Shown piece after piece: positions 1 through 40,618 of a stretch of 40,618 nucleotides of DNA. Every line of letters starts with the position of its first letter. Within the stretch, counting starts at the first letter, position 1. Under the pieces are notes generated by a model. That model had not been told where the DNA came from, did not search any database, and saw nothing but the letters and a program-made list of their open reading frames with translations. Origin of the DNA: an uncultured Gemmatimonadota bacterium (GTDB lineage: Bacteria > GCA-2686955); NCBI GenBank assembly GCA_964490075.1, contig CAZBBK010000011.1:62001-102618 (forward strand), given 5' to 3'. Both the position numbers and the translations under genes were made by a program.

Positions 1-569
1 CCTGGTACTTCCTCGGCCTGCAGGAGATGCTGGTCTACTTCGACCCCTGGATGGCGGGCGTGGTGCTGCCCTCCTTGATCATCGTCGGCCTGATGGCGAT
101 CCCCTACATCGACGTCAATCCGCGCGGCAACGGCTACTACACCTGGCGCGAGCGCCCCTTCGCCATGGTCAACTTCTTCGTCGGGTTCTGGATCCTGTGG
201 ATCATGCTGATCATCGAAGGGGTGTTCTTGCGCGGACCCGGATGGAACTTCTTCCTGCCCTGGCAGGAATGGGATCCGCGCAAGGTGGTCGCCCTGACCA
301 ACGTCGACTTCCACGAGTTCTTCGGACTTCGCAATCCGGTGGTAATCGGCTTGGTGGGCGCCATCCCGATCGCCCTCTACTACGGCCTGGGAGTGCTCTA
401 CTGGCGGCTCAAGAAGGACAAGAGCCCGGCCCTGAAAGAGCTGGGGTTGCCGCGTTACGCGCTCACCGCCTTCCTCTTCCTGACCATGTGGCTCTTGCCG
501 ATCAAGATGGTCCTGCGCTACACGCTGAACCTGAAGTACCTCTGGGTCACACCCTGGTTCAACATCTAG
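1..569 (+). CDS. Cytochrome b/b6 C-terminal (subunit IV/QcrC-like) membrane subunit of a Rieske/cytochrome b complex, 5'-truncated by window edge
   Basis: Frame is open from the window start: (P)WYFLGLQEMLVYFDPWMAGVVLP...AIPYID, a PEWY-like PWYF motif followed by PYID and several hydrophobic helices; stop TAG at 567-569. Confidence 0.75.
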   Translation, partial: WYFLGLQEMLVYFDPWMAGVVLPSLIIVGLMAIPYIDVNPRGNGYYTWRERPFAMVNFFVGFWILWIMLIIEGVFLRGPGWNFFLPWQEWDPRKVVALTNVDFHEFFGLRNPVVIGLVGAIPIALYYGLGVLYWRLKKDKSPALKELGLPRYALTAFLFLTMWLLPIKMVLRYTLNLKYLWVTPWFNI

Positions 570-690
570 GCCCGCGCTCCCCCTCCGCGGCCCCCACGGC
601 CCGTCCCGCAACCCTCGGCGCGCCCCCTTCGGGCCTTGAAACGCGGCTTTTCCGGCTCCGCCCCCCCGCTCGCGCCACCGACTCGCGGCT

Positions 691-723
691 TTCGGCTCTT
701 TTGTTTGACGCGGGCGAGCCGAA
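691..723. promoter_or_regulatory. Inverted repeat straddling the -35 element (candidate operator)
   Basis: TTCGGCTC (691-698)-N17-GAGCCGAA (716-723), perfect 8-bp arms. Confidence 0.5.
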
Positions 724-733
724 TCCCTAAAAT
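705..733 (+). promoter_or_regulatory. Sigma70-type promoter for the regulator-dsrC-dsrMK operon
   Basis: TTGACG (705-710), 17-nt spacer, TAAAAT (728-733), about 60 nt upstream of ATG 795. Confidence 0.7.
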
Positions 734-794
734 ACCGGCAGGCGGTCGCCGGGCTGTGCAGCTCGGGCCATAAAACCCAGACAGCACCCACAAG

Positions 795-1664
795 ATGGCT
801 CGAAAAGAGCGAGAGTGGCTGAGCACGGGGCAAGCAGCCGAGCTTTGCTCCGTGACCTCGGACACCGTCCTGAAGTGGATCCGCAAGGGCCACATCTCGG
901 GGATCCGCACCGCCGGCGGGCATCACCGAATTGCGCGCGCCGAAATCGAGGGACTGCTGCGCTCGCGCTCGGCCGCCGCCAGCACGCCGCAGCCGCCTCC
1001 CGTCGCCGGCCCTTCCTCCCCCCTGCGTTGCTGGGAGTATCTCGGCGGCACCAACGGCGTCCGCGAGGAGTGCACGCACTGCTCGATCTATCACGTGCGC
1101 GCCGGATGGTGCTTCGCGATGGCCGGGATGGGCCTCGACATCGACCATTCCCGCCAACTCTGTGCCAGCTCCTGCCAGGACTGCGTCTACTACCGGCGGG
1201 TCATGAACCTGCCGACCCAGGTGCTGCTGGTCTCACGCGACGACCAGCTCACCCAGTCGCTCTCCGAGGCCACGGTCGAGGGCCTCAGCCTGCGCGTGGC
1301 CGCCAGCGGCTACCAAGCATCCACCACGATTCAGAGCTTTCGTCCGGCGTTCGCGATCGTCGACGAAGCGCTGATCAGGTCCGGGGAAACCGACTTGCTG
1401 CGCCACCTGGCGCGCGACCCACGGCTGTCCGGCCTGAAGATCATCCTCGCGGTTCCGAAGGGACGGACGGAACGGAAGAGGGACCAGACGAGGCCGGAGT
1501 TCCTCGTCAGCAGCATCGAGAAGCCGTTCGAGCTCCGAGAGGTCCAGGAGATCATCGAACGCTTCCCGGTCGAGTCCTTGCAGGCGCCGGACGCCGAGAC
1601 GCCGGTCGCCCTGCATCCAGGAGGCAGTGCCGATGCCGAACCTACCCTCCGAGCCTCTGAATGA
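795..1664 (+). CDS. Excisionase/MerR-like HTH regulator with central Cys-rich domain and C-terminal receiver-like domain
   Basis: N-term WLSTGQAAELCSVTSDTVLKWIRKG..RTAGGHHRI (excisionase-type HTH); middle CWEY..CTHC..WCF..CASSCQDC; C-term VLLVSRDD..AIVDE..IEKPF receiver pattern. Confidence 0.8.
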   Translation: MARKEREWLSTGQAAELCSVTSDTVLKWIRKGHISGIRTAGGHHRIARAEIEGLLRSRSAAASTPQPPPVAGPSSPLRCWEYLGGTNGVREECTHCSIYHVRAGWCFAMAGMGLDIDHSRQLCASSCQDCVYYRRVMNLPTQVLLVSRDDQLTQSLSEATVEGLSLRVAASGYQASTTIQSFRPAFAIVDEALIRSGETDLLRHLARDPRLSGLKIILAVPKGRTERKRDQTRPEFLVSSIEKPFELREVQEIIERFPVESLQAPDAETPVALHPGGSADAEPTLRASE

Positions 1665-1950
1665 GGATCTGGACGCCGAAGGTTACTTGAAGGAGATGGC
1701 GAGCTGGACCCGCGCGCGGGCCGAGGAACTCGCCGAGGCCAACGATATCGGTCCCCTGACCGACCAGCACTGGCAAGTGATCGAGTTCGTCAAGGACTAC
1801 TACCAGACCTACGGCCGGGGCCCCGCCGTGGTCAGAATCGGCAAGGAGACCGGCCTCAGGGCCACCACGATCTGCGATCTCTTTCCCTGCGGCGTCGTGA
1901 AGGGCGCCTACCGTCTCGCGGGGCTGCCGCGCCCCCCGGGATGTGTCTGA
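1627..1950 (+). CDS. TusE/DsrC/DsvC-family sulfur relay protein (terminal Cys only)
   Basis: LDAEGYL..W..LTDQHWQVIEFVKDYY..LFP..AGLPRPPGCV; GGAGG RBS just upstream of GTG 1627/ATG 1633; overlaps regulator 3' end. Confidence 0.92.
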   Translation: MPMPNLPSEPLNEDLDAEGYLKEMASWTRARAEELAEANDIGPLTDQHWQVIEFVKDYYQTYGRGPAVVRIGKETGLRATTICDLFPCGVVKGAYRLAGLPRPPGCV

Positions 1951-2010
1951 GCCGGAGACGACTGTCGCAAGCGCGGCCAACTCGCATGCAGTGAACAAAG
2001 GAACGAGTGG

Positions 2011-2730
2011 ATGGAAGCCGTACGATTTCTGGTGGGAGCGATCCTCCCCTATCTGGCGCTCTTGGTGTTTGTATTCGGAATGGTGTATCGAATCAGGACC
2101 TGGCTCAAGCTACCCGCGCCGGCGATGACGCTGACCCCCGCACCGCCCACCGAGGGGGACAACAAGAGCAACGTCTTGATGGAGACGTTTTTTTTCAGGA
2201 GCCTTTTCAAGGGCGACCGTGGCTTGTGGCTGCTGGCCTGGGTGTTCCACGTGGTGCTGGCATTGATCTTCGTCGGCCATTTGCGTGTATTCACCAACAT
2301 CGACGCCCTGTTCATGGGACTGGGCATGAGCGAACAGGCGATCCAGGGCATGTCCAGCGGGGCCGGCGGAGCGGCGGGCATCATCATTTTGATCACCCTT
2401 GGCGTGCTGATCCTGAGACACGTGGCGATTCCCCGGGTGCGCGAGATCACCGGCTTCGCGGACTACGCGGCGCTGCTGCTGATCGTCGCGATCATCATCA
2501 CCGGCAATTCGATGCGCTTCGGTGCGGAGCACTTCAACTTGGCGCTCACCCACGAGTACTTCAAGAGCCTGGCGACATTCGGCAACATCATGGGCTCTCC
2601 AGCCCTGCGAAACTCGACCTTCCTGGTGCACATGCTGCTGGCGTTGCTGTTAGTCATGTTCATGCCCTTCAGCAAGATCCTCCACTTCGGTGGGATCTTC
2701 TTCACCCACCAAATGATCCGCAAGCACTAG
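2011..2730 (+). CDS. DsrM/NarI-like di-heme cytochrome b membrane subunit
   Basis: About 5 TM helices; His pairs WVFHVVLALIFVGH and LVHMLL..PFSKILH typical of the nitrate reductase gamma/DsrM family; directly upstream of a DsrK-like gene. Confidence 0.88.
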   Translation: MEAVRFLVGAILPYLALLVFVFGMVYRIRTWLKLPAPAMTLTPAPPTEGDNKSNVLMETFFFRSLFKGDRGLWLLAWVFHVVLALIFVGHLRVFTNIDALFMGLGMSEQAIQGMSSGAGGAAGIIILITLGVLILRHVAIPRVREITGFADYAALLLIVAIIITGNSMRFGAEHFNLALTHEYFKSLATFGNIMGSPALRNSTFLVHMLLALLLVMFMPFSKILHFGGIFFTHQMIRKH

Positions 2731-2745
2731 CAGGAACGGGAGAAC

Positions 2746-4080
2746 ATGATGACGGAGAACGACGTCAAGCAAAAGGTGGTGGACTCGATCAGAGCCATCG
2801 ACAAAGGCCCGCGGGCGATGCAGATGTACATGGAGATGTGTACCAAGTGCGGCACCTGTGCATCAGTCTGTCCGGTCTACTACGGCAAGGGCGAAAAGCG
2901 TTACAACCCGGCGGAGCGTACCGACCTGATCCGGCGCGTCTATCGCAAGTACAACAGTTTCGCCGGCAGGGTCTTCGGGCGTCTCGCGGGGGCCGAGGAC
3001 TTCGATCCGGCGGTGCTGGGTGAATGGTCCAAGATCTTCTACGAGTGCACCGGCTGCCGGCGCTGCGCCGTCTTCTGCCCCTTCGGCATCGATCACTCGG
3101 TGATCACCCGCAAGGGCCGGGCGATTCTGGACCAGACCGGATACACGCCGGAGACGATGAAGAAGGTGGTCGAGATCTCGCTAGAGACCGGCAACACCGA
3201 CGGTGCCTCCAAGCAGGCCTTCATGGCCGCCGTCGACTTCCTCGAGGAGGAGATGCAGGACGAGCACGACGTCGAGATCAAGATCCCGGTCGACGTGAAG
3301 GGCGCGGAGTACTTCTACGTGCCGCCCTCCGGCGACGTGCTGGTCAATCCCGAGGCCACCATGGGCGTGGCCAAGGTGTTCCACGTGCTGGGCATGGCCG
3401 ACAAGTGGACCATGAGCTCCAAGTGCTTCGATGGGGCGAACTACGGCCTGTTCACGGGCGACGATGCGGCGATGAAATCCGACAACAAGCTGTACGTGGA
3501 CGAGGCCAAAGCACTGGGCGCCAAGGTGCTGCTGATGGGCGAATGCGGCCATGCCCATCGCATCATGAAGATGATGATGGAAAAGGCCGGTTGGTGGGGC
3601 GAGCTGCCCTTCGAGGTGACCAACTGCATGCAGTGGACGGCGGAGCACATCGAGGCCGGCCGGCTGCAGTTCGACAAGAGCAAGAACCCGCAACGAGTGA
3701 CCTATCACGATCCCTGCAACTTCGGGCGCTCCTGCGACATCACCGAGGAGCCGCGGGCGATCCTGGAGGCGGCCTGCACCGACTTCCAGGACATGGCACC
3801 CAACCGCCACGAGAATTGGTGCTGCGGCGGAGGCGGAGGCCTGTCGGCGATGGACGACATCCACGACTTCCGGATGTCGATATCGGGGACCAAGAAGATG
3901 GAGCAGGTGCGCGACACCGAGGCCCGCTACGTGGCGACCGCGTGCTCGAACTGCAAGCGCCAGCTCACCCAGCTGATGGAGCACCACGAAGAGGAGATCG
4001 AGGTCGGCGGGGTGCACGACATGCTCTCGCGGGCCATCCTGGTGAACGGAAAGGCGGCGGTGCGGCAGGACTTCACCTGA
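2746..4080 (+). CDS. DsrK/HdrD-like (Fe-S)-binding oxidoreductase with CCG domain
   Basis: Two ferredoxin motifs CTKCGTCASVCP and CTGCRRCAVFCP; ECGHA; YHDPCNFGR; CCGGGGG; ACSNC. Confidence 0.9.
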   Translation: MMTENDVKQKVVDSIRAIDKGPRAMQMYMEMCTKCGTCASVCPVYYGKGEKRYNPAERTDLIRRVYRKYNSFAGRVFGRLAGAEDFDPAVLGEWSKIFYECTGCRRCAVFCPFGIDHSVITRKGRAILDQTGYTPETMKKVVEISLETGNTDGASKQAFMAAVDFLEEEMQDEHDVEIKIPVDVKGAEYFYVPPSGDVLVNPEATMGVAKVFHVLGMADKWTMSSKCFDGANYGLFTGDDAAMKSDNKLYVDEAKALGAKVLLMGECGHAHRIMKMMMEKAGWWGELPFEVTNCMQWTAEHIEAGRLQFDKSKNPQRVTYHDPCNFGRSCDITEEPRAILEAACTDFQDMAPNRHENWCCGGGGGLSAMDDIHDFRMSISGTKKMEQVRDTEARYVATACSNCKRQLTQLMEHHEEEIEVGGVHDMLSRAILVNGKAAVRQDFT

Positions 4081-4190
4081 TCGGGCGGCGCCTGATACTC
4101 TGAAAGAGAGCCGCGGCGCGACGTCGGGCAGGTCCATGTAGGGCACGCCCCGCTTCAGGGGCGAGCCCCCACCTTTCCGGAGTCGACACC

Positions 4191-4853
4191 ATGACCGACG
4201 CGCCCGCGGAGAAAGTGGCGTTCGGGGGCCATATCTACACTCTCGACCACTATGGATTCCTCGATCCGCCAGAGCAGTGGAACGAAGCGTTCGCGGAAGG
4301 AATGGCGCGCACGCTGGGGATCGAAGGCGGGCTGAGCGCCCGCCACTGGGAGATCGTCCATTATCTGCGCCACAAGTTCCTGGACGAGAGCACCGTCCCG
4401 GTGCTGGTCGAGGCCGCCGCCGACAACCGGATGCGACTCTCCGAGCTCAAACGACTCTTCCCCACCGGCTACCATCGCGGGGCGTGCAAGATCGCCGGTA
4501 TCAACCAACGCTTCATGTTCGAGACCAACTACTGGTTGACCTACGAGACCGCGCCGCCGCCGAAGCCCCGTTTCGAGCTCGACCCGATGGGTTTCCTGAA
4601 GAGCGCCGACGCCTGGGACGAGGACTTCGCCGAGCTCGCCCTGGCACAGCTGGAGCCGCCCCTGGCCCTGACCGAGCGCCACTGGCAGGTGATCCGGTAT
4701 CTGCGCGACTTCTACGGCGAAAACCACACCATTCCGACCATCTACCAGACCTGCAGCGCGTGCGATCTCGATCTCGACGAGTTGCGCACGCTCTTTCCGG
4801 CCGGCTACCGGCGCTGCGCCTGCCGCGCCGCGGGGCTGCCCTTCCACGGTTGA
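4191..4853 (+). CDS. Tandem two-domain TusE/DsrC-family protein
   Basis: Two copies of LDxxGFL..W..HWxxxxYLR..LFPxGY..AC..AG (LFPTGYHRGACKIAGI and LFPAGYRRCACRAAGLP); GGAG RBS. Confidence 0.88.
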   Translation: MTDAPAEKVAFGGHIYTLDHYGFLDPPEQWNEAFAEGMARTLGIEGGLSARHWEIVHYLRHKFLDESTVPVLVEAAADNRMRLSELKRLFPTGYHRGACKIAGINQRFMFETNYWLTYETAPPPKPRFELDPMGFLKSADAWDEDFAELALAQLEPPLALTERHWQVIRYLRDFYGENHTIPTIYQTCSACDLDLDELRTLFPAGYRRCACRAAGLPFHG

Positions 4854-4862
4854 GGGCGGGCG

Positions 4863-7800
4863 CTACCTACCCTCGCCGTTTTCCTGGAGCACCAGCGCCC
4901 GCAGCTCTTCGAGGGTGAGCTCGGCACCGAACACCTCGGCCGCCCCCAGGGTTCGGTCGACCAGGTCGCGCTTGTTGCGTTGCAGCTCGAGGATCCTCTG
5001 CTCGATGGTGCCCGCGGCGATCAGCTTGTAGGCGATCACCTTGCCGATCCGGCCGATGCGGTGCGCGCGATCGGTGGCCTGGCTCTCGACCGCGGGGTTC
5101 CACCAGGGATCGAGATGGAAGACGTAGTCGGCGCGGGTCAGATTGAGGCCGGTGCCGCCGGCGCGCAGACTGATCAGGAAGAGCGGCGGCCCGCCGGATG
5201 ACTGGAAACGCTCGATGCGCCGCCCCCGCTCCTCGCGCGGCGTGGAGCCGTCGAGACGGACGAAGTCGATCCCCAGCTTCGCCAGCAACTCCTCGATCCG
5301 ATCCAGGTAGGAGGTGAAGCTCGAGAAGAGCACCGCGCGGTGTCCCTCTTCGACGATCTCCGGCAGCTGCTCCTCGAGCGCCAGCGACTTGGCGGTGTCG
5401 AGCAATGAGAAGGGGCGCGCGATGTCGACCAGGCCCGGATGGCAGGCGGCCTGGCGCAGGCGGGTGAGGGCGGCCAGCACGTGGGCGCCGGAGCGCGCCA
5501 GGCCGCGGCTCTCGATCTCGCTGCGCAGCCCGCTGCGCACCTGCTCGGCGATCTGCCGGTAGGCGGCCTCGTGCCCCGGCGGCAAGGGCAGACGCAGCTC
5601 GACCTCGATCTTCTCGGGCAGATCGGGCGCCACTTCGTCCTTGACGCGGCGCAGCAGGAAGGGGCGCAGGCGCCGCTGCAGGCCTTGGGTCGCGCGCTCG
5701 CCGCCGGCGGCGATCGGCTCCGCGAAACGCCGGCGGAAGGCCTCCCTGGAGCCCAGCAGTCCGGGCACCACCAGCTCGACGATGGCCCGCAGCTCGCCGA
5801 GGTGGTTCTCGATCGGAGTGCCTGTCAGGGCGAAGGTCGACTCCGCGCGGATCGCCCGGGCACAGCGCGCCGACTCGGTGTTCTCGTTCTTCAGGAACTG
5901 GGCCTCGTCGACGATGAAGGTCCGCCAGTCGATCTCGGCCAGCCGCTCGCCGTAGAGACGCAGGCCGGCGAAGCTGCAGACCACCAGATCGACCTGTGCG
6001 GCGCGGGCGCGCTCCAGCACCTGCTCCTGGGTACGGCCGCTCAAGAGCTCGAGGCGCAGATCCGGCGTCATGGCGGCCGCCTGGTCGCGCCAGCCCAGCA
6101 CCACCGAAGCCGGCGCCGCGATCAGACAAGGAGCGGGGCCGAGCCGGGTGTTCTGGTCGAGCAGCAGGGCCAACGCCTGCACGGTCTTGCCCAGGCCCAT
6201 GTCGTCGGCCAGCACACCGCCCAGACGATGCTCGGCCAGGAAGGACATCCAGGCGACGCCTTGCGCCTGATAGGGGCGCAGCCGGGTCCGCAGACCGGGA
6301 TGGGGCGCGTCCGTGATCGACTGAGCGGTCCCGGACAGGCCCTGCGCCAGGTCGGCGAGGCGCTGGTCGTAGCCGATGTGGACGCCGTGTGAGTGGGCGG
6401 CCGGAGGAAGCAGGCCGAGGCGGCTGCGCGGGGCCCGAAAGCGCCGCGGCCGGCTCTCCTGTGCCGGAAGCGGCACCAGGTCGAGCTCGTCCAGCACGTC
6501 GAGCAAGGGATCGAGCCGCGGGTCGCCGGCATCGAGCTGTCCGGACCCTTCCGCCGGCAGGTAGCGCAGACCCTCTTGCCGCGCCGCCCGCAGGCGCTCG
6601 AAGTCGAGCGCCCGGCCGTCGGCCGACGCCTGTACCTCGATCTCCACCAGCTGGTCGTCCGCGCCCTCGCGCACCGCGACCTCGAGCTCGATCGCGGTGC
6701 CGAGCAGACGCCAGCGATCGATTTCACCGTGCTCCTCGATGCTCCAGCCCGCGCCCAGCTCGTCGCCCAGCGAGCGGTTGACCAGATCGACGGCCCGGTC
6801 GCCGCGGACCCGGCACTGCCCTTTGCGGTCGAGCGCCAGGCCGGCATCGACCAGGGCCTGCAAGCAAAGCTGCTCCGCCGCGCCGTCGCGCGGAACCCAC
6901 AGATTCTCCCCCGGCGATCGGCCGACCACCCAGCCAACATGGGAGCGGCGGCTCAGCGGCTCCTCCCAGCCCTCGTTCGGGCTGCCGTTGCGCTCGGCGC
7001 GGGGCGCCGCCTCGATCCCTCCGTAGTCGAGCGTGAGCGCCACCAGGATCTCCGCGGCGCCGGCCTCGAGTCGCACGATCGGCCGCGGCCGCCGCGCCGG
7101 CGCCAGGCGCTGCCCGCTCGGTCCGTGGACCACCAGCGCGCGCGGCAGCTCATCGCCACCGAAGAGCAGCCGGCCCGCTTCGTCGTCGCTCAAGCGTGCG
7201 CCGTCGCGAAGGGTGATCGCCAGCCGCGCGGCGGCAGGATCGAGCGGGTGGATGGTGCGACCGATCAGTGCCCAGGCTGGGATCCCGCCCACCGGGCGCC
7301 CGGCCGGGGGCGCCTCCCCCGCGCCCACCGCGGCCGTGGCATGGAAGCAGCGCTCCCGCTCCACCAGCTCGATCTCTACCCGCGCCGAGTCGGCCGACCA
7401 GAGCAGCCGCTGGTCGCTGCGATCGACCATCCGGGCGGTGCCGGCCATGGCGGCCAGACAGCCGCCGGCCGCCCGGGAGGCCACCCGAATCCGGCCGTCG
7501 TCGCAGATCTCCCCCATCGCCACCAGCGACGCCAGAGCCTGCAGATCGATCGCTTCCAGGTCGCCGCTCTCGCCCTCCGAGAACAGACCCGAATCGAGCT
7601 CGGCGGCATCGGCCAGCCCGGCGCGCAGACGCTCCACGCAGTGCCGCGCTTCCAGCGTCTCACCCGACTCGGCGCGCAGCTCGACCCGCAGTGCGCCGTC
7701 GGCGGCGAGGTCGATTCGGTAGGTCGGCCCCACGGTGGCGGCGCCGATTCGAACGTTGCGCCCGGGGAAGGACTCGCCGCTGCTCGGGCGCGGCTCCTGG

Positions 7801-8480
7801 AGGGCGGGGGCCGGAGCATCCGCGGGATCTTGCGCCAGTGCCACGGCGGCGCTGTGCACACACCATTCGCCGCGTGCCACCAGGCAGGAACAAAGCGGCT
7901 CCCAGCCTTGCTCACCGCGCCGCAGCGTCACCTGCAGGGGCCGCCCCTCTCCGGCCACCTGCGCCTCGACCAGCCCCGCGGCGCCGCGCCGGACCCGCAC
8001 CCGAGGCGCCAGGTCCCGGGCCGCATGGACCATCCAGGTCGGCAGCGTGGGAGCCGCGGAGATGGCGGGCGCGGTGGGCGGCGGCGCGGTGCGGGAGGCG
8101 CGTGGCGCGGCGGGCCTGGCCGGGCGCTTGCGGGGCGCCGAGCGAGGCGCGGCCGCGGCCCCGCGGCGGCCGATCTCGCTCTGATGGGGCACCTGGTCGA
8201 GGCTGCGCACGGCCAGCGCCACGGCATGATCGCAGGGCCGGCGGCTGCCCGGGCGGCAGGTGCAGCGGGTGACCAGGACCCCGTCCTCGACCCGGATTCG
8301 CGTGGTCTCCGCACGCCGCCCGCGCGCCGAGCGCACTCGGCCCTCGACTCCTTCGGCTTCGACCTCCGACTGCAAGACCCTGCGGGTGGCGGAATCGAGA
8401 TCGACCCGCAGCCGGGCCGGGCAGGAATCGATGAACGAGCGCAGATGGGCAAAGAGGGGCGGGCTTGGGGCACGGGTCAC
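4863..8480 (-). CDS. SNF2-family helicase/ATPase with N-terminal SWIM zinc fingers
   Basis: ADDMGLGKT, DEAQFLKN, LTGTPIEN, SLRAGGTGLNLT, WWNPAVESQATDRAHRIG; SWIM motifs CTC..CDH and CSC..CVH. Confidence 0.93.
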   Translation of the reverse strand: MTRAPSPPLFAHLRSFIDSCPARLRVDLDSATRRVLQSEVEAEGVEGRVRSARGRRAETTRIRVEDGVLVTRCTCRPGSRRPCDHAVALAVRSLDQVPHQSEIGRRGAAAAPRSAPRKRPARPAAPRASRTAPPPTAPAISAAPTLPTWMVHAARDLAPRVRVRRGAAGLVEAQVAGEGRPLQVTLRRGEQGWEPLCSCLVARGEWCVHSAAVALAQDPADAPAPALQEPRPSSGESFPGRNVRIGAATVGPTYRIDLAADGALRVELRAESGETLEARHCVERLRAGLADAAELDSGLFSEGESGDLEAIDLQALASLVAMGEICDDGRIRVASRAAGGCLAAMAGTARMVDRSDQRLLWSADSARVEIELVERERCFHATAAVGAGEAPPAGRPVGGIPAWALIGRTIHPLDPAAARLAITLRDGARLSDDEAGRLLFGGDELPRALVVHGPSGQRLAPARRPRPIVRLEAGAAEILVALTLDYGGIEAAPRAERNGSPNEGWEEPLSRRSHVGWVVGRSPGENLWVPRDGAAEQLCLQALVDAGLALDRKGQCRVRGDRAVDLVNRSLGDELGAGWSIEEHGEIDRWRLLGTAIELEVAVREGADDQLVEIEVQASADGRALDFERLRAARQEGLRYLPAEGSGQLDAGDPRLDPLLDVLDELDLVPLPAQESRPRRFRAPRSRLGLLPPAAHSHGVHIGYDQRLADLAQGLSGTAQSITDAPHPGLRTRLRPYQAQGVAWMSFLAEHRLGGVLADDMGLGKTVQALALLLDQNTRLGPAPCLIAAPASVVLGWRDQAAAMTPDLRLELLSGRTQEQVLERARAAQVDLVVCSFAGLRLYGERLAEIDWRTFIVDEAQFLKNENTESARCARAIRAESTFALTGTPIENHLGELRAIVELVVPGLLGSREAFRRRFAEPIAAGGERATQGLQRRLRPFLLRRVKDEVAPDLPEKIEVELRLPLPPGHEAAYRQIAEQVRSGLRSEIESRGLARSGAHVLAALTRLRQAACHPGLVDIARPFSLLDTAKSLALEEQLPEIVEEGHRAVLFSSFTSYLDRIEELLAKLGIDFVRLDGSTPREERGRRIERFQSSGGPPLFLISLRAGGTGLNLTRADYVFHLDPWWNPAVESQATDRAHRIGRIGKVIAYKLIAAGTIEQRILELQRNKRDLVDRTLGAAEVFGAELTLEELRALVLQENGEGR

Positions 8481-8502
8481 GGCGATTGCTGGGGCACTGG
8501 GC

Positions 8503-8537
8503 TTGCGGTCGATGGGGAAAAAAGTACGATCTTAGCA
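8503..8537. promoter_or_regulatory. Possible overlapping divergent promoters (SNF2 / amidotransferase)
   Basis: Minus strand extended -10 TGcTAAGAT (8537-8529); plus strand TTGCGG (8503-8508)-N16-TACGAT (8525-8530) in an AT-rich patch. Confidence 0.35.
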
Positions 8538-8577
8538 ACCGCGCCCCAGAGAGCCCCAGCGATTCCGGCCGATCCCG

Positions 8578-9288
8578 ATGTCTCATCAACCCCTCCTGAT
8601 TCTCGATTGCACCGTCAGCCCAGCCTCGGGCCGGGTCTTCGAAGATGCCGTCCTACGCCTGGCCCCGCCCGGCCTGGACAGCGTGGTGCTGCGCATGGCC
8701 GACTCGGCGGGTCCCGCCGCTCTGGCCGAGCGAGCCGCGCGGCTGGTCCCCGCCGCCCTGCTGATCTCGGGAAGCGAGGCCGGAGTGCACGAGGGCCGGC
8801 CCTGGGTGCGCATCCTGCGGGATCAGCTGCGGGTGCTCACCGCGACCGGTCTACCGACGCTGGGCATCTGCTTCGGTCACCAGATCCTGGCCGCGGCATG
8901 GGGCGGAGAGGTCGAGACTCCACGGCCGGCGCGGAAGGTGCGCGGCATCCGGGCATTGCGCATCACCGACCCCAGCGCGCGGTGGCTCGGCGGCGACACG
9001 ATCGAGGCGTTGGTCAGCCACACCGACCAGGTGGTCGCGGCACCGCCGGGGTGGTCGGTCGCGGCCTGCTCCGACTACTGCCCGATCCAGGCTCTGAGCG
9101 CCGGGGATCTGCCGATCGTCGGCGTGCAGTGGCATCCCGAGGCCGATCGCGCCTTCATCGAGGACAATCCGGAGCCCGATGCCGGGCACCCCTGGAACCG
9201 CCTCGACCAGAGCAGCCTGGCGGCGCTCGGCGGCGTGGAGGTGCTGCGGGCGTTCCTTGCCCATCCCGATACCCGGCCGCCCTGCTAG
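8578..9288 (+). CDS. Class I (type 1) glutamine amidotransferase-like protein
   Basis: ISGS, LGICFGHQ nucleophile elbow, QWHPE triad motif. Confidence 0.9.
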   Translation: MSHQPLLILDCTVSPASGRVFEDAVLRLAPPGLDSVVLRMADSAGPAALAERAARLVPAALLISGSEAGVHEGRPWVRILRDQLRVLTATGLPTLGICFGHQILAAAWGGEVETPRPARKVRGIRALRITDPSARWLGGDTIEALVSHTDQVVAAPPGWSVAACSDYCPIQALSAGDLPIVGVQWHPEADRAFIEDNPEPDAGHPWNRLDQSSLAALGGVEVLRAFLAHPDTRPPC

Positions 9289-9354
9289 GATGCCGCCTAT
9301 GTCCCCGTGCGGCGCGCCACCGAGCGCGCCGCCCCCGCCCCGCAGGAGAAGACC

Positions 9355-11190
9355 GTGAGCAAGCTCGCCATCCGCCTCAGCTCGATCGCCTGGGCCGCCG
9401 CCGCGGCAGCAGCCGGCTGGTCGGTCGGCCTGGAGCGTGTGCTGCCGGCGACTTTCGGTGCGGGTGGGCGATCGACCGGCGGCGGCGATCCGGGCGAGTT
9501 CGCACTGGCCACAGCGGTCGCGCTCTTGCTGGCCCCGCTGCTGCTGCCCCCCCTGCTGGCGCGCCGCGATCGAACGCCGCCCCCAGGCGCCCCAACCCAG
9601 GCCCCGCTGGCGGCCGCCGCGGTCGCGTGGTGGGTGTTCGCCGCCGGCCAGGTCTGGGTGAAGAACCATCCCCTGGTCGATCGCGCCCGCAGCATCGAGG
9701 GGCTCGGTCTGGAGCTGAGCGTGCTGGTGCGCGCCGCCGGTCTCGGCGCCTGCGTGGGCGTGCTGGTATACTTTCTGGTCGTCCGCGTGCGAATCGGGCG
9801 CCTGCTGCGTCCCCGCGCCCTCCTGGTCGTGCTTCTGTTGCTGGCACTGCTCGGCGCCTGGACCCTGCACGGCCGCACCACCACCTCCCAGGCCCGGGCG
9901 CTGGCCACCTACCGCGAAGCCACGCCGCGCGCCGACTACAACGTGCTCCTGGTCACCCTCGACACCCAGCGCGCCGACTACCTGGGCTGTTACGGGGCCG
10001 AGGTCTCGACCCCCCATATCGACGCCCTGGCGCGCGCCGGCGCCCAGTTCGACCGCGCCTACAGCACCACCAACGTCACCATGCCCTCGCACGCCACCAT
10101 CCTGACCGCGCGCTGGATGAAAGAGCACGGCATGGAATCGAACTTCTCCCCGCCCCTCTCCGCGTCGAACCTGACCCTGCCCGAGATCCTGCACGAGATC
10201 GGCTACGCCACCGGCGCCTTCACCAGCCTCTTCATCCTCGACGGCGGCTACTCGGGATTGATGCAAGGCGTCGATACATGGTGGGCACCGGAGCGGGGCT
10301 TCACCGCGTCGGAAGAGGCCTTCACGCGCGCCGCCGTGTGGCTGGAGTCGGTCGCCGACCGGCGCTTCTTCGCCTGGGTCCACAGCTACGACGTGCATCG
10401 TCCCTACGAGCCCGTGCCGCCCTACGACACGCTCTACTACCAGGACGTGCCCGACGACCCGGACAACCTCTCGTTCACGCGCATCCCCAGCTTCCATCCG
10501 CGTCCCTTCGGTGTCACCGACATCGACTACCTGCCGGCGATGTACAAGGGCGAGACCAGCTACCAGGACGAGCAGCTGGGTGTTCTCTTCGCGCGCATGA
10601 AGGAGCTGGGGATCTTCGACAACACCCTGATCGTGCTCACCGCGGATCACGGCGAGAGCCTGGGCGAGCACGATCTCTTCTACAGCCACGACGCCCTCTA
10701 CGAGGAAGACGTGCGGGTGCCCTTGATCCTCCACGCGCCAGACCTGGTGCCGGCCGGGCTCCGCTCCGGCGCCCTGGTGCAGACCATCGACCTGGTGCCG
10801 ACGGTGCTCGAGCTACTCGGCCTGCCGCCTCTCGAGCTGGCCTCCGGCACCAGCCTGGCGCCGCTGCTCTCCGACCCAGCGGCGCAAGTGCGCAGCCACG
10901 CTTTTCTGGAAGGCAAGAGCTACCGCGCGCTGGGCATCGTCGACTCGACCTGGGCCTTCATCCACCCGCTGAAGGATATGGTACCCAACCACAACGTCGA
11001 GCTCTTCCGCATCGCCGACGATCCGCAGCAACTGCGCAACCTCTTCTACAGCGAGCGTCCGGTCGCGGAGCGGTATCTCGACCTGGCCCAGGAGTTCAGC
11101 GGACGGCGCATCCGGCTCGGCAAGGCCGCCAAGAGCGGCGTCCGGCCGACCGTCAGCCAGCAGCTCAACGCCTTGGGCTACGTCCAGTAG
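9355..11190 (+). CDS. Membrane-anchored sulfatase-like hydrolase/transferase (alkaline phosphatase superfamily)
   Basis: N-terminal TM helices then [44 protein letters not shown]; start chosen at GTG 9355 behind GGAG (ORF open from 9307). Confidence 0.85.
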
Positions 11191-12799
11191 CGCCGCGCTC
11201 GAGGCCCTCCGGCGTGGTCGCCAGCGCCGCGAAGGCGCGGGCGTAGATCCGCAGGTTGCGGCTCAGCGCCCGGCGCGAGATGAACTCCGGGTCGGCGTGG
11301 TACTGGGCCTCTTCGCCCAGCGCCGGCTCGGCGGGGCCGAATCCGACCGTGAGCGCCTCGGTGCCGGTGAAGGCCTTGGCGTAGGTGGTGCCGCCGATGC
11401 AGCCGGGCTCCGCGTCGCGTCCGGTCTCCTCGCGGTAGGTTTCGATCAGGATGTCGATCCAGGGATGGCGGGCGCTGCTCGCAAAGGCCTCGAAGCCCTC
11501 GCCGCCGACGGTCTCGATGGCGATCGCGCGCTCCGGGGCGAGCGCGGCGCGCAGCCGCGCCCGCAGCGCGGCGAGCGGCCACTCGTTGGTGGGACGGATG
11601 TTGAGCACCGCGCGCAGCTCCTCGCCGCTGGTCTCGATCGTCCCAAGGTTGACGCTGGTCGCCCCCAGGCAGGGCATCGTCGACGCGATGCCCAGTCCCG
11701 CGCCGCGTGCATCGACCCGCGCGGCAAGCACGCGCAAGAGCCGCCGCCAGTCTCCCGTCACCAGCTCCGCCTCGATGGCGATGCGCGCCAGCGGCGCAAC
11801 CGCGTTGCGCCCGGCTTCCGGGGTCGATCCGTGGGCCGCCTTGCCGCGCATCTTCAGCGTCACCTCCTCGTCGCGCCGCGTCACCTCGAAGGAGAGTCCC
11901 CTCCCCTCCCCCGTCAGACGCGCCGCGCGCCGCTCCAGGTCGCGTGCCAGCTGCTCCCCTCGACCCTCGCGAGCCTGGGCCACGAGCGACGCCTCGGCCG
12001 CCACCACGTTCGCGGCGCTGCCCCCTTCCAGCGAGCTCATCCGCGGCAGCTTGGCGCGACCTCCGCCGCCCGCGCTCAGCGCCAGGTCCAGGTAGCCGCG
12101 CTCCCCGATGGTCAACGGGAAGTCGCCGTCCACCACCAGCGCCAGCTCCGGCGCCTCGCGCTCCGCCAGCAGTCCCTCGATGCCCCGCCAGTCGGTCTCC
12201 TCGTCCATGCCGATCACCAGGAGCGGCTTGCGGGTCAGGATCGCGCCGCCCTCGCGCAGCGCCGCCAGGGCGTAGAAGGCTGCTGCCACCGCTCCCTTGT
12301 CGTCCAAGGTGCCGCGGCCGAAGAGGGTATCGCCCCGCACCTCCCCCGCGAAGGGCGGCGCCGGCCACGCCGCGAGATCGCCCACTGGCACCACGTCACC
12401 GTGCGCCAGGACCCAGAAATCGGGAGCCAGCGCCCGCCCGTCGAGACCGACCAGGAACACGTGGTCCTCGTCCAGTCGCTCGAAGCTGAGCTGCTGCTCG
12501 CTCGCCGCCCGCTCCAGCCGATCGCCGAAGGCGCGCCGGGCGGCGGCGTCGCCGGCCAGGGTCGGAATCCGCACCAGGTCGCGCAAGAGCACCTCGGCGT
12601 CACTCTCGAAGCGACTCTGGGCCAGGTCGGCCACCGCCTCGGGGTCGCGCACCACGGTCTCCATGAAGATCGGCGTGGCGGCGGTCGAGGCGCTACCGGC
12701 GGCACCTCTGGGAAGCGGCTGCGGGTCGCCGGGAGCCGCCGCGGCGGCGCACGGGATCAAGAGACCGAGGGCGAGGACGGTGGAAGGCGGGCGCATCAT
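11165..12799 (-). CDS. M20 family metallopeptidase (PepV/Sapep-like) with predicted signal peptide
   Basis: [44 protein letters not shown]; hydrophobic N-terminus. Confidence 0.88.
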
Positions 12800-12803
12800 G
12801 GGG

Positions 12804-13823
12804 CTAGGGCTCCTCGTGGTGGAAATCGCGCAGTACCCGGGCCAGCCAGGGCAGCGAGCGGTCGAAGCGGTAGGAAAGACCGAAGTGGTCGTCGGCGAAC
12901 TCCTCGTGGATCACCGCGACGCCGCGCCTCCGCAGGCGCGCCACCACCTGCCGGGCCCCGGCGTAGAGCCGAAACTGGTCGGCGGTGCCGCAGTCGATGA
13001 AGATCCCCGCGCACTCCGCGGCGCGGCAGCGCTCCGACGCGGCGATGCGCACCGGATCGTGCTCCAGCCAGCGCTCCCAGACCTCCGGGCGCAGCTCGCC
13101 GGTCCCCGGGTCGAAGGGCAGATCGATCCCCATCTCGGCCGCGGGATTCGGCGAGTAGGCCGCGGCCATGCCGAGCACGTTGATCACCGCGTGGTCGCCC
13201 GAGCCGTGTTTCGGTCGAGCCCGGAACTCCTCGAACCAGGCCGCCGGCCCGCCGGCTTTCTCGAAGGCCACCAGTGCGTGCGGGAAATCGGGCAGGTAGC
13301 AATACTCGAAGGCCGCGTCACCGGAGTGGCAGGCGCAGGCCTGGAAGAGATCGGGACGCAGCATCGCCAGGCGCAACGCCGCGTAGCCGCCCGACGACTT
13401 GCCGGCGACTCCGCGCGCGCCCTTGCCGCGGTAGCGACGAGCGACCTCCGGCAGCAGCTCCTCGGTCAGATAGCTCTGGTAGCGCCCGGTGGCCGACGAA
13501 TCGAGATACTGGCTGCCGCCCAGCGCCGTCATGCAGTCCGGCATCACCACGATCGCCTCGTCCATCGCGCCGCTCGCGATCAGGCGATCGAGGCGCTCGG
13601 GCAGGGTCTCGCCCCAGGCCGATTCGTGCAGCATCATGCGCCCCTGGCCGGTGAAGCCGGCCAGCACGAAGATCGTCGGGTAGCTCCGTTCCGGCTGCGT
13701 GTCGTAGGAGGGCGGCAGATAGACCGGCGTGGCGCGCCGGGTCGGATCGCCCAGGGGATTGCCGGCCAGCAGCGCGCTCTCGAGCTCGAAGAGCTCGACG
13801 CGGCCTTGGCTCTGCTGGGTCAT
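12804..13823 (-). CDS. Putative esterase (alpha/beta hydrolase, Fes/antigen-85-like esterase family)
   Basis: [15 protein letters not shown] nucleophile motif, IDCG..D, DDH; ATG 13823 follows GAGGAG RBS. Confidence 0.85.
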
Positions 13824-13962
13824 GCGGGCTCCTCGGAAAAGAGGGAGATGCGACGGGTGAAGCAGGATCGCCGCTCCGCGGGGGGGATGCAAGATCTGGA
13901 GGGGCGACCGGGGTTTCGATTCAGCGGCTGCCTACGCGGAGAGCGCCGGGAGCGCCTCCCAT

Positions 13963-14033
13963 CGTGCCCCTGCCCTGCCCCGCCCCTGTCATTGCCCGAT
14001 TCCCGCCGCCGGACCTGGCAGGGCACGGGCACG
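13963..14033. repeat. Long intergenic inverted repeat (REP-like stem-loop)
   Basis: CGTGCCCCTGCCCTGCC (13963-13979) pairs with GGCAGGGCACGGGCACG (14017-14033) at 16/17 positions, 37-nt loop. Confidence 0.65.
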
Positions 14034-14203
14034 CGGCGGTCCCGCGCTCGGGTGGCGCCCGCCCCGCCTCACGCACCAATACTGGCGAGATTCAGCAGCG
14101 CACCGACCATGTACAGAAGAGAACCAAGTTATGCTGGTGGCTGCAACTTCCTCTTCCCGTGTCGAGCCCGCCCCGCCGAACCCCTCCGCACAAGCGTAAT
14201 CCC

Positions 14204-16147
14204 ATGACATCAAAGCACTTGTTCTGCACACTCGCGAGCCTCGCGCTGGCCGCGCCCGGCCGCGGCGCAAGCACCCCGAGCAGTGCTCCCCCGCCCACCG
14301 GGCAGATCGAGAGCGCGCCCCTGTTCCAGCTTCCCGACGGCCTGCGCAAGTACAACGTGCTGATCTGGGCCCTCGACACCACCCGCGCCGACCATTTCGG
14401 CATCTACGGCTACCACCGCGACACCACCCCCTTCATCGACCAGCTCGCCGAGCTCGGCCTGCGCTGGGACAACTACACCACCTCGTCGACCTGGACCTGG
14501 CCCAGCGTGGTCAGCATGATGAGCAGCCTCACCGTCCCGACCCACAAGACCCTGGCCTCGTCGCTGGCGATGCCGCGCGGCTGGGCCAGCTTTCCCGAGA
14601 TCCTCGAGCCCTTCGGGTACCAAAGCGTTCTGGTCTCCAGCAACCACCTGCTCACCGACCTGGGGCGCCAGCTCTCCGACCGTTTCGATGTCTCCGTGGC
14701 CACCCTGCGACCGGACGAAACCCTGACCGACGTGGTGATCGACGCCATTCGCGATCCCGCTGGCCGCCCCTTCTTCATCCACGCCCAACCGGTGGCCGGT
14801 CATGCCCCCTACGTCTGCCCGCCGCCCTTCGACTCGCTCTTCGTCGACGATGCCTTCTACGGCGGACTGGGCGATCTGCCGAAGATCAACGACTCGGAGA
14901 ACTGCGACGGCGGGATGCAGCGCTCGGTGGTCATCGATTCCATCCTCTCCATGGACTGGTACGTGGCCCAGTACGACGGCCTGATGGCCTACATGGACTA
15001 CCAGTTCAGCCGGATCTACGAGGCCATCGAGGACGAAGGCCTGATCGACTCGACCCTGATCGTCATCACCGCCGATCATGCCGAAAACCTCGCCGGCGAT
15101 CACAACTACTATTTCTGCCACACCGACCAGTACCAGTCGAACATCCGCCTGCCTTTCATCGTTCTGCTGCCCGAAGAGGTGCAAGAGGCGCGCGGACCGC
15201 TGCGCAACCTGGCGCTCGGCGGGCTGCCCAACCACATCGATCTCCTGCCGACCGTCCTCGACCTGCTCGGCGTCGAGACTCCGGCCCAGGCCCAAGGGCG
15301 CAGCCTGATCGAGCTTCCGCAACCCGATCGGCGCATCGGACACAACCACCTGGGCCGCTCCTACCAGGAAGGCAACTGGAAGGTCGTGCAGAAGAACGAA
15401 AAGGTCGAGCCGGGGCCGGATACCGGGCTCTACGACATCGCCGCCGACCCCGACGAGCAGAACGACCTCTCCGGACCGATGACGGCGCTGCGCGACTCGC
15501 TGGAGGCGATCATGCTCGGCATCACCCTCCAGCTCGAGGCGATCCAGCCCCCCTTCTACCCCACCGGCGACCTCTACCACAGCGATCTCAACGACCCCGC
15601 GGAGACCGACGAGTTCTTCTACGTGAGCGGCAAGATGCGCCTGGTGGAGGACTACGGCTGGGGCTTCATCTACGAAGACCCCGACAGCAACCGGGTGATG
15701 TACGGCCAGTCGCCGCCCGGCGAGCCGGAGAATCTGCGCATGCCGGGCTCGCTGATCGAGGAGATCCTGCCCGACTACAACCTCTCGTTGCGCATGCAGC
15801 TGAACGAGGGCATCGGCTACCTGGGGCTCTCGGCGTTGGGCAAGTTCTTCTACAGCAACTTCGAGTTCCGCCCCGGATACCTGGTCACGATCGAGCCGGA
15901 CTCGATCGGTCTGGGGAGCTACCTGCCCGATGGTGAAAATGTCGACGCGGGGCGGGTCGCCTACCCCTTCGGCCTCGACGCCTGGCAGGAGATCGTGGTG
16001 ACCAACGACGGCGACACCGTGACCGTCAACATCGGCGGCCGCGATCTCTTGAGCATTCCGACCCACCAAGGCATCGCCGGAGCGACCTACTTCGGCCTCG
16101 CGATGGGCTCGGAGATGCGCGTCGACGATATCCGCGTCTGGCGCTAA
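14204..16147 (+). CDS. Secreted sulfatase-like hydrolase with C-terminal beta-rich (lectin/ConA-like) domain
   Basis: Signal-like MTSKHLFCTLASLALAA; NVLIWALDTTRADH, WTWPSVVSMMS, GHAPY, TADHAE, LYDIAADPDE; ORF open from 13964 but ATG 14204 gives the signal peptide. Confidence 0.82.
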   Translation: MTSKHLFCTLASLALAAPGRGASTPSSAPPPTGQIESAPLFQLPDGLRKYNVLIWALDTTRADHFGIYGYHRDTTPFIDQLAELGLRWDNYTTSSTWTWPSVVSMMSSLTVPTHKTLASSLAMPRGWASFPEILEPFGYQSVLVSSNHLLTDLGRQLSDRFDVSVATLRPDETLTDVVIDAIRDPAGRPFFIHAQPVAGHAPYVCPPPFDSLFVDDAFYGGLGDLPKINDSENCDGGMQRSVVIDSILSMDWYVAQYDGLMAYMDYQFSRIYEAIEDEGLIDSTLIVITADHAENLAGDHNYYFCHTDQYQSNIRLPFIVLLPEEVQEARGPLRNLALGGLPNHIDLLPTVLDLLGVETPAQAQGRSLIELPQPDRRIGHNHLGRSYQEGNWKVVQKNEKVEPGPDTGLYDIAADPDEQNDLSGPMTALRDSLEAIMLGITLQLEAIQPPFYPTGDLYHSDLNDPAETDEFFYVSGKMRLVEDYGWGFIYEDPDSNRVMYGQSPPGEPENLRMPGSLIEEILPDYNLSLRMQLNEGIGYLGLSALGKFFYSNFEFRPGYLVTIEPDSIGLGSYLPDGENVDAGRVAYPFGLDAWQEIVVTNDGDTVTVNIGGRDLLSIPTHQGIAGATYFGLAMGSEMRVDDIRVWR

Positions 16148-16166
16148 TTCTTGCGGGCGTAGGTTG

Positions 16167-16193
16167 TTGACCGCTCGCCGGCGATCTGGTCAA
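16167..16193. promoter_or_regulatory. Imperfect palindrome upstream of the glucan locus (candidate operator/promoter)
   Basis: TTGACC-gc-TCGCCGGCGA-tct-GGTCAA; left arm resembles a -35 hexamer. Confidence 0.4.
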
Positions 16194-16238
16194 ATCGCGG
16201 GGCTCTCGCCCGTCCCCAGCCTCCACCGGAGGGCCTCA

Positions 16239-18038
16239 TTGCGCCGCCTCCTCCCCGCCGTCCTCTGCGCTCTGTCGACCGCCAGCGGCTGTTTCCATGA
16301 CCCCACGTCGACCGATGAAGGAGGCGGCCCCTACCGCTTCGAGCTGCGCGCGCCGGGCGCCGACTCGGTGTTCGTGGAGGGCAGCTTCAACCAATGGGCG
16401 CCGCGCGATCCCGAGTGGCGGATGGACTGGGTGGAGGGCTCCGATTCGACCCTGCAGGCGATCGAAGCCGACCACCTGCCGGAGCGCTTCTCCTACCACT
16501 ACGCGGTCTACGCCCAGGGGCGCGAGGGGCGGATCGAAGACCCCTTCGGCACCGCCAGCGGCGATCTGCGCCTCGATCCCTTCCAGACCCGGGTCGATCG
16601 CGGCCTGACCCCGCCGCGCCCGCTGCCGGCGCCGATCGATCCGAGCCGCCTGGTGATCTACGAGATGCTGGTCTCCGACTTCTCCGCGGGAGGCGGCTTC
16701 GCCGAGGTGGTGGAGGCGCTGGAGGGCGGGGATCACCCCCTGGTCGAGCTCGGCATCAACGCCCTCGAGCTGATGCCGGTCCACCCGGTTCCGGGCGACT
16801 TCTCCTGGGGTTACGACTGCGGCTCGCACTGGTCGGTCGACCCCGGATACGGTGGGGCACGGGGCCTGCGCGACCTGGTCGACGCCTGCCACGCGCGCGG
16901 CATCGCGGTGCTGCTCGACGTGGTGCTGAACCACTCGGGCGGCCATCACCCGATCTCCGAGCTGGAGTGGCTCACCGGTCGCTACTACTACTACGACCCC
17001 TCGAAGGAAAACGCGTTCGGCCTGCCGGAGTACGACTGGGACAACGCCGACCTGATCGACTACTTCGTCGAGGGGCTGGCGCATTTCATCGAGGACCTGG
17101 GAATCGACGGCTTCCGCTACGACTTCGTCGAGGGCGAGGCTTACTCCGACTGGGCGAAAGTGGTGCTGCCGCTGAAAGAGCGCTTTCCGGAGACCTTTCA
17201 CATCGCCGAGAGCTTCGACTCCAGCGGTGGGGCGCTCGACCCCGCGATCGGCTTCGACGCCCAGTGGGGCGGCCAGTCCTCGTCCTACGGCGGATCGGTC
17301 AACAACTATCACCAGCGGCTCAACGCCAACCTGGCCGAGTCGGCCTATGTCAACCGCTACGGCGGCGTGATCGGCACCTTCTCGCCCGATGCCTCGCCGA
17401 TGCTGGCCACCGCCGACGTCACCGAGTTCCACCCCGGGCGCGGCTCCTGGCGCGATATCAAGTACCTCGAGAGCCACGACGAGCGGCGCGTGGTCGAGCA
17501 GGTCGAGGGCTCGGGATCGTCGGCGGCGCGCGCCATCGGCGGGCTGCAGAAGTCGCGGCTGGGCGCCATCAGCCTGATGACCTGCGTCGGCATCCCGCTG
17601 CTCTACCACGGTCAGGAGATCGGGGTGGACAACCCAATCGCGGCCGATCCGGCCCCGAGCCCGATCGACTGGACCGCCGGCGACGCGTCACTGCGCGACC
17701 ACTACCGCCATTTGATCGAGCTCAGGCTCGGCGAGCCGGCGTTGGCTTCCGACGCCATCGAGTTCCTGTGGGCCGCCGGCAGCGCGCCTTCGGCGCCCGA
17801 CGAGACCGCGCGCATCCTGCAGTACCTGCGCGGCGAGGAGGGCCAGGAGGTGCTGGTGCTTCTCAACTTCGACCACGAGGAGCACCAGGTCGTGGCGCGA
17901 TTTCCACGCCAGGGGGCCTGGGCGCTCTTCGATCCAGCAACCGGCGGCCGCGACGAAACCCTCGAGGTTCCGCCAGGCGGCGAGGTCGAGGTGCTGGTGC
18001 CCGCCTCCGACGGCCTGATCTACCTGAACCCCTCGTGA
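16239..18038 (+). CDS. GH13 alpha-amylase family glycosidase with N-terminal CBM48-like domain, probable lipoprotein
   Basis: VFVEGSFNQW (CBM48-like), IYEM, ELMPV..SWGYD, DVVLNH, GFRYD, AES, LESHDE; lipobox-like TASGC; TTG 16239 behind GGAGG. Confidence 0.88.
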   Translation: MRRLLPAVLCALSTASGCFHDPTSTDEGGGPYRFELRAPGADSVFVEGSFNQWAPRDPEWRMDWVEGSDSTLQAIEADHLPERFSYHYAVYAQGREGRIEDPFGTASGDLRLDPFQTRVDRGLTPPRPLPAPIDPSRLVIYEMLVSDFSAGGGFAEVVEALEGGDHPLVELGINALELMPVHPVPGDFSWGYDCGSHWSVDPGYGGARGLRDLVDACHARGIAVLLDVVLNHSGGHHPISELEWLTGRYYYYDPSKENAFGLPEYDWDNADLIDYFVEGLAHFIEDLGIDGFRYDFVEGEAYSDWAKVVLPLKERFPETFHIAESFDSSGGALDPAIGFDAQWGGQSSSYGGSVNNYHQRLNANLAESAYVNRYGGVIGTFSPDASPMLATADVTEFHPGRGSWRDIKYLESHDERRVVEQVEGSGSSAARAIGGLQKSRLGAISLMTCVGIPLLYHGQEIGVDNPIAADPAPSPIDWTAGDASLRDHYRHLIELRLGEPALASDAIEFLWAAGSAPSAPDETARILQYLRGEEGQEVLVLLNFDHEEHQVVARFPRQGAWALFDPATGGRDETLEVPPGGEVEVLVPASDGLIYLNPS

Positions 18039-18064
18039 TGCGCCATCGAGAGACGAGGAAGCAG

Positions 18065-20866
18065 ATGACACGCTCCCCGCTGCCCGCGATTCTCCTGGCG
18101 CTGCTCGCGACCACGCTGCTCCCGCCGCCGGCCCGCGCCGGCACCACCGGCAAGATCGCCGGCCGGGTGGTCGATGGCGAGACCGGAGAACCTCTGCCCT
18201 ATGCCAACGTGGTGCTGGTCGGCACCCAGGCCGGGGCGGCCACCGACGACCAGGGGCGTTTCGTGATCCTGGGCATCACACCCGGTCGCTACAGCGTTCG
18301 CGCCGCCTACCTCGGCTACGCCGAGACCACGCTCTCCGACGTCCGTGTCAACATCGACCACACCACGCGCTTGATCCTCGAGCTGCGCTCCGAGGCGATC
18401 GAGGTCGGCGGCACCGTGGTGATCGCCGATCGCGAGTACTTCCAGAAAGACCTCACCGCCTCGCAGTCCTTGGTCGGCGCCGAGGAGATCGAGGCGACCC
18501 CGGCCACCGAGCTCGGCGATCTATTGGAGTTACAGGCCGGAGTCACCACCGACGCCGGTGGAGGTCTGCATTTTCGCGGCGGGCGCTCAGGCGAAGTCGC
18601 CTTTCTGGTCGACGGGGTGTCGTTCACCGATGCCTTCAGCGGCGGCCAGGCGGTGGCGGTGGAGACGGCGTCGATCGAAGAGGTGCAGGTGATCAGCGGC
18701 GCCTTCAATGCCGAGTACGGGCAGGCGATGAGCGGCGTCGTCAACATCGTCACCAAGGAAGGCGCCGGCGAGTGGACGGGCAACTTCTCGGGCTACAGCG
18801 GCGACTATGTCGCGCCCAGCAGCGAGACTTTCTGGGGGATCGAAAAGCTGTCGCCGACCGCGGTGCGCAATCTGCAAGCGACGCTCTCCGGGCCGCTCCT
18901 GCACAATCGCGTGTCGCTCTTCGCCTCGGCGCGGGCGGTCGGATCGGACGGCTACCTCTACGGCCGGCGGGTGTTCAACTTCTACGATGTCGCCGACTTC
19001 AGCAGTCTCGACAGCGACGATTGGCAGACCATCGCCACCGGCGACAGCTCCCTGGTAGCGATGAATCCCTATCGCAAGTACTCCGCCCAGACCAAGCTCA
19101 CGGCGCACCTGGGAGCAGGTTTCAAGCTACGCTACAACCTGCTGCTGGAGGATTCCCGCAGCGATAGCTACAATCACTTTTTCCGCTACAATCCCGGCGC
19201 CGGCCCCACCTACCGCAAAACCGGCGTCGCCCACACCGCCACCGCCACCTGGGCCTTCGGCGCCAACGCCCAGACCTTCGTCGACTACGGCATATCGCGC
19301 TTCGTGAACCACCAGCAGTCATGGCGCTTCGCCGACCGCCGCGATCCGCGCTACTACTTCTCCGACTTTCTGGATCAGGTGCCGCCGCACGGCTACTCCT
19401 ACTCCACCGGCGGTGTCTTTCCCGGTTGGTGGGAGCAAGAGACCGCCACCGATGTATGGAAGGTCGACCTGACCTCGCAGATCGATCTGCACAACATGAT
19501 CAAGCTCGGAGCAGAGCTGCGCCGTCACCGCCTCGACACCTTCAGTCAGTGGGTGATCGACGGCAAGGTCGGCGATCCCTTCGTCGAGACCTTTGCGGTG
19601 CGCCCAGGCGATCTCGGCGCCTATCTCCAGAACAAGCTCGAGGTCGAGGACTTGATCCTGAACATCGGTGTGCGGCTGGATCGTTTCGATCCGGCCAGCG
19701 TGATCCCCTTCGATCCACGCGATCCGAACGTCGAGTCGCCGCTGCGCAGTTTCTTCGATCACTCCTCGGGACGGATCGTCGGCTTCGACGACGTGGTCGA
19801 TCCCGGCGCGGGAGGCGACTATCGCGGCGGCCGCCCGGTCTACGAGGGGAGCGCCTACCAGGTCGCCTGGAACGACACCCGGGCCACAGAGCTGCGGCGC
19901 CAGTTCATGTACAAGCCGGCTACGGTCAAGTACCAGATCTCGCCACGCGTGGGACTCTCCTACCCGATCACCGACGAGGGCGGAATCCACGTCAGCTACG
20001 GACATTTCTTCCAGATGCCGACGCTCGCCACCATCTACAGCAATCCCGAGTGGCGACTCGGCGACGGTGTCGGCATCACGGCGCTGATGGGCAACCCCGA
20101 TATCGAGGCTCAGAAGACGGTGCAGTACGAAATCGGATTGCAGCAACAGATCGGCGACGGCGGGCGGCTCTCGGCCGATTTCTTCTTCCGGGATTTTCGC
20201 AATCTCCTGGCCTCCGATCGCATCGTCGAGACCTACTCCGCCGGCAAGAAGTACGCCCAGTACAACAATCGCGACCAGGCCAACGCGCGCGGCATCGCGC
20301 TCACCTTTTCCGACGAAGGCGAGCGGCTCTACTGGAGCTTCGACTACACCTTCCAGATCGCCGAGGGCCTGGCCTCCGATCCCGCCCAGGCCTTCCGCCG
20401 CCTGGCCGCCGACCTGGAGCCGCTGCCGCAGCTGGTGCCCCTCGACTGGGACCGGCGTCATAATTTGAACGGCCGACTGGCCTGGAGCAGCGCGCGCTGG
20501 GGTTTGTCCGCCCTGGCCAAGCTCTGGAGCCCTACTCCCTACACTCCCGACATCCGCCAGGTCGGCGCGGCGGTGGAGAACGGCGGCAGGATTCCTCCCT
20601 TCTACGAGCTCGATCTCGAGGCCTACTACAAGATCGACCTGGGGTCGGTGGACCTGGAGCTCTTCGGAACGGTGTTCAACGCGCTGAACCGCAAGAACGA
20701 GCTCTTCGTCTATGCCGACACCGGACGCGCCACCGAGAGCCTGGCCGAGCTGGAGGCGAATGAGCTCTCGACCGAGTTCGTCAACAGCGTGGAGTCGTTC
20801 TTCGACAACCCGAGTCTGTTCTCGGCGCCGCGGCTGGTCCACATCGGCGCCTCATTGAACTTCTAG
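18065..20866 (+). CDS. TonB-dependent receptor with N-terminal carboxypeptidase-regulatory-like domain
   Basis: Signal peptide then GTTGKIAGRVVDGETGEPLPYANV; plug HFRGGRSGEV..GAFNAEYGQAMSGVVNIVTKEG; C-terminal Phe (..GASLNF); the true gene is the 3' part of ORF 16394..20866. Confidence 0.92.
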   Translation: MTRSPLPAILLALLATTLLPPPARAGTTGKIAGRVVDGETGEPLPYANVVLVGTQAGAATDDQGRFVILGITPGRYSVRAAYLGYAETTLSDVRVNIDHTTRLILELRSEAIEVGGTVVIADREYFQKDLTASQSLVGAEEIEATPATELGDLLELQAGVTTDAGGGLHFRGGRSGEVAFLVDGVSFTDAFSGGQAVAVETASIEEVQVISGAFNAEYGQAMSGVVNIVTKEGAGEWTGNFSGYSGDYVAPSSETFWGIEKLSPTAVRNLQATLSGPLLHNRVSLFASARAVGSDGYLYGRRVFNFYDVADFSSLDSDDWQTIATGDSSLVAMNPYRKYSAQTKLTAHLGAGFKLRYNLLLEDSRSDSYNHFFRYNPGAGPTYRKTGVAHTATATWAFGANAQTFVDYGISRFVNHQQSWRFADRRDPRYYFSDFLDQVPPHGYSYSTGGVFPGWWEQETATDVWKVDLTSQIDLHNMIKLGAELRRHRLDTFSQWVIDGKVGDPFVETFAVRPGDLGAYLQNKLEVEDLILNIGVRLDRFDPASVIPFDPRDPNVESPLRSFFDHSSGRIVGFDDVVDPGAGGDYRGGRPVYEGSAYQVAWNDTRATELRRQFMYKPATVKYQISPRVGLSYPITDEGGIHVSYGHFFQMPTLATIYSNPEWRLGDGVGITALMGNPDIEAQKTVQYEIGLQQQIGDGGRLSADFFFRDFRNLLASDRIVETYSAGKKYAQYNNRDQANARGIALTFSDEGERLYWSFDYTFQIAEGLASDPAQAFRRLAADLEPLPQLVPLDWDRRHNLNGRLAWSSARWGLSALAKLWSPTPYTPDIRQVGAAVENGGRIPPFYELDLEAYYKIDLGSVDLELFGTVFNALNRKNELFVYADTGRATESLAELEANELSTEFVNSVESFFDNPSLFSAPRLVHIGASLNF

Positions 20867-20885
20867 CGGAATCGATATCAGTCCC

Positions 20886-23800
20886 ATGGAACGCCCCATC
20901 CTTTGGATTCTCGCCGCGCTCTTCTGTGGCGCGCCGGCGGCGCCGGCGGCCCCTTTCGATCACGACGACCTGAGGTCGGGAGACGCGACCTGGCGGCGCA
21001 AGGGGGTCCACAGCGGCAACAAAGTGCGCACGGTCTTCTACAACTTCGGGCTGGTGGCGAATCTGAACGAGATCTCCGGCGAATGGCCGATCGGCACCGG
21101 CAACTACTACATCGGCGACGTGACTCCAGTGGTCGGTGTGGAGTACGTCAACGCCCTCGGCGACACAGTCCACTCCGTGGTCACCTGCGACGGCCCGCGC
21201 GGCAACTCCGACGGCCCCGGCGGCGGCGTCTTCTGGGGCTTGGAGCCGATCCCGGACTTCCTCAACGAAGCCCAGGACGGGGTGGCAATGAGCCATCTGC
21301 CGGGCACCTGGCCCGCCCACTGGCCCGACCGGGCCGGCTCCTGGGACGGCTTCTGGAACGGATTCTTCGGGCGCGGGGTCCAAAACGCCGACCAGGAATC
21401 GTTCTTCTACATGGACGACGCCGCCGACGCCGAGTTCAATTCCGCCGACGACGGCACCACGCTCTGGCTGCCCGATCCGTCTCAGCCGGAGCGCGATGGC
21501 CTCGGGTTGGTGATGCGGGTGCGCGGCTTCCAGTGGTCCCATTTCCTCGCCGAGGACGTGATCTTCTGGCTCTATGAGGTCACCAACATCTCGGTCCACG
21601 ACTACGACCGGGTCGCCTTCGGCATGGTGGTCGGCACCCTCTCCGGCGGCCGCGACGACGCCAACGACGATCTGGCCTTCTTCGATCTCGAAGACGACAT
21701 CACCTACTCCTGGGACTTCGACGATATCGGCAGCCCCGGCTGGGTGCCGGTCTCCGAGACCATCAACGTCGGCTACGTGGGCTACGCTTTTCTCGAATCC
21801 CCCGGCAACCCCTTCAACGGCATCGACGACGATGGAGACGGAGAAGAGGGCAGCCCCTTGATCGACCGCGGCATGCTCTCCGGCGAGATCACCGGCAACG
21901 GCATCGACGACAACGAAAATGGCTTGATCGACGAAGGCGAGCAGCACATCGGCCTGGGCTACGCCGACGGGGTCGACAACGACGCCGACGGCGACACCGA
22001 CGAGATGATCGACGAACGCCGCGACGACGGGATCGACAACGATTCCGACTGGGATCCCTTGCTGCACGACACCGGCGCCGATGGCGTGGCCGGCACCGGA
22101 GACGAGGGCGAGGGCGACGGCATCCCCACCGCCGGCGAGCGCAACTTCGACGCCACCGACGTCGACGAATCGGACCAGATCGGACTGACCAGCTTCGACT
22201 ACTTCGCGCCATCGAACGTGGTCAAGATGAACGACGACGAAGGCCTCTGGGAGCGCCTCGAGCCGGGGCGTTTCGACGTCGTTCCCGGGCGCCCCGAGGA
22301 CGGCGACTTCATCTACGGTTCCGGGCTCTTCCCGCTGAAGTCGGGCCAGACCCAGCGCTTCTCCATGGCCCTGGTGTTCGGCGAGGATTTCGAGGATATC
22401 GTCGAGAACAAGCGCACCGCTCAGAAGATCTACGACGACAATTACAACTTCGCCCGCCCGCCGGCCAATCCCACCGTCTGGGCGGCGGCCGATTCCGGAA
22501 AGGTGACGCTCTACTGGAACGGCGAGGATTCGGAAAACAGCTTCGACGACGTGCTCGGCTACGACTTCGAAGGCTACAAGATCTACAAGTCGACCGAGCC
22601 CTTCTTCAACGAGAGCTTCACCATCACCGACGCCAAGGGCCGCAAGACCTTCAACGATCCGCTGGCGCAGTTCGACAAGGTCGACGGCAAGTTCGGCTTC
22701 TTCGAGGTGCCGATCGAAGGGCGCGGCATTCAGTTCTTCCTCGGCAACGAGAGCGGACTGCGGTACACCTACGAAGATACCGACGTCACCAACGGCCGCA
22801 CCTACTACTACGCGGTGGTCGCCTACGACCACGGCAGCGTCGACAAGAACATGCAGCCGGCCGAGAACACCAAGTCGATCACCGAGCTGGAGAGTGGGGT
22901 CTTCATTTTCGACGACAACACAGTGGCGGCGACGCCCGGAGTGCGCGCCGGCGGCTATCGAGGTCCGCAGGTGGGCGACTGGCAGCATGAGGGAGGGGCA
23001 ACGGGCTCGCTGGCCGTCGAGGTGGTCGATCCGACACAAGTCCTCGATCGTCGCTACCAGATCAGCTTCCAGGACAGCACTTACTGGAGCGGCGACACGC
23101 TTTTCGCGCGAGCCACCACTTCCTACTCGGTGCGTGATCTGGACACCGATTCTCTGGTGGTCGATTCCTCGCCGAAGGTCCAGGGCGGACCCAGCGACGA
23201 TTTTTTCGCCGGAATGCGCGTGGTGCTCGACAACCAGACCCGGATCGAGGTGATCGACTCGCTCTCGCAGTGGAGTGGAGCCGCGGCGGCGACCTACGAG
23301 GTTTCACTCCGGGTCTTCAACTTCCGGCGGACTCAGGGCCACGAGTGGCCGGGGGTCTACGAGCTGCGCGTCACGGACCAGATCAGCGGCCGCTCGACTT
23401 ACTTCGAGATCGACGACATCATCGGCACCATCCCGGTTCCGGAGCAGGACACCCGTTTCGATGTCGTGGCGACGACGGCGGGGCTCGAGCAGCCGGTGGA
23501 GTTCGCGTTCTGGGAGCCGACCAACCCGGACGGCGCGCTTTCGCCGGGGGATCAGATCATCCTGCTGCAGACCGATCCGGACGATTCGGAGACCACGCTG
23601 GCGACCTGGGCGATGGTGATCGAAGAGGGCGGCGGCGAGCCGCCCGGCGACGGTGCGCGCTACACCGCCACCACAACGGTCCCCTTCCGCGGCGGCGCCG
23701 ACGGCGATCTTTTCGAGTTCAGCGCCCTGCCGGCGAGCGCCTCCGGCGGCCCGGACAGCAGCTACGACATGGCGCGGATCAAGGTGGTGCCGAACCCCTA

Positions 23801-24086
23801 CGTGGCCGGCAACGCGCTGGAGCCGCGCCAGCTTTTCTCCAACGAGCGCGGCGAGCGGCGGCTGCTCTTCACCCACCTGCCGCCGCGCGCCACGATCCGG
23901 GTCTACACCCTGCGCGGCGAGCTGGTCGACACCATCAAGCACGACGGAGGCGATGCGCTCGACGGCACGGCGACCTGGGATCTGCGCTCCCGGGACAACC
24001 TGGAGATCGCCTACGGCGTCTACCTCTACCACGTCGACGCGCCGGGCTACGGCGTGCAATCCGGGAAGTTCGCGGTGATCAAATGA
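20886..24086 (+). CDS. Large secreted hypothetical protein with acidic Ca-binding-like repeats, FN3-like domain and T9SS/FlgD-like C-terminal domain
   Basis: Signal peptide; NGIDDDGDG-type repeats; VTLYW..FEGYKIYKS..TYYYAVVAYD; C-term IKVVPNPY..IRVYTLRGELV..WDL..GVYLYHV..GKFAVIK. Confidence 0.8.
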   Translation: MERPILWILAALFCGAPAAPAAPFDHDDLRSGDATWRRKGVHSGNKVRTVFYNFGLVANLNEISGEWPIGTGNYYIGDVTPVVGVEYVNALGDTVHSVVTCDGPRGNSDGPGGGVFWGLEPIPDFLNEAQDGVAMSHLPGTWPAHWPDRAGSWDGFWNGFFGRGVQNADQESFFYMDDAADAEFNSADDGTTLWLPDPSQPERDGLGLVMRVRGFQWSHFLAEDVIFWLYEVTNISVHDYDRVAFGMVVGTLSGGRDDANDDLAFFDLEDDITYSWDFDDIGSPGWVPVSETINVGYVGYAFLESPGNPFNGIDDDGDGEEGSPLIDRGMLSGEITGNGIDDNENGLIDEGEQHIGLGYADGVDNDADGDTDEMIDERRDDGIDNDSDWDPLLHDTGADGVAGTGDEGEGDGIPTAGERNFDATDVDESDQIGLTSFDYFAPSNVVKMNDDEGLWERLEPGRFDVVPGRPEDGDFIYGSGLFPLKSGQTQRFSMALVFGEDFEDIVENKRTAQKIYDDNYNFARPPANPTVWAAADSGKVTLYWNGEDSENSFDDVLGYDFEGYKIYKSTEPFFNESFTITDAKGRKTFNDPLAQFDKVDGKFGFFEVPIEGRGIQFFLGNESGLRYTYEDTDVTNGRTYYYAVVAYDHGSVDKNMQPAENTKSITELESGVFIFDDNTVAATPGVRAGGYRGPQVGDWQHEGGATGSLAVEVVDPTQVLDRRYQISFQDSTYWSGDTLFARATTSYSVRDLDTDSLVVDSSPKVQGGPSDDFFAGMRVVLDNQTRIEVIDSLSQWSGAAAATYEVSLRVFNFRRTQGHEWPGVYELRVTDQISGRSTYFEIDDIIGTIPVPEQDTRFDVVATTAGLEQPVEFAFWEPTNPDGALSPGDQIILLQTDPDDSETTLATWAMVIEEGGGEPPGDGARYTATTTVPFRGGADGDLFEFSALPASASGGPDSSYDMARIKVVPNPYVAGNALEPRQLFSNERGERRLLFTHLPPRATIRVYTLRGELVDTIKHDGGDALDGTATWDLRSRDNLEIAYGVYLYHVDAPGYGVQSGKFAVIK

Positions 24087-25132
24087 AACCAGCACGGCTG
24101 ATCGCGGCGCTGACCGCCGCCCTCGCATCGGCGGCGGCGGCGCAGACCAACGTGGCCACCACCGCGGCGCCCTTTCTGACCCTGGGCGTGGGAGCGCGGG
24201 CCACCGGAATGGGCGGCGCCTTCGTGGCCGAGGCATCCGATGCATCGGCCCTGTTCTGGAACCCGGCCGGTATCGCCCAGACGCCTGCGCCGGAGCTCTT
24301 CTTCCAGCATTCGCGTTGGCTGGTCGGCATCGACTTCGAGTACGCCTCGCTCTTGCTGCCGGCCGGCGGCGGCTCGCTGGGAGCGTCGCTCACGCTGCTC
24401 GATCTGGGCGAGATGGAGGTGACGACACTCGAGGAGCAGGAGGGCACGGGCGAGCATTTCCGCCCCCGAGACCTGGCGGCGGGCATCGCCTACGCCGTGG
24501 AGCTGACCGACAGATTTTCGATGGGCGGCCAGCTCAAGTACATCCGGCAGACCATCTGGCACGAATCGGCCAGCGGCTGGGCGATCGATGTCGGCACCCT
24601 CTACCGGGTGCCCTGGCGCCGGCTCACGATCGGCTCCTCGATCGCCAACTTCGGACCGCGGATGCGCATGGAGGGGCTCGATCTGCGCACCACCAAGGAC
24701 CTGGACGAGCGGATCGACGGCAACAACGACAACACGCCGGTGGTGCTCGAAGTGAGCCGCTGGAACCTGCCGCTGCTCTTCCGTGCCGGAGTCGCCGTCG
24801 ATCTGGTGGAGTCACGGATCGTTCCCGTGCGCCTGGCGATCGACGCTCTCCATCCCAACGACAACACCGAGAGCCTGAACATCGGCATCGAGACCGGGCT
24901 TTCGGAGATGCTCGATTTGCGCCTGGGCTGGAATCGCTTGCTGCTGCGCAACGCGCTCGAAAGCCTGGGCCTCGACTTCCAGCGCGACGACTCGATCGAG
25001 GGCGGTCTGACGGCCGGCCTCGGTCTGGCGCTCGACATTCCCGGAGTGGGCGGCCTGGCCGTCGACTACGCCTGGGCCGACTATGGTCGACTCGAATCGA
25101 CTCAGTTCTTCACACTCGGGCTGAGTTTCTAG
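24083..25132 (+). CDS. PorV/PorQ-family outer-membrane beta-barrel
   Basis: AAPFLTLGVGARATGMGGAFVA..DASALFWNPAG signature; C-terminal Phe; ATGA overlap with upstream gene. Confidence 0.88.
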   Translation: MKPARLIAALTAALASAAAAQTNVATTAAPFLTLGVGARATGMGGAFVAEASDASALFWNPAGIAQTPAPELFFQHSRWLVGIDFEYASLLLPAGGGSLGASLTLLDLGEMEVTTLEEQEGTGEHFRPRDLAAGIAYAVELTDRFSMGGQLKYIRQTIWHESASGWAIDVGTLYRVPWRRLTIGSSIANFGPRMRMEGLDLRTTKDLDERIDGNNDNTPVVLEVSRWNLPLLFRAGVAVDLVESRIVPVRLAIDALHPNDNTESLNIGIETGLSEMLDLRLGWNRLLLRNALESLGLDFQRDDSIEGGLTAGLGLALDIPGVGGLAVDYAWADYGRLESTQFFTLGLSF

Positions 25133-25149
25133 TACCAAGGAGATCTGCG

Positions 25150-26259
25150 ATGAAGCTGTCCACTACTCTGATCGTCACTGCGGCGCTGGGAATCGGTTCA
25201 TCGGCGTGGGCCGAAACCTCCGCGGTTCTGTTCCAGGTCGACATGTCGGTGCAGGAGGACATCGGCAACTTCAACTCCGCCACGGATCCGGTCTACGTGC
25301 GCGGCGGCCTGGCGCCGCTCGATTGGGAAACCGGGCTGCAGTTGACCGAGAGCGTGATCAACGAGGACGTCTACGAGGTGGTGGTCGACTTCGACGATGC
25401 CGATGCCGGAACCACGGTCGAGTTCAAGTACGTCTACATCGCCGGTGGCGACAACTGGGAGACGCGCAACAATCGGTCCTTCCTCTTCGAGGGCGAGGAT
25501 CTGATCCTCGACACGGTCTTCTTCGACGATTTCTACGGCTACACCGACCAGGACGTGACGGTCACTTTCAACGTGCTGCAGAACGACGACTGCCTGAGCT
25601 GCACCATCGACCAGATGGCGATTCGCGGCGCGGCGGCGCCACTCAATTGGGACGACGACACCCAGACCCTGACCGACAACGGCGACGACACCTGGAGCAT
25701 CTCGCTGCTCTTCCCGGCGGGCACCACGCCGCGCGGCACCATCGCCTATAAGTACCGCGCCCACGCCGACATGAAGCCGGAGCGCTTCGACATCCTGGGC
25801 GACCCCTGCACCGCCTGGGACGATCTCACGAACTGGATGTGGCAGGATCTGCGCAATCCCTATCCGGGCGACTGCTTAGCCAATTTGACCTTCGAGATGG
25901 ACGACACCAATCCGACGCTGGAGCTGGACCTCGACGACTGGTATCCGCCGGCGGTCGGAGTCGAGGATCGAGGTCTCGACGCGCCGGCGGCTCCGGCGGC
26001 GGTGGTCCTGGCGCAGAACACGCCCAATCCTTTCAACCCTTCCACCGCAATCCACTTCGAGCTCGCCGAGGCGGGATCGATCGAGCTGGCGGTCTACGAT
26101 CTCGCCGGGCGCAAGGTCGCCACCCTCGCCGAGGGGGACCATTCCGCGGGCCGGCATACGGTGGGCTGGAGGCCCGCAGGGCTCGCCAGCGGGGTCTACG
26201 TCTATTCCCTGGTGGCCGGGGAGAATAGGGTCGAACGGTCGATGCTGCTTCTCAAGTAG
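25150..26259 (+). CDS. Secreted protein with two CBM20-like domains and a T9SS type-A-like sorting domain
   Basis: Signal peptide; two repeats V.F.V..(V/I)RG..APL.W..(F/Y)KY; C-term LAQNTPNPFNPST..VYDLAGRKV..LASGVY..LLLK; AAGGAG RBS. Confidence 0.82.
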   Translation: MKLSTTLIVTAALGIGSSAWAETSAVLFQVDMSVQEDIGNFNSATDPVYVRGGLAPLDWETGLQLTESVINEDVYEVVVDFDDADAGTTVEFKYVYIAGGDNWETRNNRSFLFEGEDLILDTVFFDDFYGYTDQDVTVTFNVLQNDDCLSCTIDQMAIRGAAAPLNWDDDTQTLTDNGDDTWSISLLFPAGTTPRGTIAYKYRAHADMKPERFDILGDPCTAWDDLTNWMWQDLRNPYPGDCLANLTFEMDDTNPTLELDLDDWYPPAVGVEDRGLDAPAAPAAVVLAQNTPNPFNPSTAIHFELAEAGSIELAVYDLAGRKVATLAEGDHSAGRHTVGWRPAGLASGVYVYSLVAGENRVERSMLLLK

Positions 26260-26265
26260 CGGCCG

Positions 26266-26319
26266 GGCGGCGGGCATTGGATCGCGAGCTCGACGGCGCG
26301 CGGCCCAACTCCCGCCGCC
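26266..26319 (+). terminator. GC-rich hairpin after the glucan locus (possible terminator/stabiliser)
   Basis: GGCGGCGGG (26266-26274) pairs with CCCGCCGCC (26311-26319), inner TTGG/CCAA; no U-tract. Confidence 0.3.
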
Positions 26320-26418
26320 GCTCCCGCGCCCCCCCTCCCCCCCATTTCATCCACATCGGGGGTTCGTGCATTAGAATAGGAGGCAGAATCCCGTTCTCTC
26401 CCCCCCGGAGGGTCCAGC

Positions 26419-26844
26419 TTGCAATCCCCATCGCCCCCCCCGGCGAAACCGCCGCGCATCCTGCTGGTCGACGACAGCGCCGACGTGCGTAAGCTCTTGC
26501 GGGAGTTCCTGGAAGAGCTTTCGTTCTACGTCTGCGAAGCGTCCGACGGTGAGATGGCGCTGGAGATCTGGGACAAGACCCGACCCGATCTCTTGATCAC
26601 CGACGTCAAGATGCCCGGCATGGACGGAATCACGCTGGTGCGCAAGATCCGTGAGCGAGATCCTCGCTTCCCGATCGTGGTCGTGACCGCGTTCGCGACC
26701 CCCGAGCTCAGCCCCTTCGAGAGCGGCGAGCATCCGGTGGCGGTGCTGCGCAAACCCTTCAGCCTGGCCAAGTTGATCATGCGCGTGGAGTCGCTGGGCT
26801 TCGGCGCGGTCTCCGGCGAGGCGATACTCGGATCGATCAGGTAG
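26419..26844 (+). CDS. Single-domain response regulator (receiver)
   Basis: ILLVDD, DLLITDVKMPGMDG, VVTA, RKPF. Confidence 0.9.
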   Translation: MQSPSPPPAKPPRILLVDDSADVRKLLREFLEELSFYVCEASDGEMALEIWDKTRPDLLITDVKMPGMDGITLVRKIRERDPRFPIVVVTAFATPELSPFESGEHPVAVLRKPFSLAKLIMRVESLGFGAVSGEAILGSIR

Positions 26845-27535
26845 GAGCGCCCGGGCGGCGACATACCCGGCAGTCGCCGCAACCCTCGAAAGGCCGATCG
26901 ATTCCCATCCCCGCGGCCAGGGAGCGGATGCGCTCGACCTCGTCCGCCGGCAAGGGCGCCACCGGCCCCAACGCATGGGCCAGGTAGCTGACACGGGCGG
27001 TGTGCTCCAGGACCTCCAGACGATTGAACGCGCTCTGCAGATCATCGCCCACGGTCAGGGTTCCGTGGCGGTCGAGGATCAGCCCATCGTGGTTCCGCAC
27101 CTGGGCGGCGATCAGGCGCGGCACCGCGTCGGTGGTCGGCGTGGCGTAACCGGCGTGGCGGATCTCGCCGAGGCCGAAGAGCGCCTCGGGGAGAATGCAC
27201 TTGCCGAGCGAAAGACCCGCCACGCTCAAGGCCAACGCGTGCGGCGGATGGGCGTGGAGCACGGCGCGCACGTCGGGGCGCTGGCGGTAGACCTCGACGT
27301 GCATGCGGATCTCGCTGGTCGGGCGGCCGCCGTGCAAGGGCGCACCGTCGAGATCGGTGATCACGATGTCGGCGGGCTTGAGCAAGCCCTTGTGCAGACC
27401 CGAGGGGGTGACGGCGATCCGCTCCTCGCCCATGCGCGCCGATGCGTTGCCGTCGGCGGCGACGATGTAGCTGCGCTCGTACATCCAGCGGCAGACCTCG
27501 GTCAGCCGCGCCCGCAATCCCTGCTCGCCCTGCAT
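26837..27535 (-). CDS. Class II aldolase/adducin family protein (FucA-like)
   Basis: DGNASAR, TPSG, PTSEIRMH, HAHPPH, HGTLTVG. Confidence 0.9.
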   Translation of the reverse strand: MQGEQGLRARLTEVCRWMYERSYIVAADGNASARMGEERIAVTPSGLHKGLLKPADIVITDLDGAPLHGGRPTSEIRMHVEVYRQRPDVRAVLHAHPPHALALSVAGLSLGKCILPEALFGLGEIRHAGYATPTTDAVPRLIAAQVRNHDGLILDRHGTLTVGDDLQSAFNRLEVLEHTARVSYLAHALGPVAPLPADEVERIRSLAAGMGIDRPFEGCGDCRVCRRPGAPT

Positions 27536-27543
27536 CGCCTCAC

Positions 27544-28155
27544 TCAGCCGACGAAGCCGCGGTCCTTCAGATAGTCGATCACCTTCTCGACCGATTCGGC
27601 AATGCTGAGCTCGCCGGTGTCGATGTGGATCTCGGCGTGCTCCGGTGCTTCGTAGGGGGCGCTGACACCGGTGAACTCGGGGATCTCACCGGCGCGGGCC
27701 TTCTTGTAGAGCCCCTTCGGGTCGCGCGCCTCGCAGATCTCGAGCGTCGGGCAGGCGTAGATCTCGACGAAAGAAGCGCCGGCGATCTCGCGCGCCAGCC
27801 GCCGCTCGCGCCGGTAGGGGCTGATGAAGGCGGTGGTGACGATGCAGCCGGAGTCGGCGAAGAGGTTCGCGACCTCGCCGATGCGGCGGATGTTCTCGAC
27901 CCGATCGTCGGGAGAGAAGCCCAGATCGCGGTTCAGGCCGTGGCGGATGTTGTCGCCATCGAGCACGTATGTGTGGACTCCGTCGACGTGCAGACGTGCC
28001 GACACGGCGTTCGCCAGGGTCGACTTCCCCGATCCCGACAGACCGGTGAACCAGAGGACCGCCCCGCGGTGGTGATTCAGCTCCTCGCGCATCTCGCGGT
28101 CCACGGATGCCGCCTGCCAGGTCACGTTGGTGCTCTTGTGATCGGTGTTGCTCAA
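27544..28155 (-). CDS. cysC: Adenylyl-sulfate (APS) kinase
   Basis: WFTGLSGSGKST, LDGDNIRHGL, ENIRRIGEVA, RDPKGLYKKARAGEIPEFTGVSAPYE; TTG 28155 behind GGAG (ORF open to 28227). Confidence 0.95.
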   Translation of the reverse strand: MSNTDHKSTNVTWQAASVDREMREELNHHRGAVLWFTGLSGSGKSTLANAVSARLHVDGVHTYVLDGDNIRHGLNRDLGFSPDDRVENIRRIGEVANLFADSGCIVTTAFISPYRRERRLAREIAGASFVEIYACPTLEICEARDPKGLYKKARAGEIPEFTGVSAPYEAPEHAEIHIDTGELSIAESVEKVIDYLKDRGFVG

Positions 28156-28213
28156 GGCTGTCTCCAGGGGAAGGGCCCGTCCGAGGCTCGATGGGTGGGT
28201 TTCGCGATCAGGG

Positions 28214-28241
28214 GTGAAAATCGGCAAACCCTTACTATAAT
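28214..28241 (+). promoter_or_regulatory. Sigma70-type promoter for the enoyl-CoA hydratase operon
   Basis: GTGAAA (28214-28219)-N16-TATAAT (28236-28241) in the divergent intergenic region. Confidence 0.55.
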
Positions 28242-28294
28242 GCAGTCACTTCACAGCTCGCAGGAGAATCACCCGCTCTTCGATGGGAGGCCCG

Positions 28295-29098
28295 ATGTCC
28301 GACCGGCTGGTGCGCGTCGAAGGCCGCGACCAAACGGCCATCGTCACGCTGAACGACCCGGACCGCGCCAACGCCATGTCGCCCGCGATGGCGGAGCGTT
28401 TCGCGGAGGTGGTCGGAGACCTCGCCGGAGACCGCGCGTTGCGCGCCGTGGTGCTCACCGGGGCCGGGTCCCATTTCAGCGCCGGCGGCGACCTGGAGAT
28501 GATCGGAGCCCTGACCGAAGGGGCGCACGACGATCGGCGCCGCATCGAAAACGTGCGCCGGATGCGCCGCTACTACCGCCTCTTCCTGTGCGTGCGCGAC
28601 ATTCCCGTCCCGGTGATCGCCGCGATCAACGGTTCGGCGGTGGGCGCCGGGCTCTGCCTGGCACTGGCCTGCGATCTGCGCCTGGTCGCGGAGCAGGCCA
28701 GCCTCGGCTTCACCTTCACCCGCCTGGGGCTGCATCCGGGCCTGGGCGCCACCTTTCACCTGCCGCGCCTGGTCGGTCCGGAGCAGGCCTTCATGCTCTT
28801 CACCACCGCGCGCAAGCTGAAGGGCGCCGAGGCGGTGGCGAAGGGACTGGCTCTGGCCGCCCATCCGCGCGCCGAGCTGCTGCCGGCGGCGTATGCGCTG
28901 GCCGACGAGATCGCGCTCGCCTGTCCGCTGGCGGTGCGCCAGGTCAAGCAGAGCCTGCGCAGCGCGCTCGACGACAGCCTGCCCGATCGCCTGGAGGCGG
29001 AGGCCCAGGCCCAGGCGCACGACTACGCCGAAGGCCAGGTGGCCGAAGGGATCGCGGCGGTGCGCTCGCGCCGGCTGCCACGCTTCGAGGACCGATGA
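28295..29098 (+). CDS. Enoyl-CoA hydratase/isomerase family protein
   Basis: TLNDPDRANAM, FSAGGDL, PVIAAINGSAVGAGLCLALACDLR; GGGAGG RBS before ATG 28295. Confidence 0.92.
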   Translation: MSDRLVRVEGRDQTAIVTLNDPDRANAMSPAMAERFAEVVGDLAGDRALRAVVLTGAGSHFSAGGDLEMIGALTEGAHDDRRRIENVRRMRRYYRLFLCVRDIPVPVIAAINGSAVGAGLCLALACDLRLVAEQASLGFTFTRLGLHPGLGATFHLPRLVGPEQAFMLFTTARKLKGAEAVAKGLALAAHPRAELLPAAYALADEIALACPLAVRQVKQSLRSALDDSLPDRLEAEAQAQAHDYAEGQVAEGIAAVRSRRLPRFEDR

Positions 29099-29712
29099 CT
29101 TCCCACTCCCCGCAAAACACCCTGGTGCTGGCGGCGGCCGCCTTCGAGCTGGAGGCGCTGGGAGCGGGTCCCTGGAGCTCACGGGTGGTGGGGGTCGGCG
29201 TGGTGGAGGCCGCCCTGGGGCTCGGCGAGCCCTCGCCGCCACCGCCCGACGAGGTGTGGATGGTCGGTTCCGCCGGCGCCTATCCCGGGTCGGGATTGGA
29301 GATCGGCGAGGTGGTGACTGTCACCTCCTACCGTTTCGCGCTGGCGGCGGTGGAGCAGGGACGCGCCTATCTGCCCGAGCCCCAGCCGATCGTCGCAGCA
29401 CCACCGGCGCCGCGCCGGGCGCTGCCCGAGTTGCGCCGAGTGTCGAGCGTGACCACGGCCTCGATCACCCGCGCGCCGCGCGATGCGGCGGCCCTGGGTC
29501 GGCTGGGCCAGATCGAGCACCTGGAGCTCTTCGCGGCGGCGCGCTGGGCGGAGCGTCTCGGCATCCCCTTCGGCGCGCTGCTGGCGATCTCCAACGAGGT
29601 CGGTCCCCACGCCCACGAGCAGTGGCTGCGCTGGCATCGTCCTTCCGAGCGGGCCGCCGGCCAGGCCCTGCGCGCGCTGCTGCTGAACAGCGATCGAGCA
29701 AGGGATGCCTGA
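29095..29712 (+). CDS. Nucleoside phosphorylase/hydrolase fold protein (MqnB/MTAN-like)
   Basis: GVGVVEAA, MVGSAGAY, EHLE, ISNEVG..AHEQW; ATGA overlap with upstream gene; 3' part of ORF 27442..29712. Confidence 0.7.
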   Translation: MTSHSPQNTLVLAAAAFELEALGAGPWSSRVVGVGVVEAALGLGEPSPPPPDEVWMVGSAGAYPGSGLEIGEVVTVTSYRFALAAVEQGRAYLPEPQPIVAAPPAPRRALPELRRVSSVTTASITRAPRDAAALGRLGQIEHLELFAAARWAERLGIPFGALLAISNEVGPHAHEQWLRWHRPSERAAGQALRALLLNSDRARDA

Positions 29713-30586
29713 GCTCCCCGATCTCACGATCTACGTCGAGAGCCTGCGCGCCTGCCTCCAAGGCAAGGCGGTCCAGCAGTTTCGGCTGCGCAGCCCCTTC
29801 TTGCTGCGCACCGTGGTTCCCGAGCCGGAGCGGGTGTTGGGGCGGAGGCTGCGCGGCGCCGAGCGGCTCGGCAAGCGGATCGTGCTGGAGTTCGAGGGCG
29901 GGATCTTCTGGGTGCTGCATCTGATGCTCGCCGGGCGGCTGCGCTGGCGTCCCCTCGGGCAGGGAATCGGCGGCAAGCGGGTGCTGGCGCTGCTGGACTT
30001 CGAGCATGGCACCCTGGCGGTCACCGAGGAGGGCTCGAAGCAACGCGCATCGCTGCACATCGTCGAGGGGCGCGAGGCGCTGCGCGGCTTCGACCGCGGC
30101 GGGTTGGAGCTGGCCGAGATCACGGCGCAGCGCTTCGCCGAGCACATCCGCTCCATGAACCACACCCTGAAGCGGATTCTCACTGATCCGCGCATCACCA
30201 GCGGCGTCGGCAACGCCTACTCCGACGAGATCCTGCACCGGGCGCGGCTCTCGCCGGTGAAGCTGTCCAGCACCCTGAGCGAGGACGAGGCCCGGCGCCT
30301 GCACGGCGCCGCGCTCGAGACCCTCGAGCGCTGGACGGCGATCTTGCGCGAGCAGACCGGCGACGCTTTTCCCGAGAAGGTCACCGCCTTTCGGGAGGGC
30401 ATGGCGGTCCACGGCCGCTTCGCCCTGCCCTGCCGCGTCTGTGCCACGCCCGTGCAGCGCATCGTGCGCGCCCACGGCGAGACGAACTACTGCCCCCAAT
30501 GTCAGACCGGCGGCCGGATTCTGGCCGATCGCGCCCTCTCGCGGCTGCTCAAGCGCGACTGGCCGCGTTCGATCGAGGAGCTCTGA
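29705..30586 (+). CDS. Fpg/Nei family DNA glycosylase/AP lyase
   Basis: N-terminal MPELP, RLGKR, HLMLAGRL, H2TH SGVGNAYSDEILHRA, zinc finger CRVC..YCPQCQ. Confidence 0.92.
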   Translation: MPELPDLTIYVESLRACLQGKAVQQFRLRSPFLLRTVVPEPERVLGRRLRGAERLGKRIVLEFEGGIFWVLHLMLAGRLRWRPLGQGIGGKRVLALLDFEHGTLAVTEEGSKQRASLHIVEGREALRGFDRGGLELAEITAQRFAEHIRSMNHTLKRILTDPRITSGVGNAYSDEILHRARLSPVKLSSTLSEDEARRLHGAALETLERWTAILREQTGDAFPEKVTAFREGMAVHGRFALPCRVCATPVQRIVRAHGETNYCPQCQTGGRILADRALSRLLKRDWPRSIEEL

Positions 30587-32725
30587 TCAGCCCCGCCCGC
30601 GCTCCGCGGTCGGCAGGTAGTAGCGATCGACGTAGTCGGCCACCATGCGGGCGGCGGAGAAGCGGCCGGTGACCGTGGCCAGCGAGGCCACCATCATGCG
30701 AATCCACGCATGCGGCAATCCCTGCTCGCGGGTGTAGAAGAGCGGCACCACCTCTTGGTCCAGGAGCTGGTAGAGAGAGCGTGCATCGGCCTCGTCCTGG
30801 CGCTCCGGATCGGCCCGCGGGCGGTCGTCTCCGATCGCCCAACCGTTCTCGCCGTCGTAGGCCTCGGGCCACCAGCCGTCGAGCACCGACAGATTGATGC
30901 CGCCGTTCAGGGGCACCTTCTGGCCGCTGGTGCCGCTCGCCTCCAGCGGCCGGCGGGGATTGTTGAGCCAGACGTCGACCCCCTGGACCAGGTGGCGGCC
31001 CACGTTCATGTCGTAGTCCTCCAGAAACACCACCTTGCCGGCCAGATCGGGATCGCCCGCCAGGGCTCCGATCGCGGCCACCAGGGCCTTGCCGTCGGTG
31101 TCGGTCGGATAGGCCTTGCCGGCGAAGATGAACTGCACCGGCCGCTGCGGATCACAGGCGATGCGCTTCAGACGTTGTAGGTCGTGCGCGAGCAGGTCGG
31201 CGCGCTTGTAGGGGGCGAAGCGGCGCGCGAAGCCGATGGTGAGGGCGCTCGGGTCGAGCGCCGGCGCCGCCGCCAGCGATTCCCGGTTGCGCCGCGCCCG
31301 ATCGCGCTCGTGGACGAAACGCAGCAGCCGCCGCTTCAGCGCCTGGTGCACCTCCCACAGCTCCGCGCCGGGGATCTCCCGCGCCCTCTCCCACCACTCG
31401 ACATCGGTCAGCCGATCGATCCAGTCCGCGCCAAGATGCCGGTTGAGCAGTTCCGCCATCTCGGGCGCCATCCAGGTCTGGGTGTGGACGCCGTTGGTGA
31501 CCGCCCCGATCGGAACCTCGTCCGGCGCGTGTTCGGGAAAGACCCCGCGCCACATCTCGCGCGACACCTGGGCGTGGATCCGACTGACCCCGTTCGCCGC
31601 GCAAGAGAGGCGCAGCGCGAGGATCGTCAGCGAGAGCTCCTCCGCCTCCTCGTCGTCGGCCTTGGGCTGCCGTCCCAGGTCGATGAAGCGCTCCAGGTCG
31701 ATCCCCGACTCCTTGCAGTAGGGTTCGAGCTGCTCGCGCACCAGCTCCACGTCGAAAGCCTCGTTGCCCGCCGCCACCGGCGTGTGGGTCGTGAACACGC
31801 TGCGCGTGGCGATGATCTCCGCGGCCTCGTCGTAGTCGTGGTCCTCCAACGCGACGCGGCGCCGCAGCCGCGCCAGGGCCTGCAGCGCCGAATGGCCCTC
31901 GTTCATGTGCCAGACGGCGGGCCGCAGGCCGAGATCGTGGGTCAGGTGGATGGCGCCGAGGCCCAACACCTGCTCCTGCTCCAGACGATGGTCGCGCTCG
32001 GTGCCATAGAGCTGCGAACAGATCTCCCGGTCGGGCTCCGGAGCCCCTTCGATATCGCTGTTCAGCAGGTAGACCCAGGTGCGGCCGACCGCGACGGCCC
32101 AGACCTCGAGCCGCACGGCGCGGCCGCTGACCGGGACCTCCACCCGCAGCGCCTCGCCCTCGCCATCGAGCACCCGGCGCATCGGCATCGATTCGAAGTC
32201 GTGGCTGGGCAATAGCTCACGCTGCTCGCCCTGGTCGTCGATGCGCTGGTCGAAATAGCCGTGCCGGTAGAGCAGGCCGACGCCGATCAAGGGCACGCCG
32301 AGATCCGAGGCCGCCTTCATGTGATCGCCGGCCAGGATTCCGAGACCGCCGCAGTAGATGGGCAGCGACTGGTGCAGGCCGAACTCGGCCGAGAGGTAGG
32401 CGACCAGGTCGTCTTCGCGGCCCGGATGGTGGCGCCGAAACCAGGTGTCGGTCTTGCCCAGGTAGCGCTCCAAACCCCTCTGAGCGCGCTCCGCCGCGGC
32501 GACGAAGGAGGGCTCGTCGGCCAGCTCGCGCAAACGCTCCGCGGACGCATCCAGGAGCAGGCGCAGCGGATTGCCTTGGGCGGCCCAGGCCTCTGGGTCG
32601 ACGCGTGCGAAGAGGCCCGAGGCCTCGGGCGCCCAGGTGCACCAGAGGTTGGCGGCGACCTGTTCGAGACCGGCGAGCGCGGTGGGCAGCCGCAGGGGCA
32701 ATGGCTCGAGTCGTGGGTGCTTCAT
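30587..32725 (-). CDS. glgP: Alpha-glucan (glycogen/maltodextrin) phosphorylase, GT35
   Basis: AEFG..IYCGGLGILAGDH, HMNEGH, FTTHTPV, TNGVH, FARRFAPYKRA, EASGTSGQK PLP-lysine motif. Confidence 0.95.
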   Translation of the reverse strand: MKHPRLEPLPLRLPTALAGLEQVAANLWCTWAPEASGLFARVDPEAWAAQGNPLRLLLDASAERLRELADEPSFVAAAERAQRGLERYLGKTDTWFRRHHPGREDDLVAYLSAEFGLHQSLPIYCGGLGILAGDHMKAASDLGVPLIGVGLLYRHGYFDQRIDDQGEQRELLPSHDFESMPMRRVLDGEGEALRVEVPVSGRAVRLEVWAVAVGRTWVYLLNSDIEGAPEPDREICSQLYGTERDHRLEQEQVLGLGAIHLTHDLGLRPAVWHMNEGHSALQALARLRRRVALEDHDYDEAAEIIATRSVFTTHTPVAAGNEAFDVELVREQLEPYCKESGIDLERFIDLGRQPKADDEEAEELSLTILALRLSCAANGVSRIHAQVSREMWRGVFPEHAPDEVPIGAVTNGVHTQTWMAPEMAELLNRHLGADWIDRLTDVEWWERAREIPGAELWEVHQALKRRLLRFVHERDRARRNRESLAAAPALDPSALTIGFARRFAPYKRADLLAHDLQRLKRIACDPQRPVQFIFAGKAYPTDTDGKALVAAIGALAGDPDLAGKVVFLEDYDMNVGRHLVQGVDVWLNNPRRPLEASGTSGQKVPLNGGINLSVLDGWWPEAYDGENGWAIGDDRPRADPERQDEADARSLYQLLDQEVVPLFYTREQGLPHAWIRMMVASLATVTGRFSAARMVADYVDRYYLPTAERGRG

Positions 32726-32867
32726 GCTTCTCGCGACGTCGGAGGTGAGGACGGGACGGGGACGGCAGCGGATGGACGGCGGATGTTAGCCCGCATTCGC
32801 TCCCCCGTGTGTACCACGAGCGCTCGATCAGCAGGGTCCCGGCAAAGTCGCCGGGACTCCGGCTCGA

Positions 32868-33305
32868 TCAGCCGGGCCGCTCCTCGGAGGCCGCCCTATC
32901 GAGCGCCTCACTCAGGCGTTTGCGGTGGCGCGTCAAGGCCCCGCGCATCAGCGCCCGGCGCAGCTCCTGATGCACTTCGTCGGCCCGGAAGGGCTTGAGC
33001 AGGAAGCCCGCGGCGCCGATCTCGCGGGCCTGGTCGACCCGCTCGCTGGTGGCCATGCCGCTGATCATGATCACCGGCAGCGCGGGCCGCACACTCAAAG
33101 CGTGGCGCAGCAGCTCTAGGCCGTCCCCGTCGCCCAGTATGATGTCGAAGAAGGCGGCATCCCAAACATCGCGCTCCAGGGCCTCCATGCCACCCTTCTG
33201 GCTGTCACAGAGGGTCGCGGAATGGCCGAGGACCTCCATGAGCTGCTCGAGGACGTCTCGCACGCCCTCGTCATCGTCCACGATCAGGATCTGCGCTTCG
33301 CTCAT
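32868..33305 (-). CDS. Single-domain response regulator (receiver)
   Basis: ILIVDDD, FFDIILGDGDG, MISG, LLKPF. Confidence 0.88.
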   Translation of the reverse strand: MSEAQILIVDDDEGVRDVLEQLMEVLGHSATLCDSQKGGMEALERDVWDAAFFDIILGDGDGLELLRHALSVRPALPVIMISGMATSERVDQAREIGAAGFLLKPFRADEVHQELRRALMRGALTRHRKRLSEALDRAASEERPG

Positions 33306-33436
33306 CGGCCGCTCCAGTGTTCCACCTCTTACAGCATCCCATCGGTCCCTTTGGAGAAAAGCGCCAGCTGTTCAGAAAACGAACACGATCGTGCGCGGCA
33401 CTGGATATTCGGGCGGCGTCGCAGCAAGCTTCGCCG

Positions 33437-34882
33437 ATGCCACTCAAACGCTTGGATGGATGGCTCTGGGCGCTGTTGAGCGCAGCCGGCGGCGGCGCGG
33501 CGTGGGCCTTCGCGGCCTTCCCGCGTGATGACGCGTTGATCACCTACCGCTACGCGCTGCGCCTGTCTCAGGGGCTGGGCTTCAGCTACCAGGAGGGTGC
33601 CGCGGTGTGCGGCAGCTCCACGCCGCTGTGGACGCTGCTGCTGGCGCTCGGCGCCCGCCTCGGGGCCCCGCCGGCGCTTGCCGCTCCGGCCCTCGGAGCT
33701 CTCTGTCACGCCCTCGCAGTGCCCCTCCTGGTGCGCCTGGGCGCGCGGCTGGGCCGGCGCCGCGGCGGCTGGATCGCGGCCTCGATGTACGCCCTCTGCC
33801 CTCCGGTAGTGGCGATCGCCGGCTCCGGGATGGAGAGCGCCGCCGCCACCCTGGCGCTGCTGGCGACGCTGACCTGCGCCCTCGAAGGGCGCGCGCTGCT
33901 GGGCGGCGCCTGCATGGGGATCGCACTGTTGCTGAGGCTCGACCTGGCCCTCTTCGCCCTGCTGCTGCTGCTCTGGTGGCGCGTGAGCCACCGGCGCTGG
34001 CCGTGGCCGGCGCTGGCGGCCGCGGTGGCCGTGCAGCTGCCCTGGTGGATCTACGCGCAGGCGACCTTCGGATCGATCGTCCCCCACAGCGTAAACGCCA
34101 AGCTGGTCTTCTACTCCGCGAGCGAATGGCCGCGTCCCGCGGCCACCCTCGACTGGTTCGCCGGCGACCCGGCGCGGATCGTGCTGAGCCTCTCGGCCCT
34201 CCTCGGCGCCTGGGTCGCTAGCCGCTCCCGGCGCGGCGCCTGGCTGATCGCCGCCTGGCCGCTGGCCCAGTTCCTCTCCTACGACCTGGCCGGGACCCTG
34301 GTGCACGAGTGGTACCGCACCCCCCCCTACCCGGTGTTCTTCCTCTTCGCCGCCCTCGGCGGCGCGCTGCTGATCGACCGGGTCGCCGGCGGCCGCGCCC
34401 GGGCGGCCGCCTCCGTCGCGCGGATCGGCGCGCTGCTGCTCCTTGCCGCCGGCGCCGCGCGCCTGCCCGCGACCTGGTCGCTCTGGGATCGATCCACCGC
34501 GCGCATGCGCGGCGCCCACGGCGAGGTCGCCGCCTGGCTGCGCGCCCACGCCGCTCCCGACCACCGGGTGGCCTGCGGAGACATCGGCCTGATCGGCCTC
34601 GAATGCGGCGCCCGCATCCTCGACACCGTCGGCCTGGTCTCGCCCGAGGTGGTGCCCTACAACCGCCGTCGCGACTTCCTCGGCATCTACACCGAGCTGC
34701 GCCCCGAGTGGGCCGTGATCGGCACTTACGGTCCCCTCTTCTCCGCCATCATCGAGGCTCCGTCCTTTCGCGCGCTCTACCGCGAAGAGGCGCGCTTCGC
34801 CTACACCGAAGAGATCGACTACGTCGTCTACCGGCTCCTGCCACCATCTCAGAGCCGAAAGTCGGCCAGCACCGGCGCGTGA
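33437..34882 (+). CDS. Polytopic membrane protein, GT-C-type glycosyltransferase-like
   Basis: RDDALITYRYA..G.GF..GSSTPLWTLLLA, SGMES, RLD, DIGLIG..LDTVGLVSP with many TM helices; start uncertain (ORF open from 33317). Confidence 0.72.
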   Translation: MPLKRLDGWLWALLSAAGGGAAWAFAAFPRDDALITYRYALRLSQGLGFSYQEGAAVCGSSTPLWTLLLALGARLGAPPALAAPALGALCHALAVPLLVRLGARLGRRRGGWIAASMYALCPPVVAIAGSGMESAAATLALLATLTCALEGRALLGGACMGIALLLRLDLALFALLLLLWWRVSHRRWPWPALAAAVAVQLPWWIYAQATFGSIVPHSVNAKLVFYSASEWPRPAATLDWFAGDPARIVLSLSALLGAWVASRSRRGAWLIAAWPLAQFLSYDLAGTLVHEWYRTPPYPVFFLFAALGGALLIDRVAGGRARAAASVARIGALLLLAAGAARLPATWSLWDRSTARMRGAHGEVAAWLRAHAAPDHRVACGDIGLIGLECGARILDTVGLVSPEVVPYNRRRDFLGIYTELRPEWAVIGTYGPLFSAIIEAPSFRALYREEARFAYTEEIDYVVYRLLPPSQSRKSASTGA

Positions 34883-35760
34883 TCCGACTCCCCGAGCTGC
34901 TCCTCGGCGGAGCGCGAGCGCACGTCCAACCCCTCGTTGTGGATCTCGGTGCGCACGAAGCCGCGCCACAGGGCGCGCGACACCAGGATGTGATCGAGCA
35001 GAAGGCGCCGGCCCCGGTAGAGATGAGAGAAGCGCCGATCGGCCGAGAGCGCCGAGGCGACCGCCACCAGCTCGGCCTTGCGCAGCGCCACTCGCCGTGC
35101 CGCCTCGTGATCGCCCATCAGGATCTCCAGGGTGATCGAAGCCGGCGTGTCGTTCAAGTCGCCCATCAAGAGCAGCCTGGTGTCGGGGTCCTCGTGCAGC
35201 GACTCGTCGATCAGACGGCGGATGCGCAGGGCCTGCGCTGTGCGTTTCACGCCGGAGTAGAGCGCGCCCGTCGCCCACTCGCTCAAGGTCCCGGGGGCGA
35301 GCTCGTCCTGCAGCACGGGATCGACCGCGCGCTTCGACTTCAGATGCGCCGCCAGCACCCGCACGCTCGACGAATCACCGGTTCGCACCCGGGCGTCGAG
35401 GATCGAGCCGATGCTCGGCAGAGCGTCGCCACGCCAGGAAACCAGGTCGAGGCCGTCGTCGTGGACCCGGACCTCGGTCGCCGGCAGGCGCGAGAGCAGC
35501 CAGGTGCGGGTCTCTCTGCTGGCAGGATCGGACGCGGCGACGATCTTCATCTCGCTGCCGCAGACCTCGAGCACCTGCTCGACCGACTCGCGTTCCACCA
35601 CCTCCTGCAGCGTCGCCACGTCGGGACGGATCCGCGAGAGCGCGTCGGCGATGGCGCGGCACTTGGCCGCGTGCCGCTCCTCGGAGAGCTGCAGATGGGT
35701 GTCGGTCGCACCCCGAGCCAGCAGGCTGCCGCAATTGAAGGTGGAGAAGCGCACGATCAT
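34849..35760 (-). CDS. Endonuclease/exonuclease/phosphatase (EEP) family protein
   Basis: STFN, TLQEV, AHLKSK, MGDLND, LDHILVS, SDHAPV; ATG 35760 behind GGAGG. Confidence 0.9.
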
Positions 35761-36039
35761 CGGCCGCCCTCCGGCGAGCTCGCGAATTCGAACCCGCCCG
35801 CGACCTCCCGCGAAACGCGGCCGGTCGACGCTGTCCATCGAATCGACTCGAAACGCATGAAATCAGCATAGCAGCAACAGCCATCGGCCCTTTTCAGGCG
35901 TGTCGGAGCGCGCGCGCGCTTGATCCTCTACCGGCGACATTCGAGCGATCTCGAAGCGTCGTCTGTGGTTGCGGCGGACTCCCCGGCACTCCCTCCCGGC
36001 ACCCCCCGCCGGGCCCCGAGAAACGATCCGCCCTTTCGG

Positions 36040-36093
36040 TTGACATCCCAATATGGAAGGTCTATTCCTCACGGCGCACACTAGATACAGCGT
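36040..36093 (+). promoter_or_regulatory. nrdJ promoter region with NrdR-box-like site(s)
   Basis: TTGACA at 36040-36045; ACACTAGATACAGCGT (36078-36093) resembles the NrdR consensus acaCwAtATaTwGtgt; weaker half-match TCCCAATATGGAAGGT starts 32 bp upstream (36046). Confidence 0.6.
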
Positions 36094-36212
36094 ATCGGTC
36101 CCCTTTCAATCTGCCGAGTCGAAGCCACCGGCCCCGGGTAGCATGTGGTGTGGAGCAGTGGGATCGAGCCCGCCCGAGAGCATCAGCCGAACCCGTACGC
36201 CAGGACAAGCCC

Positions 36213-39706
<3,494 letters not shown>

Positions 39707-39710
<4 letters not shown>

Positions 39711-40552
39711 CCGGCCGCTGGGCGCTGCTCGCGCTGCCGGCGCTGACCTGCGGCGCCGCCTCGGCTCAGTTCTCCAGACCGGCGCTGATGCCGCGCGATG
39801 CCGCCCAGGAAACCACCGCGGTCGTCCCGCCGAGCGCAACCCCGCGACCGCTCCCGGTGGCCTCCTCCGGGCTGATGGCGCCGGTCCTCTCGGTGGACCA
39901 GATCGCCCGCTTCGCCGACGGAGTCGGATGGCGGGAGGTCGCGCGCCTGCCCGCTCGGGCCTTCGACCACGGGATGATCGAGGCACTGGAGCTGGAGCGC
40001 ACCAAGAGCCTGCGGCCCGGGGTCGAGCTCTACCCGCGCACGGTCGTGGCGTTGCTCTCCTTCGCCGAAGCGGCGCGAATCCCGCTCGCCCGCCCGGGTT
40101 CGCCCCAGCGCTATCACCCCGACGCGGCCAAGCAGGGCTTCGCCGAGCTGGCGAGCAGCGCCGCCGATTGGACGCCGGTCCACTACGACGCGGTGCGCAT
40201 CGCCGACCAGGTCATGGTCTTCCTGACCGCCGGCTTCCTCTTCCAGCCGGCAACCAGCGAGCTGGCCGGTTTCTGCGCCGGAATCGGCGCGCGCGGCGGA
40301 AGCAGTCCGCACGCCCGTTCGCTGCGCGCCCGCGGCGCCCGCGCGGCCGAGAGCTACCGCGTCAAGGAGGCGCAACGCCTGCTGGGCCTGATGGGCTTCT
40401 ACGACTCCTCCCTGGACGGCATTTGGGGTCCGCGATCGCGGGCCGCCATGGAGGCCTTCCAGGTGGTCAGCGGCCTGCCGGCCAGCGGCGAGCCCGACTC
40501 GGCCTCGATCGCCGCCCTGCGCAGCGAAGCCGATCGTTACGGCGGTCTTTGA
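39707..40552 (+). CDS. Secreted protein with C-terminal peptidoglycan-binding domain
   Basis: GTGA overlap with nrdJ stop; signal peptide; [35 protein letters not shown] pattern; 3' part of ORF 36629..40552. Confidence 0.75.
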
Positions 40553-40618
40553 GACGCAATCGGCGTGTCATGTTCCCCCAGCTCCTGCCGCCAAATTCCG
40601 CAATCGCAGCCCTGGTGG

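Follow-up and report, generated by a model that had tools for sequence, protein, structure and literature searches.

The window analysed here, the whole stretch of 40,618 nucleotides, carries five co-oriented open reading frames on the + strand. They encode a regulator (795-1664), a DsrC-family protein here called DsrC1 (1627-1950), a DsrM-like membrane cytochrome b (2011-2730), a DsrK-like catalytic subunit (2746-4080) and a two-domain, armless "tandem DsrC" (4191-4853). An ORF check placed all five where a preliminary description of this DNA had put them, and domain searches agree with its list of a regulator, a DsrC/TusE protein, DsrM- and DsrK-like proteins and a two-domain DsrC. The first two reading frames overlap by 38 nt and the later intergenic gaps measure 60, 15 and 110 nt, a spacing compatible with a single operon. 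On the same strand, at 705-733, lies TTGACG-17-TAAAAT, a putative sigma-70-like promoter assigned by consensus match only (10 of 12 positions); it is the sole such site between 400 and 5200 (shuffled-sequence mean 0.4), in line with the one clear promoter described earlier. Its -35 hexamer is flanked by a perfect inverted repeat (691-723, + strand), TTCGGCTC-N17-GAGCCGAA, with 8-nt arms that are 100 % complementary, which may serve as an operator. In many loci the regulator homologue is likewise preceded by a long-spacer inverted repeat, with different arm sequences. A search of the genome returned no second copy of the exact repeat, and none at dsrAB, an observation that counts against signalling.

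The five gene products

The HTH domain of the regulator is of the MerR/excisionase type (HTH_17, BldC-like): it scores 39.8 bits with Pfam HTH_17 (threshold 27 bits), 28.2 bits with MerR and 42.6 bits with TIGR01764, and Foldseek aligns it with BldC (6ama_P, TMt 0.86). Seven cysteines (C79, C93, C96, C106, C123, C127 and C130) are invariant among 22 aligned homologues, as are D190 and P244 (of KPF). In the AF2 model pLDDT is 94-96 for the HTH domain, 90-97 for the receiver-like residues 141-255, and low in the cysteine region. The regulator has no match to Pfam Response_reg at E<=0.01; residues 141-255 resemble the receivers of MtrA, CheY and DivK (Foldseek probability 1.00, TMt about 0.7) and are modelled as a CheY-like (beta-alpha)5 fold, which, together with a conserved Asp and Lys-Pro, characterises response-regulator receivers.

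DsrC1 matches PF04358 with 92 bits and ends in ...GAYRLAGLPRPPGCV. Its C-terminal arm retains CysA (C106) and has a Tyr in the place of CysB, a position occupied by Tyr or Phe in all 47 homologues; two extra cysteines, C83 and C88, are invariant, the latter being family-specific. Tandem DsrC consists of two PF04358 stretches, both devoid of the arm and of CysA, with the CysB-equivalents C99 and C211 kept and invariant. As the preliminary description had noted, and as a cysteine check bears out, none of the cassette's three DsrC domains has a Cys-X10-Cys arm. A functional DsrC, the substrate of DsrAB, is recognised either by a C-terminal arm that bears CysA and CysB with a spacing of ten residues or by the DiSCo motif AGLPKPTG(not N)C, for which PMC8477390 allows at most one mismatch. 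The corresponding AGLPRPPGC of DsrC1 has two mismatches; DsrC1 is without CysB and the tandem domains are without arm and CysA, so neither protein counts as a functional DsrC. Nor do they qualify as TusE, given scores of 56 and 82 bits with NF008562 (cut-off 191) and a genome in which no DsrH/TusB match was found.

Fusions link these proteins to regulators. Among 50 longer database homologues of DsrC1, 41 are HTH_17+MerR+DsrC fusions, and DsrC1 is joined in frame to the regulator in seven loci. The AF2 model of one fusion protein places the DsrC1 domain on a disordered linker (pTM 0.53), with no docked state. Tandem DsrC occurs fused to Rrf2 (Rrf2+2xDsrC) or to a histidine kinase (histidine-kinase+2xDsrC), in single clusters of 1-3 members each, and an Rrf2 gene lies directly 3' of K in at least nine loci. 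All the fusions are gene calls from uncultured metagenomes; this origin, the small Rrf2 and kinase clusters and the undocked model weigh against signalling.

The DsrM-like protein belongs to the NarI family (PF02665, Nitrate_red_gam, 72.7 bits). Its 95.2 bits with the NCBIfam DsrM model NF038037 fall far under the cut-off of 300, whereas the four His of a NarI-type haem ligation, H80, H90, H207 and H225, are invariant among homologues. It is 31 % identical to the canonical DsrM of the same genome. The DsrK-like subunit reaches 352.2 bits with NF045796 (NCBIfam DsrK, cut-off 400) and 204 bits with each of the TmcB and HmcF models. PMC10861901 defines DsrK by a pair of ferredoxin-type [4Fe-4S] motifs and a single CCG motif, together with the conserved cysteine of GECGH. 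All are present in the cassette K and invariant in 38 homologues: the ferredoxin motifs (CxxCxxCxxxC) at C32/35/38/42 and C101/104/107/111, GECGH at 265-269 (C267), and the CCG motif C324...C359C360...C400xxC403. Its identity to the canonical DsrK of this genome is 33.5 %. The mean identity of cassette K across phyla is about 78 %, a level that suits a heavily used enzyme equally well and in this respect speaks against signalling.

In a tree built from cassette K, canonical DsrK and the paralogues K3 and K4, with no rows from TmcB, HmcF or HdrD, the 48 cassette sequences form one clan (SH-aLRT 99) and the 21 canonical ones a separate clan (100), both grouped against K3 and K4 (SH-aLRT 95). The cassette K thus stands outside the clade of DsrK encoded with dsrJOP, dsrC and dsrAB; a placement within canonical DsrK, which the preliminary description had held against its own reading, was not found. 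The invariant motifs, the conserved gene order and this placement of K suit an M-K pair that is a thiol/disulfide oxidoreductase of the DsrK/HdrD type, linked to quinone and working on DsrC-like proteins.

One such partner is suggested by modelling. The complex of K with tandem DsrC scored 0.69 (runs 0.68, 0.71 and 0.69; best of three controls 0.00), the score being the model's self-confidence and no measurement; 58 of 80 solved complexes attained that level, against 2 of 110 mismatched pairs, an approximate calibration with alignments of our own. The runs shared at least 84 % of contacts, with a partner pLDDT of at least 83. Tandem DsrC is predicted to bind K via domain 1 and the linker, beside the CCG region. 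Position 76, a Cys in 60 of 61 tandem DsrC homologues, is Ala in the window copy alone, and the Ala is identical in contigs from two further runs. Since the missing cysteine is conserved elsewhere and falls within the modelled interface, the window's tandem DsrC may have another mode of working, or may be decaying.

Association with dsr genes

The preliminary description saw in these genes a self-contained, DsrAB-independent system. The window itself agrees with the observation on which this was built: tblastn detects no homologue of DsrA, B, L, N, O, P, AprAB, Sat or QmoAB there, dsrAB and dsrJOP being missing as reported. The genome tells otherwise. Contig C8 carries dsrAB, dsrL, dsrN, a two-Cys dsrC, dsrMKJOP, aprBA, qmo and sat, and HMM searches place dsrA (578.6 bits), dsrB (500.1), DsrK (735), DsrM (484), DsrO (308) and DsrP (446) above the curated cut-offs. 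A dsrJ-like CxxCH frame sits between canonical dsrK and dsrO, DsrL-like and DsrN-like genes are present, and the canonical two-Cys DsrC ends in ...ACKVAGLPKPTGCV. Cassette and dsr cluster lie on different contigs in this genome. DsrH (PF04077)/TusB was found neither here nor in any of 45 other cassette-bearing genomes, control genomes being positive.

The cassette is kept across about ten phyla, and a neighbourhood survey recovered the same gene order from many genomes, another point on which the earlier reading had staked itself. That reading also took the organism to be probably of the FCB group; the phylum of the source genome is represented in the collection by only five species genomes, and the closest cassette homologues are in Gemmatimonadota. 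The cassette is nearly restricted to dsrAB genomes: dsrA is above its cut-off in 43 of the 45 other cassette-bearing genomes, which had been chosen from 80 loci for showing M or K genes of the module, and had no match in two, G069 (2.6 Mb) and G082. Canonical DsrK is also present in all 21 cassette genomes tested. Of 301 sampled Gemmatimonadota, seven have dsrA; tandem DsrC (E<=1e-30) occurs in two, both dsrA-positive, and in none of the 294 dsrA-negative genomes. Linkage points the same way. Several Gemmatimonadota carry the cassette within the dsr cluster itself, adjoining dsrAB-dsrL-dsrN, and five loci (L022, L023, L027, L028 and L031) share the order dsrL-dsrN-[K-M-C1-reg]<->[reg2-tandem DsrC]-K3REC...M4K4, with dsrAB just upstream of that order in G044 and G041. 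In most lineages regulators stand beside both DsrC-like genes, and in L088 DsrO- and DsrP-like genes are inserted between M and K. The cassette is dispensable for Dsr as such, because it was not found in four of the seven dsrA-positive Gemmatimonadota, nor in the dsrA-bearing relatives G001 and G004.

Possible functions of the cassette

Of the preliminary description's proposal, a quinol:protein-disulfide/persulfide oxidoreductase, the quinone-linked thiol/disulfide enzyme type still fits the sequence, but self-containment and DsrAB-independence do not hold. Independence could be argued from the window, from the separate contigs and from the two genomes without a dsrA match; with a full canonical Dsr set including a two-Cys DsrC in the same genome, near-obligate co-occurrence with dsrA and dsr linkage in relatives, it is largely refuted and highly improbable. 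We instead regard the cassette, with a probability of roughly one half, as an accessory member of the Dsr system, a quinone-coupled thiol-switch module feeding regulators rather than a stand-alone pathway. For this module we infer substrate, direction of electron flow and regulatory output as follows. The DsrM-like dihaem cytochrome b would exchange electrons with the menaquinone pool, and the DsrK-like subunit, through its two [4Fe-4S] motifs, CCG noncubane-cluster motif and GECGH cysteine, would perform thiol/di-/trisulfide chemistry on the cassette's own two DsrC-family proteins rather than on canonical DsrC. The HTH/7-Cys/receiver-like regulator might then sense the redox or sulfuration state of these two proteins, DsrC1 and tandem DsrC, a part that Rrf2 or histidine-kinase partners would take in other lineages, and the status of quinone pool and sulfur could thereby adjust the expression of genes for dissimilatory sulfur metabolism. 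That the DsrC domains are thiol switches, on which a DsrMK-type enzyme writes the quinone redox state or DsrC-trisulfide load for these partners to read, is put forward tentatively, at somewhat less than even odds, because of the DsrC1-regulator fusions, the Rrf2 and kinase fusions of tandem DsrC and the K-tandem DsrC complex model.

The more serious competitor, though a doubtful one, is a purely catalytic second terminal reductase, an isoenzyme of DsrMK(JOP) regenerating DsrC1 and tandem DsrC loaded by DsrAB, with a regulator that controls the operon only. The invariant catalytic motifs of M and K, the slow evolution of K, the tie to dsrAB genomes, the DsrO-/DsrP-like genes of L088 and the extra dsrMK paralogues known in sulfate reducers (PMC6018796, PMC8477390, PMC10861901) all suit it, but fusion of a stoichiometric sulfur carrier to a transcription factor in most longer DsrC1 homologues is hard to square with bulk turnover, tandem DsrC lacks an arm that could extend to a siroheme site, and in most lineages regulators flank both DsrC-like genes. 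A relay working in the reverse direction is unlikely: here the DsrC-like proteins would replace DsrEFH and feed sulfane sulfur to Dsr while K oxidises persulfide, with electrons passing to quinone. It would account for the missing DsrH, for the TusE-like single CysA of DsrC1 and for DsrL-like genes in 48 of 52 genomes tested; however, DsrL is equally present in dsrA-positive genomes without the cassette, the cassettes of the loci examined contained no TusA, DsrE or rhodanese gene, and the regulator fusions are left unexplained.

Extra dsrMK paralogues are mentioned in the relevant passages of PMC8477390, PMC6018796 and PMC10861901 for sulfate reducers, there with no assigned partner or role. 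The cassette supplies candidate partners, a CysB-less DsrC and a tandem DsrC with a modelled K contact, and a candidate readout, in regulators often fused to a DsrC domain. If signalling is its function, it would make plain how lineages only recently recognised as bearers of dsrAB, among them Gemmatimonadota, Zixibacteria, Latescibacterota, Planctomycetota and Myxococcota, sense their sulfur/redox state, and the thiol-switch reading, if true, would reveal a signalling pathway made from respiratory parts that controls dissimilatory sulfur metabolism in about ten mostly uncultured phyla. For annotation, the cassette is a possible source of error in genome surveys that count "dsrC" and "dsrMK" matches as signs of the core pathway.

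Comparison with known systems

A literature search found no paper describing the five-gene cassette, and its relatives have to be sought among better-known complexes. Like methanogen HdrDE, which reduces a disulfide with quinol-type electrons (PMC10861901), it pairs a membrane cytochrome b with a CCG-domain subunit; HdrD, compared here by its description, carries two noncubane clusters and acts on a small molecule, against one CCG motif and presumptive protein partners for the cassette K. DsrC1 and tandem DsrC resemble DsrC-fold proteins with one or no arm cysteine, for which a non-respiratory role has been proposed. They differ from TusE in their scores (56/82 against 191 bits) and in a genome where no TusBCD/DsrH was found, and tandem DsrC departs further from that kind in having two domains with invariant CysB-equivalents.

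DsrMK(JOP) acts with DsrC as a menaquinol:DsrC-trisulfide oxidoreductase (PMC10861901). Common to both are the dihaem cytochrome b of NarI type and the cytoplasmic subunit, whose motifs are two of the ferredoxin kind, a single CCG and GECGH; in both, a partner of the DsrC family is encoded alongside. In contrast, its K and M lie below the equivalog cut-offs (352 against 400; 95 against 300), K falls in a separate clade, J, O and P are lacking, the partners have no CysA/CysB pair, and there is an own regulator in a genome that also holds the canonical complex. Finally, sulfate reducers have an extra dsrMK paralogue, dsrM2K2 (PMC6018796), DiSCo distinguishes an alternative DsrMK type (PMC8477390), and A. 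fulgidus encodes further paralogues, AF0543, AF0544 and AF0547 (PMC10861901). Like these, the cassette is a second M-K set beside DsrMKJOP in dsrAB organisms, and the last CCG cysteine is a Cys; unlike them, as far as those descriptions go, it comes with an armless tandem DsrC, a second DsrC lacking CysB, and a regulator in fused form.

A five-gene cassette and its putative promoter region

Five open reading frames on the forward strand occupy positions 795–4853 of the window, and each matches the family that the preliminary description had assigned to it. The regulator gene (795–1664; 289 aa; Pfam HTH_17 at 39.8 bits, MerR at 28.2 bits) overlaps by 38 nt the gene for DsrC1 (1627–1950; 107 aa; PF04358 at 92 bits), a DsrC which carries only CysA of the Cys-X10-Cys pair (CysA and CysB) found on the C-terminal arm of canonical DsrC. 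After successive gaps of 60, 15 and 110 nt follow the genes for M, a DsrM-like cytochrome b (2011–2730; 239 aa), for K, a DsrK-like protein with Fer4 and CCG domains (2746–4080; 444 aa), and for an armless tandem DsrC (4191–4853; 220 aa), which contains two PF04358 stretches. M scores 72.7 bits with PF02665 and 95 bits with the NCBIfam DsrM model, against a cut-off of 300. K reaches 352 bits with the NCBIfam DsrK model, against a cut-off of 400, and 204 bits with each of the TmcB and HmcF models.

Between positions 400 and 5200 there is a single sigma-70-like site, TTGACG-17-TAAAAT at 705–733, where shuffled sequence yields 0.4 on average. Its -35 box is bracketed by a perfect inverted repeat, TTCGGCTC-N17-GAGCCGAA. 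With one mismatch allowed per arm, a scan of the whole genome finds 25 matches to this palindrome; the one in the window is the sole exact copy, and the dsrAB promoter has none. Comparison of the cassette loci brought out no operator sequence common to them. Homologues of DsrA, B, L, N, O, P, AprAB, Sat and QmoAB are absent from the window; taken with the five reading frames, their family matches and the promoter, this absence confirms the initial observation. Contigs from four DNA runs of one study agree with the window sequence.

The window also encodes two sulfatase-family proteins and an APS kinase (9307–11190, 13964–16147 and 27544–28227), as well as two large open reading frames with high third-position GC and no Pfam match at E<=1e-5 (20886–24086, 1066 aa; 33317–34882, 521 aa). 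Upstream of the cassette (window 3–569; G000:C11:60874–62569 in genome coordinates), two adjoining 275-aa frames resemble a split cytochrome b with an N-terminal and a subunit-IV-like part, an assignment made by reading the sequence; the window's piece of this putative pair has no Pfam or NCBIfam match.

Conservation and patchiness of the cassette

Within the length class of the tandem DsrC, the database has 623 clusters related to it at E<=0.001, and most of the 120 clusters listed are about 215 aa long and 57–71 % identical. Peptide patterns derived from the tandem DsrC alignment, applied to one genome per species, gave 148 confirmed places, 80 of which were kept as loci. These come from Gemmatimonadota, Zixibacteria, Latescibacterota, Planctomycetota, Myxococcota, Elusimicrobiota, Calditrichota, Desulfobacterota-type lineages, Acidobacteriota and others. 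Of the 80 loci, 46 also contain a K of the cassette type (>=55 % identity): in 24 it lies upstream of the tandem DsrC and is co-oriented with it, which is the window's arrangement, in 14 it is upstream and divergent, in six downstream on the same strand and in two downstream on the opposite strand. No K is seen in 25 loci whose flank is short on one side or both, nor in six with at least 5 kb on both sides, four of which carry distant tandem DsrCs (36–42 % identity); the last three loci gave no full-length tandem match by the thresholds used. Regulator, DsrC1 and M were all above threshold in 16 loci out of the 24 with a co-oriented upstream K. The gene order described from the window is conserved elsewhere. 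In the divergent form, known from Gemmatimonadota and locus L091, the series K-M-DsrC1-regulator faces a second regulator paralogue, which is followed by the tandem DsrC. In L094 and L100, tandem DsrCs are encoded by a pair of adjacent genes, and a planctomycetotal locus (L088, 3061–8720) has DsrO-like and DsrP-like genes between M and K.

Conservation extends to individual residues. Column identity of K averages 78 % across phyla, and both CxxCxxCxxxC motifs, the series C324...C359C360...C400xxC403 and GECGH at 265–269 are invariant, as are H80, H90, H207 and H225 of M. In DsrC1, C83, C88 and C106 are invariant and the CysB position is Tyr or Phe in 47 of 47 homologues; in the tandem DsrC, the invariant C99 and C211 align to CysB of solved DsrCs.

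Within the small phylum to which the window belongs, the picture is patchy. Three of its five genomes have dsrA, and in two of these (G001 and G004) the cassette was not found. In the other two (G003 and G002, each 84 % complete), dsrA was not found. In G003, a 3.2-kb contig (L101/L019, G003:C540) carries regulator, DsrC1, M and K, and the reading frame of the K match changes near residues 52–82, a shift that may be genuine or may stem from misassembly. In G002 (L018, G002:C118, 1498–1698), the tandem DsrC is reduced to its last ~45 codons (~70 % identical), and the remainder of the cassette is deleted; the deletion is flanked by the neighbours known from the window, an SNF2 helicase gene and the putative split cytochrome b pair. 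The window copy of the tandem DsrC is itself unusual, with a C209 and with Ala at position 76, where the other 60 of 61 homologues have Cys; the sequence is the same here in contigs from two further runs. Ala76, the G002 deletion and the G003 frame change may together reflect altered use or relaxed constraint of the cassette in this lineage.

Relation to the canonical Dsr pathway

The genome from which the window comes (5.7 Mb in 136 contigs, 95 % complete) has a canonical dsr set on another contig, C8. There, dsrA scores 578.6 bits (cut-off 392.85) and dsrB 500.1 bits (cut-off 341.5), and DsrM (484 bits), DsrK (735), DsrO (308) and DsrP (446) are every one above their cut-offs. The C8 DsrC ends in ...ACKVAGLPKPTGCV and thus has the canonical Cys-X10-Cys. 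The contig further encodes a DsrL-like flavoprotein, a DsrN-like amidase, a CxxCH-rich frame between dsrK and dsrO, and aprBA-, qmo- and sat-like frames; a third, single-Cys DsrC lies on contig C19. The cassette K and M are 33.5 % and 31 % identical, respectively, to the canonical K and M of this genome.

Between dsrB and the dsrL-like gene, in the usual position of dsrD, C8 has an 80-aa frame on the minus strand (G000:C8:54879–55121; L006:16879–17121) with no Pfam match even at E<=1, and a similar 86-aa frame stands at the start of locus L031, upstream of its dsrL-like gene. A search with PF08679 (DsrD) gave no match in this genome, but none in any control genome either. C8 also encodes an HmcF/TmcB-like CCG protein fused to a response-regulator receiver domain (G000:C8:69986–71749; L007:11986–13749), homologues of which (63–79 % identity) adjoin the cassette in Gemmatimonadota, Elusimicrobiota, Planctomycetota and other loci; in L031, the fusion is preceded by a 222-aa membrane protein and followed by a PAS kinase and a response regulator.

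The same tie holds across genomes. Among the 45 cassette genomes, selected because M or K was seen in their loci, 43 have dsrA above the curated cut-off, the misses being G069 (2.6 Mb) and G082, and a canonical DsrK (64–86 % identical to the C8 copy) is present in all 21 genomes tested. In five loci (L022, L023, L027, L028 and L031) the cassette directly follows dsrL-dsrN, and by contig coordinates dsrAB lies just upstream of this arrangement in G044 and G041. Downstream of such dsr-linked cassettes are found a cytochrome-b-like gene, the HmcF/TmcB-like-receiver fusion, a PAS kinase, a response regulator, a MerR-like gene and a further M-K pair, all homologues of C8 genes of the window's genome. 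An evenly drawn sample of 301 Gemmatimonadota genomes includes seven with dsrA; at E<=1e-30 the tandem DsrC occurs in two of these seven and is absent from the 294 dsrA-negative genomes. Another dsrA-positive genome, G097, has a K of 62 % identity together with part of a tandem DsrC, at the end of a contig, and the remaining four have neither cassette K nor tandem DsrC. Because dsrA-positive genomes without the cassette exist while its carriers are Dsr organisms, the cassette is an accessory to Dsr, confined to organisms that have this pathway and not required by them. DsrL does not discriminate the carriers, since DsrL-like genes are present in 48 of 52 genomes, cassette-less ones included.

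The position of K was examined in a tree of 94 rows, comprising 48 cassette K, 21 canonical K and two further groups of paralogues (16 and 9 rows); matches that contained stop codons or fell short of the thresholds for identity or coverage, such as the partial canonical K of G004, were left out. Each of the four groups forms one clan (SH-aLRT 99–100). The cassette K is thus distinct from canonical DsrK, yet groups with it against the other two paralogue groups (SH-aLRT 95). Its relation to TmcB, HmcF and HdrD was judged by HMM scores, the tree being made up of these four groups.

DsrC-family partners, signalling proteins and possible roles

A model of K with the tandem DsrC scores 0.69 (runs 0.68, 0.71 and 0.69; best of three controls 0.00), a mark that 58 of 80 solved complexes attained, as did 2 of 110 mismatched pairs; these figures are a rough guide only, as our own alignments were used. 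The runs have at least 84 % of contacts in common and partner pLDDT is at least 83. The modelling supports binding of the tandem DsrC to K, through its domain 1 and linker (residues 20–21, 71–77, 82–84, 96, 106, 110 and 113–123), on a predicted surface of K beside the CCG motif (137–172, 195–202, 368–373, 401–422 and 440–441). The variant residue 76 falls within this modelled interface. A sequence search of solved structures with K retrieved only 9ojn_A, no like complex and no solved DsrK-DsrC complex for comparison, and it is therefore less likely that the model reproduces a complex already known. At the interface, the consensus sequences of cassette and canonical K share 9 of 39 positions, and elsewhere 149 of 405, a modest difference only.

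The DsrC-family proteins of the cassette are repeatedly fused or adjacent to transcription and signalling proteins. Regulator and DsrC1 form one open frame in seven loci, with HTH_17, MerR and DsrC confirmed by Pfam in L034, and 41 of 50 DsrC1 relatives longer than 188 aa, from gene calls of several sources, have this architecture (371–416 aa). On the K tree the fused loci do not make one tight clade, their common ancestor spanning 17 rows, unfused ones included. Of three longer relatives of the tandem DsrC, one is Rrf2 with two DsrC domains, one is 6TM_PilS, HisKA and HATPase_c with two, and one has four (P0121, 511 aa). An Rrf2 gene lies directly 3' of K in at least nine loci, usually just before the tandem DsrC. 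The regulator itself has seven invariant cysteines, an HTH resembling that of BldC, and a receiver-like domain in which D190 and KPF are invariant. The Atlas clusters closest to it are hypothetical proteins with HTH_17+MerR; proteins with HTH_17+Response_reg come next.

The biochemical class first proposed, a quinol:protein-disulfide/persulfide oxidoreductase, is reasonable. Its supposed independence from DsrAB is wrong: the window itself lacks dsrAB, while the same genome holds dsrAB, a two-Cys DsrC and dsrMKOP, and we give a DsrAB-independent system hardly any credence. A sulfur relay replacing DsrEFH, which would accord with the lack of DsrH in the window's genome and in all 45 cassette genomes, seems improbable beside the ties to signalling proteins. 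A dedicated catalytic isoenzyme would share the DsrMK machinery, which the cassette has kept, and would have to work with DsrC-family partners of a different kind; this we consider possible though rather doubtful. We favour, with a probability of roughly 0.5, a quinone-coupled thiol or sulfane switch reporting to regulators of dissimilatory sulfur metabolism, because the DsrMK machinery is kept, the partners lack the CysA-CysB bridge and they are fused or adjacent to signalling proteins.

Our literature search found no paper describing the tandem DsrC or the cassette; supplementary tables of Dsr surveys may list such paralogues. Extra DsrMK proteins are known as a dsrM2K2 set upstream of dsrAB (PMC6018796), as a DsrMK of alternative type (PMC8477390) and as DsrK homologues of A. 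fulgidus (PMC10861901); PMC10504309 describes a basal clade with dsrMK only. The available portions of these articles mention for them neither a tandem DsrC, nor a CysB-less partner, nor fusions to regulators. In DsrMKJOP, electrons from menaquinol pass through the haems of DsrM to the noncubane cluster of DsrK and reduce the DsrC-trisulfide made by DsrAB (PMC10861901). The cassette retains the same M and K machinery, whereas its DsrC-family partners are unable to form the canonical CysA-CysB bridge.

Follow-up and report, generated by a model that had tools for sequence, protein, structure and literature searches.

Canonical DsrC proteins carry a penultimate cysteine, CysA, on a flexible C-terminal arm and a second cysteine, CysB, ten residues before it. 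DsrK is entered by the CysA arm alone; a mutant in CysB is still able to grow, and DsrMKJOP still accepts the CysA-bound intermediate as substrate (preprint 10.64898/2026.08.25.746951, excerpt). DsrK itself has a single CCG domain and a conserved non-ligating cysteine in a T/GECGH motif, which the authors propose as a sulfur relay (PMC10861901; preprint 10.64898/2026.08.25.746951; excerpts of both). [quoted passage not shown] TusE-type proteins, in which Ala, Ser or Thr replaces CysB, occur independently of DsrAB (PMC3397948, excerpt). For the one-cysteine DsrC of Desulfurella amilsii, compensation in trans by a cysteine of a DsrE-like protein has been proposed by the authors (PMC6378623, excerpt). 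The DsrC C-terminal motif of DiSCo, as we read its notation, is AGLPKPTG..C with one difference tolerated; the same source names the RspA family (PMC8477390, excerpt).

In this study, we describe a single-domain protein, DsrC-Y, and a two-domain DsrC, the tandem protein, encoded with a paralogous DsrM'-DsrK' pair and an HTH regulator, REG. By comparison of homologues we show that DsrC-Y and the tandem protein form two distinct, conserved lineages within the DsrC/TusE family and accompany DsrM'K' and REG in uncultured members of many bacterial phyla. Judged by gene neighbourhood, both belong to a widespread uncharacterised module around a spare DsrMK and a DNA-binding regulator.

Gene content and cysteine patterns of the locus

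In the window, that is the whole stretch of 40,618 nucleotides analysed, the DsrM' and DsrK' genes sit between the DsrC-Y and tandem genes (Table 1), and the REG stop codon overlaps the start of the DsrC-Y gene. REG adjoins DsrC-Y in most loci, and DsrM' comes after DsrC-Y in related loci. Within the window dsrAB adjoins neither the DsrC-Y nor the tandem gene, and no gene for a sulfur-substrate enzyme was seen beside the module. Canonical DsrC is encoded elsewhere in the same genome, which also has a dsrA-like gene, dsrMK and aprA; most of the checked genomes likewise encode canonical dsrC.

Table 1. Genes of the module in the window
Feature	Coordinates	Strand	Supporting matches
REG	795..1664	+	Pfam HTH_17 5.5e-10, MerR 1.7e-6; NCBIfam excisionase-type domain
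DsrC-Y	1627..1950, probable start ATG 1633	+	Pfam DsrC PF04358 E 3e-26
DsrM', NarI-type membrane cytochrome b-like subunit	2011..2730	+	PF02665 4.5e-20
DsrK', HdrD/DsrK-type iron-sulfur catalytic subunit	2746..4080	+	Fer4_8 and single CCG domain
Tandem DsrC, two armless domains	4191..4853	+	two PF04358 stretches, E 1.6e-39

DsrC-Y scores 83.3 bits against TIGR03342 (cut-off 53.5), as expected of the DsrC/TusE fold, and its family profile aligns over the full length with the solved DsrC structures 1ji8, 2xsj_C and 2v4j_C. Translation likely begins at the probable start, with GGAGG at 1620-1624 upstream, giving 105 amino acids, the usual length of homologues. The protein ends in KGAYRLAGLPRPPGCV. 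CysA is the penultimate Cys106 (TGT 1942-1944), and the arm bearing it (..GLPRPPGCV) is found in 120/120 best homologues; the CysB position is taken by Tyr95 (TAC 1909-1911). Two further cysteines, Cys83 (TGC 1873-1875) and Cys88 (TGC 1888-1890), lie within TICDLFPCG at C-x4-C spacing. The profile alignment with solved DsrC structures pairs Tyr95 with CysB, Cys88 with the serine in FPSG and Cys83 with the tyrosine in IYxLF. A moderately confident AF2 model (pLDDT 64.9) has Cys83 at the end of helix 79-85, followed by Cys88 in the loop 86-89 and Tyr95 in helix 90-97; the arm 98-107 is unstructured. Against the DiSCo motif, AGLPRPPGC shows two differences (K to R and T to P).

The original prediction had started from this tyrosine and the terminal CysA, and the combination holds throughout the family. 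Among the best 120 homologues, position 95 is Tyr in 114, Phe in 5, Asp in 1 and Cys in none. Cys83, Cys88 and CysA are invariant in all 120; the additional cysteines of TICDLFPCG had been noticed earlier but not weighed. Complete DsrC-Y copies in tandem-seeded loci agree, with all three cysteines in 39/39 and Tyr (36) or Phe (3) at position 95. Contigs from two runs, X1 (which may be the source sample) and X3, cover base 1910 with zero differences. As the complementary cysteine pattern is conserved, a private mutation or sequencing error no longer explains the tyrosine; the alignments show the DsrC-Y cysteine pattern to be a lineage trait.

The tandem protein matches TIGR03342 in two stretches (108.9 bits). 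Its AF2 model (pLDDT 87.9) retrieves single-domain DsrC structures only in Foldseek, one domain per match. As first read, both domains keep CysB (GACKIAG, Cys99, 4485-4487; CACRAAG, Cys211, 4821-4823) and lack the CysA arm, the protein ending in ...GLPFHG. Both CysB positions are Cys by pattern in 116 of the best 120 homologues, the other 4 being pattern misses or truncations, and 0/120 have a cysteine within the last 8 residues. Cys188 (4752-4754) is also present; the window copy has extra cysteines (Cys191, Cys209) and Ala76, against Cys in the rest of the family. All four tandem cysteines occur in 57/60 loci of the DsrM'K'-linked clade, whereas in the unlinked tandem clade Cys211 is replaced by Val or Ile in 20/20. 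Because Cys211 is kept in the linked and lost in the unlinked clade, the tandem cysteines are tied to DsrM'K' chemistry. RspA is a regulatory branch of the DsrC family that is not known to have functional C-terminal cysteines; set against this description, the tandem protein may belong to or near that branch.

DsrM' reaches 95.2 bits against the DsrM model NF038037 (NCBIfam, cut-off 300) and by these matches is a paralogue of canonical DsrM. DsrK' reaches 352.2 bits against the DsrK model NF045796 (NCBIfam, cut-off 400), as compared to 734.4 for the canonical DsrK of the same genome, to which it is 33% identical. Its CCG motif ends in CxxC (ACSNC), whereas the canonical protein has MCAID (CxxD) there; the Asp that marks DsrK as last residue of the motif (Asp500) is thus absent from DsrK'. 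Among 68 distinct DsrK' orthologues with a CCG motif, 61 combine CxxC with ECGH, and in the remaining 7 no CxxC pattern was found after CCG. Like DsrK, DsrK' has a single CCG domain and the non-ligating cysteine of GECGH, which is found in 68/68 of these orthologues; its correspondence to A. fulgidus Cys329/His331 is one of motif only.

The HTH_17/MerR-type DNA-binding domain of REG is accompanied by a conserved seven-cysteine stretch (RCWEY...C..C...C...C...C..C) and by a C-terminal part resembling a receiver. Look-alikes of REG in the Atlas are HTH_17 and HTH_17+Response_reg clusters, which we take as leads only.

Co-occurrence, fusions and phylogeny

The original prediction had asked whether the CysA-only and CysB-only patterns co-occur. 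At the level of loci they often do: the two genes are syntenic in 41/60 tandem-seeded and 49/80 DsrC-Y-seeded loci, 5 more cases have both in one MAG on separate contigs (by accession prefixes), and 2 further genomes have both. In whole genomes each protein is found without the other. The tandem gene is missing from 8/10 searched DsrC-Y genomes, including two records titled complete chromosomes (L125, L178), and an intact REG-DsrC-Y-DsrM'-DsrK' set occurs without any tandem gene; in L125, DsrC-Y is followed by just a 125-amino-acid DsrM' fragment. Conversely, DsrC-Y is missing from 9/9 searched tandem genomes, the best matches there being canonical DsrC. Six loci have DsrM'-DsrK' and tandem without DsrC-Y, and in L058 and L063 DsrC-Y is reduced to stop- and frame-broken remnants beside an intact DsrM'-DsrK'-tandem set whose tandem protein retains the four cysteines. 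All genomes are MAGs, and their incompleteness weakens the absence counts except for the two complete chromosomes.

Fusions link DsrC-Y to REG. The longer DsrC-Y homologues (E <= 1e-15) are in 50/50 cases either REG-DsrC-Y proteins in a single reading frame or such proteins called with a truncated N terminus; 41/50 show HTH_17, MerR and DsrC Pfam marks, with one DsrC domain each, and a DsrC-Y-tandem fusion was found in 0/50. In-frame REG-DsrC-Y fusions are present in at least 7 loci, one of them verified by Pfam. Downstream of the tandem gene in a Gemmatimonadota locus come genes for a DsrK-like protein carrying a fused receiver domain, for a PAS histidine kinase and for a response regulator. 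In a more distantly related tandem clade, 3/3 loci examined have a histidine kinase at most two genes away.

In a quick tree, DsrC-Y clusters with arm-bearing DsrC and TusE-like proteins (support 100), away from the tandem domains, with TusE-like proteins as its nearest group (support 98). Owing to this separation, a recent duplication with complementary losses is ruled out as the origin of the pair.

Possible functions of the module

In our preferred reading, to which we give an even chance, the client that inserts its arm into DsrK' is DsrC-Y alone, coupled to REG, with the tandem protein as an accessory or relay that lacks an arm. By itself, DsrC-Y would insert its CysA arm into DsrK', with CysA either in the form of a persulfide or comparable sulfane adduct, or in a disulfide with Cys88 or Cys83 of the same protein; these two cysteines would lie on either side of the turn that directly precedes the helix normally bearing CysB. 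Through DsrM'K', the membrane quinone pool would be coupled to the thiol or sulfane state of DsrC-Y. This state would be read by REG, often one polypeptide with DsrC-Y, so that at least part of the module's function would be to signal redox or sulfur status to the dsr genes. The tandem protein would serve DsrK' as armless accessory or relay and would not be an obligatory CysB donor to DsrC-Y. This reading is favoured by the invariant Cys83, Cys88 and CysA, the tandem-less gene sets, the dispensability of CysB and the retained GECGH, and also by the REG-DsrC-Y fusions, the kinase and regulator context and the separate grouping in the tree.

Several points count against the preferred reading: the synteny of DsrC-Y and tandem genes; the origin of the REG-DsrC-Y fusions mainly from Gemmatimonadota-labelled loci; the commonplace occurrence of a regulator next to an operon; and the tandem cysteines, which, tied as they are to DsrM'K' chemistry, could still meet CysA of DsrC-Y where both proteins exist. 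More tentatively, and with less expectation that it is right, DsrM'K' may be a membrane sensor besides or instead of a respiratory enzyme, writing the quinone or sulfane state onto the regulator-linked CysA arm; the tandem protein might then act as a second thiol relay and perhaps enter a transient CysA-CysB mixed disulfide. If true, many uncultured phyla would control their dissimilatory sulfur metabolism by DsrC-based signal transduction.

A doubtful but still serious alternative is an accessory pathway of purely bioenergetic role. DsrC-Y would be a TusE-like persulfide carrier for a second quinone-linked DsrMK-type reductase acting on a non-sulfite sulfur substrate, with REG merely a local transcription factor and the tandem protein a structural subunit. 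The frequency of dsrMK paralogues in sulfate reducers and the last CCG cysteine shared with the A. fulgidus homologues fit this view, as do the full CCG domain and GECGH of DsrK', the proximity of TusE-like proteins in the tree, the canonical DsrC of the checked genomes and the dsrA match and aprA of the source genome. It is hard, however, to reconcile a diffusible carrier with its fusion to a DNA-binding protein, as seen in 50 protein clusters. Moreover, Tyr is not among the CysB-position residues of TusE-type proteins, the TusE model scores far below its cut-off (see below), and the window has no sulfur-substrate enzyme gene beside the module.

The original prediction, in which an intermolecular di- or trisulfide joins CysA of DsrC-Y to a CysB of the tandem protein and serves DsrK' as a protein-protein 'heterodisulfide' substrate, is improbable, and none of our results supports the bridge itself. 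The cysteine sets are indeed complementary and conserved, the loci are frequently shared, Cys211 is kept only in the DsrM'K'-linked clade, and the one-cysteine DsrC of D. amilsii offers a conceptual precedent. Yet a cross-protein bridge is unlikely as the mechanism because each protein occurs without the other, in complete chromosomes in the case of DsrC-Y, and the four tandem cysteines persist where DsrC-Y is absent or a remnant. In addition, DsrC-Y has its own invariant Cx4C, and its fusions are to REG and never to the tandem protein. The premise that DsrC needs both cysteines was too strong, given the growth of the CysB mutant in the canonical system.

That Cys83, Cys88 and Cys106 of DsrC-Y ligate a metal or an iron-sulfur cluster, with Tyr95 completing the site, is very improbable: the three cysteines are invariant, position 95 is Tyr or Phe in 119/120 homologues and REG too has a cysteine-rich stretch, but the hydroxyl is not required since some copies have Phe (5/120 and 3/39), the GLPRPxGC motif is close to the canonical arm that enters DsrK, and none of our computed results indicates a cluster.

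Comparison with known systems

A literature search for a DsrMK paralogue combined with non-canonical DsrC-family genes and an HTH regulator returned no description. Compared with canonical DsrC (PDB 2v4j_C, 1sau, 1ji8), DsrC-Y is alike in fold, length and the flexible arm with penultimate CysA; it differs by Tyr or Phe at CysB, by the absence of the upstream 'LC' cysteine and by the new Cys83 and Cys88. Each tandem domain superposes on canonical DsrC (target-normalised TM 0.73-0.83) and shares CysB and the 'LC' cysteine with the canonical DsrCs of the same genomes, but the tandem protein has two domains and neither arm nor CysA.

Like TusE, the sulfur relay of tRNA 2-thiouridine synthesis, DsrC-Y has CysA alone at the two canonical positions. 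It scores 56 bits and the tandem protein 82.2 bits against the TusE equivalog NF008562 (cut-off 191). In contrast to TusE-type proteins, DsrC-Y has Tyr or Phe at the CysB position, where the TusE-like gene of the same genome encodes Ser, and it occurs in a genome with a dsrA match, the other genomes having mostly canonical dsrC. It is, furthermore, linked to DsrM'K' and not to TusBCD/DsrEFH-type genes.

The D. amilsii DsrC resembles DsrC-Y in missing one of the two conserved cysteines and in lying beside DsrMK without JOP (PMC6378623, excerpt). It lies, however, in a dsrAB operon and has DsrE-like proteins as proposed helpers, whereas DsrC-Y coexists with canonical DsrC and has extra cysteines of its own. 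DsrMK paralogues such as dsrM2K2 and the A. fulgidus dsrMK arrangements share with DsrM'K' the pairing of a NarI-type with a DsrK-like subunit, and with DsrK' the one CCG domain, GECGH and Cys as last CCG ligand. Unlike these known paralogues, DsrM'K' comes with non-canonical DsrC-family genes of its own and with an HTH regulator.

A second DsrC/DsrMK system

DsrC and DsrMK act at the final, energy-conserving step of sulfate and sulfite respiration. To our knowledge, the regulation of this step is poorly known. The window encodes a module of five genes: a HTH regulator (REG), a single-domain DsrC-family protein with Tyr at the position of the second conserved cysteine, CysB (DsrC-Y), paralogues of DsrM and DsrK (DsrM', DsrK') and a protein of two DsrC domains (tandem). 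[quoted passage not shown]

Genes of the module in the window
Gene	Position	Strand	Features
REG	795-1664	+	HTH_17/MerR-type domain, seven-Cys stretch, receiver-like tail
DsrC-Y	1627-1950	+	Single-domain DsrC family; probable start ATG 1633 after GGAGG
DsrM'	2011-2730	+	NarI fold; DsrM equivalog model 95 bits vs cut-off 300
DsrK'	2746-4080	+	Fer4 and one CCG domain; DsrK equivalog model 352 bits vs cut-off 400
Tandem	4191-4853	+	Two DsrC domains

DsrC-Y ends in KGAYRLAGLPRPPGCV, with Tyr95 encoded by TAC at 1909-1911 and the penultimate Cys by TGT at 1942-1944. Over its whole length the DsrC-Y family profile can be aligned to solved DsrC structures; it pairs Tyr95 with CysB, Cys88 with the Ser of FPSG and Cys83 with the Tyr of IYxLF. 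The tandem carries the motifs GACKIAG and CACRAAG and terminates at GLPFHG, without an arm. The original prediction had read Tyr95, the extra Cys, the penultimate Cys and the armless CysB pair of the tandem from the sequence, and this observation was correct in every detail. No sulfur-energy genes beyond the module are present in the rest of the window. Positions 4863-40552 encode a SNF2-family helicase, a class-I glutamine amidotransferase, two sulfatases, a M20 peptidase, a TonB-dependent receptor, a glycogen-phosphorylase-like protein and a peptidoglycan-binding-domain protein.

The genome from which the window derives (95% complete, 136 contigs) carries a complete canonical sulfur gene set on another contig, which makes the window locus an additional, paralogous system. 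A dsrA match of 578.6 bits is adjoined by a weaker sulfite-reductase-like match, aprA is present, the canonical DsrC ends in GACKVAGLPKPTGCV, and DsrM and DsrK (734 bits) are followed by an iron-sulfur protein. The dsrA match (G000:C8:56211-57380) is reported with one TAG inside the matched stretch, which may reflect a true break, an assembly error or an edge effect. A search for DsrD gave no match in this genome, and the control query likewise matched in no genome. A third contig holds a TusE-like gene whose CysB position is Ser (L002, G000:C19:65170-68469), flanked by ORFs that by eye resemble a DsrE-type protein and a sulfide:quinone-reductase-type flavoprotein. Ala, Ser or Thr at this position is described for TusE-type proteins in PMC3397948. 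The GTDB phylum of the genome comprises only 5 genomes. The nearest DsrC-Y relatives (83% and 82% identity) are found in MAGs labelled Gemmatimonadota and Planctomycetota, which points to transfer of the module's genes or else to differing taxonomic labels.

Conservation of the cysteine pattern

A search over 5.8 billion proteins retrieved 356 protein clusters related to DsrC-Y from 364 candidates (E <= 1e-8) and 623 related to the tandem from 955 candidates (E <= 1e-10). Among the best 120 of the 356 DsrC-Y relatives, Cys83, Cys88 and CysA are invariant (120/120) and position 95 holds Tyr 114 times, Phe five times and Asp once, never Cys. Both CysB positions of the tandem are Cys by pattern in 116 of the best 120 of its 623 relatives, the other four being pattern misses or truncations, and none of these 120 has a Cys within its last 8 residues. 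Loci seeded with the tandem only provide an independent check: all 39 complete DsrC-Y copies carry the three cysteines, with Tyr in 36 and Phe in three. The presence of Tyr in 79 of 80 DsrC-Y-seeded loci is circular and not evidence of conservation, since the patterns by which these loci were sought included Tyr and the FPCG Cys. Base 1910, for which sequence support had been sought, is covered by DNA contigs of two runs with zero differences. Four DNA runs, all of one study, were identified and none of RNA; the contigs bear on the sequence alone. Given this agreement and the conservation among homologues, Tyr95 as a sequencing error or private mutation is ruled out.

The three cysteines of the canonical DsrCs of the same genomes are the RKLCK Cys, CysB and CysA. 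The tandem domains retain the former two; DsrC-Y has neither, and its Cys83 and Cys88 are new. The tandem family has four cysteines, at residues 76, 99, 188 and 211 by the numbering of the window's copy; all four are present in 57 of the 60 loci in which the tandem is linked to the module. A more distant, unlinked tandem clade of 20 loci has Cys99 and Cys188 throughout and Cys76 in 18, and at position 211 it has only Val or Ile. The window's tandem has Ala at 76, whereas 57/60 linked relatives carry all four cysteines; its additional Cys191 and Cys209 (CSAC, RRCAC) are absent in most relatives, RRCAC being common to L061. In an Elusimicrobia-labelled MAG (L056/L118), the tandem ORF continues after the first domain as an unrelated Arg/Ser-rich tail, so that the second domain may contain a frameshift or an error of assembly.

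In a quick tree (106 alignment columns, quick method, midpoint root), DsrC-Y forms a clade (support 97) that falls among the arm-bearing proteins, in a group (support 100) shared with canonical DsrC and TusE-like proteins. The N and C domains of the tandem form older, separate groups. A recent duplication with complementary Cys loss is provisionally rejected by this tree with its 106 columns and midpoint root.

Gene linkage, fusions and signalling neighbours

Related loci from MAGs and genomes were compared by local blastp, 80 seeded with the tandem alignment and 80 with the DsrC-Y alignment; the sets share contigs and are not independent, and many loci without partner genes are short contigs. 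In the 60 tandem-seeded loci with a tandem at least 44% identical, DsrC-Y is found in 41 and DsrM' together with DsrK' in 42. The tandem accompanies DsrC-Y in 49 of the 80 DsrC-Y-seeded loci, 66 of which hold both DsrM' and DsrK'. The complementary Cys pattern, assessed in the best 120 relatives of each protein, is a family trait, and the genes are often linked. The commonest order is REG, DsrC-Y, DsrM', DsrK', tandem; MAGs labelled Gemmatimonadota have the tandem in divergent orientation, behind a second REG paralogue. The other 20 tandem-seeded loci (~40% identity) do not adjoin DsrM'K', save for one weak case (L082). The module is spread over Gemmatimonadota, Planctomycetota, Zixibacteria, Latescibacterota, Myxococcota, Desulfobacterota, Acidobacteriota and others.

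The predicted co-occurrence of CysA-only and CysB-only proteins holds for many of these loci; across whole genomes each protein is also found without the other. Ten genomes with DsrC-Y and no tandem in the locus were searched: two carry the tandem elsewhere and eight lack it. Two of these eight are records titled complete chromosomes, and in one of the two, L178, the run of REG, DsrC-Y, DsrM' and DsrK' is intact. Conversely, DsrC-Y is absent from all nine genomes with a Cys-type tandem and no DsrC-Y in the locus, where the best matches are canonical DsrCs, mostly adjoining canonical DsrM. These absence calls are limited by MAG incompleteness, of which the complete chromosomes and operon-level cases are independent. 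Six loci hold DsrM', DsrK' and tandem without DsrC-Y; in L058 and L063, DsrC-Y is reduced to stop- and frame-broken remnants upstream, behind a histidine kinase gene. In five further MAGs, by accession prefixes, DsrC-Y and tandem lie on separate contigs. A Phycisphaerales-labelled complete chromosome (L125/L187) is possibly a decaying module copy, since only a 125-aa DsrM' fragment follows DsrC-Y and no canonical DsrC came up in the genome search.

All 50 longer DsrC-Y homologues (E <= 1e-15, of 606 candidates) are single-frame REG-DsrC-Y proteins or N-truncated calls thereof. HTH_17, MerR and DsrC Pfam marks are present in 41 of them; each has one DsrC domain and none is a DsrC-Y-tandem fusion. 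The REG-DsrC-Y fusion was read directly in seven loci and is Pfam-confirmed in one. In the Gemmatimonadota-labelled L006 (L006:6802-11691), the tandem is followed 3' by a Macro-domain protein, a 222-aa membrane protein without Pfam match and a DsrK-like Fer4 and CCG protein that also carries, by fusion, a response-regulator receiver domain. A PAS histidine kinase comes next, then a response regulator of a single domain. DsrK-like ORFs of ~600 aa recur at the same place in many loci. A histidine kinase lies at most two genes away in 3/3 examined loci of the distant tandem clade. In L079 (L079:3882-9560), two adjacent CysB-less-type tandem copies have a [FeFe]-hydrogenase-like gene on one side and a GAF histidine kinase on the other.

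Interpretation and relation to known systems

Judged from sequence, we give about an even chance to the likeliest reading, in which DsrC-Y alone would be the arm-inserting client of DsrK', with its state coupled to REG. DsrC-Y may be resolved or stabilised by its own Cys88 and Cys83, or may need no partner. The tandem would act as armless accessory or relay, with Cys211 perhaps tied to DsrK' chemistry. A purely bioenergetic role is rather unlikely; dsrMK paralogues, called common in sulfate reducers by PMC6018796, speak for it and the REG-DsrC-Y fusions against it.

The original prediction had proposed a CysA-CysB di- or trisulfide between DsrC-Y and tandem as DsrK substrate. The complementary cysteines and frequent linkage are consistent with it, and for a one-Cys DsrC in-trans compensation by DsrE-like proteins has been proposed (PMC6378623). 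As an obligatory mechanism the bridge does not fit, because each protein occurs without the other across genomes, decayed DsrC-Y lies beside intact DsrM'-DsrK'-tandem, and DsrC-Y has its own invariant Cx4C. It also conflicts with a canonical mechanism that can dispense with CysB: in a 2026 cryo-EM preprint, the CysA arm alone approaches the DsrK cluster, the CysB mutant only grows more slowly and the CysA-bound intermediate remains a substrate (10.64898/2026.08.25.746951). Complex prediction of tandem and DsrC-Y with alignments gave ipSAE 0.00 in both runs, a result neutral as to binding. The bridge is the less likely mechanism and, in our view, improbable. That the DsrC-Y cysteines form a metal site is more improbable still.

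The DsrC/DsrMK variant, with its observed anatomy, conservation, linkage (with exceptions) and fusions, is genuine, widespread and apparently undescribed. In the literature covered, we found no description of a tandem DsrC, a Tyr/Cx4C variant or a regulator fusion. In the module, a DsrMK paralogue stands with two kinds of DsrC, one CysA-only with a relocated Cys pair and the other tandem and armless, and with a Cys-rich HTH regulator. It should interest specialists in sulfur metabolism. As a sensor, the module would offer a testable handle on dsr pathway regulation; as an enzyme system, it would amount to a natural experiment on the purpose of CysB and complement the recent cryo-EM mechanism. 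'TusE/DsrC family' labels in MAGs conceal at least two functionally distinct subfamilies.

A PDB sequence search with DsrK' matched only 9ojn_A, an iron-sulfur-binding reductase, and no DsrK structure. Cys329, His331 and Asp500 of DsrK are given as conserved in the cryo-EM preprint (10.64898/2026.08.25.746951), and PMC10861901 places the conserved Cys in a T/GECGH motif. At motif level, GECGH is present in DsrK' and its orthologues. Cys rather than Asp is reported for the A. fulgidus DsrK homologues of dsrMK arrangements (PMC10861901). CxxC is found in 61 of 68 DsrK' orthologues, the other seven having no CxxC pattern after CCG; DsrK' itself has CxxC, whereas the canonical DsrK of the same genome has CxxD.
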